Of a stretch of 64,000 nt of DNA, positions 1-64,000 are shown one piece after another (within the stretch, counting starts at the first letter, position 1; every line of letters starts with the position of its first letter). This DNA comes from Escherichia coli (lineage in GTDB: Bacteria > Pseudomonadota > Gammaproteobacteria > Enterobacterales > Enterobacteriaceae). The position numbers and the translations under genes are program-made. Location of the stretch: assembly GCF_044324875.1 (NCBI RefSeq), contig NZ_CP172185.1; one strand, 5' to 3'. The notes beneath the pieces were generated by a model, which did no database searches, had not been told where the DNA came from, and saw only the letters and a list, made by a program, of their open reading frames with translations.

Positions 1-20989: not shown

Positions 20990-22078
20990 TCACGGCAGGC
21001 GGTGGCGAGCTTGATAATAAGCCTGCCAGTGAGCTTCTTTATGTGTAGCGACACGTTGTTCGAAGTAACGGCGCAGACGTGCGCGATCTTCTTCGTTATC
21101 TTTGACGATGGTTCCGGCAATACAGTCCACCAGGTCGGCAGGCTCCCCCGCGCGATTCGCTAAAAACCAGGCGCGGACACCCACAGCATGGGCCACGTTA
21201 ACGGCTTCAGCGGTGGACATAATCGCTGTCAGTGTATCCATTGACGTTTTCTTTTCGCCGTTGGCACGCAGATCGCGGAACGTGCGCACCAGTAATTCCA
21301 GTACCGCGTCAGGCACTTTATGCGGAATACCGCTATGGGCCAGCAAACGCGCCGAAGCACTGGCAACCAGTTCCAGCTCCTGGGCGAAATCCATAATCGG
21401 AAAGACAGTTTCAAAATCGAAGCGACGCTTTAGCGCAGCACTCATTTCATTGACGCCGCGATCGCGGGTATTGGCAGTGGCAATAATATTAAAGCCTTCC
21501 CGCGCATAGAGCTGACTGGCTTCACCAGTGAGTTCCGGCACCGTCATTACCCTGTCAGAAAGCATACCTAACAGACAGTCTTGTACTTCCAGCGGTGTAC
21601 GCGTTATCTCTTCAAAACGGACGATTTTGCCGTCGCGCATTCCCTGGTAAAGCGGGGCAGGGACCAGCGCTTCCGTTGATGGACCATGATTGATAAGCAG
21701 AGCGTAGTTCCAGCCGTACTTGATTTGATCTTCGGTGGTAGATGCGCCGCCCTGGATGGTTAACCCGGCATCGCCGCTAATAGCGGTTGCCAGTAATTCA
21801 GACAGGAGAGATTTTGCGGTGCCAGGTTCCCCCACCAACATCAAACCGCGCCCGGTAGCGAGAGTGACTAACATGCGTTCGACAGCGGAGGGACTGATCA
21901 CGACTTTACGGCTAATATTTTGCGCTTCGTCGCCAAGGATAAAAGCACGGGCCGCAGGCAAACTTAACTGCCAACCGGGCGGGCAAGGTGCGTTATCATT
22001 TTGTTTTAATTTTGCCAGTTCATCGGCGTATAACACAGCAGCAGGTGGACGCTGCAGATGATTATTCTGCGGTGACAT
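20990..22078 (-). CDS. yehL: MoxR-like AAA+ ATPase YehL
   Basis: 362 aa from MSPQNNHLQRPP; Walker A GEPGTAKS. Confidence 0.85.
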   Translation of the reverse strand: MSPQNNHLQRPPAAVLYADELAKLKQNDNAPCPPGWQLSLPAARAFILGDEAQNISRKVVISPSAVERMLVTLATGRGLMLVGEPGTAKSLLSELLATAISGDAGLTIQGGASTTEDQIKYGWNYALLINHGPSTEALVPAPLYQGMRDGKIVRFEEITRTPLEVQDCLLGMLSDRVMTVPELTGEASQLYAREGFNIIATANTRDRGVNEMSAALKRRFDFETVFPIMDFAQELELVASASARLLAHSGIPHKVPDAVLELLVRTFRDLRANGEKKTSMDTLTAIMSTAEAVNVAHAVGVRAWFLANRAGEPADLVDCIAGTIVKDNEEDRARLRRYFEQRVATHKEAHWQAYYQARHRLP

Positions 22079-22189
22079 ATATTCATCCCTGAAATGTATT
22101 AATGAAATAAACGATATTTTACGCGCAATAAATGTTTGCCGCATTAGTTGTTTGAGCGAAAAATATCTGGAAAGCAGATCACAGTACAT

Positions 22190-22272
22190 AAAAAAACCTG
22201 CTGGTGAGGCAGGTTCTTTTATTTACTATTTTCAGGCCCAACACCGCAGCCTGTGCAACATCGTGTTCCAAC
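22190..22272 (-). ncRNA. Predicted OrzO/OrzP-like antitoxin sRNA, copy 1 (about 80 nt)
   Basis: Minus-strand promoter TTGCAA-17-TATAAT (22307-22279), intrinsic terminator (hairpin 22197-22213, T-run on minus strand); 5' ~19 nt complementary to 22419-22438 in the toxin 5' UTR. Confidence 0.5.
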
Positions 22273-22278
22273 GAACGA

Positions 22279-22329
22279 ATTATAACCATCGGTGGACCCC
22301 GTTGCAATTAAGATAATGAGATTTATAAT
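22279..22329. promoter_or_regulatory. Back-to-back divergent sigma-70 promoters sharing one palindromic -35 hexamer TTGCAA (copy 1)
   Basis: Plus: TTGCAA(22302-22307)-16-TATAAT(22324-22329); minus: same hexamer, 17-nt spacer, TATAAT (revcomp of 22279-22284). Confidence 0.5.
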
Positions 22330-22510
22330 CCAGACGGTTGGGACGTTGCGCCGGATCGGACCAATTTTAAGTCCTGGCTACCGGACGGGTGGTGCTGCAG
22401 GTGGTGCCCTGATCCGGAGTGCAACATCGTGGTCCAACATACGTAAACCAGTATCGACAGGCAGTGTAAGGGTAAGGTGCTGGTGTTGCGCTCCTTAATA
22501 AGGAGAGCGA

Positions 22511-22600
22511 ATGGACACGCTGACACAAAAGTTAACCGTGCTCATTGCTGTACTGGAGCTATTAGTGGCTCTGTTACGGTTGATTGATTTGTTGAAGTAA
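22511..22600 (+). CDS. Type I toxin-like small hydrophobic protein, 29 aa (ZorO/ZorP-like), copy 1
   Basis: MDTLTQKLTVLIAVLELLVALLRLIDLLK; SD AAGGAG 6 nt upstream, sequestered in a cgctcctt/aaggagcg hairpin; the only two nucleotide differences versus copy 2 are synonymous. Confidence 0.65.
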   Translation: MDTLTQKLTVLIAVLELLVALLRLIDLLK

Positions 22601-22799
22601 CGGGCAAATTGAAACGCATCTAAGGGGGAAAACCGCTTCCCCCTTTAATAAAATGATTACTGTTTTTATTAATTCATCATATAACTCATTTTTATTTATA
22701 AATTCATCGATTTTATATTCAACGTACCGTTTAACCGGGATGTGAATATTTATGGTGGGCTATTGGCAAAAAATATCTGGAAAGTAGATCGCAGAAAAT

Positions 22800-22880
22800 A
22801 AAAAAACCTGCTGGTGAGGCAGGTTCTTTTATTTACTACTTTGATGTTAAGTTACTGATAGTGCAACATGGCATCTCAAC
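22800..22880 (-). ncRNA. Predicted OrzO/OrzP-like antitoxin sRNA, copy 2
   Basis: Same promoter/terminator layout as copy 1; 5' region complementary to 23027-23046. Confidence 0.5.
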
Positions 22881-22886
22881 GAACGA

Positions 22887-22937
22887 ATTATAACCACCTC
22901 TGGACAGTGTTGCAATTAAGATAATGAGATTTATAAT
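22887..22937. promoter_or_regulatory. Back-to-back divergent promoters sharing TTGCAA (copy 2)
   Basis: TTGCAA at 22910-22915, TATAAT at 22932-22937 (plus) and revcomp of 22887-22892 (minus). Confidence 0.5.
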
Positions 22938-23118
22938 CCTGACTGTTGGGAAGTTGCGCCGGATCGAACCCATTTCAAGTCCTGGCTACCGGACGGGTGG
23001 TGCCGCAGGTAGTGCTCTGATCCGGAGTGCAACATGGCGACTCAACATACGTAAACCAGTATCGACAGGCAGCGTAAGGGTAAGGTGCTGGTGTTGCGCT
23101 CCTTAATAAGGAGAGCGG

Positions 23119-23208
23119 ATGGACACGCTGACACAAAAGTTAACCGTGCTCATTGCCGTACTGGAGTTATTAGTGGCTCTGTTACGGTTGATTGATTTGT
23201 TGAAGTAA
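23119..23208 (+). CDS. Type I toxin-like small hydrophobic protein, 29 aa (ZorO/ZorP-like), copy 2
   Basis: Identical peptide to copy 1 with two synonymous changes (gct/gcc, cta/tta); same sequestered SD. Confidence 0.65.
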   Translation: MDTLTQKLTVLIAVLELLVALLRLIDLLK

Positions 23209-23261
23209 CGGGCAAAGTGAAACGCATCTAAGGGGGAATACCGTTTCCCCCTTTAATAAAG

Positions 23262-23567
23262 CTATTTTTCTATTTCTTGGTTGAATATATTCTGTAGTTC
23301 GCGATTAAAAATTGCTATTACCGTTTCAGGTGATTCACCTCGTAATTTCCGCTCATCAATAAACTCATCTCTTATATAAATCAACGCATCATTTATTAGC
23401 GGGTCGGCATCATTAAATGTTGGATGTAGCTGGAACCGTTCCAGTCGGTAGACGGAACCTGTAAATAATTCAGAGCATTTATGGATCTCAAGTCTGAAGG
23501 AAAACGGATCTTCAGGTACAGGGACCTCATAATTGTAAATAGCGACCAGCTCTTTTTGCACGCTCAT
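23262..23567 (-). CDS. yehK: Small uncharacterised protein YehK
   Basis: 101-aa ORF at the expected position between yehL and yehI. Confidence 0.7.
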   Translation of the reverse strand: MSVQKELVAIYNYEVPVPEDPFSFRLEIHKCSELFTGSVYRLERFQLHPTFNDADPLINDALIYIRDEFIDERKLRGESPETVIAIFNRELQNIFNQEIEK

Positions 23568-23627
23568 CGCTTTTCCCGATGGTAAGTCGTGTTGATAACG
23601 GGCAGTCGCATCACTGCCCGTTGTGTT

Positions 23628-26600
23628 TTAATGGAAAATGACGTCGGGTGCGCTTAACGCCTCACTCAAATCAAACACATCAAGTTCGGCAAAAGTGACA
23701 GATTTATTGTCACGGTATACATGAAGAGAACGGAAGCTCATTAGCGCTTTGCTATCAACATTGTAGTGGTTAAAACCGGGTGAAAACTTAAGGACCAGCC
23801 GGTACGCACCCAGGTCATAGACAAATGCGTCCTCATAGCCTGACTCCCAGCCTTTGTATCGCATTCCCATCAGTTGCCCAACGGTAGCGGATTTACCTTC
23901 CCAGCGATTCAAACTATTACTGGCTGACTCGTCAGGTGTGAGCAGCACCGTACGCCGTGCCAACTGGCGAAAAGGCGGCATAATTTCGTAATCGTCAAAA
24001 AGCTGTGCAAATTCACTGCGCATTTCTGCTGCCATTTCTAACGGGTGGGCAATGCCAATCAGAGCATCGGCAGGCAAGTCAATTGGCTCATCTTGCGCAT
24101 TGCAGAACTCCCCCTCAGCGGCCACACGAAAGGCGTTGAGTAAACGACGCGGTTCATTTGCCGGATAAACACCCCATATCAATCGCTGAGTAACCAGGCG
24201 GGTAAAGGGATGATTAACAAACAGAGAATGAAAATCTGCCAGCGACCAGCGTCGGGTGGTGCGCAGGGCAGTTTCAAGACGCGGGAGCAGGTTTTTGCTC
24301 ACCTGAGTGGCATCTTTTTTTAGCCCTTTTAGTCGGGCCAGTGCCTCGGGTGCTTTCAGTTGATCGTCATCGGCGCGCAACCGGGGAACGCTTTTCTGGC
24401 GAACGTTTTGCTGATCAAAGATAACCGGGTTAAGGTTTTCATCGAAGCGAACGGTAAATTGCCGTGGACCAAAATCAAAAATCAACGCCTGCGGATCATC
24501 AAGACCCAGTGTTGGGACTAATCTGTCCGCTAACTGTTCCTGGCTTAGCCCGCGATTTTCTGCGACCACCTGAAGAAATTCCGCCGCGTTATCACGTAAG
24601 GGGCGGGATTTCGCCCGTTGCGATATATGATGCAGCTGTATCAGTGCCATATCATTATTCATCTGAGTAAGGATGTTCAGGCCGCTGACGGCACGGGCAG
24701 ATTTGCCTTCCTGTGGCCAGGCAAGGATCTGTGTCGTCAGATCCCGTGCCGTGCTTTCGTCGCCAAAGAGACTTAACGCCAGAAATGCCCAGTTGTCTTT
24801 TGCGGGAGCACCAGCTTGTTGCCACGCGGTGAAAAGATCCCAGGCAAAGGCTGCCAGCGTTTGCGGCTGGCAAAACGTTTTCAGCTGTTCCAGTCCGCTA
24901 TAAAAACGTCCGCCCTGGGTAAAGCGCAGCATTTCGCCGATAATTTCCAGAGCGTCATCAGTAACTGGTTGATTATTCGTGATAAGGCGCGGCCTGGACC
25001 ACATTGCCGGCTGCCAGAAATCAGGGGCTTTTGGAATGCGTGTCGGGTAAATCTCTATTGGACTCTGTTTAAGTAATTGCTCCAGGGCAGGCCATACATC
25101 TGTACGCTGCCAGCGGTTTGCCACGGTTTGCAGTAACTCGCCATGTCCCTGTTCGTAAAGTAAACGCAGGGCAAGTAATGCAGCTTCGCTATTATCGCTG
25201 GATTTGGTGAAGACAAGAGGGATAAGTGCAGTAGCCGTATGTTCCGGCCACTGTAAAATCCACTGGCGGGCCAGATCACGCTGCGCCGCGAAACGTCGCC
25301 AGACGCGGGCAACGGGCAGGGCCAGTTCGGTTGCGCCGAAATGAATTAGCAGCGGAAATATCTCTTTTGGATGTCGGGCAAAGGCGGTGTTTAATCCAGG
25401 CAAAGCATCAGTGCCCAGCACACTTAACAGATATTCCACCCCGGTGTAATGAAAATCAGCCGCAACAATTTGTTGCCAGCACGATACCGCCATTTCGCGC
25501 GGCATTTGCGCGATAAGGTACAGATTCCATATCCCCCAACGCTTTTCATTACCATAGTAAAATCCGTGCTGAAAAGTTCGCCACCCTTCCATCAACGCAA
25601 TGCTATCTTGTACCAATAATGCTTTGGTGGCTTCTTCCCGGTACTGTTTAGATTTGGCCTGATGCGCGTAATAAGTACGCAATAGTCCTATTGATGTGTA
25701 TTCTTGCAGTTGCTGAGCATCAAAGGCATCCAACTGTCCATTAAGAAGACGCTTATTAAATTCCAGGCTATGAACGTCAAAGCCTAATTCCCGCAAGAAT
25801 GTATCCGCTCCTCTCTTAGCAAGACGTTCGTCAAAAGACATGGCGCTAAAATGGTCAATTGCAGTTTGCTGTTCCGGCGTCCAGTGTTCCTGGGACGACC
25901 TGCACGCTTGCGTTGCAAGTGTAAGTTCAGGCAGCGAAAAGTGAGGTATGGAAGTCTTTTTCCTGCCACGCCACGGTGGTGAAACGAGGATTTCAGGCAG
26001 ACTGCTGTTATCGGTGCAATCTATAACCGGTTTTGACGATGCCGATAAATAACTCTTCACCACTGCCCGGGCTTGAGTACTTAACCACGGCATCACCTCT
26101 TCTGCCAGTTGTGGCTGCGATGCCATCAGCGTTTGTAACAGCGTACGCCAGTATTCATCACGTGCTTTTTGCTGTGCAGGCAGCTTTTTGTCTTCGATGA
26201 TTGGATAACCAGGGCGTGCAGGCGGTTCTTTTAACGCCAGAAGCTCTGCCAGTGCGGCAAGCGTCGCATGGGGGAAATTTTTACTGTATTTAGCTACACG
26301 TTGCAGGCTGGGTTTGTTTTTATCAGCAACTAACAGCAGGGTGCGGATGACCTGCGGATGGTTAATTTGTACCAGCAGACTGCCGCAATCTTCTTTATGG
26401 GCATACATTGCCAGGCGTGGAACGGCTGCCAGTCCTTGTTCGCGCAAAAGGGCGGCGCAGGCCGCGTAGCCGAAGTGGTTTTCATGCGACATGTAGCTGG
26501 CTTCCCGATCGCTAAATATATCCTGGCTCCAGTAGCGTTCGAGTTTTTTCACCGCTCTGGGGTCATTAGCAACAACTTTTAACCACTCCTTAGAATGAAA

Positions 26601-27272
26601 ATGAGTCCGCGGGCATTCAAGGCCTACCAACTCATTGGCGATTTCTGGTTTTTCCGGGAGGATCAGCGCAATAAAAGGGCGGCGAACTTTGGTTATTCCT
26701 GGCAGTGCGGCAATGAGTTTGTCGGCGCAACGCTGCCAGCTGCTTTCCTCTGCCAGAGAGAGATGCTTACGCAGTCGGAGATCGAATTCGTTATAGGTTT
26801 CTGATCGATAACCATAGCCATAATCCTCGTTCTGATACTGCAATGTCACTAGCAGAGGATCACTCTCATAACACCGTGCAATAAACTGGCGTGCAATCAC
26901 CACCTCAGTCGCATATTCCAGTCCCTCTTGTTGGACGATTTCGTCGAGCAACTGTTGGCTATCATTTTGCGCGATACAGGCTAGCGCCGCCATTGTCCGG
27001 GCCGGAACTGAGGGTTTGTGTTCTCCGATCAAGTTGATGGCCTGCGTAATGGCCGACTGCCACTCCAGTGAAAAATTTTCATAACGCCAGACAATGTTTT
27101 TTTTCTTCTCAGCTTTTTGTAGCAATTCATCACCCAGTGTCTGGATGAGGCTTTCAGTGATAACAGGCACCGGTTCGCCCGGCCAACTGCGATGGCTGAG
27201 CGGCGTTTTGCCTTTTTTATATTTCAGTTCCACTTGGGCGTTATCCGCCAGCCACGGTAATTCCTTGTCCAT
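23628..27272 (-). CDS. yehI: DUF4132-family large protein YehI
   Basis: 1214 aa; homologous over most of its length to the two upstream paralogs but lacks their N-terminal WGR domain. Confidence 0.8.
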   Translation of the reverse strand: MDKELPWLADNAQVELKYKKGKTPLSHRSWPGEPVPVITESLIQTLGDELLQKAEKKKNIVWRYENFSLEWQSAITQAINLIGEHKPSVPARTMAALACIAQNDSQQLLDEIVQQEGLEYATEVVIARQFIARCYESDPLLVTLQYQNEDYGYGYRSETYNEFDLRLRKHLSLAEESSWQRCADKLIAALPGITKVRRPFIALILPEKPEIANELVGLECPRTHFHSKEWLKVVANDPRAVKKLERYWSQDIFSDREASYMSHENHFGYAACAALLREQGLAAVPRLAMYAHKEDCGSLLVQINHPQVIRTLLLVADKNKPSLQRVAKYSKNFPHATLAALAELLALKEPPARPGYPIIEDKKLPAQQKARDEYWRTLLQTLMASQPQLAEEVMPWLSTQARAVVKSYLSASSKPVIDCTDNSSLPEILVSPPWRGRKKTSIPHFSLPELTLATQACRSSQEHWTPEQQTAIDHFSAMSFDERLAKRGADTFLRELGFDVHSLEFNKRLLNGQLDAFDAQQLQEYTSIGLLRTYYAHQAKSKQYREEATKALLVQDSIALMEGWRTFQHGFYYGNEKRWGIWNLYLIAQMPREMAVSCWQQIVAADFHYTGVEYLLSVLGTDALPGLNTAFARHPKEIFPLLIHFGATELALPVARVWRRFAAQRDLARQWILQWPEHTATALIPLVFTKSSDNSEAALLALRLLYEQGHGELLQTVANRWQRTDVWPALEQLLKQSPIEIYPTRIPKAPDFWQPAMWSRPRLITNNQPVTDDALEIIGEMLRFTQGGRFYSGLEQLKTFCQPQTLAAFAWDLFTAWQQAGAPAKDNWAFLALSLFGDESTARDLTTQILAWPQEGKSARAVSGLNILTQMNNDMALIQLHHISQRAKSRPLRDNAAEFLQVVAENRGLSQEQLADRLVPTLGLDDPQALIFDFGPRQFTVRFDENLNPVIFDQQNVRQKSVPRLRADDDQLKAPEALARLKGLKKDATQVSKNLLPRLETALRTTRRWSLADFHSLFVNHPFTRLVTQRLIWGVYPANEPRRLLNAFRVAAEGEFCNAQDEPIDLPADALIGIAHPLEMAAEMRSEFAQLFDDYEIMPPFRQLARRTVLLTPDESASNSLNRWEGKSATVGQLMGMRYKGWESGYEDAFVYDLGAYRLVLKFSPGFNHYNVDSKALMSFRSLHVYRDNKSVTFAELDVFDLSEALSAPDVIFH

Positions 27273-27281
27273 GCTCTTTCC

Positions 27282-30200
27282 TTATTCAAACAGGGCTTCA
27301 ATATCGTTAATGAGTTCGCTGGCGGTGATGGCATCGAGTACGGAGAACTGCGCTTCCTGTGTTGAATTACTCCCCCAGCCATAGCTTTCCGCTTTGCCTT
27401 CCCATAGCCACAGCTTGCTTAAGAGTTGCTCGGCACTGAGTTCGGCTGGCGACATGCCGACCGCAAAACCTTCATCGATTTCCATGATTAACGACCAGCG
27501 GCCCAGAGGTTTGATCATCCAGCCGATCCAGCCACCGTCCTGCGGTTCACCACGCATCCAGCCTTTATTCGCCAGCCCCATTACCCGACCGCTCGGGCAT
27601 TTTCTGCCTGCCCAGCGGATCAATTCGCTGGCATTGCGCTCGGTTTCTGTCAGGGCGTAACTGTTACGGTCGAGCTGGCGGAACGGCGGTAACAGTTCGT
27701 AGTCGGCAAAAAGCTGACCAAAGGCAGCGGCATCCGTGGGTGATATTTCCAGAACGTGAGGAATGCCAACAGAGATATCGCCTTCTGGCAGGGTGAAAAG
27801 ATCATCGTCAGCGGTGCTGTAGCTGTTATCTTCCGCCACCCGAAAGCAAGCCAGTAGCTTGTTTTCGGCGCTATAAACGCCCCAAATCAGACGGCGGGTT
27901 AAGTGGCGAACCAGCGGGTGTTCAACCAGGAAGAGCTGAAAGTTTTCCGGCGACCAGCGGCGGCGCAGGCACATGGCGGATTCAAGCCTTGTCACCTGCT
28001 GGGCGGCGACGGTACGCGTATCTTTTTTCAGGAGTTTGTAGCGGTTTACCGCCTCATCAGCCCGCGATTCATCATCGCTTTTGTTTGGTTTGGGCAGGTC
28101 TTTCAGGCGGCTGCCGGAAGCATCGCGCACAAACGGTTTTAAGGTTTCATCAAAGCTGACGGTGAACTGACGTGGGCCAAAATCCAGCAGCAGCGAACCG
28201 TTATCATCCAGTCCCAGATCCGGGGCCAGGCGATCTTCAAGCTCCGCTACCGTGAGTTCGCGGCTTTCGGCAATGTCGGCAATTTTCTCTTTCGCCCGCT
28301 CCTGTAAGGCTTTGAATTTCAGTTTCTGGGCGATGCCGTTAAGCTGCATCAGGGCGATATCGCTGCTGATAGCGGCGAGGATATCAAGCCCGACGGTGGC
28401 GCGTTTATGCTGGGATTCGCCAGGCCAGGCGCGAATCAAAGGCGTCAGTTTGCGGGCGGTGTCATCGTTGCCGAGAACACCTAACGCAGTGAATGCCCAG
28501 CTTTCTTTAGACGGTGCGCCAGCGGTCTGCCAGGCGGTAAACAGATCCCAGGCAAATTCAGCCAGTGAGTCGGCGGTACAGGCGGCTTTCACCTGCAATA
28601 ATCCCGGATACAGTGCCTCTTCCTGAGGGAAGCGGAGCATTTCACCGAGGCGTAGGAGGGCGCTATCTGGCAGTGATTGGGCATTTGCTTTTAATACCGG
28701 GCGGGTCCAGAGCGATGGCTGATAAAAGGCCGGAAGAGTGGGGATTTTTGTCGGGTGATTATCTAAGGCATCGAGCGCAAGCAGAGCGTTCACCGCATCG
28801 GTTACTTCCGGCTGGTTATAACGCCGGGCGATTTCTTGCAGTAATGGCTGATGACCGTTTTCGGTAAGCATACGCAAGGCAGCGCGGGCGTTATCCTGGG
28901 CTTCACCGGCTTTGCCGAGCGCCGCGGGCAGCAGGCCGGTAATGGCGTGTTCCGGGTATTTCAGCAGCCAGCTACGGGCGTCTTGTCGTAGGGTTTTGAG
29001 TTTGTTGAAGGCGCGGGCGATCAGTGGCGCTAATTCGATAGCCGCAAAATATTGTGCTACAGGCAGAGCTTCTTGTGGATAGCGTGAAAAGGAGTGAATA
29101 AAACCCTGTAACCCAGCGAGTTGCAGGTGCGTCATGACAAACTCGACACCGACGTGTGGCTCTTTACTGAGGACATTCCACGCCTGCGCTGTTTTTTCGA
29201 TAGGCAGGGCGGCTAACATGTAAAGTTGCCATTCCCGTTGATAGGAGTGCCAGAAGGTTTTAAATTCGCTGATTAGCGCAGAATAATCTCCCCTCTGCCA
29301 GAGTTCTACAACAGCATCAGACGCTTTCATATACTGGCCATTATTCCAGCGATTGAAACCCAGACGTGTCAGGTAGTTCTGAATATCCTCTTTTTGGCCG
29401 ATGTCTATTTGATGTGCGTGCCAGCGATGCCTTGCATGAATCTCTTTTTCTGCCGTCTCGGTCAATGTGCAGCATGACTCCAGCGGTAATGGCGTTAAAT
29501 CCAATACCGGCATTACAGATTTTTTCTTTTTCGAAAGCCAGGGCGGTGAGACTAATATGGCTGGCAGCATATCGGCGCTGGCATGGTTTGAGGGCTGTTT
29601 CAGTTGTTGCTGGCATGATTTCAGTACGGCAACTGCGGGTGTCGAGAGCCAGGGAATGACCTGTTCTGCTAGTATCGGTTGCGAGATAAGCATCGTCATT
29701 AGCATCATGCGCCAGCGCTTTTCATCTTTTTGTGCCAGAAGTTCTGCTAATGCCGCCAGCGCTGCGTGTGGGAAGCGAACGAAAGCCTTTGTCATGCGAT
29801 CGTGGCAACGCTTTCCTTGCTCGCTTGCATGGATAAGTAGTGTAAGTGCCTGCGGGTGGTTGATATGCATCAACACTTCACCACATGTGTCACCAGTAGC
29901 GTAATGGGCAAAACGGGCCAGCGCAGTGACTCCTTGCTCCTGGAGTGCTGTCGCACACCAGATGTTACCGCCATAGTAATCATCAAATACCTGCCCAGGC
30001 TGTCCTGGATAGTATTTTTCCAGGTCTGCTAATACCTGAGCATCGGTGACCGTCAGTTTTAGCCATTCCAGCGCATATAACCCTTTTTGCCCGCAAAAAT
30101 GTCTGGCAATCTCATGAGCTACTTCTGGTTTTTCCGGCAACAATAGTGCAACCAGCGGCTGGTGCCAGGCGGGCATGTTTCCGAGAGCGGCAATCAGTTT

Positions 30201-31043
30201 GTCGGCGCAGCGCTGCCATACATCGTCATTTGCAAGTGAGAAATGCTTACGCAGGCGCATTTCAACCGAGGCAAAGCGCAACAGATAGCCAGGCTGCCTG
30301 TCATCCGGGGTGAACGTAATAAGATGGGCATCATAATCCCAGTCGAAGCGGATGAATTGCAGTGCAATGACAACCTCAGTGGCATATTCCAGACCACCTT
30401 CCTGGACAATTTGATCCATTAACTCTTCGTGATCGTTACGATTGAAGCCTTGTTCCAGCGCAACCAGTACCGCCAGAACCATCGGTGGTAGCGTGGTGCT
30501 AATCGGCGAGTCGATAAGGCCCACTGCTTGTGTTATCGCCTGCTGCCAGTCCAGTGAACAGGTGCTGTAATCGAAGGTGATCACCTTTTTAAAACGTCGG
30601 TGAGTATTCGCGGCGACGGAGCGTAGCAGAGTTAATTCATTCTCCTGTGGCACAGGATCGCCAGGCCAGCGTCGATGACTTAGTGTGGTTGGCGCAACCT
30701 CTGTCGGTAAAATGATTTGGGCGTCGTCTGCCAGCCAGGGGAGGTTGTCTCCAACAAATACTGGTTTGTCTTGTGGCAAAGGGGCTATTTCGGGGCATTC
30801 GATAACCTGGACGGGGACAGATGTCGGTGTTATCACGGATACTTCTTCTACGTAGCCCTTTTTTGTTTTCTCCGCAATCAACTTCAGTTCCGCTTTTTCC
30901 GCCGCCGCAGCATCAGCAAAGCTTTTTACCTGACTTTGCCCGTTGGTGCTGACTTTACCCCAGCTAATATGCAGCTCGTTTCCCTGCTGCTCCACCGCCC
31001 AGAATTTATGTGATTTTTCGTCCTGATAAATATAGGTTTTCAT
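27282..31043 (-). CDS. MolR-like WGR / DUF4132 protein, middle paralog
   Basis: 1253 aa; N-terminal WGR motif KFWAVEQQGNELHISWGKVSTNGQ; C-terminus ...SVLDAITASELINDIEALFE parallels the upstream copy. Confidence 0.8.
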   Translation of the reverse strand: MKTYIYQDEKSHKFWAVEQQGNELHISWGKVSTNGQSQVKSFADAAAAEKAELKLIAEKTKKGYVEEVSVITPTSVPVQVIECPEIAPLPQDKPVFVGDNLPWLADDAQIILPTEVAPTTLSHRRWPGDPVPQENELTLLRSVAANTHRRFKKVITFDYSTCSLDWQQAITQAVGLIDSPISTTLPPMVLAVLVALEQGFNRNDHEELMDQIVQEGGLEYATEVVIALQFIRFDWDYDAHLITFTPDDRQPGYLLRFASVEMRLRKHFSLANDDVWQRCADKLIAALGNMPAWHQPLVALLLPEKPEVAHEIARHFCGQKGLYALEWLKLTVTDAQVLADLEKYYPGQPGQVFDDYYGGNIWCATALQEQGVTALARFAHYATGDTCGEVLMHINHPQALTLLIHASEQGKRCHDRMTKAFVRFPHAALAALAELLAQKDEKRWRMMLMTMLISQPILAEQVIPWLSTPAVAVLKSCQQQLKQPSNHASADMLPAILVSPPWLSKKKKSVMPVLDLTPLPLESCCTLTETAEKEIHARHRWHAHQIDIGQKEDIQNYLTRLGFNRWNNGQYMKASDAVVELWQRGDYSALISEFKTFWHSYQREWQLYMLAALPIEKTAQAWNVLSKEPHVGVEFVMTHLQLAGLQGFIHSFSRYPQEALPVAQYFAAIELAPLIARAFNKLKTLRQDARSWLLKYPEHAITGLLPAALGKAGEAQDNARAALRMLTENGHQPLLQEIARRYNQPEVTDAVNALLALDALDNHPTKIPTLPAFYQPSLWTRPVLKANAQSLPDSALLRLGEMLRFPQEEALYPGLLQVKAACTADSLAEFAWDLFTAWQTAGAPSKESWAFTALGVLGNDDTARKLTPLIRAWPGESQHKRATVGLDILAAISSDIALMQLNGIAQKLKFKALQERAKEKIADIAESRELTVAELEDRLAPDLGLDDNGSLLLDFGPRQFTVSFDETLKPFVRDASGSRLKDLPKPNKSDDESRADEAVNRYKLLKKDTRTVAAQQVTRLESAMCLRRRWSPENFQLFLVEHPLVRHLTRRLIWGVYSAENKLLACFRVAEDNSYSTADDDLFTLPEGDISVGIPHVLEISPTDAAAFGQLFADYELLPPFRQLDRNSYALTETERNASELIRWAGRKCPSGRVMGLANKGWMRGEPQDGGWIGWMIKPLGRWSLIMEIDEGFAVGMSPAELSAEQLLSKLWLWEGKAESYGWGSNSTQEAQFSVLDAITASELINDIEALFE

Positions 31044-31055
31044 TGCTAAATCCTT

Positions 31056-34000
31056 TTAATCAAACAGTGATTCAATATCGTTAATCAGCTCGCTAGCGGT
31101 GATGTTGTCGAGCACGGAGAAAGTGGGGGAGGATTGTTTACCGTAGCGATCATAAGAGGCAGTGATTTTTACGCTTTCGACAGGCAGCAGGTCGCTATAC
31201 CCCGTTTCGCCATAAATTAATGAAAAATGTTCTGTTTCAAGTTCGAGAGCGCCATAAGGGGTAGATTTGCGCATCGCATAGACGCTGCCGCTTTCTTCCA
31301 GACGTTGCCAGCCTCTGCGTTCCAGCCCGACAATGCGACCAGCCTGGCAGAGCCGTCCGTCCCAGTGTGACAATTCATGGACATTACGTTCGTTATCAGC
31401 AAGGTGGTAACTACCACGTTCGAGCTGTTGGAAAGGGGGAAGCAGTTCGTAATCAACGTAAATTTGCCTGAATGCAGCGGCGGATTCAGGGGGGATTTCC
31501 AGCACATGCGGTATACCGATGTTTCCTGCTGGCAGCGTGAATAACTCATCCTGCGCATCGCTGTAAGTGCTGTCTTCTGCGACCCGGAAGCAGGCAATCA
31601 GCGTGTTTTCCTCAGTATATACCCCCCATAACAGCCGTCGGGTTAAGTGACGTACCAGCGGATGCTCCACCAGGAACAGGCGGAACTGTTCTGCCGTCCA
31701 GCGTCTGCGCTGGCACATAGCCTGCTCCAGACGATCAACCTGCTGGCTGGCAATGGCGCGCACATCTTTCTTCAATTGTTTAAAGAGGTTAACGGCGTCA
31801 GTTGCCAGTGTTTTATCATCGCTCTGGTTTTGTTTGGGTAAATCTTTCAGGACCTTTCCGTTTGCATCGCGCACTACAGGTTTTAAGGTTTCGTCAAAAC
31901 CAACGGTGAATTGGCGTGGGCCGAAATCAAGTGTCAGCGAGCCACTGCTATCAAGCCCTAAATCTGGAGCCAGGCGGTCTTCCAGTTCAGCCATAGTCAG
32001 CCCACGGTTTTCAGCAACTATGTTGATTTTCTCGCGGGCATGTTCCTGTAATGCAACGAATTTAATCTTTTTCGCAATGCCATTAAGTAGCATTAGCGCA
32101 ACATCGCTGCCAATATCAGCTAATACATCCAGCCCGGACACCGCCCGTTTATGCTGGGATTCCCCAGGCCAGGCGCGGATAAGCGGGGTTGACTTACGCG
32201 CGGTGTCGTCATTGCCTAAAATCCCCAGCGAAGTAAATGCCCAGTTTTCTTTTGCGGGTGCGCCAGCTTCTGTCCATGCGGTATACAGATCCCAGCCAAA
32301 GTCAGCCAGTGATTCGCGGGTGAAGGTCTCTTTGATGGTCGCCAGCCCAGCGTAGGCGGTAATGTCGCGTGGAAAGCTCAACATTGTGCCCAGGTGGCGC
32401 ATAGCGTCATCTGGCAGAGGCAGGTTGTTACTTTTAAGCCGTGGTCTGCGCCATAAGGTGAACTGATAAAAGCCGGGCGGTGGGGCGATTTTAGCGGGAT
32501 ATTCTTCCAGCGGATCGCTATCGAACAATGTTGCCAGCGCAGCTAAAACATCAGGTTGGTTGTATCTCCGGGCGATTTCTTCAATCGTTTCTCGCTGGTT
32601 TAATTTCACTAGCAGGCGGAGTGCCTGGCGGGCATATTCCCGATTTTGGCACGGTTTGCCCAGCGCCAAAGGCAGTAGCCCGGCGGTGGCATGGCGCGGG
32701 TTATTTGCCAGCCAATTAACGGAATCCTTGTAAGCCATTTTTTTCTGTAACCGCTGCGCCATTGGTAAGGCTAGTTCACTGGCCCCAATAAAGAGGGTGA
32801 ATATCCACAGTCGTTGATGATCTCGTTGCAAGCAGGTCATAAACGCAGGAATGGCTGTACTACCAAAAACCGCCAGAATCTCTTTCTCACCTGAATATCG
32901 CTCCTCAATGATTATTTGGTTGAGAAATGAAATCGCCTGTTGTCCCGGTAAGTAACAAAGCGCAGATAGATTCCAGCTTTTGTTGGCATTGTTGTGATAT
33001 TTCGCAAACTCAGCTTTTAGTGCTGGAAAATCAAAGCGCAACAACGCATCAACAGCGCTTTGCGGTATATATTTTTTTTCATGTAAGTCATCTTCGCAAT
33101 GCAGCCATTCATTAAAACCTAATTGCCAAAGGATTTGTTGTTCTGGTGTAAAAGGAATGAAAGATGTCTCCCAGCTTTCTTTTTCAATTAGTGGCAGGTC
33201 GGTAAATAAGGTTTGCTGTGATGACTGAAATTGCGCGATTTTACTGAATCTGGATATGTCAGTATGACTGATTAACTCTGTAATTCCTGGCGTGATGTCA
33301 GTGACGGCAGGGATGGGAAGCACCGGTAAATCAAATACGGGTATTACATTCGTTTTCTTATTTATTACCCACGGTGGAGCGACAAACAGCTCCGGCAACA
33401 TATCCGCAGTGGCGTATTCACATTCTTCAGCGACTAACTGAGTACGACATTCAGATAAAATTCCTGCCGCTTTAGCATTAACCCTGGGAATGACGTCAGT
33501 GACTAACTCTGGCGTGGCGGTAATCAGTTTGACAAGCGCTTTACGCCACTCTTTGTCTTCATGTATTGCCAGCAAAGTAGCATAAGCGGCAAGAGCCGCA
33601 GCGGGATGTTTTTGACAGGCTTTGCTTAAGTATTCCAGGTGCTTTTTCTTGCCAATCACACCGAGGATCAGAATTTGAATCGCATCCGGGTGATTCGTTT
33701 TCCATAGCCATTTGACAAGATCTTCAGTCTCGCTGATACGCTCGAAAAGATAAGTGGGATTGTCAGAATGCTCTTCCGTAAACTCAAGAAGTATCCGGCT
33801 TACACCGCGCACCCCATTATTTGCCAGCAACATTGCCAGATAAGCGCGAAAATCATGATACAACGGTGGGAAGTCGTATTTTTCTGCTGTAGTCAGAGCG
33901 GCGTCATCGGTTACCACCAGTCTTAACCAGGTCATCGCCGGAACGTTTTGATCTGCATAACGTAGCGCCATAGCATTGGCAATATCCGGGCGTTCAGGGA

Positions 34001-34853
34001 GCAGTAACGCCGCAAAAGGTTGTCGTGCTGGGGATAGCGAGGGAATAGCAGCGAGTACTTTATCTACACAGCGTTGCCACTCATCTTCTGAAGCGAGTGA
34101 AAGATGATGACATAGACGTTGATGCCAACTAGGTAGCGATTCTGCTTCGTGATTAGGTGGAATGATGGTGGTTACTGCGCCTTTTACTGGTTTATATTTG
34201 AGTTGAAGAGCGAGAAGGGCGATTTCAACGGCACTTTCCAGACCACAGCGAATGACTAAGTCATCGACCAGTTCATCTTGAGAGTAAGAGTTCCAAAAGC
34301 CCCAGAGCAATGCTGCATCAGATTGCGCACTCCCTGTCGGTTGATTACCCTTAACTCGAATTTGTAACTCAGCAAAAGCCTGCTGCCAGTTTTCTGGATA
34401 AGAGCGGTAATTGTTGTCGGGATCATATGCCCTGGTGTTATTCGCGATGCGCTTCCATATTTGGCCATCTTTGTACAGATAATTGATCTCTCTGGGGCGA
34501 GAGCGATGAGGAAAAGCAAATCGATTAATATCGTCAGTGACCGGAATGACTGCATCATCAGCCAGCCATGGGCGTTTGTTTTTACTCTCAAGGGAGGTTT
34601 CAACTTCAGGAGTGGCTTTGGTGATGGGGGGGATATGCACGTTTGCTGAAGCATTTTCCACATAGCCTTTTTTCGTTTTCTCTGCGATCAGCTTAAGCTC
34701 CGCTTTTGCCGCTGCCGCAGCATCCGCAAAGCTTTTTACCTGGTTTTGCCCGTTGGTGCCAATTTTTCCCCAACTGATATGCAACTCGTTTCCCTGTTGC
34801 TCCACCGCCCAGAATTTATGTGATTTTTCGTCCTGAAAGATAAAGTGTCTCAT
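31056..34853 (-). CDS. molR: MolR (annotated molybdate metabolism regulator; WGR / DUF4132), intact
   Basis: 1265 aa; N-terminal WGR domain; adjacent to metG as in E. coli. Confidence 0.75.
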   Translation of the reverse strand: MRHFIFQDEKSHKFWAVEQQGNELHISWGKIGTNGQNQVKSFADAAAAAKAELKLIAEKTKKGYVENASANVHIPPITKATPEVETSLESKNKRPWLADDAVIPVTDDINRFAFPHRSRPREINYLYKDGQIWKRIANNTRAYDPDNNYRSYPENWQQAFAELQIRVKGNQPTGSAQSDAALLWGFWNSYSQDELVDDLVIRCGLESAVEIALLALQLKYKPVKGAVTTIIPPNHEAESLPSWHQRLCHHLSLASEDEWQRCVDKVLAAIPSLSPARQPFAALLLPERPDIANAMALRYADQNVPAMTWLRLVVTDDAALTTAEKYDFPPLYHDFRAYLAMLLANNGVRGVSRILLEFTEEHSDNPTYLFERISETEDLVKWLWKTNHPDAIQILILGVIGKKKHLEYLSKACQKHPAAALAAYATLLAIHEDKEWRKALVKLITATPELVTDVIPRVNAKAAGILSECRTQLVAEECEYATADMLPELFVAPPWVINKKTNVIPVFDLPVLPIPAVTDITPGITELISHTDISRFSKIAQFQSSQQTLFTDLPLIEKESWETSFIPFTPEQQILWQLGFNEWLHCEDDLHEKKYIPQSAVDALLRFDFPALKAEFAKYHNNANKSWNLSALCYLPGQQAISFLNQIIIEERYSGEKEILAVFGSTAIPAFMTCLQRDHQRLWIFTLFIGASELALPMAQRLQKKMAYKDSVNWLANNPRHATAGLLPLALGKPCQNREYARQALRLLVKLNQRETIEEIARRYNQPDVLAALATLFDSDPLEEYPAKIAPPPGFYQFTLWRRPRLKSNNLPLPDDAMRHLGTMLSFPRDITAYAGLATIKETFTRESLADFGWDLYTAWTEAGAPAKENWAFTSLGILGNDDTARKSTPLIRAWPGESQHKRAVSGLDVLADIGSDVALMLLNGIAKKIKFVALQEHAREKINIVAENRGLTMAELEDRLAPDLGLDSSGSLTLDFGPRQFTVGFDETLKPVVRDANGKVLKDLPKQNQSDDKTLATDAVNLFKQLKKDVRAIASQQVDRLEQAMCQRRRWTAEQFRLFLVEHPLVRHLTRRLLWGVYTEENTLIACFRVAEDSTYSDAQDELFTLPAGNIGIPHVLEIPPESAAAFRQIYVDYELLPPFQQLERGSYHLADNERNVHELSHWDGRLCQAGRIVGLERRGWQRLEESGSVYAMRKSTPYGALELETEHFSLIYGETGYSDLLPVESVKITASYDRYGKQSSPTFSVLDNITASELINDIESLFD

Positions 34854-34993
34854 TCTGCATCCCTGTAATTTTATCCAGTTGAATGCAGATGCTACCAGTA
34901 TTTATGCGGGTTAGAGAGAGACAAAATCGCAAGAAAACAACTTTAGGAATTTATAAAGAAAAGGCGCTGTCGATACAGCGCCTTGAAAGGAGA

Positions 34994-37027
34994 TTATTTC
35001 ACCTGATGACCCGGTTTAGCACCGGCATCCGGGCTTAGCAGGAAAATATCTTTCCCGCCAGGACCGGCAGCCATCACCATGCCTTCAGAGATACCGAAGC
35101 GCATTTTACGTGGTGCCAGGTTAGCCACCATAATGGTGTGACGACCAATCAGTGCCTGCGGATCCGGGTAGGCAGAACGAATGCCGGAGAAGACATTGCG
35201 TTTTTCACCGCCGAGATCCAGCGTCAGGCGCAGCAGTTTGTCAGAACCTTCAACAAACTCTGCGTTTTCAATCAGCGCCACGCGCAGGTCAACTTTAGCG
35301 AAGTCGTCAAAGGTGATGGTTTCCTGAATCGGATCATCTGCCAGTGGGCCAGTTACTGGCGCGGCAGTGGCTTTCACTTCTTCTTTAGAGGCTTCCACCA
35401 GTGCTTCAACCTGCTTCATGTCGATGCGGTTATACAGTGCTTTGAACGGATTCACTTTATGCGCCAGCAGCGGTTGCTGGATACCATCCCAGGTCAGTTC
35501 CGTATTCAGGAATGCTTCTGCACGTTCAGTCAGTTTCGGCAGTACCGGTTTCAGGTAGGTCATCAGCACGCGGAACAGGTTGATGCCCATCGAGCAAATT
35601 GCCTGCAGGTCGGCATCGCGGCCTTCCTGTTTCGCCACCACCCACGGAGCCTGTTCATCGACATAGCGGTTAGCCAGATCTGCCAGCGCCATAATTTCGC
35701 GTACTGCTTTACCAAATTCGCGGCTTTCCCACGCTTCACCAATCACTTCAGCGGCATCCGTGAAGGTTTTGTACAGCTGCGGGTCAGCCAGTTCGCCTGC
35801 CAACACACCGTCAAAACGCTTGTTGATAAAGCCAGCGTTACGGGATGCCAGGTTAACCACTTTATTCACGATATCGGCATTCACACGCTGAACGAAATCT
35901 TCCAGGTTGAGATCGATATCATCAATGCGCGAAGAGAGTTTCGCAGTGTAGTAGTAACGCAGGCTGTCAGCGTCAAAATGATTCAGCCAGGTGCTGGCTT
36001 TAATAAAGGTGCCGCGAGACTTGGACATCTTCGCGCCGTTCACCGTCACATAGCCATGAACAAACAGGTTAGTCGGCTTGCGGAAGTTGCTGCCTTCCAG
36101 CATGGCAGGCCAGAACAGGCTGTGGAAGTAAACGATATCTTTACCGATGAAGTGGTAAAGCTCGGCGGTGGAATCTTTCTTCCAGTATTCATCGAAGCTG
36201 GTGGTGTCGCCGCGTTTGTCGCACAGATTCTTGAAGGAACCCATGTAGCCAATCGGTGCGTCCAGCCAGACGTAGAAATATTTGCCCGGCGCGTTCGGAA
36301 TTTCAAAACCGAAGTAAGGGGCGTCGCGGGAGATATCCCACTGTTGCAGGCCAGATTCAAACCACTCCTGCATTTTGTTTGCCACCTGCTCCTGCAATGC
36401 ACCGCTGCGGGTCCATGCCTGCAACATTTCGCTGAAAGAAGGCAGATCAAAGAAGAAGTGTTCAGAATCACGCATTACCGGCGTAGCACCAGAAACCACC
36501 GATTTAGGCTCGATAAGCTCAGTCGGGCTGTAGGTCGCGCCGCAGACTTCGCAGTTATCGCCGTATTGATCCGGGGATTTACATTTCGGGCAGGTGCCTT
36601 TTACAAAACGGTCCGGCAGGAACATGCCTTTTTCCGGATCGTACAGCTGTGAGATGGTGCGGCTTTTAATAAAACCGTTCTCTTTCAGGCGAGAATAAAT
36701 AAGTTCTGACAACTGGCGGTTCTCTTCGCTGTGCGTCGAGTGATAGTTGTCATAGCTGATGTTAAAGCCCGCAAAATCAGTCTGATGTTCCTGACTCATT
36801 TCGCCAATCATCTGCTCCGGGGTGATACCAAGCTGCTGAGCTTTCAGCATGATCGGTGTGCCGTGGGCATCGTCGGCGCAGATGAAGTTGACCTCGTGGC
36901 CGCGCATTCGCTGGTAACGGACCCAGACATCAGCCTGGATGTGCTCCAGCATATGGCCGAGGTGGATTGAGCCGTTAGCGTACGGCAGTGCGCACGTCAC
37001 CAGAATTTTCTTCGCGACTTGAGTCAT
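34994..37027 (-). CDS. metG: Methionine--tRNA ligase
   Basis: 677 aa from [25 protein letters not shown] (HIGH motif), KMSKS present, C-terminal tRNA-binding domain. Confidence 0.97.
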
Positions 37028-37158
37028 AGTAGGCATTACTTCTTAATAGTGAAAAGGGGTTAGATAGTACCAAATGGGAAAATGTTAAGTAAGTACTTCT
37101 CTATATTCTTCAGGTAAACTATCAGCTGATGGTTTATCTATACAAAAAAGGAGTCGGG

Positions 37159-38268
37159 ATGAACGAACAATCCCAGGCCAAATCACCAGAAGCCTTGCGC
37201 GCAATGGTCGCCGGGACACTGGCCAATTTTCAGCACCCAACCCTGAAGCATAACCTCACCACGCTGAAAGCGTTGCACCATGTCGCCTGGATGGACGACA
37301 CGTTGCATGTGGAACTGGTTATGCCATTCGTCTGGCATAGCGCGTTCGAAGAGTTAAAAGAGCAATGTAGCGCCGAACTGCTGCGCATCACCGGGGCGAA
37401 AGCTATCGACTGGAAACTGTCGCACAATATCGCCACCTTAAAACGCGTGAAGAATCAGCCGGGAATTAACGGCGTGAAGAACATCATTGCGGTCAGCTCC
37501 GGTAAAGGCGGCGTGGGTAAATCCTCCACGGCGGTAAACCTGGCGCTGGCACTGGCGGCGGAAGGGGCGAAAGTCGGCATTCTGGACGCCGATATCTACG
37601 GCCCATCAATACCCACCATGCTGGGTGCAGAAAATCAGCGTCCAACTTCGCCGGACGGTACCCATATGGCACCGATTATGTCTCATGGACTGGCAACCAA
37701 TTCAATTGGTTATCTGGTCACTGACGACAATGCGATGGTGTGGCGTGGTCCGATGGCGAGCAAGGCGTTAATGCAGATGTTGCAGGAAACCTTGTGGCCG
37801 GATCTCGACTATCTGGTGCTTGATATGCCGCCAGGCACCGGTGACATTCAATTGACACTGGCACAAAACATTCCAGTAACTGGCGCGGTAGTGGTCACCA
37901 CCCCGCAGGACATTGCGTTGATCGATGCGAAAAAAGGCATTGTGATGTTCGAGAAAGTCGAGGTTCCGGTGCTCGGTATTGTCGAGAACATGAGTGTGCA
38001 CATTTGCAGTAACTGTGGTCACCATGAACCGATTTTCGGTACCGGTGGTGCAGAGAAACTGGCCGAGAAATACCACACGCAGTTGCTGGGGCAGATGCCG
38101 TTACACATCTTCTTACGTGAAGATCTCGATAAAGGCACGCCAACGGTTATCAGCCGTCCGGAGAGCGAATTTACCGCTATCTACCGCCAGCTGGCTGACC
38201 GCGTTGCAGCCCAGCTTTATTGGCAGGGTGAAGTCATTCCTGGCGAGATTTCCTTCCGCGCGGTCTAA
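37159..38268 (+). CDS. apbC: Fe-S cluster carrier ATPase ApbC (Mrp)
   Basis: 369 aa from MNEQSQAKSPEAL; P-loop SGKGGVGKSS; CxxC motif. Confidence 0.92.
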   Translation: MNEQSQAKSPEALRAMVAGTLANFQHPTLKHNLTTLKALHHVAWMDDTLHVELVMPFVWHSAFEELKEQCSAELLRITGAKAIDWKLSHNIATLKRVKNQPGINGVKNIIAVSSGKGGVGKSSTAVNLALALAAEGAKVGILDADIYGPSIPTMLGAENQRPTSPDGTHMAPIMSHGLATNSIGYLVTDDNAMVWRGPMASKALMQMLQETLWPDLDYLVLDMPPGTGDIQLTLAQNIPVTGAVVVTTPQDIALIDAKKGIVMFEKVEVPVLGIVENMSVHICSNCGHHEPIFGTGGAEKLAEKYHTQLLGQMPLHIFLREDLDKGTPTVISRPESEFTAIYRQLADRVAAQLYWQGEVIPGEISFRAV

Positions 38269-38530
38269 CGCGCATTAACCTTTTTGGTTGTTTTTCATAC
38301 ACCGCAGAGATGTTACATTGATGCGGTGTATTTGTTTTTGCCGCATTAATGAACACTTATTTAATGCTGCGAATATTCTGCGGACCTTCGTCCGAAACGC
38401 TATAAAGTCGATTGATCGTACAGGCAATGCTTCATTATCATCCTTCGTGGCTGTGTAGTGGATGTACAGCTATAGTTTGTTATGCACTCATTCTATCCAG
38501 GCATAACCTTTACTACAGGGATAACGTTCA

Positions 38531-38812
38531 ATGAATAAGTACTGGCTGTCAGGAATTATTTTTCTTGCCTATGGAATGGCTTCTCCCGCGTTCTCTTCAC
38601 AGACTGCCACATTAACGATTAATGGCAGGATCAGTTCCCCAACATGCAGTATGGCTATGGTTAATGGTCAACCTCAACAGCATTGTGGTCAGTTAACGTA
38701 TGATGTTGATACCCGTCATCAGGTTTCTTCGCCAGTCAAAGGTGTAACGACAGAAGTGGTTGTTGCAGGTAGCGATAGCAAACGTCGAATCGTGTTAAAT
38801 CGCTACGATTAA
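38531..38812 (+). CDS. yehE: Small secreted protein YehE (DUF2574)
   Basis: 93 aa with signal peptide; located upstream of the yeh fimbrial operon. Confidence 0.7.
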   Translation: MNKYWLSGIIFLAYGMASPAFSSQTATLTINGRISSPTCSMAMVNGQPQQHCGQLTYDVDTRHQVSSPVKGVTTEVVVAGSDSKRRIVLNRYD

Positions 38813-39107
38813 TTTGCCACCCTGGTTTTTTAATCGAATTCAGAAAGCTGAAATCATTCGTGTGAATGATTTCAGCTTTTTTATTTATATCAATAATACC
38901 ATTTACAAAAATATGCATTAATTAATAGATGTGATAAATATTTAATATGCTTAAGTATTTGTTGTATTTATATTGCAATAGTTGATTTGTTTTAAATCAA
39001 TAAAACAATATGTTTACATTGCGGCAACTTTTTTGATGTGAGAAATTTGTTTCCAAGAGATACAGACTCTTAACAACCAAAAAATAAATTTTATTAAGGA
39101 ACATATT

Positions 39108-39650
39108 ATGAAACGTTCAATTATTGCTGCCGCTGTCTTTTCTTCTTTTTTTATGAGCGCTGGGGTATTTGCCGCAGACGTTGATACCGGAACATTAACC
39201 ATTAAAGGGAATATTGCAGAATCTCCGTGTAAATTCGAAGCGGGTGGCGATTCAGTAAGTATTAATATGCCAACTGTACCAACCACTGTCTTTGAAGGTA
39301 AAGCTAAATACTCGACCTATGATGATGCAGTCGGTGTAACCAGCAGCATGTTAAAAATTAGCTGTCCGAAAGAAGTTGCTGGTGTAAAACTCTCGTTGAT
39401 TACCAACGATAAAATAACCGGAAACGATAAGGCGATAGCCAGTAGCAACGATACCGTGGGGTACTATCTCTATTTAGGTGATAACAGCGATGTCCTGGAT
39501 GTTTCTGCACCTTTTAACATTGAGAGTTATAAAACAGCGGACGGTCAATATGCTATTCCGTTTAAAGCAAAATACCTGAAGCTGACAGATAATTCAGTGC
39601 AATCAGGTGATGTGTTATCTTCTCTGGTTATGCGTGTGGCGCAGGATTAA
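39108..39650 (+). CDS. yehD: Fimbrial major subunit YehD
   Basis: 180 aa, signal peptide, fimbrial subunit fold with conserved Cys pair. Confidence 0.85.
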   Translation: MKRSIIAAAVFSSFFMSAGVFAADVDTGTLTIKGNIAESPCKFEAGGDSVSINMPTVPTTVFEGKAKYSTYDDAVGVTSSMLKISCPKEVAGVKLSLITNDKITGNDKAIASSNDTVGYYLYLGDNSDVLDVSAPFNIESYKTADGQYAIPFKAKYLKLTDNSVQSGDVLSSLVMRVAQD

Positions 39651-39730
39651 TAAATAAAATTTCAAGTTTCTCCAGGTAATAAACATGGCTGCTATCCCCA
39701 TGGCGGCCTTTTAATTTAAGAGGCATTAAG

Positions 39731-40405
39731 ATGAAAGGATTATTTGCTTTACTCATTTCTTCTATGGTCCTTCCTGCACATGCCGGTATTGTTATCTACG
39801 GGACGCGTATTATTTACCCGGCAGAAAATAAAGAAGTGATGGTGCAGTTGATGAATCAGGGAAACCGTTCTTCGCTGCTGCAGGCGTGGATTGATGATGG
39901 TGATACGTCGTTACCACCAGAAAAAATTCAGGTTCCTTTCATGTTAACGCCACCAGTGGCAAAAATAGGGGCAAATTCCGGGCAGCAAGTAAAAATCAAA
40001 ATTATGCCGAATAAACTGCCCACTAATAAAGAGAGCATTTTTTATCTGAATGTTCTGGATATTCCACCAAATAGTCCAGAGCAAGAGGGCAAGAATGCAC
40101 TGAAATTTGCAATGCAAAACAGAATCAAATTGTTTTACCGGCCTGTGGGTATTGCACCGGTAAATAAAGCGACATTTAAAAAGTTACTGGTAAATCGCAG
40201 TGGCAATGGATTGGTGATAAAAAATGAATCAGCAAATTGGGTGACGATTTCGGATGTCAAAGCTAATAATGTCAAAGTCAATTATGAAACTATTATGATT
40301 GCCCCCTTAGAAAGTCAGAGTATTAATGTCAAAAGTAATAATGCGAATAACTGGCATCTGACCATTATCGATGACCATGGCAACTATATTAGTGACAAAA
40401 TTTAA
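39731..40405 (+). CDS. yehC: Fimbrial periplasmic chaperone YehC (PapD-like)
   Basis: GTRIIYP chaperone motif; signal peptide. Confidence 0.88.
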   Translation: MKGLFALLISSMVLPAHAGIVIYGTRIIYPAENKEVMVQLMNQGNRSSLLQAWIDDGDTSLPPEKIQVPFMLTPPVAKIGANSGQQVKIKIMPNKLPTNKESIFYLNVLDIPPNSPEQEGKNALKFAMQNRIKLFYRPVGIAPVNKATFKKLLVNRSGNGLVIKNESANWVTISDVKANNVKVNYETIMIAPLESQSINVKSNNANNWHLTIIDDHGNYISDKI

Positions 40406-40420
40406 TTGCAGGAGCTGCCT

Positions 40421-42901
40421 ATGTTGAGAATGACCCCACTTGCATCAGCAATCGTAGCGTTATTGCTCGGCATTGAAGCTTATGCAGCTGAAGAAACCTT
40501 TGATACCCATTTTATGATAGGTGGAATGAAAGACCAGCAGGTTGCAAATATTCGTCTTGATGATAATCAACCCTTGCCGGGGCAGTATGACATCGATATT
40601 TATGTCAATAAGCAATGGCGCGGGAAATATGAGATTATTGTTAAAGACAACCCGCAAGAAACATGTTTATCAAGGGAAATTATCAAGCGGTTAGGCATTA
40701 ATACCGATAACTTTGCCAGCGGTAAGCAATGTTTAACATTTGAGCAACTTGTTCAGGGTGGGAGCTATACCTGGGATATCGGGGTTTTTCGTCTCGATTT
40801 CAGTGTACCGCAGGCGTGGGTGGAAGAACTGGAAAGTGGCTATGTTCCACCGGAAAACTGGGAGCGGGGTATTAATGCGTTTTATACCTCTTATTATGTG
40901 AGTCAGTATTACAGCGACTATAAAGCGTCGGGTAATAGCAAGAGTACATATGTACGTTTTAACAGCGGGTTAAACTTACTGGGGTGGCAACTGCATTCTG
41001 ATGCCAGTTTCAGTAAAACAAATAGCAATCCAGGGGTGTGGAAAAGCAATACCCTGTATCTGGAACGTGGATTTGCCCAACTTCTCGGCACGCTTCGCGT
41101 GGGTGATATGTACACATCAAGCGATATTTTTGATTCTGTTCGCTTCAGCGGTGTGCGGTTGTTTCGTGATATGCAGATGTTGCCTAACTCGAAACAGAAT
41201 TTTACTCCACGGGTGCAGGGGATTGCTCAGAGTAACGCGCTGGTAACTATTGAACAGAACGGTTTTGTGGTTTATCAGAAAGAGGTTCCTCCTGGCCCGT
41301 TTGCGATTACAGATTTGCAGTTGGCCGGTGGTGGAGCAGATCTTGATGTCAGCGTGAAAGAGGCGGACGGTTCGGTAACCACCTATCTGGTGCCTTATGC
41401 AGCGGTGCCGAATATGCTGCAACCTGGCGTGTCGAAATATGATTTTGCGGCGGGTCGTAGCCATATTGAAGGGGCGAGCAAACAAAGTGATTTTGTTCAG
41501 GCGGGTTATCAGTATGGTTTTAATAACTTATTGACGCTGTATGGCGGATCGATGGTCGCGAATAATTATTACGCGTTCACTTTGGGGACTGGCTGGAATA
41601 CACGCATTGGTGCCATTTCCGTCGATGCCACGAAGTCGCATAGTAAACAAGACAACGGCGATGTGTTTGACGGGCAAAGTTATCAAATTGCCTACAACAA
41701 ATTTGTGAGCCAAACGTCGACGCGTTTTGGTCTGGCGGCCTGGCGTTATTCGTCGCGTGATTACCGGACATTTAACGATCACGTTTGGGCAAACAATAAA
41801 GATAATTATCGCCGTGATGAAAACGATATCTATGACATTGCCGATTATTACCAGAACGATTTTGGCCGTAAAAATAGCTTTTCTGCCAATATGAGCCAGT
41901 CATTGCCAGAAGGCTGGGGTTCTGTGTCCTTAAGTACGTTATGGCGAGATTACTGGGGGCGTAGCGGCAGCAGTAAGGATTATCAGTTGAGTTATTCCAA
42001 CAACCTGCGACGGATAAGCTATACCCTCGCTGCAAGCCAGGCTTATGACGAGAATCATCATGAAGAGAAACGTTTTAATATTTTTATATCGATTCCCTTT
42101 GATTGGGGTGATGACGTTACGACGCCTCGTCGGCAAATATATATGTCTAACTCAACGACGTTTGATGATCAGGGTTTTGCCTCAAATAATACGGGATTAT
42201 CGGGAACCGTTGGAAGCCGGGATCAATTTAACTATGGGGTCAACCTGAGTCATCAGCATCAGGGAAATGAAACGACAGCTGGAGCGAATTTAACCTGGAA
42301 CGCGCCGGTGGCAACGGTGAATGGCAGTTATAGTCAGTCGAGTACTTATCGACAGGCTGGAGCCAGTGTTTCAGGGGGCATTGTCGCCTGGTCGGGTGGC
42401 GTTAATCTGGCGAACCGTCTTTCCGAAACGTTTGCTGTGATGAATGCGCCAGGAATTAAAGATGCTTATGTCAATGGGCAAAAATATCGCACAACAAACC
42501 GTAATGGAGTGGTGGTATACGACGGAATGACACCTTATCGGGAAAATCACCTGATGCTGGATGTGTCGCAAAGCGATAGCGAAGCAGAATTACGTGGCAA
42601 CCGGAAAATTGCCGCCCCTTTTCGCGGCGCGGTTGTACTGGTTAATTTTGATACCGATCAGCGCAAGCCCTGGTTTATAAAAGCGTTAAGAACGGATGGG
42701 CAACCATTAACGTTTGGTTATGAAGTTAATGATATCCATGGTCTTAATATTGGCGTTGTCGGCCAGGGAAGCCAGTTATTTATTCGCACCAATGAAGTAC
42801 CGCCATCGGTTAATGTAGCAATTGATAAGCAACAAGGACTTTCATGCATAATCACCTTCGGTAAAGAGATTGATGAAAGTAGAAATTATATTTGCCAGTA
42901 A
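40421..42901 (+). CDS. yehB: Fimbrial outer membrane usher YehB
   Basis: 826 aa from MLRMTPL; usher family hallmarks. Confidence 0.9.
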   Translation: MLRMTPLASAIVALLLGIEAYAAEETFDTHFMIGGMKDQQVANIRLDDNQPLPGQYDIDIYVNKQWRGKYEIIVKDNPQETCLSREIIKRLGINTDNFASGKQCLTFEQLVQGGSYTWDIGVFRLDFSVPQAWVEELESGYVPPENWERGINAFYTSYYVSQYYSDYKASGNSKSTYVRFNSGLNLLGWQLHSDASFSKTNSNPGVWKSNTLYLERGFAQLLGTLRVGDMYTSSDIFDSVRFSGVRLFRDMQMLPNSKQNFTPRVQGIAQSNALVTIEQNGFVVYQKEVPPGPFAITDLQLAGGGADLDVSVKEADGSVTTYLVPYAAVPNMLQPGVSKYDFAAGRSHIEGASKQSDFVQAGYQYGFNNLLTLYGGSMVANNYYAFTLGTGWNTRIGAISVDATKSHSKQDNGDVFDGQSYQIAYNKFVSQTSTRFGLAAWRYSSRDYRTFNDHVWANNKDNYRRDENDIYDIADYYQNDFGRKNSFSANMSQSLPEGWGSVSLSTLWRDYWGRSGSSKDYQLSYSNNLRRISYTLAASQAYDENHHEEKRFNIFISIPFDWGDDVTTPRRQIYMSNSTTFDDQGFASNNTGLSGTVGSRDQFNYGVNLSHQHQGNETTAGANLTWNAPVATVNGSYSQSSTYRQAGASVSGGIVAWSGGVNLANRLSETFAVMNAPGIKDAYVNGQKYRTTNRNGVVVYDGMTPYRENHLMLDVSQSDSEAELRGNRKIAAPFRGAVVLVNFDTDQRKPWFIKALRTDGQPLTFGYEVNDIHGLNIGVVGQGSQLFIRTNEVPPSVNVAIDKQQGLSCIITFGKEIDESRNYICQ

Positions 42902-42916
42902 TAGTCAGGTGGTTCT

Positions 42917-43951
42917 ATGAAAATTCGCATAATGCTATTTATATTAATGATGATGGTTATGCCAGAGAGCTATGCGGCATGTTATGGCGTGTTGTCAGCA
43001 CAGCATAATTTGGTTGTTCAGGGGGATTTTACGCTAACTCAAAATCAAACAGCAACTCATACATATACTTTTAATGATACTTCTTGCGTCAGTACTAATA
43101 CAATAGCGCAGATAGACCCCTCGGATATTGTGATTGGACTCTATAATGACACCATCAAACTTAAGTTGCATTTTGAATGGGAGAAAAAAGGTAGCATCAC
43201 GCTTTCAAATAACCAAACTAGTTTTACGAGTGGATATAATGTCACTGTGACATCGGCAGCGAGCGATGCCATAGTGAATTTGTCTGGTGGGGGAAGTGGA
43301 TCTCTCATGATTAATAGTGTCGCGACATTAAGCAGTGCTTCATCATCTACTCGTTTGGCTGCTTTTTTACAATTTGCAGGTTGTTTTCTAGGCGGCACCT
43401 CATGGGATACCTGTGTGCAAAACTATAAAAATGCATTATCAAAAAATGCCGGTATCTATTCCTTTAATCTGGCATTGTCATATAACCCGATAACCACAAC
43501 CTGCAAACCGGACGATTTATTAATTACTTTAGAGAGTATTCCCGATTCACAATTACCAGCCACAGGTAACAAAGCAACAATAAATAGTAACAAAGGGGAT
43601 ATTGTTCTGCGTTGTAAAAACTTATTAGGTCAACAAAATCAAACATCACGGAAAATGCAGGTGTATTTATCAAGTTCTGACTTGTTAACCAACAGCAACA
43701 CGATACTGAAAGGTGCGGAAGATAATGGCGTAGGATTTATTCTTGAAAGTAATGGTTCGCCAGTCACACTTTTAAATATCACTAACAGCAGTAAAGGATA
43801 CACAAATTTAAAAGAAATTGCGGCAAAGTCAAAACTTCCAGATACAACGGTTTCAATTCCGATAACAGCCAGTTACTACGTCTACGATACAAACAAAGTT
43901 AAATCTGGCGCACTGGAGGCAACCGCATTAATCAACGTGAAATACGACTAA
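42917..43951 (+). CDS. yehA: Fimbrial adhesin-like protein YehA
   Basis: 344 aa with signal peptide; last gene of the chaperone-usher operon. Confidence 0.8.
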   Translation: MKIRIMLFILMMMVMPESYAACYGVLSAQHNLVVQGDFTLTQNQTATHTYTFNDTSCVSTNTIAQIDPSDIVIGLYNDTIKLKLHFEWEKKGSITLSNNQTSFTSGYNVTVTSAASDAIVNLSGGGSGSLMINSVATLSSASSSTRLAAFLQFAGCFLGGTSWDTCVQNYKNALSKNAGIYSFNLALSYNPITTTCKPDDLLITLESIPDSQLPATGNKATINSNKGDIVLRCKNLLGQQNQTSRKMQVYLSSSDLLTNSNTILKGAEDNGVGFILESNGSPVTLLNITNSSKGYTNLKEIAAKSKLPDTTVSIPITASYYVYDTNKVKSGALEATALINVKYD

Positions 43952-44006
43952 TAACAAGCAAGACGAGCAAGTGACTAATAATAAAAATAATAAGGTATCT
44001 GCATTT

Positions 44007-44034
44007 CCCCCTCTCTTCGAGGGGGCTTTTTTTT
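44007..44034 (+). terminator. Intrinsic terminator after yehA (ccccctc/gaggggg hairpin plus T9)
   Basis: Perfect 7-bp GC stem followed by cttttttttt. Confidence 0.8.
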
Positions 44035-44371
44035 AGCGATGATAAAAAATCTCACCGTCGTAGGCTTTAATGATTTTACCGTCGGTGTCGCTGATCAACA
44101 CGTACGCGCCACCCATATAGGTCCAGTGCGTCCCGGCATCAGGCGCGGGCAGGTTACGTAACTGCCACTGCTTAATGTTGTACTCATCGGTGCGGTACAT
44201 CTCTGGGACGGTATCGCCTGGTTTGAAATGCTTAAAGTCAGCAATGAAACTGCTTAACTCATACTTAGAAATTCCCGAGGTATTGGTCGAACCCGCGGTG
44301 GCTGGTGCGGCCCAGGCGGCACTGGTAACCAGCAAAAGCGCACCCAGCAACATCTTATTTTTAATGGTCAT
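44033..44371 (-). CDS. rcnB: Periplasmic nickel/cobalt homeostasis protein RcnB (YohN)
   Basis: 112 aa from MTIKNKMLLGALLLVTSAAWA; downstream of rcnA. Confidence 0.85.
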   Translation of the reverse strand: MTIKNKMLLGALLLVTSAAWAAPATAGSTNTSGISKYELSSFIADFKHFKPGDTVPEMYRTDEYNIKQWQLRNLPAPDAGTHWTYMGGAYVLISDTDGKIIKAYDGEIFYHR

Positions 44372-44589
44372 AAACTCTCCACTTTGGGGATCTGTAATAT
44401 CAGTCGCATATCTTTCCTGCCATACAATATAACTGACAAGCGATATTTTGTTAGTGATCCCATGATTTCGTAAAAAGTGTAAATGAAAGGATGCCTTAAA
44501 AGCATCCTTAGCGAGCAGAGAGTCAGCGGAAATAGCTGATTTAAGAATCATCCTGGGCTGAAGATAACATGCAAGCCTAAAGGATTGAG

Positions 44590-45420
44590 TTATCGCATTA
44601 TGCCCATAAAGCCATGCACACCCATATACACACCAACTAAGCCAATCAACAGACTGGAAAAATAGGGGGCGCGTTTAGCGAGAGTGTTAAATCCGCCCCA
44701 GCGTTTTGCAACCTGCTGAACGCTGATTGCTGCGCCAACGCCTACGGTGACCAGCGTTAACGCCAGGCCGATGCTGAAACTGACGACCAGTGTTGCGCCC
44801 AGTGTCAGGGCTTTCAACTGAATGCAAATCAACAGCACGGTAATTGCTGCCGGGCAGGGGATAAGGCCACCGGTTAAGCCAAATAACAAAATTTGCCAGT
44901 TGGTGACCTCTCTACCATCAAAGCGTCGTTTAATGTCATTGGCATGGGCTCGTGCATGAGCATCCTGATACTCCCAGTGTTCGTGATGGTGATGATGTCC
45001 ATGGTCGTGGTGATCTTCGTGATCGTGATGACGGTGATGATGCTCATGATCATGCCCGTGCATATTCTCCAGCCAGTTGCGTTCGCCGCGCCAGGTACGC
45101 CAGAACATCCAGAACGCGGTGCCAATAATGATCACCGCGGAAATCAACTGGAGCCACGGTTCCGCCGACTGCGCAGTAAAGCGTTTGCTGATCACCATCC
45201 CGCCAAAGGCAATTAACCAGACCACTGCGGTATGCGAAATAGTTGCTGCCAGTCCGAGCATCACCGCCTGTTTAATGGTGCCTTTGATGGCGATGATAAA
45301 CGCCGCCATCATCGTTTTTGAGTGCCCTGGTTCCAGGCCATGAAGCGCACCAAGTAAGATGGTGCTGGGGATGAAGAACCAGGCGTTTCCTTGCTGAAGA
45401 AGAGTGGTAAATTCGGTCAT
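44590..45420 (-). CDS. rcnA: Nickel/cobalt efflux permease RcnA
   Basis: Membrane protein with a long His-rich loop (HGHDHEHHHRHHDHEDHHDHGHHHHHEH). Confidence 0.92.
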   Translation of the reverse strand: MTEFTTLLQQGNAWFFIPSTILLGALHGLEPGHSKTMMAAFIIAIKGTIKQAVMLGLAATISHTAVVWLIAFGGMVISKRFTAQSAEPWLQLISAVIIIGTAFWMFWRTWRGERNWLENMHGHDHEHHHRHHDHEDHHDHGHHHHHEHWEYQDAHARAHANDIKRRFDGREVTNWQILLFGLTGGLIPCPAAITVLLICIQLKALTLGATLVVSFSIGLALTLVTVGVGAAISVQQVAKRWGGFNTLAKRAPYFSSLLIGLVGVYMGVHGFMGIMR

Positions 45421-45457
45421 GATAATAATTCTTAGTATTAATTCGGCAATCCGATTC

Positions 45458-45492
45458 TACTCCCCCCCAGTACCTGATACTACCCCCCAGTA
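45458..45492. promoter_or_regulatory. Two RcnR operator sites (TACT-G/C tract-AGTA) in the rcnA-rcnR divergent intergenic region
   Basis: tactcccccccagta and tactaccccccagta. Confidence 0.65.
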
Positions 45493-45540
45493 GATTAATA
45501 GTGCTATGATTTTTCATGTTCTTGTTAACCAGGTGTTGCC

Positions 45541-45813
45541 ATGTCTCATACAATCCGTGATAAACAGAAACTGAAAGCGCGTGCCAGTAAGATTCAGGGC
45601 CAGGTCGTGGCGCTCAAGAAAATGCTCGACGAGCCGCACGAATGCGCTGCATTTTTACAACAGATTGCTGCTATCCGTGGCGCGGTAAACGGTCTGATGC
45701 GGGAAGTGATTAAAGGTCATCTGACGGAACACATCGTTCACCAGGGGGATGAGCTAAAACGTGAAGAAGATCTGGATGTCGTTCTGAAGGTGCTGGATTC
45801 TTATATCAAATAA
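45541..45813 (+). CDS. rcnR: Ni/Co-responsive repressor RcnR (CsoR/RcnR family)
   Basis: 90 aa, [21 protein letters not shown]... Confidence 0.92.
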
Positions 45814-45904
45814 TTTATTAACGCGATTGTAAAACTGCGGTTTTTCCTCGTTTACAACGCGTGCGCTGGACATTACCATCCTCCTCTGCGATTTATCATC
45901 GCAA

Positions 45905-46035
45905 CCAAACGACTCGGGGTGCCCTTCTGCGTGAAGGCTGAGAAATACCCGTATCACCTGATCTGGATAATGCCAGCGTAGGGAAGTCACGGACCACCAG
46001 GTCATTGCTTCTTCACGTTATGGCAGGAGCAAACT
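45905..46035 (+). promoter_or_regulatory. TPP (thi-box) riboswitch in the thiM leader
   Basis: Sequence ...ggggtgcccttctgcgtgaaggctgagaaatacccgtatcacctgatctggataatgccagcgtagggaa... is the canonical thiM aptamer; the SD/AUG follow. Confidence 0.9.
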
Positions 46036-46824
46036 ATGCAAGTCGACCTGCTGAGTTCCGCGCAATCTGCGCACGCGTTACATCTTTTTCACCAACATTC
46101 CCCTCTTGTGCACTGCATGACCAACGATGTGGTGCAAACCTTTACTGCCAATACCTTGCTGGCGCTCGGTGCATCGCCAGCGATGGTTATCGAAACCGAA
46201 GAGGCCAGTCAGTTTGCGGCTATCGCCAGTGCGTTGCTGATTAACGTTGGCACGCTGACGCAGCAACGCGCACAGGCGATGCGTGCCGCTGTTGAACAGG
46301 CAAAACGCTCTCAAACACCCTGGACGCTTGATCCGGTCGCGGTTGGCGCACTCGATTATCGCCGCCGCTTTTGTCATGACCTTTTATCGTTAAAGCCTGC
46401 TGCCATACGCGGTAATGCTTCGGAAATAATGGCATTAGCAGGCATCGCCAATGGTGGTCGTGGTGTGGATACTACTGACGCCGCCGCCAACGCATTGCCC
46501 GCCGCACAAACTCTGGCAAGTGAAACAGGGGCTGTCATCGTGGTCACTGGCGAGGTGGATTATGTTACCGATGGTCGTCGCACCGTTGGCATTCACGGTG
46601 GCGATCCGCTAATGACCAGAGTGGTAGGAACTGGCTGTGCATTATCGGCGGTTGTCGCTGCCTGTTGTGCGCTACCAGGCGATACGCTGGAAAATATCGC
46701 ATCTGCCTGTCACTGGATGAAACAAGCCGGAGAACGCGCAGTCGCCAGTAGCGAGGGGCCAGGCAGTTTTGTTCCACATTTCCTTGATGCGCTCTGGCAA
46801 TTGACGCAGGAGGTGCAGGCGTGA
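46036..46824 (+). CDS. thiM: Hydroxyethylthiazole kinase
   Basis: 262 aa, [30 protein letters not shown]... Confidence 0.92.
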
Positions 46825-47621
46825 AACGAATTAACGCTCTGACGATTGCCGGTACTGATCCGAGTGGTGGTGCGGGGATTCAGGCCGATCTTAAAACCTT
46901 CTCGGCACTTGGCGCTTATGGTTGCTCAGTGATTACTGCACTGGTGGCGCAAAATACCCGTGGCGTACAGTCGGTGTATCGCATTGAGCCTGATTTTGTC
47001 GCCGCCCAGCTCGATTCGGTGTTCAGCGATGTGCGAATCGACACCACTAAAATCGGTATGTTGGCGGAAACCGATATTGTTGAAGCGGTGGCAGAACGGT
47101 TGCAACGTTATCAGATCCAAAACGTGGTACTCGACACCGTTATGCTGGCAAAAAGCGGCGACCCACTGCTTTCACCTTCGGCAGTTGCCACGCTACGCAG
47201 TCGATTATTGCCACAGGTTTCATTAATAACGCCAAACTTGCCCGAAGCAGCCGCCTTGCTCGACGCGGCACACGCGCGCACCGAACAGGAAATGCTGGAA
47301 CAAGGGCGATCGCTGTTGGCGATGGGCTGTGGCGCAGTGCTAATGAAAGGTGGTCATCTGGATGATGAGCAAAGCCCGGACTGGCTGTTTACTCGCGAGG
47401 GAGAACAACGATTTACTGCACCGCGCATTATGACCAAAAACACCCACGGCACTGGTTGTACGCTCTCTGCGGCGTTGGCTGCACTACGCCCGCGCCATAC
47501 AAACTGGGCTGACACCGTACAGGAGGCAAAAAGCTGGCTTTCATCGGCGTTAGCCCAGGCCGACACGCTGGAAGTTGGTCACGGTATTGGTCCGGTTCAC
47601 CACTTCCACGCCTGGTGGTGA
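46821..47621 (+). CDS. thiD: Hydroxymethylpyrimidine / phosphomethylpyrimidine kinase
   Basis: 266 aa, [27 protein letters not shown]...; overlaps thiM stop. Confidence 0.92.
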
Positions 47622-47676
47622 GCACCGTACTATAGCTGCTTTGGTTATTGTCAGCCTTTGGCACTGACATTCAGGG

Positions 47677-48504
47677 ATGAAACCAATGCAGCTAAGAATC
47701 ACCAGTCGAAAAAAACTCACCGCTTTATTATGCGCTCTTGGGCTAATTTCCATCGTTGCGATTCATCCGCGTCAGACGGTGAATTTTTTCTACTCGACAG
47801 CAATTCAGATTAAAGACTACATCCACTTCTACGGTTATCGTCCGGTCAAATCTTTTGCTATTCGCATTCCTGCCAGTTACACCATTCATGGTATTGATGT
47901 TTCACGCTGGCAGGAGCGAATCGACTGGCAGCGGGTGGCACAAATGCGCGATAACGGTATTCGCTTGCAGTTTGCTTTTATTAAGGCTACGGAAGGCGAA
48001 AAGCTGGTGGACCCCTATTTTTCGCGTAACTGGCAACTAAGCCGCGAAAATGGCCTGCTGCGCGGGGCGTATCATTATTTTTCCCCGTCGGTATCCGCTT
48101 CAGTTCAGGCGAGATTATTTCTGCAAACGGTGGATTTCTCACAAGGCGATTTCCCTGCCGTGCTGGACGTAGAAGAACGGGGAAAATTATCGGCAAAAGA
48201 ATTACGCAAGCGGGTAAGTCAGTGGCTAAAAATGGTCGAAAAACGCACGGCAAAAAAGCCGATTATTTACTCAGGAGCCGTTTTTTATCACACGAATCTG
48301 GCGGGCTATTTTAATGAATATCCGTGGTGGGTGGCTCACTATTATCAACGTCGTCCGGACAATGACGGCATGGCATGGCGCTTCTGGCAGCATTCCGACC
48401 GTGGACAGGTAGATGGCATTAATGGTCCGGTGGATTTTAATGTGTTTAATGGCTCGGTGGAGGAGTTGCAGGTATTCGTTGATGGGATTAAAGAAACCCC
48501 TTAA
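47677..48504 (+). CDS. yegX: Glycoside hydrolase family 25 (lysozyme-like) protein YegX
   Basis: 275-aa ORF with N-terminal signal/anchor; assigned from recalled sequence and synteny. Confidence 0.75.
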   Translation: MKPMQLRITSRKKLTALLCALGLISIVAIHPRQTVNFFYSTAIQIKDYIHFYGYRPVKSFAIRIPASYTIHGIDVSRWQERIDWQRVAQMRDNGIRLQFAFIKATEGEKLVDPYFSRNWQLSRENGLLRGAYHYFSPSVSASVQARLFLQTVDFSQGDFPAVLDVEERGKLSAKELRKRVSQWLKMVEKRTAKKPIIYSGAVFYHTNLAGYFNEYPWWVAHYYQRRPDNDGMAWRFWQHSDRGQVDGINGPVDFNVFNGSVEELQVFVDGIKETP

Positions 48505-48555
48505 ATAAGAAGCAGTGATATACTCCCACCAGACTCCTTGGCAGGAAAAAGACAA

Positions 48556-49302
48556 ATGGAACAAGCGCATACCCAGCTGATTGCCCAACTGAACGAACGT
48601 ATTTTAGCGGCGGATAACACGCCGCTTTATATTAAGTTTGCCGAAACGGTAAAAAATGCCGTGCGCAGCGGGGTGCTGGAGCATGGCAATATTTTGCCCG
48701 GTGAGCGTGATTTAAGTCAGTTAACCGGCGTTTCGCGCATTACGGTGCGCAAGGCGATGCAGGTGCTGGAAGAAGAGGGCGTGGTGACGCGTTCGCGTGG
48801 TTACGGTACGCAGATCAACAACATCTTCGAATACTCGTTGAAAGAAGCGCGAGGTTTTTCTCAGCAGGTGGTATTGCGCGGGAAAAAGCCCGATACACTA
48901 TGGGTTAACAAGCGTGTCGTGAAATGTCCCGAAGAAGTCGCGCAGCAGCTAGCGGTCGAAGCAGGAAGTAATGTCTTTTTGCTTAAGCGTATTCGCTATG
49001 TCGATGAAGAAGCGGTATCAATTGAGGAATCGTGGGTTCCTGCGCATTTAATTCATGATGTTGATGCCATCGGAATTTCTCTTTATGACTACTTCCGCAG
49101 CCAGCACATTTACCCACAACGTACGCGTTCCCGCGTTAGCGCCCGGATGCCGGATGCCGAGTTTCAGTCACATATTCAGTTAGATAGCAAAATACCGGTG
49201 CTGGTGATCAAGCAAGTGGCGCTTGACCAACAGCAACGGCCTATTGAGTACAGCATCAGCCACTGTCGCAGCGATCTATACGTTTTTGTGTGCGAGGAGT
49301 AG
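48556..49302 (+). CDS. yegW: GntR-family transcriptional regulator YegW
   Basis: N-terminal GntR-type HTH with UTRA-like C-terminal domain. Confidence 0.8.
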   Translation: MEQAHTQLIAQLNERILAADNTPLYIKFAETVKNAVRSGVLEHGNILPGERDLSQLTGVSRITVRKAMQVLEEEGVVTRSRGYGTQINNIFEYSLKEARGFSQQVVLRGKKPDTLWVNKRVVKCPEEVAQQLAVEAGSNVFLLKRIRYVDEEAVSIEESWVPAHLIHDVDAIGISLYDYFRSQHIYPQRTRSRVSARMPDAEFQSHIQLDSKIPVLVIKQVALDQQQRPIEYSISHCRSDLYVFVCEE

Positions 49303-50241
49303 TTCCTCGCGCGTTGGCGCACAATCACCGCCCCGATGCCCGACAACCCACGACGCCACTGCATTGCCCAGTAATACAGCATCCGCCAGTGGCAGACCAG
49401 AGGCCAGCCCGGCAAGTACGCCACCTGCATGACTGTCGCCCGCCCCAATGGTGTCTACAACTTGCGTTGGAAATGCCGGAATGCAGCCAGAAGCGTCGTT
49501 GCTGAAATACCATGCGCCCTCTTTATCGAGACGAATGATCAACGGCGCGGCAAATTTCTCCTGCCATTGCTTGCCAAGTGTTGTTATCTCTGCGGATAAA
49601 GCAAAACGTTCGGCGGCAATCTCAGCCTCTTGACGATTGAGTGATACTAAAGGTCGACAGGCCATGATCCGCGCCAGTAATGCGTCCGGGATATCGCCGA
49701 TACGTGGGCCAAAATCGATAAACGGCGTCACGTCTTGCAGCTCTTCCAGCCATTCCACTAACAATTCGCCGCAGAGCGAGGCCAGTTGATAACCGGAAAA
49801 ATAGAGCAGGCTGCCAGGCGCAACGGTTAATCGTGCCAACCATTGGCGATTCCATTGATTTTCCACGCCGCTGAATGACATAAAAGTGCGTTCGCCATCC
49901 GGCTCAACCAGCGCCAGACACCAGCCGTTATCACCTTCGGCGTTATCGATCAGGCTGATTAAGTCCTCTTTTGCCATCCGGTTGCGAATAATCTCCGCCC
50001 AAACCCCCTGACCGAGCGGCAAGGCATTACCCGCTTCGATGCCGAGGCGCTTTAACGCCACGGCAATATTCAGTGCGCAGCCGCCAACGTTAACGCTCTG
50101 CTGTTTCAGTTCGATATCGCACCCACGCCAGGGGAGAGCATAAGCGTCGGCGATCACATCAATGACCGCCGCGCCAATCACCATAACTGGCTGACGCGTG
50201 GTTAATTCAGGCAGCAGCGTGTGTAATCGAGCGCCGCTCAT
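49276..50241 (-). CDS. yegV: PfkB-family sugar/nucleoside kinase YegV
   Basis: 321 aa; GAGD motif (DTIGAGDSHAGG). Confidence 0.8.
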   Translation of the reverse strand: MSGARLHTLLPELTTRQPVMVIGAAVIDVIADAYALPWRGCDIELKQQSVNVGGCALNIAVALKRLGIEAGNALPLGQGVWAEIIRNRMAKEDLISLIDNAEGDNGWCLALVEPDGERTFMSFSGVENQWNRQWLARLTVAPGSLLYFSGYQLASLCGELLVEWLEELQDVTPFIDFGPRIGDIPDALLARIMACRPLVSLNRQEAEIAAERFALSAEITTLGKQWQEKFAAPLIIRLDKEGAWYFSNDASGCIPAFPTQVVDTIGAGDSHAGGVLAGLASGLPLADAVLLGNAVASWVVGHRGGDCAPTREELLLAHKNV

Positions 50242-51242
50242 ACCGCCTCCCGTTGTTGACGATATTTCGCCAGCGCTGTGGCATAGCGGTTGAAATCAAG
50301 CTGATTTACCGCATCCAGCTCCGCCTTTAACGCAGGATCGATAGCGTTAATGCCATGCAACGCGCCGCAGATTGCCGTCGCCATAGCACCGATGGTGTCT
50401 GTATCGCCGCCAAGGTTAGCGCACAGGACGGCGCAACGGTTCGGGTCGGTTTGTGCCAGTTCAACCAGCGCAATGGCGCACGGAACGGACTCAATAGTGC
50501 TGGTACCTGCGCCAACGACCTGGTAAAGCTGTTCGCTGGCGGATTCAGTGCCGTCGGCATTGCGCACAATTTTCAGCGCAATCTCCAGCCGCGCCGCCAG
50601 TGAGGCGCTGAACGTGGTCGTGCGTTTTTGCTGTGCATGTTGCGCAATTGAAGGCAGTGAATCAACAATCGCTGACCAGCTTTCTCCGTCAATGGCACGA
50701 GAAATCGCCCATGCGATGACTACCGCACCTGCAACTGCCAGATCGGATTTATGGGTCGGGCTCGACGCCAGCGCCACATCATCAATAAAGGAATCAACAT
50801 CACGCGCCGGAAGCAAACAACCTAATGGCGAGACGCGCATCGCTGCGCCGTTGGTCACGCCGTTGTTTTCCAGTTCAGCAACGGGTTTACCGTCGCGAAT
50901 GGCGTTGAGAGCAATCTTCGAGGTCGGACCTAGTACGTTTTTGTTAAAGGCATCGAAACGCAGCGCCCAGTCGAGAATATTACGCCCAATCAGATCCGGA
51001 TCGATCTTGCCTTTACGTTCCAGTAACGCATCCGCCAGACACAGCGCCATCGAGGTATCGTCGGTGAATTCGGCGCGGTTAAAATAACAGGCCGCGTTAT
51101 TCTCCTTTGGTCCAGGCAGAAAATGGTCAATCCAGCCAAAGTGTGCTTTAACGCGGCTGCGTGGCCAAAGCTCGGAGGGCATCCCCATCGCATCCCCTAA
51201 CGCCTGCCCATAAAGAGCACCGAGAATACGTTCTGTTTTCAT
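50238..51242 (-). CDS. yegU: ADP-ribosylglycohydrolase-family protein YegU
   Basis: 334 aa; overlaps yegV start. Confidence 0.8.
   Translation of the reverse strand: MKTERILGALYGQALGDAMGMPSELWPRSRVKAHFGWIDHFLPGPKENNAACYFNRAEFTDDTSMALCLADALLERKGKIDPDLIGRNILDWALRFDAFNKNVLGPTSKIALNAIRDGKPVAELENNGVTNGAAMRVSPLGCLLPARDVDSFIDDVALASSPTHKSDLAVAGAVVIAWAISRAIDGESWSAIVDSLPSIAQHAQQKRTTTFSASLAARLEIALKIVRNADGTESASEQLYQVVGAGTSTIESVPCAIALVELAQTDPNRCAVLCANLGGDTDTIGAMATAICGALHGINAIDPALKAELDAVNQLDFNRYATALAKYRQQREAV

Positions 51243-64000: not shown

Follow-up and report, generated by a model that had tools for sequence, protein, structure and literature searches.

The zor-orz loci of Escherichia coli O157:H7 are the closest described systems to the locus analyzed here. 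Fozo 2010 described the ORFs z3289 and z3290, each coding for 29 aa and arranged in tandem between yehI and yehL, together with divergent sRNAs of ~85 nt, mapped transcription starts and toxicity, and the yehL-yehK/yehI interval is the published chromosomal site of zor-orz (PMC2887945). The system was later dissected in Wen 2014 (PMC3919570), Wen 2017 (PMC5397157), Otsuka 2019 (PMC6669753) and Bogati 2022 (PMC9860968). For the O157 zorO-orzO pair, whose peptide is identical to that found here, toxicity of the ORF and rescue by the sRNA have been reported (PMC2887945, PMC3919570), and the rescue is RNase III-dependent (PMC3919570). The processing and standby model of the zor 5′ UTR likewise comes from this O-type copy (PMC5397157), and published work assigns the target specificity of Orz to an element named V1 (Orz +9 to +11). 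ZorO localizes to the membrane and causes membrane depolarization and ATP loss (PMC6669753, PMC9860968); its toxicity needs specific residues, and the protein is detectable from the native promoter (PMC9860968, PMC6669753). [quoted passage not shown]

Three further systems resemble zor-orz in part. tisB-istR-1 is similar in its divergent, non-overlapping sRNA with ~20 nt of complementarity to a long 5′ UTR, in the 5′ processing that exposes a standby region, where the sRNA pairs and RNase III cleaves the duplex, and in its small, depolarizing inner-membrane peptide (PMC5397157). However, the two systems have no sequence similarity, and tisB, unlike zor-orz, is LexA/SOS-controlled and single-copy. 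[quoted passage not shown] According to the 2024 survey (PMC11264685), about 113 nt of the zor UTR is 71-74% identical to a plasmid dinQ-like UTR, but a relationship is only hinted at in the literature.

We analyzed a window of 64,000 nucleotides from the E. coli contig NZ_CP172185.1. We read the interval between yehL and yehK in this window, with a probability of about 0.93, as a two-copy zor-orz type I toxin-antitoxin module, in which a P-type unit (unit 1) lies beside yehL and a Q-type unit (unit 2) beside yehK. The zor-orz tandem pair is an already known and well-studied E. coli system, present here in its commonest, two-copy form. The features of the locus are as follows.

20990-22078, minus strand: yehL; annotation transferred from a 99.9%-identical genome.
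22272 to 22190, minus strand: orzP-type sRNA of unit 1 (83 nt), with 5′ end GUUGGAACACGAUGUUGCAC, V1 = ACG, and a rho-independent terminator hairpin (22215-22195) with U-run.
22279-22329, no single strand: divergent promoter block of unit 1, with minus −10 TATAAT at 22284-22279, palindromic −35 TTGCAA at 22302-22307 and plus −10 TATAAT at 22324-22329.
22337-22510, plus strand: P-type zor 5′ UTR (174 nt), of which +1 to +28 (22337-22364) is lost on processing, giving a processed end at 22365; coordinates transferred from PMC5397157.
22409-22438, 22419-22438 and 22500-22505, plus strand: EAP (+73 to +102), Orz pairing site and Shine-Dalgarno (SD) sequence of the unit 1 UTR, from PMC5397157 transfer and folding.
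22511-22600, plus strand: toxin ORF of unit 1, 29 codons and a stop, encoding MDTLTQKLTVLIAVLELLVALLRLIDLLK (the ZorO sequence).
22622-22650, plus strand: zor terminator of unit 1, a AAGGGGGAA-loop-UUCCCCCUU hairpin and, after it, a weak U/A tract, from folding.
22651-22765, minus strand: AT-rich inter-unit spacer (~115 nt), a candidate decayed yehK fragment.
22880 to 22800, minus strand: orzQ-type sRNA of unit 2 (81 nt), with 5′ end GUUGAGAUGCCAUGUUGCAC, V1 = GCC, and a terminator hairpin (22825-22805) with U-run.
22887-22937, no single strand: divergent promoter block of unit 2, with its common −35 TTGCAA at 22910-22915.
22945-23118, plus strand: Q-type zor 5′ UTR (174 nt) with processed start at 22973, from homology with unit 1 and PMC5397157.
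23017-23046, 23027-23046 and 23108-23113, plus strand: EAP, Orz pairing site and SD of the unit 2 UTR, from homology with unit 1.
23119-23208, plus strand: toxin ORF of unit 2, encoding the same peptide as unit 1 with two synonymous differences.
23230-23258, plus strand: zor terminator hairpin of unit 2, its end lying 4 nt from the stop codon of the yehK-like gene, which runs convergently.
23262-23567, minus strand: yehK-like gene; annotation transferred from a 99.9%-identical genome.

Repeat families and alignment placed two direct repeat units of ~497 nt each at 22156-~22653 and 22766-~23261, with a start-to-start period of 608-610 bp, and 56 of the 500 aligned columns differ between them. 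An earlier model-made reading of the DNA (the first-pass annotation) had described two direct repeat units between yehL and yehK, each with a 29-codon ORF, and both coordinates and alignment agree with this description. It had also assigned the locus to the ZorO-OrzO family. This assignment is borne out by the peptide, which is UniProt ZorO, by matches to Rfam RF02083, by the published chromosomal site, and by the UTR, RBS and pairing landmarks. Comparison with the E. coli O157 zor loci, which the first-pass annotation had suggested, gave a family match at the same site, with zorP/orzP by yehL and zorO/orzO by yehK. The zorO-orzO/zorP-orzP locus of O157:H7 EDL933 has the same site, tandem layout, promoters, UTR length, SD hairpin and terminators as the window, and the yehL/yehK flanks recur in O157 and in the remaining E. 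coli RefSeq genomes that we examined.

In all 15 E. coli RefSeq genomes that we inspected, the RefSeq/PGAP annotation leaves the yehL-yehK intergenic region without genes, and NCBIfam has no model for the 29-aa Zor peptide. With this 1.2-kb region left blank, PGAP routinely misses two toxin and two sRNA genes, four in all, and the practical value of the present case lies in annotation.

Both ORFs encode MDTLTQKLTVLIAVLELLVALLRLIDLLK, which is identical to UniProt ZORO_ECO57, the 'Small toxic protein ZorO' of E. coli O157:H7. As had been noted earlier, the two copies differ at only two nucleotides, 22549 (T/C) and 22559 (C/T), and alignment confirmed that both changes are synonymous. The peptide had been described as a TisB/DinQ-style amphipathic helix, which its composition does not bear out: with a GRAVY of 1.4 and a hydrophobic moment of 0.17-0.41, Zor is mainly a hydrophobic, transmembrane-type helix with few charged residues and is not strongly amphipathic.

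The near identity of the two ORFs, set against the many differences upstream, had been taken as an argument for selection on the peptide. The upstream differences are real (43/295 positions vs 2/90 in the ORF, P=0.0006), but the argument is weak within the window: the 72 nt of UTR just before the ORF (+103 to +174) differ at 2/72 positions (P=1.0 against the ORF), and because this adjacent UTR is equally conserved, the contrast is not coding-specific. Divergence between the units is concentrated in the sRNA body (16/37) and in the two pairing partners. The low divergence thus extends beyond the ORF, in a block from +103 through the stop codon that fits a conversion tract, and gene conversion could add to the low ORF divergence between the units. 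In the stronger form of this explanation, the identity of the tandem ORFs would stem from recent gene conversion or homogenization, and the repeat would be, in essence, an RNA element in which the small ORF is incidental.

We consider this stronger form very improbable. We compared 20 ORF copies, drawn from the window, 15 E. coli RefSeq genomes and three further Escherichia species. Of the variable sites, 6 were synonymous and 3 non-synonymous, against an expected synonymous share of 26% (P=0.011). This synonymous excess supports selection on the Zor peptide. A matching count for the 72 nt upstream was left out of account, since an indel in one copy had inflated it. Conservation of the ORF in homologous loci, on which the first-pass annotation had let its reading depend, held over the 20 copies. 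In E. whittamii and two other Escherichia species the peptide is identical despite synonymous changes, and the residue-dependent toxicity of ZorO and its detection from the native promoter (PMC9860968, PMC6669753) also speak against an incidental ORF. Gene conversion and selection can coexist, and we retain selection on the peptide as the preferred reading.

We then consider transcription of the two units. In unit 1, a promoter scan placed the plus promoter at TTGCAA from 22302, a 16-nt spacer and TATAAT to 22329, and the minus promoter at TTGCAA from 22307, a 17-nt spacer and TATAAT to 22279. The promoters of unit 2 are arranged alike (22910/22937 on the plus strand, 22915/22887 on the minus strand). 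Four such sites vs 2.7 expected in shuffles is not a significant count, but their positions are exact for the published 174-nt UTR, and they agree with the sigma-70 promoter, ~174-nt 5′ UTR and divergent minus-strand promoter proposed earlier. The same promoter hexamers are conserved in at least 99% of loci (PMC11264685), and the divergent geometry is kept in three other Escherichia species.

In every copy examined, one palindromic −35 hexamer serves both divergent promoters. If only one RNA polymerase fits this palindromic −35 at a time, transcription of toxin and antitoxin would be mutually exclusive, and promoter competition would set the toxin:antitoxin ratio cell by cell. We regard this as a rather unlikely consequence of the architecture. 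Term searches of PMC3919570 and PMC11264685 returned no discussion of such −35 coupling, and the same hexamer is given there for both promoters.

The zor transcription starts, 22337 in unit 1 and 22945 in unit 2, were predicted from the published RBS at +164 to +169 (PMC5397157). The predicted zor mRNA is 314 nt in size, or 286 nt once processed, in keeping with bands published at ~310 and ~280 nt (PMC3919570). The terminator consensus scan did not call the zor terminator, which has a poor U-tract. In both units, the SD sequence AAGGAG lies 5 nt upstream of the ATG and is paired to CUCCUU in a hairpin with arms GCGCTCCTT and AAGGAGAGCG, whose stem carries a 1×1 G/A mismatch. The SD had earlier been proposed to be buried in a cgctcctt/aaggagcg hairpin. 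The burial is borne out by folding, but the literal 'aaggagcg' is not in the sequence, and the stem is interrupted by the mismatch.

Folding gave a consistent picture of the SD. MFE and centroid folds both show it paired, with an unpaired probability of 0.07-0.27 in the unit 1 leader models and at most 0.27 overall, and it stays largely paired whether the full-length, the delta-28 or the delta-82 RNA is modeled, in agreement with published probing. The first ~28 nt of the leader pair with the EAP region in the folds. The MFE z-scores of the UTR folds (−1.4 and −0.7) are not significant alone, and the opening of the EAP upon processing is small in prediction and absent for unit 2. In one MFE fold, the EAP sequence GGAGUGCAAC paired with the anti-SD GUUGCGCUCC, which suggested that the SD might be released by delta-28 processing. 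We rejected this as the main mechanism: the shift in accessibility is small and inconsistent (0.07 to 0.27, in unit 1 only), the O type is mismatched in the helix, and probing shows the RBS structure unchanged.

On the minus strand, the sRNA 5′ ends at 22272 and 22880 were fixed by the published V1 numbering (+9 to +11; GAA in OrzO, ACG in OrzP). Both sRNAs match Rfam RF02083 (OrzO-P) over the full model, with 101.3 bits (E=5e-17) for unit 1 and 91.7 bits (E=4.9e-15) for unit 2 against a gathering score of 60. The first-pass annotation had expected a minus-strand RNA of ~80 nt ending at an intrinsic terminator, and the predicted lengths of 83 and 81 nt, the Rfam matches and the hairpin with its U-run are all in line with this. 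The fold z-scores are −2.5 for unit 1 and −4.4 for unit 2, and the 5′ end of the unit 1 sRNA is identical to that of O157 and MG1655 orzP. Sub-threshold Rfam matches to ohsC, STnc370 and the Thr and Trp leaders were dismissed, as the terminator hairpin drives them; the ohsC_RNA match to Orz of unit 2, for example, reached 33.6 bits vs a gathering score of 50 and came mainly from this hairpin.

We further analyzed the complementarity between each sRNA and the two UTRs. As a criterion for repression, we used an uninterrupted run of at least 15 bp, or 17 bp or more when one internal mismatch is allowed, within zor UTR +73 to +102 (PMC3919570, PMC11264685). Cognate partners pair in register at UTR +83 to +102, over 6+13 bp in unit 1 and 6+14 bp in unit 2 with one mismatch at sRNA nt 7, and this pairing lies within the rule. 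Both cross-pairs fall short of it, with longest runs of 9-10 bp. RNAduplex energies were −41.6 and −37.6 kcal/mol for the cognate pairs vs −31.1 and −26.1 kcal/mol for the cross-pairs. Between the units, each 20-nt partner carries 5 substitutions, with 4 identical changes at matched positions. Nothing else in the present data speaks as strongly for functional pairing, and for insulation of the units from each other, as this compensatory pattern. We expect each sRNA to act on its cognate toxin alone; that P and Q are orthogonal is a prediction from pairing rules that were set on the O-type pair. The window would thus represent a clean natural case of adjacent orthogonal sRNA-target pairs, separated by matched substitutions.

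The same sRNA ends define the subtypes. Typed by V1, unit 1 is P type (ACG) and unit 2 is Q type (GCC), and neither is O type (GAA). The label zorO/orzO-like, if meant as a specific subtype, therefore does not apply: the V1 sequences differ from GAA, the 18-nt continuous pairing to GCAACGUUUCGUACCAAC is not present, and O-type Orz against either window target forms runs of only 5, 2 and 9 bp. At the protein level, both units encode the ZorO sequence, and not the ZorP (T3S) or ZorQ (A20S) variant. Unit 1 shares the OrzP 5′ end and the zorP target with EDL933/O157, but has T3 where EDL933 ZorP has T3S. At the yehK-proximal position, the Orz 5′ end reads GUUGGUACGAAAUG... in O157 and GUUGAGAUGCCAUG... 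in the window; the O type of O157 pairs over 18 continuous bp, whereas the pairing of unit 2 has one internal mismatch.

The Q typing of unit 2 rests on the A20S marker, which we followed with a 44-nt query centered on the substitution. A20S is carried by 299 genomes. In the three genomes fetched, each A20S unit lies downstream of a P-type unit, has a 5′ sRNA end exactly equal to that of window unit 2, and is 97.6% identical to it over the whole unit. Because its sRNA 5′ end equals that found beside A20S ORFs, we read unit 2 as Q type. It differs from these units in having A20 and in one base just 3′ of the target site (CAACATACG in the window vs CAACAAACG). The order P+Q between yehL and yehK is the same in these genomes as in the window.

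These elements suggest the following course of events. The sigma-70 promoter of each unit would produce an mRNA of ~314 nt, in which the 174-nt leader locks the ribosome binding site in a hairpin. In the full-length leader, the first ~28 nt would be paired with the EAP region (+73 to +102), and loss of these 28 nt would expose the EAP, a probable ribosome standby site, and promote translation. The 29-aa hydrophobic product would then enter the inner membrane and cause depolarization and ATP depletion. In the opposite direction, the same palindromic −35 would feed the divergent promoter of an sRNA of ~82 nt. Pairing of its initial ~20 nt with the 3′ part of the EAP of its own mRNA would result in a translation block, RNase III cleavage and a silent toxin. 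What we demonstrated above for the window itself is its anatomy, its membership of the family, complementarity restricted to cognate partners and constraint on the coding sequence. As for toxicity, rescue, RNase III dependence, processing with standby binding and membrane action, we infer by analogy that the P-type and Q-type copies of this strain behave like the O157 O-type copy.

The distribution of the genes bears on whether silencing of the toxin is the main role. Among complete E. coli genomes, 5,231 of 5,426 contain at least an orz gene and 3,394 contain at least one zor ORF (median two), and ~1,086 records contain a copy with 95% identity or more to the core of unit 2. The counts for complete genomes agree with the proportions published for 2,212 E. 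coli assemblies, which are 42% two-copy, 25% one-copy, ~30% orz-only and 3% none (PMC11264685). The K-12 strain MG1655 has an intact orzP, both promoters and ~31 nt of zor UTR, and its orphan sRNA, published under the name OrzPmg, is expressed (PMC11264685). The earlier statement that the system is lacking in K-12 thus holds for the toxin, which MG1655 has lost, but not for orzP, which is kept and expressed.

Toxin silencing may not be the whole function, given the sRNA-only state of ~30% of E. coli and an aminoglycoside growth benefit that is independent of ZorO toxicity (PMC9860968). At the extreme, the main role would lie elsewhere, with Orz regulating other genes in trans or insulating or modulating yehK-yehL transcription, and the toxin would be dispensable cargo. 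About a third of E. coli, including K-12, have an intact, expressed orzP and its promoter without the toxin (PMC11264685). The orz genes, which have strong terminators, share their strand with yehK and yehL and are found ~110 nt upstream of where yehL starts; the aminoglycoside phenotype points the same way. However, no further Orz target is known, and full loci show tight co-variation between the 5′ end of the sRNA and its site in the toxin UTR, which shows that the toxin mRNA is a selected target. We judge such a main role to be extremely improbable. It would add to the silencing of the toxin by its cognate sRNA, which remains our main explanation, rather than replace it.

Finally, we analyzed the sequence between the units, a spacer that the first-pass annotation does not describe. 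tblastn of the spacer against yehK residues ~49-86 gave 14/38 identities and 21.2 bits, a score reached by 0 of 1000 dinucleotide shuffles. The searchable text of the zor-orz papers contains no mention of the common −35, the yehK-like spacer or a variable yehK junction. Judging from this residual similarity, the spacer is probably a decayed yehK fragment that was brought along by the duplication. The junction of the locus with yehK also differs among strains.

In each zor-orz unit, the promoter of the toxin and that of the antitoxin share one -35 element, the palindromic hexamer TTGCAA, which is read in opposite directions for zor and for the divergent sRNA gene orz:

22302-22307, both strands, TTGCAA -35 hexamer of unit 1
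22910-22915, both strands, TTGCAA -35 hexamer of unit 2

The distance from -35 to -10 is 16 nt on the plus strand and 17 nt on the minus strand, and O157 and three further Escherichia species keep this double-promoter geometry. With a common -35, initiation at the toxin promoter and at the antitoxin promoter could be mutually exclusive. The orz genes run in the same direction as yehK and yehL, on the minus strand, and the zor genes are convergent with yehK. The yehL start codon lies about 110 nt downstream of the OrzP terminator (orzP at 22188-22272, the stretch towards yehL at 22079-22190, minus strand); read-through from orzP would run into yehL, and read-through from yehK would run antisense to zor.

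Within the zor UTR, the EAP region (+73 to +102) contains a segment, GGAGUGCAAC, that is complementary to the anti-SD strand, GUUGCGCUCC, including one G-U pair:

22413-22422 and 22487-22496, EAP segment and anti-SD strand of unit 1
23021-23030 and 23095-23104, EAP segment and anti-SD strand of unit 2

This helix is present in one minimum free energy fold of delta-28, the zor mRNA lacking its first 28 nt, where it would free the SD, and if formed it would also explain why, in published work, the GAG-to-CTC mutant lost its toxicity. Nevertheless, the ensemble accessibility of the SD is nearly unchanged despite the possible helix, and published probing is at odds with SD release by this pairing. 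On these two grounds, it is probably not the mechanism.

Beyond unit 2 lies the yehK-like gene:

23262-23567, minus strand, yehK-like gene encoding 101 aa

Its product is 90% identical to K-12 YehK, with an internal 5-residue deletion; in the closest genome, RefSeq names the gene only as "hypothetical protein". The adjoining yehI is annotated as frameshifted in that genome and is an intact 1214-aa ORF in the window. Strains differ in the sequence that joins the final zor terminator to yehK (window 23254-23300; comparison loci L002, 3150-3225, and L005, about 1690-1900). In the window, the terminator directly abuts the yehK-like stop codon, while O157 has about 55 additional nt and a B2-lineage strain about 250; this additional sequence may be similar to an ERIC/IRU repeat.

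The spacer between the two units, translated on the minus strand (22651-22765), gives an open stretch of 38 aa, which shares 37% identity with residues 49-86 of YehK (21.2 bits), a score matched by none of 1000 dinucleotide shuffles. Therefore, a piece of yehK was probably carried in the ancestral duplication of about 608 bp, and would have decayed since.

In K-12 MG1655, the region homologous to 22156-22367 (L003 2060-2270, L004) still has the orzP gene and its terminator, the two promoters and about 31 nt of the zor UTR. The endpoint of the deletion and the site of delta-28 processing are no more than a few nt apart. This orphan sRNA has already been published as OrzPmg.

O-type units, by Orz/zor pairing class, occur in Escherichia sp. 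E1V33 and E. whittamii, and a P-type unit in Escherichia sp. MOD1-EC7003 (L013, L014, L015). Since both classes are common to E. coli and other Escherichia species, their distribution suggests that they may be older than the E. coli species boundary. All three of these genomes encode a toxin peptide identical to that of the window.

Follow-up and report, generated by a model that had tools for sequence, protein, structure and literature searches.

The locus analysed here, in a window of 64 kb (the whole stretch of DNA that was examined), is the known zor-orz tandem type I toxin-antitoxin array of Escherichia coli in its P + Q version. We estimate a probability of roughly 0.88 that its two antitoxins are copy-specific, i.e. 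that OrzP silences P targets only and OrzQ silences Q targets only, which would keep the tandem copies insulated. Each unit consists of a gene for a 29-aa membrane toxin with a 174-nt 5' UTR, and a divergent sRNA of ~82 nt whose first 20 nt are complementary to positions +83..+102 of the UTR. By homology with zorO-orzO, pairing in the window units would block ribosome loading, and RNase III-dependent decay would follow. The two units differ in the centre of the seed (+5 to +11, with V1 at +9..+11), and the target changes in parallel; hence OrzP and OrzQ would each silence their own target type only. A preliminary description of this DNA had already suggested copy-specific antitoxins. The suggestion is correct and well reasoned, and its principle is already known, having been shown experimentally at zor-orz in 2013-14 (PMC3919570).

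The identification as zor-orz is based on matches of both minus-strand sRNAs to the OrzO-P family of Rfam (RF02083) above the gathering threshold of 60 bits, on a peptide identical to ZorO, on the position between yehL and yehK, and on the conserved promoters. In the annotation of homologous loci, this position is the same as in E. coli O157:H7 Sakai, to whose locus that of the window is ~94% identical overall. The units follow each other in the order zorP/orzP and zorQ/orzQ as two direct repeats of ~610 bp, with 89% identity over 495 aligned nt. Both ORFs encode MDTLTQKLTVLIAVLELLVALLRLIDLLK (29 aa), the same peptide that the O-type unit in O157:H7 Sakai specifies (ZorO); an NCBIfam scan of this 29-aa peptide found no family. 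At least part of the locus is present in 5,232 out of 5,426 complete E. coli genomes. The closest known systems are zorO-orzO and zorP-orzP of O157:H7 EDL933 (Fozo et al. 2010; Wen, Won & Fozo 2014, PMC3919570; Wen et al. 2017, PMC5397157), which share the locus, its position, the peptide, the promoters and the RF02083 family, as well as the pairing site, where the 5' end of the sRNA meets +83..+102 in a UTR of 174 nt. Unlike O157:H7, the window contains no O-type unit, and its second unit is of a third specificity type (V1 = GCC). Elsewhere, the window includes a CyaR/RyeE sRNA (62965-63050, minus strand, 100.7 bits) and a TPP riboswitch (45905-46001, plus strand, 71.2 bits), both ordinary features of E. 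coli. The features of the array are as follows.

22190..22272, minus strand: orzP-type sRNA gene, 83 nt, V1 at +9..+11 = ACG; RF02083, 101.3 bits over 22190-22265
22195-22215: orzP terminator hairpin
22253..22272, minus strand: OrzP seed +1..+20, 5'-GUUGGAACACGAUGUUGCAC; exact match, 19/20 pairs with 22419-22438
22253-22272: copy-1 sRNA box, GTGCAACATCGTGTTCCAAC
22279..22307, minus strand: orzP promoter, -10 TATAAT at 22279-22284 and -35 TTGCAA at 22302-22307, 17-nt spacer (promoter scan, 10/12)
22302..22329, plus strand: zorP promoter, -35 TTGCAA, 16-nt spacer, -10 TATAAT (promoter scan)
22337..22510, plus strand: zorP 5' UTR, 174 nt, from the inferred TSS
22419..22438, plus strand: OrzP target box in the zorP 5' UTR (+83..+102; 73-92 nt upstream of the ATG), copy-1 target box, GTGCAACATCGTGGTCCAAC
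22511..22600, plus strand: zorP toxin ORF, 29 aa
22622..22645, plus strand: G+C-rich hairpin after the first toxin ORF, a palindromic arm from the repeat finder
22800..22880, minus strand: orzQ-type sRNA gene, 81 nt, V1 = GCC; RF02083, 91.7 bits over 22800-22873
22861..22880, minus strand: OrzQ seed +1..+20, 5'-GUUGAGAUGCCAUGUUGCAC
22861-22880: copy-2 sRNA box, GTGCAACATGGCATCTCAAC
22887..22937: divergent orzQ/zorQ promoters, -10s at 22887-22892 (minus strand) and 22932-22937 (plus strand), shared -35 TTGCAA at 22910-22915
22945..23118, plus strand: zorQ 5' UTR, 174 nt, by homology with copy 1, fold and inferred TSS
23027..23046, plus strand: OrzQ target box in the zorQ 5' UTR (73-92 nt upstream of the ATG), copy-2 target box, GTGCAACATGGCGACTCAAC; 19/20 pairs with the OrzQ seed
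23119..23208, plus strand: zorQ toxin ORF, 29-aa peptide identical to that of the first ORF

The interpretation of the repeated boxes depends on where the sRNAs start. Following the published numbering, in which V1 occupies +9..+11 of the sRNA and reads GAA in OrzO and ACG in OrzP (PMC3919570), we place +1 at 22272 in copy 1 and at 22880 in copy 2, i.e. at the G of GUUGG, because no other start fits this numbering. A TATAAT box lies 6 nt upstream of each assigned start; the 5' end of orzQ follows from homology with copy 1 and from promoter geometry, and, like every TSS given here for this strain, is a deduced position. The zorP TSS at 22337 is derived from the published 174-nt UTR (PMC5397157) and from its location 7 nt after the -10 element. 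The promoter scan found the conserved -35 TTGCAA and -10 TATAAT for both genes of each unit, hexamers which are more than 99% conserved (PMC11264685). The TTGCAA motif (22302-22307 and 22910-22915) is palindromic, and a single -35 element serves both divergent promoters, with spacers of 17 nt on the orz side and 16 nt on the zor side; transcription of toxin and antitoxin may thus compete for one RNA polymerase site. The model RF02083 begins at sRNA position +8, 7 nt inside the box, so that 22266-22272 and 22874-22880 lie outside the match; hence Rfam matches omit the first 7 seed nucleotides, including two specificity positions.

All four 20-mers that had been quoted as a direct repeat occurring twice per unit, once in the sRNA and once in the toxin 5' UTR, are found exactly. 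Their ranges call for small corrections: the first box starts at 22253 rather than at 22254, and where the sRNA ends had been extended to 22278 and 22885, the box itself stands while the last 5-6 nt belong to the promoter spacer between -10 and +1. Far from excluding the repeat, the sRNA 5' end comprises the whole box as +1..+20, of which the first 18 nt are sufficient for repression (PMC3919570). The boxes within a unit lie 166 nt apart on the same strand, and a search tolerating up to 3 mismatches finds the copy-1 box at these two sites only within the 64 kb, against 0.01 expected by chance.

The claim that the copies differ in the core and that both boxes change together is borne out in detail. 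Between the units, each box core contains 5 differences within 7 nt (22262-22268 and 22428-22434); in 4 cases both boxes show the identical substitution, at box positions 10, 12, 15 and 16. A permutation of the differences with uniform placement yielded 987 out of 200,000 for their clustering, which is a weak null, being dominated by a third hypervariable block located in the sRNA body; that the substitutions coincide position by position is the better argument. That third block, between seed and terminator (22229-22252 versus 22839-22860), is the most divergent one, with up to 7 differences per 8 nt, and the body of OrzQ resembles the O body and not the P body. OrzQ (22796-22880, minus strand) also has a weak, sub-threshold Rfam match to ohsC_RNA (33.6 bits versus a gathering threshold of 50), a hint that the Orz and OhsC antitoxins are distantly related.

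RNAduplex predictions agree with the expectation that each sRNA pairs best with its own mRNA, and the comparison of cognate and non-cognate duplexes that had been proposed as a check came out in favour of the cognate ones. OrzP forms 19/20 pairs with zorP (-34.8 kcal/mol), but 16/20 with zorQ (-21.3 kcal/mol); OrzQ forms 19/20 pairs with zorQ (-34.4 kcal/mol), but 17/20 with zorP (-22.6 kcal/mol). The cognate pattern is 6(1)13 in both units, whereas the cross pairs fall into 4 segments, the longest of which comprises 9 pairs. The cognate advantage amounts to ~12-13 kcal/mol for the duplexes and to 8-18 kcal/mol when intramolecular structure is considered (co-fold partition function of the full sRNA and UTR), and the ranking of cognate over cross pairs is unchanged in the latter estimate. 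RNAduplex applied to full-length sRNA and mRNA was rejected: as it disregards intramolecular structure, the duplex artefactually runs into the terminator hairpin of the sRNA; seed-only RNAduplex and co-fold values are used instead.

Each unit was assigned to an allele type by its seed. Copy 1, whose sRNA reads GUUGGAAC-ACG-AUG... and whose seed and box are identical to those of the first Sakai unit, is orzP/zorP as judged by its sequence. The seed of copy 2, with V1 = GCC, belongs to a third type, neither O nor P, and the O type (V1 = GAA, seed GUUGGUACGAAAUGUUGC, 18 continuous pairs) is absent from both window units. A third type, zorQ/orzQ, defined by BLASTn score, has been described beside O and P in multicopy strains, where it often encodes the variant ZorQ A20S (Shore et al. 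2024, PMC11264685). One third-type unit in our collection (L004) encodes the A20S 'ZorQ' variant, whereas copy 2 encodes the unmodified ZorO-type peptide. There is strong reason to equate copy 2 with the published orzQ/zorQ; the assignment goes by type and by the A20S sister unit, not by a direct sequence match.

A variant sRNA, which we call Q' (5'-GUUGGGGCGCCAUGUUGCAU; box ATGCAACATGGCGCCCCAAC), occurs beside an ordinary Q target in ~239 genomes; examples are L036, L037 and L038 (in the latter at 1160-1179), and the E. coli type strain ATCC 11775 carries it. Q' forms 19/20 pairs with zorQ (-32.9 kcal/mol) and 18/20 with zorP (-27.5 kcal/mol), and is thus predicted to be less well insulated from zorP than the Q sRNA of the window (-22.6 kcal/mol). 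The Q target is found in ~1,091 genomes, the Q sRNA box region in ~858, and a Q or Q' sRNA in ~1,097; the apparent existence of Q targets without a Q sRNA (1,091 versus 858 genomes) was discarded, as Q' explains the gap. A single internal mismatch at sRNA +7 (22266/22432 and 22874/23040) is common to the cognate P, Q and Q' duplexes, as A-G, A-A and G-A, respectively; this position is paired in the O type only, and the imperfection is kept across strains and species. Two K-12-like genomes (L011, L012) possess an orphan orzP with intact promoter and seed while the toxin gene is missing; hence K-12 hosts carry the cognate antitoxin of zorP. This orphan has been published as OrzPmg (Shore et al. 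2024, PMC11264685).

Of 34 complete units sampled across finished genomes, metagenomes and other members of Escherichia, 32 have cognate boxes. E. whittamii and two further Escherichia species carry the P and O boxes unchanged. A scan of genome contigs with a degenerate N-terminal pattern, strict in kind and run on contigs whose E. coli representative is without zor, returned 3 non-coli Escherichia loci and no new types. In two non-coli Escherichia, an ERIC-like repeat lies between the zor unit and yehK (L014 ~1840-2060, L015 ~1830-1960), which is absent from the window. Counted over the distinct types, 95% of cells are paired, against 25-41% with the register slid, and two-sided compensatory changes occur at five seed positions (+5, +6, +9, +10 and +11), a covariation based on three or four independent allele types only. 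One-sided variants (an A->G change in the target of L009, and the Q' sRNA) keep pairing via G-U or improve it.

Rare hybrid arrays, in which a unit lies next to a non-cognate sRNA, occur in two finished E. coli genomes: that of JNE23-001 (L033) reads [orzP|Q target]-[orzO|O target]-[orzQ|Q target], that of SL112 (L034) [orzP|P target]-[orzQ|P target]. When the hybrid junction of either was used as a query, its genome stood out alone by its top identity among 5,426 genomes. The metagenome contigs L022 and L031 resemble these hybrids. L031 was set aside as hybrid evidence in favour of the finished genomes, as this short contig, with switch points at identical stretches of 31 and 41 nt, may be an assembly chimera. 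In one further locus (L035), the orzP 5' region is duplicated. Wherever an array is fully visible, none of its target types lacks a cognate sRNA within that array. This rule fits a trans-acting, type-specific control, albeit as weak evidence, because any hybrid that a neighbouring unit generates by conversion obeys it from the outset.

In an alternative reading, the specificity would be only partial: OrzP and OrzQ could each measurably repress the toxin mRNA of the other unit, so that the array would form a partly redundant network instead of insulated pairs. All sRNAs agree in nine seed nucleotides, at +12..+20, and in another 4 at the 5' end, which makes weak cross-binding possible; 13/20 seed positions are shared between OrzP and OrzQ, and the cross pairs retain 16-17 pairs in register, a perfect 9-bp block and energies of -21 to -23 kcal/mol. 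Q' even reaches 18/20 pairs and -27.5 kcal/mol on zorP, and the hybrid units in finished genomes neighbour a non-cognate sRNA. We nevertheless consider such cross-talk improbable. OrzO rescues cells from zorO, while OrzP does not, even when overexpressed (PMC3919570). OrzP on zorO is predicted to be as strong (-20.2 kcal/mol) as the cross pairs of the window, which are therefore placed in the inactive range. Swapping V1 reverses the rescue, and a compensatory V1 mutation in zorO restores repression, so that specificity resides in this variable region (PMC3919570). In the same study, 15 or more continuous pairs, or 17 or more with one internal mismatch, were required for repression, and a discontinuous pairing of 16 nt failed to repress (PMC3919570). 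When this rule is applied to the window, the cognate pairs pass and the cross pairs fail. Moreover, cross-talk is not required by the hybrid arrays, as every one seen retains a cognate sRNA elsewhere. It has been proposed that variation in the pairing region 'may prevent crosstalk' (Shore et al. 2024, PMC11264685); in this publication, the sole one found that mentions orzQ, no specificity experiment on OrzQ is reported, and our literature search found no direct test of the P/Q pair, of OrzQ, or of zorP as a target. The orthogonality of P and Q in the window is thus a prediction.

That the parallel changes merely reflect short-tract gene conversion between the boxes of a unit, or hitch-hiking of linked sites, with no selection for pairing or insulation, is very improbable: the boxes are direct repeats on one strand, 166 nt apart, and mosaic units reveal active recombination and conversion at the zor-orz locus, but both boxes always differ from each other within a unit, these differences (at +7, a mismatch in P, Q and Q'; in O, at positions 2 and 8) are fixed across strains and species where ongoing conversion would erase them, the one-sided natural variants are G-U compatible, and mutagenesis shows that pairing is functionally required (PMC3919570).

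For zorO-orzO, experiments have established that the overexpressed toxin is toxic and that rescue by the sRNA depends on RNase III (PMC3919570). At zorO-orzO, pairing blocks translation and triggers RNase III-dependent decay (PMC3919570, PMC5397157), and the published EAP/standby region comprises +73..+102 (PMC5397157); the target box at +83..+102 coincides with the 3' end of this region. In the MFE fold of the full-length mRNA, the conserved sequences on either side of the target box are paired in cis to the first ~21 nt, and the RBS is sequestered, both in agreement with the published processing model. The 5' ends of the toxin mRNAs (22337-22357 and 22945-22965; GUUGGGAC/AGUUGCGCCGGAUC) resemble the sRNA seed (GUUGG...GUUGC), and the predicted fold leaves the variable core of the target box in an internal loop. 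The toxin mRNA 5' end may accordingly be regarded as a cis mimic of the antitoxin, in line with the delta-28 processing model from the literature. The hairpin at 22622-22645 probably forms the 3' end of the toxin mRNA.

Among type I systems, tisB-istR1 and shoB-ohsC resemble zor-orz in the divergent arrangement of the genes, in the pairing of the sRNA 5' end far upstream of a sequestered RBS, and in a processed mRNA with a standby site (PMC3919570, PMC5397157). In contrast to zor-orz, they are single-copy systems in which no discrimination between paralogues is involved. With regard to such discrimination, the multicopy Ibs-Sib type I systems of E. coli offer another comparison, and Han et al. 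in 2010 reportedly described copy-specific recognition by Sib RNAs. As in zor-orz, several near-identical Ibs-Sib copies per genome are insulated by small differences in the pairing domain. The Sib RNAs are fully overlapping cis-antisense transcripts, whereas the Orz RNAs are divergent and pair via ~20 nt only.

Looking beyond the window, we tentatively hypothesize that P, O and Q are old and discrete specificity classes, which selection for mutual insulation would have preserved in the different Escherichia species; arrays, such as those of JNE23-001 and SL112, would shuffle units while each target type keeps one cognate sRNA in trans, and Q and Q', acting on the same target, would tune the cross-reactivity with zorP. 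We regard this as possible, though rather doubtful. If true, it would extend the published work, the underlying principle being already established. Likewise, cross-rescue data for P/Q and Q' would refine the published pairing rules and not change them. The locus itself is a clear natural example of duplicated RNA-controlled toxin genes that are kept insulated by a few co-varying nucleotides.

What the first reader, a model, noticed from the sequence alone, without database searches (positions are those of the whole stretch)
22279..22329. Toxin and antitoxin promoters are back to back and share one palindromic -35 hexamer
TTGCAA at 22302-22307 is its own reverse complement and sits at -35 distance from a TATAAT on both strands (16-nt spacer on plus, 17-nt on minus). 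The same arrangement is present in copy 2 (22887-22937). Two RNA polymerases cannot occupy the shared -35 at once, so toxin mRNA and antitoxin sRNA initiation may be mutually exclusive.
Basis: inference. Interest (0 to 1): 0.5.

Follow-up and report, generated by a model that had tools for sequence, protein, structure and literature searches.

The report
Shared -35 in known zor-orz promoters
The two back-to-back promoters that share one palindromic TTGCAA -35 box are real, but they are the already published promoters of the E. coli zor-orz toxin-antitoxin locus, and only the idea that the two promoters compete for RNA polymerase is new and still untested.

Summary
ATTATA(22279-84)-17 nt-TTGCAA(22302-07)-16 nt-TATAAT(22324-29) and its copy at 22887-22937 are the only exactly shared -35 pairs in the 64-kb window; none of 400 shuffles produced a pair at this quality.

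The locus is the known tandem zor-orz type I toxin-antitoxin system between yehL and yehK (Rfam OrzO-P, 29-aa Zor toxin). Published start-site data fit both -10 boxes. Placing zor +1 at 22337 reproduces the published 174-nt leader and RBS at +164. Placing orz +1 at 22272 reproduces the published pairing by the sRNA's first 18 nt. The two starts are 65 bp apart.

A 2024 survey already lists TTGCAA as the -35 and TATAAT as the -10 for both zor and orz. The anatomy is therefore in print, although I found no text about sharing or interference.

In 15 units from E. coli and three other Escherichia species, the hexamers and both spacer lengths never vary, while 20 of 33 spacer positions do.

Steric exclusion of two polymerases follows from established structure. 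Its size in vivo is unknown, and work on -10-sharing promoters shows competition only at high promoter activity.

Verdict: known locus, sound observation, plausible untested hypothesis, modest interest.

The parts
22302..22307 (.). Palindromic TTGCAA, the -35 hexamer for both P_zor (+) and P_orz (-) in copy 1
   Evidence: Invariant in 15 of 15 units. Listed as the -35 of both zor and orz in PMC11264685 Table 3.
22279..22284 (-). P_orz -10 TATAAT (read on the minus strand), 17-nt spacer to the -35
   Evidence: Invariant hexamer and invariant spacer length.
22324..22329 (+). P_zor -10 TATAAT, 16-nt spacer from the -35
   Evidence: Invariant hexamer and invariant spacer length.
22285..22301 (.). 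orz-side spacer, 17 nt, G+C-rich and variable in sequence (12 of 17 columns vary) but constant in length
22308..22323 (.). zor-side spacer, 16 nt, A+T-rich here, 8 of 16 columns vary, constant length. It lies at -36..-51 of P_orz, where an UP element would sit (inference).
   Evidence: and direct reading
22190..22272 (-). Orz sRNA antitoxin of copy 1. Inferred +1 is G at 22272, 7 nt after the -10; the intrinsic terminator is at its 3' end.
   Evidence: Rfam RF02083, 101.3 bits, 22265-22190. The 5' end is inferred from the published pairing by the first 18 nt and the computed pairing. Terminator.
22337..22510 (+). zor mRNA 5' UTR of copy 1 (174 nt). +1 is G at 22337, 8 nt after the -10. The Orz target is +84..+102 (22420-22438) and the RBS AAGGAG is at +164 (22500).
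   Evidence: reproduces the published values: 174-nt UTR, RBS +164..+169, EAP (exposed after processing) region +73..+102.
22511..22600 (+). zor toxin ORF, 29 aa, MDTLTQKLTVLIAVLELLVALLRLIDLLK
22910..22915 (.). Shared TTGCAA -35 of copy 2
22887..22892 (-). P_orz -10 of copy 2 (17-nt spacer)
22932..22937 (+). P_zor -10 of copy 2 (16-nt spacer)
22800..22880 (-). Orz sRNA of copy 2, inferred +1 G at 22880
   Evidence: Rfam RF02083, 91.7 bits, 22873-22800
22945..23208 (+). zor mRNA of copy 2: +1 at 22945, 174-nt UTR, ORF 23119-23208 encoding the same 29-aa protein

Best explanation
This is the core promoter region of the known zor-orz type I toxin-antitoxin locus. Two sigma70 promoters lie back to back on a 51-bp pseudo-symmetric element and use the same 6 bp, TTGCAA, as their -35 box. 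TTGCAA is the only 6-bp palindrome that reads TTG on both strands. P_orz (17-nt spacer, +1 at 22272) makes the ~83-nt antitoxin sRNA. P_zor (16-nt spacer, +1 at 22337) makes the toxin mRNA with its 174-nt leader. The two starts are 65 bp apart.

Only one sigma region 4 can sit in the major groove of that hexamer, and each polymerase's upstream contacts cover the partner's spacer and -10. A given DNA copy can therefore hold a polymerase at one promoter or the other, not both.

The most likely functional result is ordinary occupancy-dependent promoter competition. It would probably favour the antitoxin promoter, which has the optimal 17-nt spacer and A+T-rich DNA where an UP element would sit. 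This would add a modest transcriptional bias on top of the established RNA-level repression, which works through Orz pairing, RNase III cleavage, and a self-inhibitory leader. When P_orz activity falls, P_zor would gain access.

Shown here: the anatomy, the fit to published start sites, and the conservation pattern. Inferred: steric exclusion, from general RNA polymerase structure. Unknown: the direction and size of any effect on expression.
For: Hexamers and spacers.
Non-chance.
Locus identity: Rfam OrzO-P hits; position between yehL and yehK; 29-aa Zor ORF, 174-nt UTR, RBS at +164 and Orz pairing at +84..+102.
Published start-site mapping and numbers.
Published assignment of TTGCAA and TATAAT to both genes, with identical conservation figures for the -35 (99.4/99.4 and 99.7/99.7).
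Selection on hexamers and spacing: 0 of 18 hexamer columns vary against 20 of 33 spacer columns, with spacer lengths fixed at 17 and 16 in 15 units from E. coli, E. whittamii and two other Escherichia species.
Neither promoter has an extended -10 TG, so both should need the -35.
RNA polymerase competition is experimentally established at overlapping promoters when activity is high (PMC12825309; PMC4207663 discussion).
Against: No experiment on zor-orz tests whether the promoters interact; I found none in six papers.
At five native -10-sharing bidirectional promoters, basal activity was too low for any competition.
Both RNAs are detected in the same cultures, so any exclusion applies per template and per moment, not per cell population.
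The claimed advantage of P_orz (spacer, A+T-rich upstream DNA) is inference from consensus rules only.
The start sites were mapped in EDL933, not in this strain, and I could not see the primary figures.
Confidence: 0.5

Rival explanations
1. The -35 is shared in anatomy but the promoters act independently. Polymerase dwell time at each is short enough that the partner is almost never blocked. The arrangement would then be a by-product of compaction and of how the locus arose: an antitoxin promoter of the TTGCAA-17-nt type, as in agrA and agrB, whose palindromic -35 was co-opted by the toxin promoter. It would carry no regulatory meaning.
For: Native -10-sharing bidirectional promoters show no competition at basal activity. 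The agrA and agrB antitoxin promoters of the related dinQ locus also read TTGCAA-17 nt-TAGCAT/TAGTAT, and the zor leader aligns with the dinQ leader at 64% over 143 nt, so TTGCAA may simply be inherited. Species-level conservation of -10 and -35 boxes is about 100% for ordinary genes too (discussion). Both promoters have C two bases after the -10. From my own knowledge of discriminator effects, this tends to give short-lived open complexes.
Against: Both promoters score 10 of 12 with a perfect -10, well above the weak promoters for which competition was absent. Orz is described as abundant in exponential phase, which implies frequent occupancy of P_orz. Spacer lengths are invariant while spacer sequences diverge, although that is expected for any functional promoter pair.
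Confidence: 0.33
2. The two promoters help each other. Divergent transcription puts negative supercoils into the 65-bp gap and eases opening of the partner. In addition, each A+T-rich -10 box lies at about -52 to -58 of the partner, where a distal UP-element subsite would contact the alpha C-terminal domain. The arrangement would then couple toxin and antitoxin transcription positively and keep their ratio stable.
For: Geometry: the P_zor -10 is at -52..-57 of P_orz, and the P_orz -10 is at -53..-58 of P_zor. Reciprocal stimulation between divergent start sites has been reported for bidirectional promoters, although through a different contact. Supercoiling dependence of divergent E. coli promoter pairs is a studied phenomenon (PMC4469952, listed).
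Against: Stimulation through supercoiling needs an elongating polymerase that has already left. It does not remove the clash at the -35 during initiation. No UP-element consensus is present, only A+T richness, and in the EDL933 zorO copy the zor-side spacer is less A+T-rich. No data exist for this locus.
Confidence: 0.1
3. Only one of the two promoters really uses TTGCAA. The other would fire without -35 contacts, or the conserved hexamer would primarily be a binding site for an unidentified regulator.
For: -35 boxes are dispensable at some promoters. Expression of the locus is reported to respond to carbon source and growth phase, which hints at unknown regulators.
Against: Neither promoter has the extended -10 TG that usually compensates for a missing -35. 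Spacing to both -10 boxes is fixed at 16 and 17 in all 15 units. Apart from the hexamers and 7-nt arms at the -10 boxes, there is no extended conserved palindrome that could be an operator.
Confidence: 0.05

Closest known systems
zorO-orzO / zorP-orzP type I toxin-antitoxin locus of E. coli (Fozo et al. 2010 PMC2887945; Wen et al. 2014 PMC3919570; Wen et al. 2017 PMC5397157; mSystems 2024 PMC11264685; Rfam RF02083)
   Same: It is this locus. It has the same yehL-yehK position, tandem units, 29-aa toxin, 174-nt leader, divergent sRNA pairing through its 5' end, and the same published promoter hexamers (TTGCAA -35 and TATAAT -10 for both genes).
   Different: The strain is not EDL933: about 94.5% identity to O157:H7 and 99.9% to strain Ecol_316. 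Copy 1 combines an OrzP-type sRNA 5' end with a ZorO-type protein, and copy 2 has a third pairing-region variant. The papers I could read do not discuss the shared -35 or promoter interference.
[quoted passage not shown]
   Same: Two divergent promoters have overlapping polymerase binding sites, so one bound polymerase excludes the other. Promoters of unequal strength can then behave as a switch.
   Different: In pLS20 the -10 and -35 of one promoter coincide with the -35 and -10 of the other, and a regulator (RcoLS20) drives the switch. Here only the -35 is shared, the -10 boxes are 39 bp apart, and no regulator is known. Details of the 434 case are from my memory, because the paper was not held.
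Bidirectional promoters in the sense of Warman and Grainger (bioRxiv 10.1101/2020.01.31.928960; NAR 2026 PMC12825309)
   Same: Divergent transcription arises from the symmetry of a core promoter element. Steric competition between two polymerase orientations has been tested experimentally.
   Different: That class is defined by start sites 7-25 bp apart with overlapping -10 boxes and separate flanking -35 boxes. Here the start sites are 65 bp apart, the -35 is shared and the -10 boxes are separate, which is the mirror-image layout. The authors exclude 'separate promoters that are divergent' from their class.
dinQ-agrA/agrB, shoB-ohsC and tisB-istR-1 divergent type I loci of E. coli K-12
   Same: The antitoxin sRNA is transcribed divergently from the toxin and pairs with its long 5' UTR. 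The agrA and agrB promoters use the same TTGCAA -35 with a 17-nt spacer. The zor and dinQ leaders are alignable.
   Different: In these loci the toxin promoter does not use the antitoxin's -35. The dinQ promoter overlaps LexA operators about 30-50 bp away from the agrA TTGCAA (the start-site position is my estimate). The shoB promoter lies about 70 bp from the ohsC -35. tisB and istR-1 are further apart.

Membership tests
zor-orz type I toxin-antitoxin locus (Rfam RF02083 OrzO-P) | sRNA matching the OrzO-P covariance model above its gathering score | tested here: met
   101.3 and 91.7 bits against a gathering score of 60, at 22190-22265(-) and 22800-22873(-).
zor-orz type I toxin-antitoxin locus (Rfam RF02083 OrzO-P) | Divergent 29-aa hydrophobic Zor ORF with an AAGGAG RBS and a 174-nt 5' UTR | tested here: met
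   both copies encode MDTLTQKLTVLIAVLELLVALLRLIDLLK, with the RBS at +164 and a 174-nt UTR when +1 is 8 nt after the -10.
zor-orz type I toxin-antitoxin locus (Rfam RF02083 OrzO-P) | The 5' end of Orz is complementary to the zor leader: at least 15 continuous nt, or 17 nt with one internal mismatch | tested here: met
   copy 1 has 12+6 pairs with one mismatch at +84..+102. Copy 2 has 11 pairs, one G-U, one mismatch, then 6 pairs.
zor-orz type I toxin-antitoxin locus (Rfam RF02083 OrzO-P) | Location in the yehL-yehK/yehI intergenic region of Escherichia | tested here: met
   described as the yehI-yehL region in PMC2887945.
zor-orz type I toxin-antitoxin locus (Rfam RF02083 OrzO-P) | Toxicity of Zor and rescue by the cognate Orz | not testable with these tools
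   Shown for the EDL933 alleles in PMC3919570, not for this strain's alleles.
sigma70 promoter (each of the two) | -35-like and -10-like hexamers separated by 16-18 bp | tested here: met
   TTGCAA/16/TATAAT (+) and TTGCAA/17/TATAAT (-), 10 of 12 each.
sigma70 promoter (each of the two) | Experimentally mapped start site 6-9 nt downstream of the -10 | tested here: met
   This is indirect. Published UTR length, RBS position and 5'-end pairing, all from EDL933 primer extension, place +1 at 22337 and 22272.
Bidirectional promoter in the sense of Warman and Grainger | [quoted passage not shown] | tested here: not met
   The start sites are 65 bp apart and the -10 boxes are separated by 39 bp.
Overlapping divergent promoters subject to RNA polymerase competition | The core recognition elements of the two promoters physically overlap | tested here: met
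   The same 6 bp serve as -35 on both strands.
Overlapping divergent promoters subject to RNA polymerase competition | Weakening one promoter raises the other, or strengthening one lowers the other | not testable with these tools
   This needs in vitro transcription or reporter assays. I found no such data for zor-orz.

The most novel reading that the evidence does not exclude
The shared -35 would act as a per-chromosome toggle. While a polymerase sits at the strong antitoxin promoter, the toxin promoter is shut. When P_orz activity drops, as reported for stationary phase, P_zor is released automatically without any regulator. Toxin and antitoxin transcription would then be anticorrelated in single cells. 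[quoted passage not shown]
Probability: 0.12. Interest if true: 0.55.

Novelty: already known. Interest (0 to 1): 0.28.

Why it matters
[quoted passage not shown] How and when the toxin escapes repression is an open question, and for zor-orz the regulatory mechanism is described as still to be deciphered. A built-in competition between the toxin and antitoxin promoters would be a simple, regulator-free way to link a fall in antitoxin synthesis to a rise in toxin synthesis.

It would also be a natural test case for -35 sharing, the mirror image of the -10-sharing bidirectional promoters now being studied. The test is cheap: two -10 knockouts and one insertion that splits the -35.

As things stand, the anatomy is already published and the consequence is conjecture. 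The value of this finding is a well-posed hypothesis on a known locus, not a discovery.

Tried and rejected
1. Nucleotide-resolution start-site tables. The Fozo 2010 supplement (primer-extension figure S4) is not held. Thomason 2015 dRNA-seq is not held. The Cappable-seq GTF is cut to about one eighth of its size (247,189 characters of a 2,008-kb file); I did not open it and assumed it would stop short of this locus. The mSystems 2024 supplement as stored lacks the query sequences. I therefore reconstructed the start sites from numbers in the main texts.

2. Warman-type bidirectional promoter. Rejected, because the start sites are 65 bp apart and the -10 boxes are separate.

3. A transcription-factor operator centred on TTGCAA. 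Only the hexamers and 7-nt arms at the -10 boxes are symmetric, and the spacers are not conserved. I found no support for an operator.

4. The same shared -35 in sibling loci. In dinQ-agrA the TTGCAA serves agrA only, and the dinQ promoter lies at the LexA boxes. In shoB-ohsC a minus-strand TTTACA overlaps the ohsC -35, but the published shoB promoter is elsewhere. For tisB-istR-1 the scan found nothing comparable.

5. Species-level scan anchored on the Orz terminator. It gave only three further Escherichia species plus three chance hits in unrelated bacteria, so divergence in the sample is limited.

6. Literature search for an explicit description of shared -35 divergent promoters. It returned overlapping-promoter systems of other geometries only. 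The phage 434 paper could not be read.

7. A third near-shared -35 at about 59263 (offset 1 bp, 9 of 12 each). This is at the frequency expected by chance, 0.40 per shuffled window, so I did not pursue it.

Full report
**1. What is in the sequence**

The window between 22080 and 23260 holds two tandem units of about 608 bp. In each unit the consensus scan finds two promoter-like sites that use the same six base pairs as their first hexamer.

- Copy 1, + strand: TTGCAA 22302-22307, 16 nt, TATAAT 22324-22329.
- Copy 1, - strand: the same TTGCAA, 17 nt, TATAAT read from 22284 to 22279.
- Copy 2: the same arrangement at 22887-22937.
- Each promoter matches 10 of 12 consensus positions, and none has an extended -10 TG.
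- TTGCAA is a perfect palindrome. The -10 boxes form 7-nt inverted arms, ATTATAA and TTATAAT, around it.

**2. Is it more than chance?**

I re-implemented the scan criteria over the whole 64-kb window. There are 28 (+) and 25 (-) promoter-like sites, and only the two zor-orz copies have an exactly shared -35.

In 400 dinucleotide-preserving shuffles, exactly shared pairs average 0.0125 per window at the 9/12 threshold. None of the 400 has a pair where both promoters reach 10/12. The literal 18 bases are expected about 1e-6 to 1e-5 times per window.

The two copies are paralogues, so this is one event. TTGCAA is also the only 6-bp palindrome that offers TTG, the best-conserved part of the -35, on both strands; this can be read directly from the sequence.

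**3. What the locus is**

- Rfam places OrzO-P antitoxin sRNAs (RF02083) at 22190-22265 and 22800-22873 on the minus strand, at 101 and 92 bits against a gathering score of 60.
- The region lies between yehL and yehK. It matches 5,234 of 5,426 complete E. coli genomes, best at 99.9% to strain Ecol_316 and about 94.5% to O157:H7.
- Each unit encodes the 29-aa peptide MDTLTQKLTVLIAVLELLVALLRLIDLLK.

This is the zor-orz type I toxin-antitoxin locus. It was discovered in O157:H7 EDL933 as z3289/z3290 with sRNA-1 and sRNA-2 (PMC2887945) and characterised as zorO-orzO and zorP-orzP (PMC3919570; PMC5397157).

**4. Do the promoters fit mapped start sites?**

Fozo et al. mapped the starts of both mRNAs and both sRNAs by primer extension. 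[quoted passage not shown] They also state that the first 18 nt of OrzO form the pairing region.

- **zor:** If zor +1 is the G at 22337, 8 nt after the -10, the window reproduces the RBS at +164, a 174-nt UTR, and an Orz target ending exactly at +102. This holds in both copies.
- **orz:** If orz +1 is the G at 22272, 7 nt after the minus-strand -10, the sRNA's first 19 nt pair with +84..+102. The RNA runs 83 nt to the end of the Rfam match (22190), the terminator U-run, which matches the reported ~80-85 nt.

The two start sites are 65 bp apart in both copies.

One caveat applies. The mapping was done in EDL933, and I could not see the primary figures or any dRNA-seq table.

**5. Was this already known?**

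Wen et al. 2014 Figure 1A boxes the predicted -35 and -10 elements. The 2024 mSystems survey of 2,439 full loci and 656 orz-only loci lists '-35 (TTGCAA)' and '-10 (TATAAT)' for both Zor and Orz. The -35 conservation is identical for the two genes (99.4/99.4 and 99.7/99.7), as expected if they are one and the same hexamer.

The anatomy is therefore in print. In the text of six papers on the system I found no statement that the -35 is shared, and no mention of promoter interference or partner-knockout experiments. A 2025 review says the regulation of the locus remains to be deciphered.

**6. Conservation**

I collected units with an anchor that is independent of the promoter, the Orz terminator. 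The 15 units come from:

- this window;
- five other zor/orz-bearing E. coli loci, including O157:H7;
- a K-12 orz-only locus;
- E. whittamii and two unnamed Escherichia species.

All 15 keep ATTATA-17-TTGCAA-16-TATAAT. Among 12 distinct 101-nt sequences, 0 of 18 hexamer columns vary against 20 of 33 spacer columns (Fisher p about 1e-5). Both spacer lengths are fixed.

The sequences are related and the sample is shallow, so this is descriptive. It is the pattern expected of two working promoters locked to one -35.

**7. How it most likely works**

From established knowledge of sigma70 holoenzyme, region 4.2 inserts a helix into the major groove at the -35, and the open complex protects roughly -55 to +20. 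A second polymerase in the opposite orientation would need the same groove of the same 6 bp. Its upstream contacts would also lie over the partner's spacer and -10. Simultaneous canonical binding is therefore excluded. This step is inferred, not measured here.

Whether exclusion matters depends on occupancy. At five native promoters that share a -10 box, competition was undetectable at basal activity. It appeared when one direction was strengthened by -35 'up' mutations or by activators, and it also lowered expression noise (PMC12825309). The pLS20 Pc/Pr work makes the same point for overlapping promoters of unequal strength.

The zor and orz promoters are strong on paper (10 of 12, perfect -10), and Orz is abundant in growing cells. 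Measurable competition is therefore plausible.

P_orz has the optimal 17-nt spacer. The 24 bp upstream of its -35 (22308-22331) are 79% A+T, against 50% for the corresponding 24 bp of P_zor (22278-22301); these counts are read. I infer a bias toward the antitoxin.

I rate the possible outcomes as follows:

| Outcome | Probability |
|---|---|
| Modest competition that favours the antitoxin | ~0.5 |
| Functional independence | ~0.33 |
| Net positive coupling, through supercoiling or the partner's -10 acting as distal UP-like DNA | ~0.1 |
| One-sided use of the hexamer | ~0.05 |

A strong toggle is a subset of the first outcome, at about 0.12.

**8. Comparison with known systems**

The locus is a member of the zor-orz family, and every testable defining feature was met.

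The promoter layout is not a bidirectional promoter in the Warman/Grainger sense, because those have start sites 7-25 bp apart with overlapping -10 boxes. It is the mirror image: a shared -35 with separate -10 boxes.

It belongs conceptually with overlapping divergent promoters subject to polymerase competition, such as pLS20 Pc/Pr and phage 434 PR/PRM (title only).

Among sibling divergent type I loci, the agrA and agrB promoters also read TTGCAA-17-TAGCAT/TAGTAT, and the zor leader aligns with the dinQ leader. However, the dinQ, shoB and tisB promoters do not use the antitoxin's -35. The zor-orz layout looks like a compacted version of the dinQ-agr layout without LexA control. That is an evolutionary inference only.

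**9. Verdict**

The promoters and the shared -35 are real and fit published start sites. Mutual exclusion is sound as physics but untested as regulation.
- Novelty: already known locus and promoter elements. The competition hypothesis appears not to have been stated for this system and is cheaply testable.
- Interest is modest, at 0.28.

Noticed in passing
L002 1400-1510 (E. coli K-12-type orz-only locus), equivalent to window 22279-22370: In K-12-type strains the toxin gene is deleted, but the whole shared-promoter element, including the P_zor -10, is intact. The orphan P_zor points into the 3' end of the convergent yehK gene about 50 bp away, and I read no terminator-like hairpin in the intervening sequence. 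It could therefore make an antisense RNA to yehK. The mSystems paper reports 100% conservation of the zor -10 in 656 orz-only loci.
   Followed up: partly
window 22265-22272 and 22873-22880: The Rfam OrzO-P model starts 7 nt downstream of the Orz 5' end implied by the published 'first 18 nt pair with zorO'. The model therefore omits GUUGGAA / GUUGAGA, which are part of the pairing region.
   Followed up: partly
window 22254-22272 / 22420-22438 and 22862-22880 / 23028-23046: This strain's units are mosaics relative to EDL933. Copy 1 has an OrzP-type sRNA 5' end but encodes the ZorO-type protein (T3). Copy 2 has a third pairing-region variant. Each Orz pairs with its own zor with one internal mismatch (12+6 pairs; 11 pairs plus G-U, then 6). 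The target region and the sRNA 5' end appear to co-vary between units.
   Followed up: partly
L013 1228-1256 and 1459-1487 (E. coli K-12 dinQ-agrAB locus): The agrA and agrB antitoxin promoters read TTGCAA-17 nt-TAGCAT and TTGCAA-17 nt-TAGTAT, the same -35 and spacer length as P_orz. The zor 5' UTR aligns with the dinQ 5' UTR at 64% identity over 143 nt. This suggests that zor-orz and dinQ-agr share ancestry, including the antitoxin promoter.
   Followed up: partly
window 22195-22215 and 22805-22825: The Orz terminator hairpin has an A-run on one side and a T-run on the other, and it is scored as a terminator on the + strand as well. In copy 2 it could stop read-through from the upstream zor gene before it reaches the next shared promoter.
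   Followed up: no
L014 1463-1490 (shoB-ohsC, K-12): A minus-strand promoter-like site (TTTACA-16-TAGCAT) overlaps the ohsC -35 TTGTAA by 5 bp, which is a near-palindromic -35 similar in style to zor-orz. It is not the published shoB promoter. It may be cryptic or a chance match.
   Followed up: no
window 62965-63050 (-) and 45905-46001 (+): There is a CyaR/RyeE sRNA (100.7 bits) and a TPP riboswitch (71.2 bits), both ordinary E. coli features.
   Followed up: no
window ~59263: A third pair of divergent promoter-like sites has -35 hexamers offset by 1 bp (TTGGCA, 9 of 12 each). This occurs at the frequency expected by chance, 0.40 per shuffled window.
   Followed up: no

Follow-up and report, generated by a model that had tools for sequence, protein, structure and literature searches.

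The tandem RcnR operator of the rcnA–rcnR divergent promoter in Escherichia coli and length variation in its C/G tracts

The DNA target of RcnR, a repressor of the CsoR/RcnR family that responds to Ni(II) and Co(II), has been published as two copies of the motif TACT-G6-N-AGTA, and citing papers name Iwig and Chivers (2009, J Mol Biol 393:514; PMID 19703465) and Blaha et al. (2011, Biochimie 93:434) as the primary sources. According to those citing papers (PMC3902906, PMC7055735, PMC7105576), apo-RcnR touches the TACT/AGTA repeats, the unbroken G tract between them gives the DNA an A-form-like shape, and the repressor shuts off both of the divergent genes. For the Salmonella orthologue, the data fit two tetramers per promoter fragment, and the metal-bound protein binds DNA at least 90-fold more weakly (PMC5709419). 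For the family as a whole, a literature summary contained in PMC3902906 gives type-1 sites 6–9 bp between the repeats and has them accept tracts of 3–8 bp.

Here, we consider the corresponding region of a 64-kb stretch of E. coli DNA (hereafter the window, i.e. all of the DNA that was analysed), in which a 120-bp gap separates rcnA from the divergently oriented rcnR. With high confidence, we read the paired motifs in this gap as the canonical tandem operator of RcnR and their C/G tracts as a slow mutational hot spot. The operator is already known and well studied, since its two sites are those of the published tandem operator and its core is identical to that of K-12; in other words, it is a textbook RcnR site, one that has been used in synthetic cobalt-inducible circuits, and by itself it adds nothing new. 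Only the variation of tract length between strains brings something new, and the value of surveying it is modest. The literature that we searched held no report of tract polymorphism in the rcn operator, an absence that is no proof that such reports do not exist.

The tandem operator and its surroundings

The features that the argument needs are as follows.

44033–44371, minus strand: rcnB, periplasmic accessory protein, downstream of rcnA (open reading frame; 339-nt rcnB annotated at the homologous position; Pfam RcnB, PF11776)
44590–45420, minus strand: rcnA, Ni(II)/Co(II) efflux pump of 276 aa with a His-rich loop, the repressed target (open reading frame; homologous annotation; Pfam NicO, PF03824)
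45429–45434, minus strand: CTAAGAA element, 8 nt upstream of the rcnA ATG, probable rcnA Shine–Dalgarno sequence (conservation scores of 8–9 and spacing to the ATG at 45420)
45454–45459, minus strand: putative rcnA –10 hexamer, TAGAAT (from conservation)
45458–45472, minus strand: RcnR operator site 1, rcnA-proximal, of CsoR/RcnR-family type 1 (sequence, K-12 identity, published consensus)
45473–45477, no strand: inter-site spacer CCTGA, which sets the 20-bp site-to-site period (species and strain alignments)
45478–45492, minus strand: RcnR operator site 2, rcnR-proximal (sequence, K-12 identity)
45502–45510, plus strand: putative rcnR extended –10, TGCTATGAT (from conservation)
45541–45813, plus strand: rcnR, CsoR/RcnR-family Ni/Co-responsive repressor of 90 aa (open reading frame; annotation of homologous loci; PF02583)

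Site 1 reads TACTCCCCCCCAGTA, with a C7 tract at 45462–45468, and site 2, which follows after the 5-bp segment CCTGA, reads TACTACCCCCCAGTA, with a C6 tract at 45483–45488. The gap from TACT to AGTA is 7 bp at site 1 and site 2 alike, and each site is a 15-bp AT-rich inverted repeat whose 7-bp center consists entirely or largely of a C/G run. Read along the minus strand, the sites become TACTGGGGGGGAGTA (site 1) and TACTGGGGGGTAGTA (site 2), both of which fit the published TACT-G6-N-AGTA. The preliminary description had called this a duplicated RcnR operator in the rcnA–rcnR divergent promoter, and it was right to do so: the reverse complement is the published tandem operator, and the 65-nt core, including both sites and the 5-bp spacer, is 100% identical to that of K-12 MG1655 (NC_000913.3). 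It had also given the sites as two copies of TACT-(C6/C7)-AGTA set 5 bp apart; the spacing and the tract lengths of 7 and 6 hold, and site 2 needs correcting from TACT-C6-AGTA to TACT-A-C6-AGTA.

Could such a pair arise by chance? The pattern TACT-N7-AGTA matches the 64-kb window only twice, at sites 1 and 2, against 0.23 matches expected, and 3 of 100 sequence shuffles contain two or more matches; of the 11 G/C runs of at least 6 bases in the window, two lie in these sites. What excludes a chance origin is conservation: of 80 species representatives, 70 have the tandem pair upstream of rcnR.

Conservation also points to where the two promoters may lie. The ATTC just before the TACT of site 1 is 70–90% conserved, and other genera keep TAnnnT at the rcnA –10 position (TAAAAT, TAGGAT, TATACT and TATAGT). 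We infer that this –10-like hexamer overlaps the outer half-site of site 1, which would put the C7 run just upstream, in the promoter spacer. On the rcnR side, the positions TG-TA---T are 90–99% conserved over 79 sequences, with TGCTATAAT, TGGTATAAT and TGGTAGAAT as variants in other genera, and site 2 would then cover the –35 region of an extended –10 promoter. The CTAAGAA element is probably the rcnA ribosome-binding site. A consensus promoter scan of the intergenic region returned only matches that overlap start codons and called neither of the putative –10 elements.

The published model was established on the identical K-12 sequence, and for this exact sequence the literature shows two apo-RcnR tetramers on the operator, one on each site. 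In that model, each tetramer contacts the TACT/AGTA half-sites and reads the A-form-like shape that the unbroken G/C tract imparts, and RcnR wraps the flanking DNA such that both promoters, that of rcnAB and that of rcnR itself, are off. Binding of Ni(II) or Co(II) lowers the affinity for DNA, and the efflux pump is made. The K-12 operator has been footprinted experimentally, and a lack of RcnR binding to its identical 35-bp segment is already excluded by the literature; nothing in our analysis speaks against the operator identity.

The gene neighborhood is likewise familiar. At homologous RefSeq loci, rcnA and rcnR are annotated, rcnB lies 3′ of rcnA, and a thiM TPP riboswitch follows rcnR. 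Outside the operator, the window differs from K-12 by V38F in RcnR (codon 38, 45652–45654, three residues past Cys35), where most other E. coli agree with K-12, and by a 6-nt insertion at nt 388–393 of rcnA, in the His-rich loop; the RcnR of strain PCN033 has another single substitution, G68R. Differences in the length of rcnA (810 nt in WW2, 825 in K-12, 831 in the window, 852 in EDL933 and 858 in EC4115) arise in the His-rich loop, making this a second repeat-driven polymorphism of the operon.

The DNA beyond rcnR varies as well. In PCN033 and WW2, an island with a tyrosine integrase and an HNH endonuclease sits between rcnR and thiM, at a place that corresponds to ∼45905–46036 of the window; in PCN033 it spans ∼8 kb and is accompanied by a second copy of the TPP riboswitch 5′ of thiM, and the WW2 locus that we examined ends within it. 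The window is without the island, yet in the rcn intergenic region it matches PCN033 with 100% identity. In the O157:H7 strains EC4115 and EDL933, an outer-membrane-protein gene and a hypothetical gene lie 3′ of rcnR, where K-12 and the window have thiM and its TPP riboswitch. At the far left, positions 1–∼8000 and 12013–13713 of the window are not collinear with K-12 and hold lambdoid prophage tail genes, for a J tip attachment protein, a collagen-repeat tail fibre and a DUF4376 protein, together with an IS66 transposase, all of them next to btsS, the gene for the pyruvate sensor kinase.

Operator geometry across species

We compared the rcnR loci of 80 species representatives. Both sites are found upstream of rcnR in 70 of them and one site in 9; in the remaining one, Escherichia whittamii, the region is lost. 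Among the 70 two-site species, the spacer of site 1 is C7 in 65 and that of site 2 is A-C6 in 59, the 7-bp spacing between half-sites is kept in 68 at each site, and the 20-bp period from site to site, about two helical turns, is kept in 67. The columns of the cross-species alignment that belong to the operator sites are 90–100% conserved. Substitutions within the tracts do occur (CCCCCCT, ATCCCCC, ACCACCC and others), and they mostly leave the length of 7 bp intact. The 5-bp inter-site spacer has 26 different sequences among the 70 species and a conserved length; E. coli strains themselves carry single-nucleotide changes there (CCTAA, CTTGA). Since the spacing and the period are near-invariant and the spacer sequence is free, it is the geometry of the operator, and not its sequence alone, that is under purifying selection, as judged from these alignments.

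Two loci from the species comparison are described here for their own sake. In E. whittamii Sa2BVA5, a deletion of ∼152 bp fuses about codon 11 of rcnA to the rcnR ATG, such that the operator–promoter region and the start of rcnA are gone; its flanks, GGCGTTNCC and GGTGTTGCC, suggest a microhomology-mediated event. Vibrio coralliilyticus ATCC BAA-450, a host outside Enterobacterales whose RcnR is 74% identical, has a tandem operator consisting of TACTCCCCCATAGTA, 5 bp and TACTACCCCCCAGTA at –96 to –62 upstream of rcnR, which suggests that the cassette either was transferred horizontally or has been conserved from very far back.

Length and copy-number alleles in E. coli

To survey strain-level variation, the 65-nt core was queried in each of its variant forms against 5,426 complete E. 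coli genomes, with matches taken from the band of at least 99% identity, which at this length amounts to an exact match. The canonical core is present in about 4,812 of about 5,345 complete genomes (∼90%). Site 1 has C6 in 126 complete genomes and C8 in 105; site 2 is one base longer (A-C7) in 29 and one base shorter (A-C5) in 28. Together, the length alleles amount to 288 of about 5,345 complete genomes (about 5.4%), and alignments of sampled loci locate the indels in the tracts. The suggestion that slippage could make tract length, and with it operator strength, vary between strains therefore holds, as regards length, at the sequence level, with roughly 5% of complete genomes carrying a ±1 allele and C6 fixed in O111; the comparison of E. 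coli genomes proposed in the preliminary description has been run, and the lengths, far from being invariant, vary, in agreement with short-read metagenome contigs.

The number of sites can change too. A 20-bp deletion in strain 97_3250 merges the two sites into one, and three sites result from a 23-bp duplication in strain WW2 and from a 20-bp duplication in the O111:H8 strain 8E. Unequal exchange between the two 20-bp units would produce both one-site and three-site alleles, and the single-site layouts of Edwardsiella, Erwinia and an Enterobacter resemble the 97_3250 fusion in their sequences.

Homopolymer lengths are easily misread; how much of this variation is inherited, and how much has been introduced by sequencing? 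A serious contender, to which we nevertheless assign the smaller share of our belief, is that the differences between genomes are mostly homopolymer miscalls of long-read or 454 assemblies. As an error control, we counted –1 alleles at two coding homopolymers of the window, the G7 run of a DUF4132 gene and the G6 run of yehP. The former (34626–34632, in a gene for a 1,265-aa protein that 1,570 of the 5,426 genomes possess) is one base shorter (G6) in 8 genomes; an ST131-type group that makes up about a third of the 1,570 has GGGGGTG in place of an unbroken run, leaving ∼1,000 intact and a G6 rate of ∼0.8%. The yehP run (18101–18106) is G5 in 15 genomes (∼0.3%), including PacBio assemblies from CDC. 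These control rates of 0.3–0.8% come within about 2-fold of the site 2 alleles, at 0.5% each way, and once O111 is removed, the excess of site 1 C6 over the control is likewise only about 2-fold; a Fisher odds ratio of 3.0 obtained with 1,570 as the denominator overstates the contrast, which falls to ∼1.9 with the ∼1,000 intact-G7 genomes. Separately, strain A14 has G8 in the DUF4132 run, and its copy of the gene carries a frameshift annotation; a spread sample of 60 genomes contains one G8 genome in all.

The identity of some of the genomes points in the same direction as the control. PacBio-only assemblies from CDC (CP027xxx) are over-represented in every variant list and present in the yehP control as well, with 2013C-3513 and 2014C-3061, both of the PacBio era, appearing in the operator C6 list and the yehP list alike. 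Four "ET" strains of one laboratory have the site 2 –1 allele in common, and EC4115 has C6, while RM6067W, presumably an isolate of the same spinach outbreak, has the full-length 120-bp intergenic region.

Against miscalls as the main source stands, above all, the coherence of lineages. When the 455-bp haplotype of O111 strain 11128 with C6 was used as the query, 47 genomes were 100% identical to it, every serotype-named one being O111 (H8, NM, H– or H2), and these genomes stem from many laboratories and years; strain 11128 itself, which is among the 47, we take to be a Sanger-era sequence. The next-best matches, from O26 and relatives, have the same haplotype with one base more, i.e. C7. Within the O111 clone, C6 is found in 47 of 48 genomes, the deviant being 8E with its 20-bp duplication, and reversions to C7 number zero. 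Because random miscalls cannot give 47 identical C6 haplotypes beside a C7 sister in O26, the sequences identify C6 as an inherited allele that is fixed in the O111 Shiga-toxin-producing (STEC) clone.

Other lineages tell against miscalls as well. O121 strains from three laboratories carry C8, as does at least one draft assembly that encodes the O121 RcnA allele, and two O121 loci, each from a different laboratory, show no difference over 2,666 bp and both have C8; no O121-private SNP lies within ±400 bp of the tract. The urine isolates Y5 (China) and MINF_8D (Australia) are also identical over 2,666 bp and have in common the site 2 +1 allele and an rcnA frameshift from A5 to A4, and the site 2 +1 allele is found on two further rcnA haplotypes in which rcnA is intact. 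As a side observation, the frameshift of Y5 and MINF_8D, at about nt 102 of rcnA, describes a clone with both a pump pseudogene and a broken operator geometry; in FCI1, too, a frameshifted rcnA occurs together with site 2 +1.

Independent samples add a further argument. Among 67 metagenome contigs, mostly from short reads, 61 are canonical, 2 have C8, 2 have C6, 1 has site 2 +1 and 1 has a substitution; of the 5 contigs with a length allele, 3 (2 C8 and 1 C6) are on haplotypes that are neither O111 nor O121, and two of those three are identical to K-12. Draft species representatives, SPAdes assemblies among them, vary as well, two with C8 at site 1 and one with a –1 allele at site 2. By the testimony of these haplotypes and contigs, the tract alleles are real and recurrent, and part of the scatter among complete genomes is probably still error. 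The practical caution is that homopolymer calls from long-read-only assemblies inflate apparent regulatory polymorphism.

Consequences for repression and comparison with known systems

What would a ±1 allele do to repression? It would bring the half-site spacing to 6 or 8 bp, and at site 1, it would also shift the period to 19 or 21 bp and alter the spacer upstream of the rcnA –10. Since such alleles break the conserved geometry, they probably weaken or alter repression; an effect is made likely both by the shifts in spacing and period and by the constraint on length across species. Some tolerance is conceivable because the literature puts type-1 sites at 6–9 bp.

The opposite reading, that the ±1 alleles are real and functionally silent, with a spacing of 6–8 bp tolerated or a second, intact site being enough, would make them neutral hitch-hikers in O111 and O121, and we regard it as unlikely, though deserving of attention. 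It agrees with the part of the type-1 family description that allows 6–9 bp between repeats (PMC3902906), with the natural single-site promoters of Edwardsiella, Erwinia and Morganella, and with the epidemiological success of O111 and O121. Neutrality would, however, let length drift, and at each site 68 of 70 species retain the 7-bp spacing beside a 5-bp spacer that is free to change; moreover, the length alleles belong to tips or to single clones and are absent from deep clades.

A more ambitious proposal, which we offer as speculative and rather improbable, is that the tract alleles and the one- and three-site alleles form a natural series that re-tunes Ni/Co efflux, with recurrent slippage set against purifying selection for C7. 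If true, the O111 (C6) and O121 (C8) clones would have constitutively altered expression of rcnA and rcnR, and with it an altered tolerance of nickel and cobalt or an altered supply of nickel to hydrogenases. The operator presents a geometry that is frozen across Enterobacterales and yet gives rise to alleles with a ±1 tract or a changed number of sites, and a major Shiga-toxin-producing clone is fixed for at least one of them. We see in these natural variants (N6, N7 and N8; one, two and three sites) suitable material for two questions; how strictly does the shape readout of RcnR need tract length, and do O111 and O121 differ in their handling of nickel and cobalt?

That the C tracts are a contingency locus, in which frequent reversible slippage switches rcnA and rcnR within a clone as in Neisseria or Haemophilus, is highly improbable: homopolymer tracts do lie inside the operator–promoter, the putative rcnA –10 would place the C7 run in the promoter spacer, and +1 and –1 alleles recur on several haplotypes, but the tracts are only 6–7 bp long where classical contingency tracts are usually at least 8 bp, the same C6 is found in 47 of 48 O111 genomes with none back to C7, and C7 is the length kept in ∼90% of E. 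coli genomes as well as in 65 of 70 species, which speaks for low rates and purifying selection. Put in terms of what defines such loci, a tract within the operator and length polymorphism between strains were both found, whereas reversible variation within a clone was not seen among the 47 O111 genomes or the two O121 loci, and neither tract reaches 8 bp. Because the alleles are clone-fixed and tract length is near-invariant across species, the tracts are, on this sequence record, a slow hot spot for mutation that purifying selection keeps in check, and not a fast switch.

Set beside the systems already described, the window's operator is closest to that of K-12, which has the same two sites, 5-bp spacer, 65-nt context, flanking genes and orientation; an alignment with MC4100 shows just two intergenic differences from K-12, C vs T at 45452 and G vs A at 45531, both outside the sites. 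Within the CsoR/RcnR (DUF156) family, both sites belong to the type-1 class of operators, of which the FrmR operator is an example, with one tetramer each. Type-2 CsoR operators, in contrast, have two short G/C tracts at a spacing of ∼11 bp and take two tetramers per site, whereas the window has two separate type-1 sites instead. Finally, there are the phase-variable promoters that are known as contingency loci and are built on homopolymers, for example the poly-G tracts of porA and opc in Neisseria and the poly-C tract of fim in Bordetella. The likeness is that here, too, elements of a promoter or operator have a G/C homopolymer between them, and alleles that differ by one base change the spacing of those elements; the difference is that the tracts of the window are shorter (6–7 bp), their alleles are clone-fixed instead of switching, and the canonical length is kept across a bacterial order.

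Follow-up and report, generated by a model that had tools for sequence, protein, structure and literature searches.

Positions 45905–46035 of the window (the whole 64,000-nucleotide stretch of Escherichia coli DNA that we analysed) are almost certainly the E. coli thiM TPP riboswitch, a leader RNA that acts in cis and turns off the thiMD salvage operon when TPP is abundant. This riboswitch is already known and ordinary, with every defining feature of the RF00059 family and of the E. coli thiM switch that can be checked present in the sequence, and nothing that we found contradicts the identification. The initial annotation had claimed a thiM TPP riboswitch between exactly these two positions, and both ends are borne out as the RF00059 match begins at 45905 and 46035 is the base immediately before the thiM ATG (46036).

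The Rfam scan which the annotation had proposed as a check was positive. Scanning the entire 64-kb window with cmscan against Rfam 15 at gathering thresholds returned a single RF00059 (TPP) match on the plus strand at 45905–46001, scoring 71.2 bits (gathering score 54.3; E = 5.1e-12) and covering the model end to end (positions 1–105). The aptamer lies on the thiM strand and ends 35 nt upstream of the thiM ATG, with thiD the next gene along, and the thi-box CTGAGA listed in the annotation can be read directly from the sequence at 45938–45943. The full 131 nt of 45905–46035 are identical to those of E. coli K-12 MG1655 (131/131 nt). A 341-nt query around the leader found a match in 5424 of 5426 complete E. 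coli genomes, in 4369 of them at 99% identity or more; the RefSeq features lying under these matches are the riboswitch, thiM and rcnR, and the label given by PGAP to the matching stretch in other E. coli genomes is ‘TPP riboswitch’, upstream of thiM.

The aptamer can be drawn as a three-way junction of P1, a P2–P3 arm and a P4–P5 arm (the last with the conserved segment ACCUGAUC...GCGUAGGGAA) in which all of the helices are possible, giving 22 standard pairs and, at the foot of P1, a C-A apposition (see Table 1 for the coordinates of all features). In order to compare the window with published work we took nt 1 of the published numbering to be 45901, as inferred from the Shine-Dalgarno (SD) sequence being nt 126–129 and from G40 lying in the thi-box. 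With this numbering nt 83–86 are the GAAG at 45983–45986, nt 108–111 are the CUUC at 46008–46011, nt 126–129 are the GGAG at 46026–46029, the AUG starts at nt 136, and G40 is 45940, a position at which the G40A mutant has lost all ligand binding (PMC5499598).

Table 1. Coordinates of the riboswitch, its expression platform and the neighbouring genes in the window.
Feature	Position	Strand	Basis or remark
rcnR	45541–45813	+	Upstream of the riboswitch; rcnA lies beyond, on the opposite strand
Candidate sigma-70 promoter, TTTACA / 17 nt spacer / TACCAT	45851–45879	+	rcnR–thiM spacer; consensus scan, weak
TPP aptamer (THI element)	45905–46001	+	RF00059
P1	45911–45914 with 45985–45988	+	Rfam alignment and inspection; C-A apposition 45910/45989 at helix base
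P2	45915–45918 with 45948–45951	+	Rfam alignment and inspection
P3	45921–45927 with 45933–45938	+	Rfam alignment and inspection; C45924 bulged
thi-box core CUGAGA (J3-2, pyrimidine-sensing)	45938–45943	+	P3/P2 junction; G45940 is published G40
P4	45957–45960 with 45979–45982	+	Rfam alignment and inspection
P5	45963–45966 with 45973–45976	+	Rfam alignment and inspection
Anti-sequestor strand	45971–45986	+	Published nt 71–86; GAAG at 45983–45986
Linker hairpin GACC-ACCA-GGUC, between P1 and anti-SD	45992–46003	+	Aptamer-enforced fold
Anti-SD strand	46005–46015	+	Core CUUC 46008–46011 (published nt 108–111)
Shine-Dalgarno GGAG	46026–46029	+	6 nt before the start codon; published nt 126–129
thiM, hydroxyethylthiazole kinase, 262 aa (regulated gene)	46036–46824	+	TIGR00694 333 bits, cut-off 256.4; RefSeq at matching loci agrees
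thiM codons 20–34, K-12 Rho-termination region	46093–46137	+	Literature only, PMC5499598
thiD, HMP/HMP-P kinase, 266 aa	46821–47621	+	TIGR00097 363 bits, cut-off 205

The locus has the same organisation as in K-12 MG1655 (rcnB–rcnA–rcnR–thiM–thiD–yegX–yegW), with the riboswitch between rcnR and thiM, and thiD, whose first 4 nt are the last 4 of thiM, is co-regulated with thiM as the thiMD operon. NCBIfam equivalog models confirm the identity of both genes. An ungapped comparison of the 2081 nt from rcnR to thiD with MG1655 gave 85 differences, made up of none in the riboswitch, one in the upstream spacer (45839), two in rcnR, 67 in thiM and 15 in thiD; the thiM differences, which change 17 amino acids, fall mostly in a patch at 46237–46640. 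The claim that both aptamer and expression platform match the well-studied E. coli thiM riboswitch (RF00059; PMC1920254, PMC2018614, PMC5499598) therefore stands, with no difference from K-12 anywhere within the element and the same alternative pairings as published. The candidate promoter is the sole consensus match, agrees with the consensus at 9 of 12 positions (the shuffled region averages 0.5 such sites) and would put the start of transcription near 45886; the published numbering implies that nt 1 is 45901. The other TPP-responsive leaders of E. coli, those of thiC and thiB/tbpA, belong to the same Rfam family, bind the same ligand and combine control of translation initiation with control at the mRNA level. 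They differ from the thiM element in their loci and in their expression platforms, and neither is present in the window, whose single TPP match is that of thiM. We also note that RcnA (44590–45420, minus strand) is 276 aa long compared with 274 aa in K-12 and three other strains, the ungapped comparison with K-12 and strain 7/2 slipping out of register near 44980–45030, and that this indel is probably in a His-rich loop.

The SD-sequestering helix described in the initial annotation was recovered by folding. In a thermodynamic model which includes neither ligand energy nor co-transcriptional folding, enforcing the aptamer helices over 45905–46060 gave a structure of -44.7 kcal/mol in which 46005–46015 pairs with 46021–46032 and buries the SD, with 46025–46032 around the SD taking 46005–46012 as its partner, the GGAG at 46026–46029 lying opposite the CUUC at 46008–46011 and the linker hairpin at 45992–46003 also formed. 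The unconstrained optimum (-46.1 kcal/mol) instead pairs 45971–45986 with 46008–46025, giving the CUUC a new partner in the GAAG at 45983–45986 and leaving 46026–46028 unpaired. The SD has a predicted probability of being unpaired of 0.002 when the aptamer helices are enforced and of 0.65 when they are not, and among 300 shuffles of the linker (45990–46024) a single one gave a switch of this size. It should be noted that the plain MFE z-score for 45905–46050 is unremarkable (-0.98); constrained folds and the linker-shuffle control were used because this is not a measure by which a bistable switch should be conspicuous.

In silico, then, both of two mutually exclusive helices are predicted, one between the anti-SD and the SD and the other between the anti-SD and the 3′ strand of the aptamer, and these two alternative pairings agree with the published probing model. 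Chemical probing of the K-12 RNA found nt 71–86 paired with nt 108–125, with nt 83–86 pairing the anti-SD and nt 108–125 forming P8, and the SD (nt 126–129) chemically accessible only in the absence of TPP (PMC1920254). TPP binding by the K-12 thiM RNA and its TPP-induced rearrangement have likewise been published (PMC1920254, PMC2018614).

These findings suggest a mechanism in which, as long as TPP is not bound, the 3′ portion of the aptamer (45971–45986, including the GAAG) would pair with 46008–46025 of the anti-SD region, leaving the SD (46026–46029) and the AUG at 46036 free for thiM translation. Binding of TPP, with the pyrimidine end of the ligand at the CUGAGA of the P2–P3 arm and the pyrophosphate end at the P4–P5 arm, would close the three-way-junction aptamer (P1–P5), keep 45971–45986 within P5, P4 and P1, and release the CUUC strand, which could then pair with the SD and block ribosome binding. 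The untranslated 5′ coding region of thiM would in turn be exposed to Rho, and early termination of transcription would lower the amount of thiMD mRNA. Direct binding of TPP by the window RNA is expected from its identity to the K-12 RNA for which binding has been published. What is said here of TPP binding, altered SD accessibility, in vivo repression and Rho all comes from literature on an identical sequence. By the same reasoning, TPP should repress thiM in vivo in the window strain and be accompanied by a Rho-dependent drop in thiMD mRNA.

Three other explanations of the element have to be weighed against this, and the one with most in its favour places control mainly at the level of transcription or mRNA, through Rho termination or decay, with SD occlusion being secondary. 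In MG1655-derived strains, a region of Rho-dependent termination in thiM codons 20–34 becomes exposed when TPP represses translation, thiMD mRNA (including that of thiD) drops when TPP is added, bicyclomycin abolishes the repression of a 34-codon transcriptional fusion, and Rho-dependent transcription stops have been mapped to positions 231, 237 and 262 (PMC5499598). This region is nearly unchanged in the window, where a single base differs from K-12 (46125), and it is C-rich (C 0.31, G 0.20). However, TPP continues to repress a translational fusion that has 6 thiM codons, and the same authors describe Rho termination as ‘triggered as a consequence of translation repression’ (PMC5499598); as the SD-sequestering helix is also evident in the window sequence, we regard mainly transcriptional control as improbable.

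Attenuation of transcription by an intrinsic terminator, as in many Gram-positive thi leaders, is a design common in the TPP riboswitch family and is often found in the thi-box leaders of Bacillus. We found no terminator-like site (a stem followed by a T run) between 45700 and 46200 on either strand, however, and the only stable helix after the aptamer is the one which holds the SD and has no U tract after it. As the leader is without an intrinsic terminator we have rejected this mechanism, which we consider to have almost no chance of being correct, and control would therefore be exerted at the initiation of translation. That the element is merely aptamer-like, by chance or through decay, and regulates nothing in the window strain is every bit as far-fetched, given an E-value of 5e-12 against all of Rfam, complete identity to an experimentally studied K-12 RNA, and 0 substitutions from K-12 in the 131-nt leader compared with 67 in the 789 nt of the adjacent thiM.

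The preferred reading, that of a thiM riboswitch acting through its SD, is also in keeping with what is seen in related bacteria. We searched one genome per GTDB species with a degenerate pattern for J3-2 to P4 and obtained at least 120 loci, with thiM directly downstream in 74 of the 120 matches listed, and aligned 73 Enterobacterales thiM leaders from among these. In this alignment the aptamer helices are 95–100% paired, and compensatory changes are found in the distal part of P3 (UA to CG seven times, UA to AU five times and CG to UA five times). The aptamer structure exceeded 500 of 500 shuffles in the number of cells paired, the number of cells changed on both sides and the covariation score, with 88.9% of cells paired compared with 36–57% when the partner was slid by one to three columns. 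CUGAGA is invariant in the 73 leaders but was demanded by the search pattern, which also imposes part of the conservation of P4 and P5.

Pairs of the CUUC:GGAG core can be formed in 52–73 of the 73 leaders, three of the four in at least 68, and the core is conserved with little covariation, as MAFFT aligns the expression platform poorly between genera and the two strands are both fixed by function. The thiM leaders of Citrobacter, Enterobacter, Kosakonia, Cedecea, Pantoea, Pectobacterium and others have the same aptamer with a near-invariant core, and have a CUUC-type anti-SD and a GGAG SD ahead of thiM as in the window. The linker and the sequestering helices of other Enterobacterales are in contrast unlike those of E. 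coli, with different hairpins in place of 45992–46003 and, in many, a long SD-containing helix (e.g., CCUGUCCGG/CCGGACAGG). At least two designs of expression platform are thus found behind a near-invariant aptamer, the first with a small hairpin and the CUUC:GGAG helix, which is common to Escherichia, Kluyvera and some others, and the second with the long SD-containing helix, which is found in Enterobacter, Cedecea, Mangrovibacter and others. When each sequence was treated separately, the thermodynamic model predicted a clear switch in Escherichia and its close relatives and gave equivocal results in many other genera, a difference we attribute to their expression platforms being built differently and from which we draw no general rule.

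Within Escherichia the leader hardly varies. A single loop base (45996) separates the 131-nt leader of E. albertii from that of the window, and the leaders of two other GTDB Escherichia representatives differ at two or three unpaired bases. All of the Escherichia substitutions are in unpaired or loop positions (45954, 45991, 45996, 45997 and 46034), including the only variants of the linker-hairpin region (45991, 45996 and 45997), and in one E. coli variant it is only the P3 loop that is changed (45929–45930). The initial annotation had also held that the riboswitch confirms the species context of the core genes, and this can be retained at the level of the genus; with E. albertii a single nucleotide away, the riboswitch is not enough by itself to identify the species. 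The species comes instead from the flanks, with rcnR, the ends of thiM and thiD all showing 97–100% identity to E. coli genomes, such that the riboswitch marks the genus and the flanking genes mark the species.

The part of thiM lying between these conserved ends is more unusual. The patch at 46237–46640 (about 400 nt, ThiM residues 68–202) shows 100% identity only to E. coli O169:H41 Res13-Lact-PER13-34, i.e., to 1 of 5388 matching E. coli genomes, with the other 5387 at 80–90%. K-12 and strain 7/2 are about 86% identical to the patch, another Escherichia species representative is about 85% identical and E. albertii 81%, and the flanks of the patch are E. coli-like at 97–100%. This pattern is probably that of a rare recombination import. 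No donor was found among the 120 genome loci listed, among the Escherichia representatives or among the best 120 ThiM protein cluster representatives.

In some other strains the DNA encoding the aptamer is occupied by an inserted element. E. coli Res13-Sevr-PER07-33 has a 10.6-kb island between rcnR and thiM which encodes a tyrosine integrase, a TIR-domain protein, a NACHT-domain protein, a recombinase and a DEAD/DEAH helicase, and which is flanked by a direct repeat corresponding to window positions 45903–45981. Next to rcnR the native promoter region leads into a truncated aptamer, and next to thiM the complete riboswitch comes after island DNA. A different island of 7.7 kb is found at the same site in E. 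coli MRY15-131, with a repeat corresponding to 45902–45983 and an integrase 76% identical to that of Res13-Sevr-PER07-33, so that each of the two islands has a direct repeat of about 80 nt of the aptamer at its flanks. Strain ExPEC has a decayed remnant with flanks of only 13 nt (45969–45981, AATGCCAGCGTAG) and a thiM which lacks the aptamer and has kept the expression platform. This last element also contains an inverted 27-nt copy (24/27) of window positions 46007–46033, from the anti-SD through to the SD, on the reverse strand of L126:44365–44391 and about 125 nt into the element from its junction on the thiM side. The occupied sites are L127:19833–30534, L128:12179–20136 and L126:44175–49409, and the corresponding site in the window (about 45902–45983) is empty, without an island.

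The integrase of Res13-Sevr-PER07-33 is carried by 31 genomes, and the riboswitch query found 290 extra copies across genomes and 87 genomes in which the copy is split, none of its parts covering 80% of the query. We tentatively suggest that the aptamer DNA (about 45902–45983) may serve as the attB of a family of tyrosine-integrase islands. A literature search found no description of islands integrating at the thiM riboswitch, which is weak evidence of novelty. If the suggestion is true, these islands would rebuild the aptamer much as tRNA-targeting elements rebuild their target, and in island-bearing strains the promoter control of thiMD would be replaced by island DNA.

Other features were noted elsewhere in the window. 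Prophage tail genes (1 to about 4600) adjoin yeh/btsS core genes, and among the RefSeq features under matches at the window start are tail tip protein J and a protein with a tail-fibre N-terminal domain. As no E. coli genome covers 80% of 1–25000 in one place, we take the start of the window to be mosaic accessory DNA. Two tandem matches to the OrzO-P antitoxin sRNA (RF02083) on the minus strand (22190–22265 and 22800–22873, 101 and 92 bits) suggest a duplicated zor–orz type I toxin-antitoxin locus, which is not known from K-12. Beside yehI are two large tandem ORFs of 1253 and 1265 aa (27282–34853, minus strand) whose matching genes in L003 are annotated as DUF4132 proteins; here the window is about 3.6 kb longer than Res13-Lact-PER13-34, and the number of paralogues thus varies between strains. 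Further along, a 768-bp IS1 (58509–59276) with InsA/InsB ORFs on the minus strand, terminal inverted repeats GGTAATGACTCCAACTTATTGAT and GGTGATGCTGCCAACTTACTGAT and a flanking 9-bp target duplication (CCGATTTAC) interrupts gatD (galactitol-1-phosphate dehydrogenase) relative to Res13-Lact-PER13-34. The CyaR/RyeE sRNA (RF00112) is found at 62965–63050 on the minus strand (100.7 bits), about 17 kb from thiM, a position which we take to be the same as in K-12.

The value of the thiM riboswitch here is as a positive control, in that a well-characterised regulatory RNA was recognised from raw sequence. It also anchors its surroundings as ordinary Escherichia core genome lying between accessory segments of the window.
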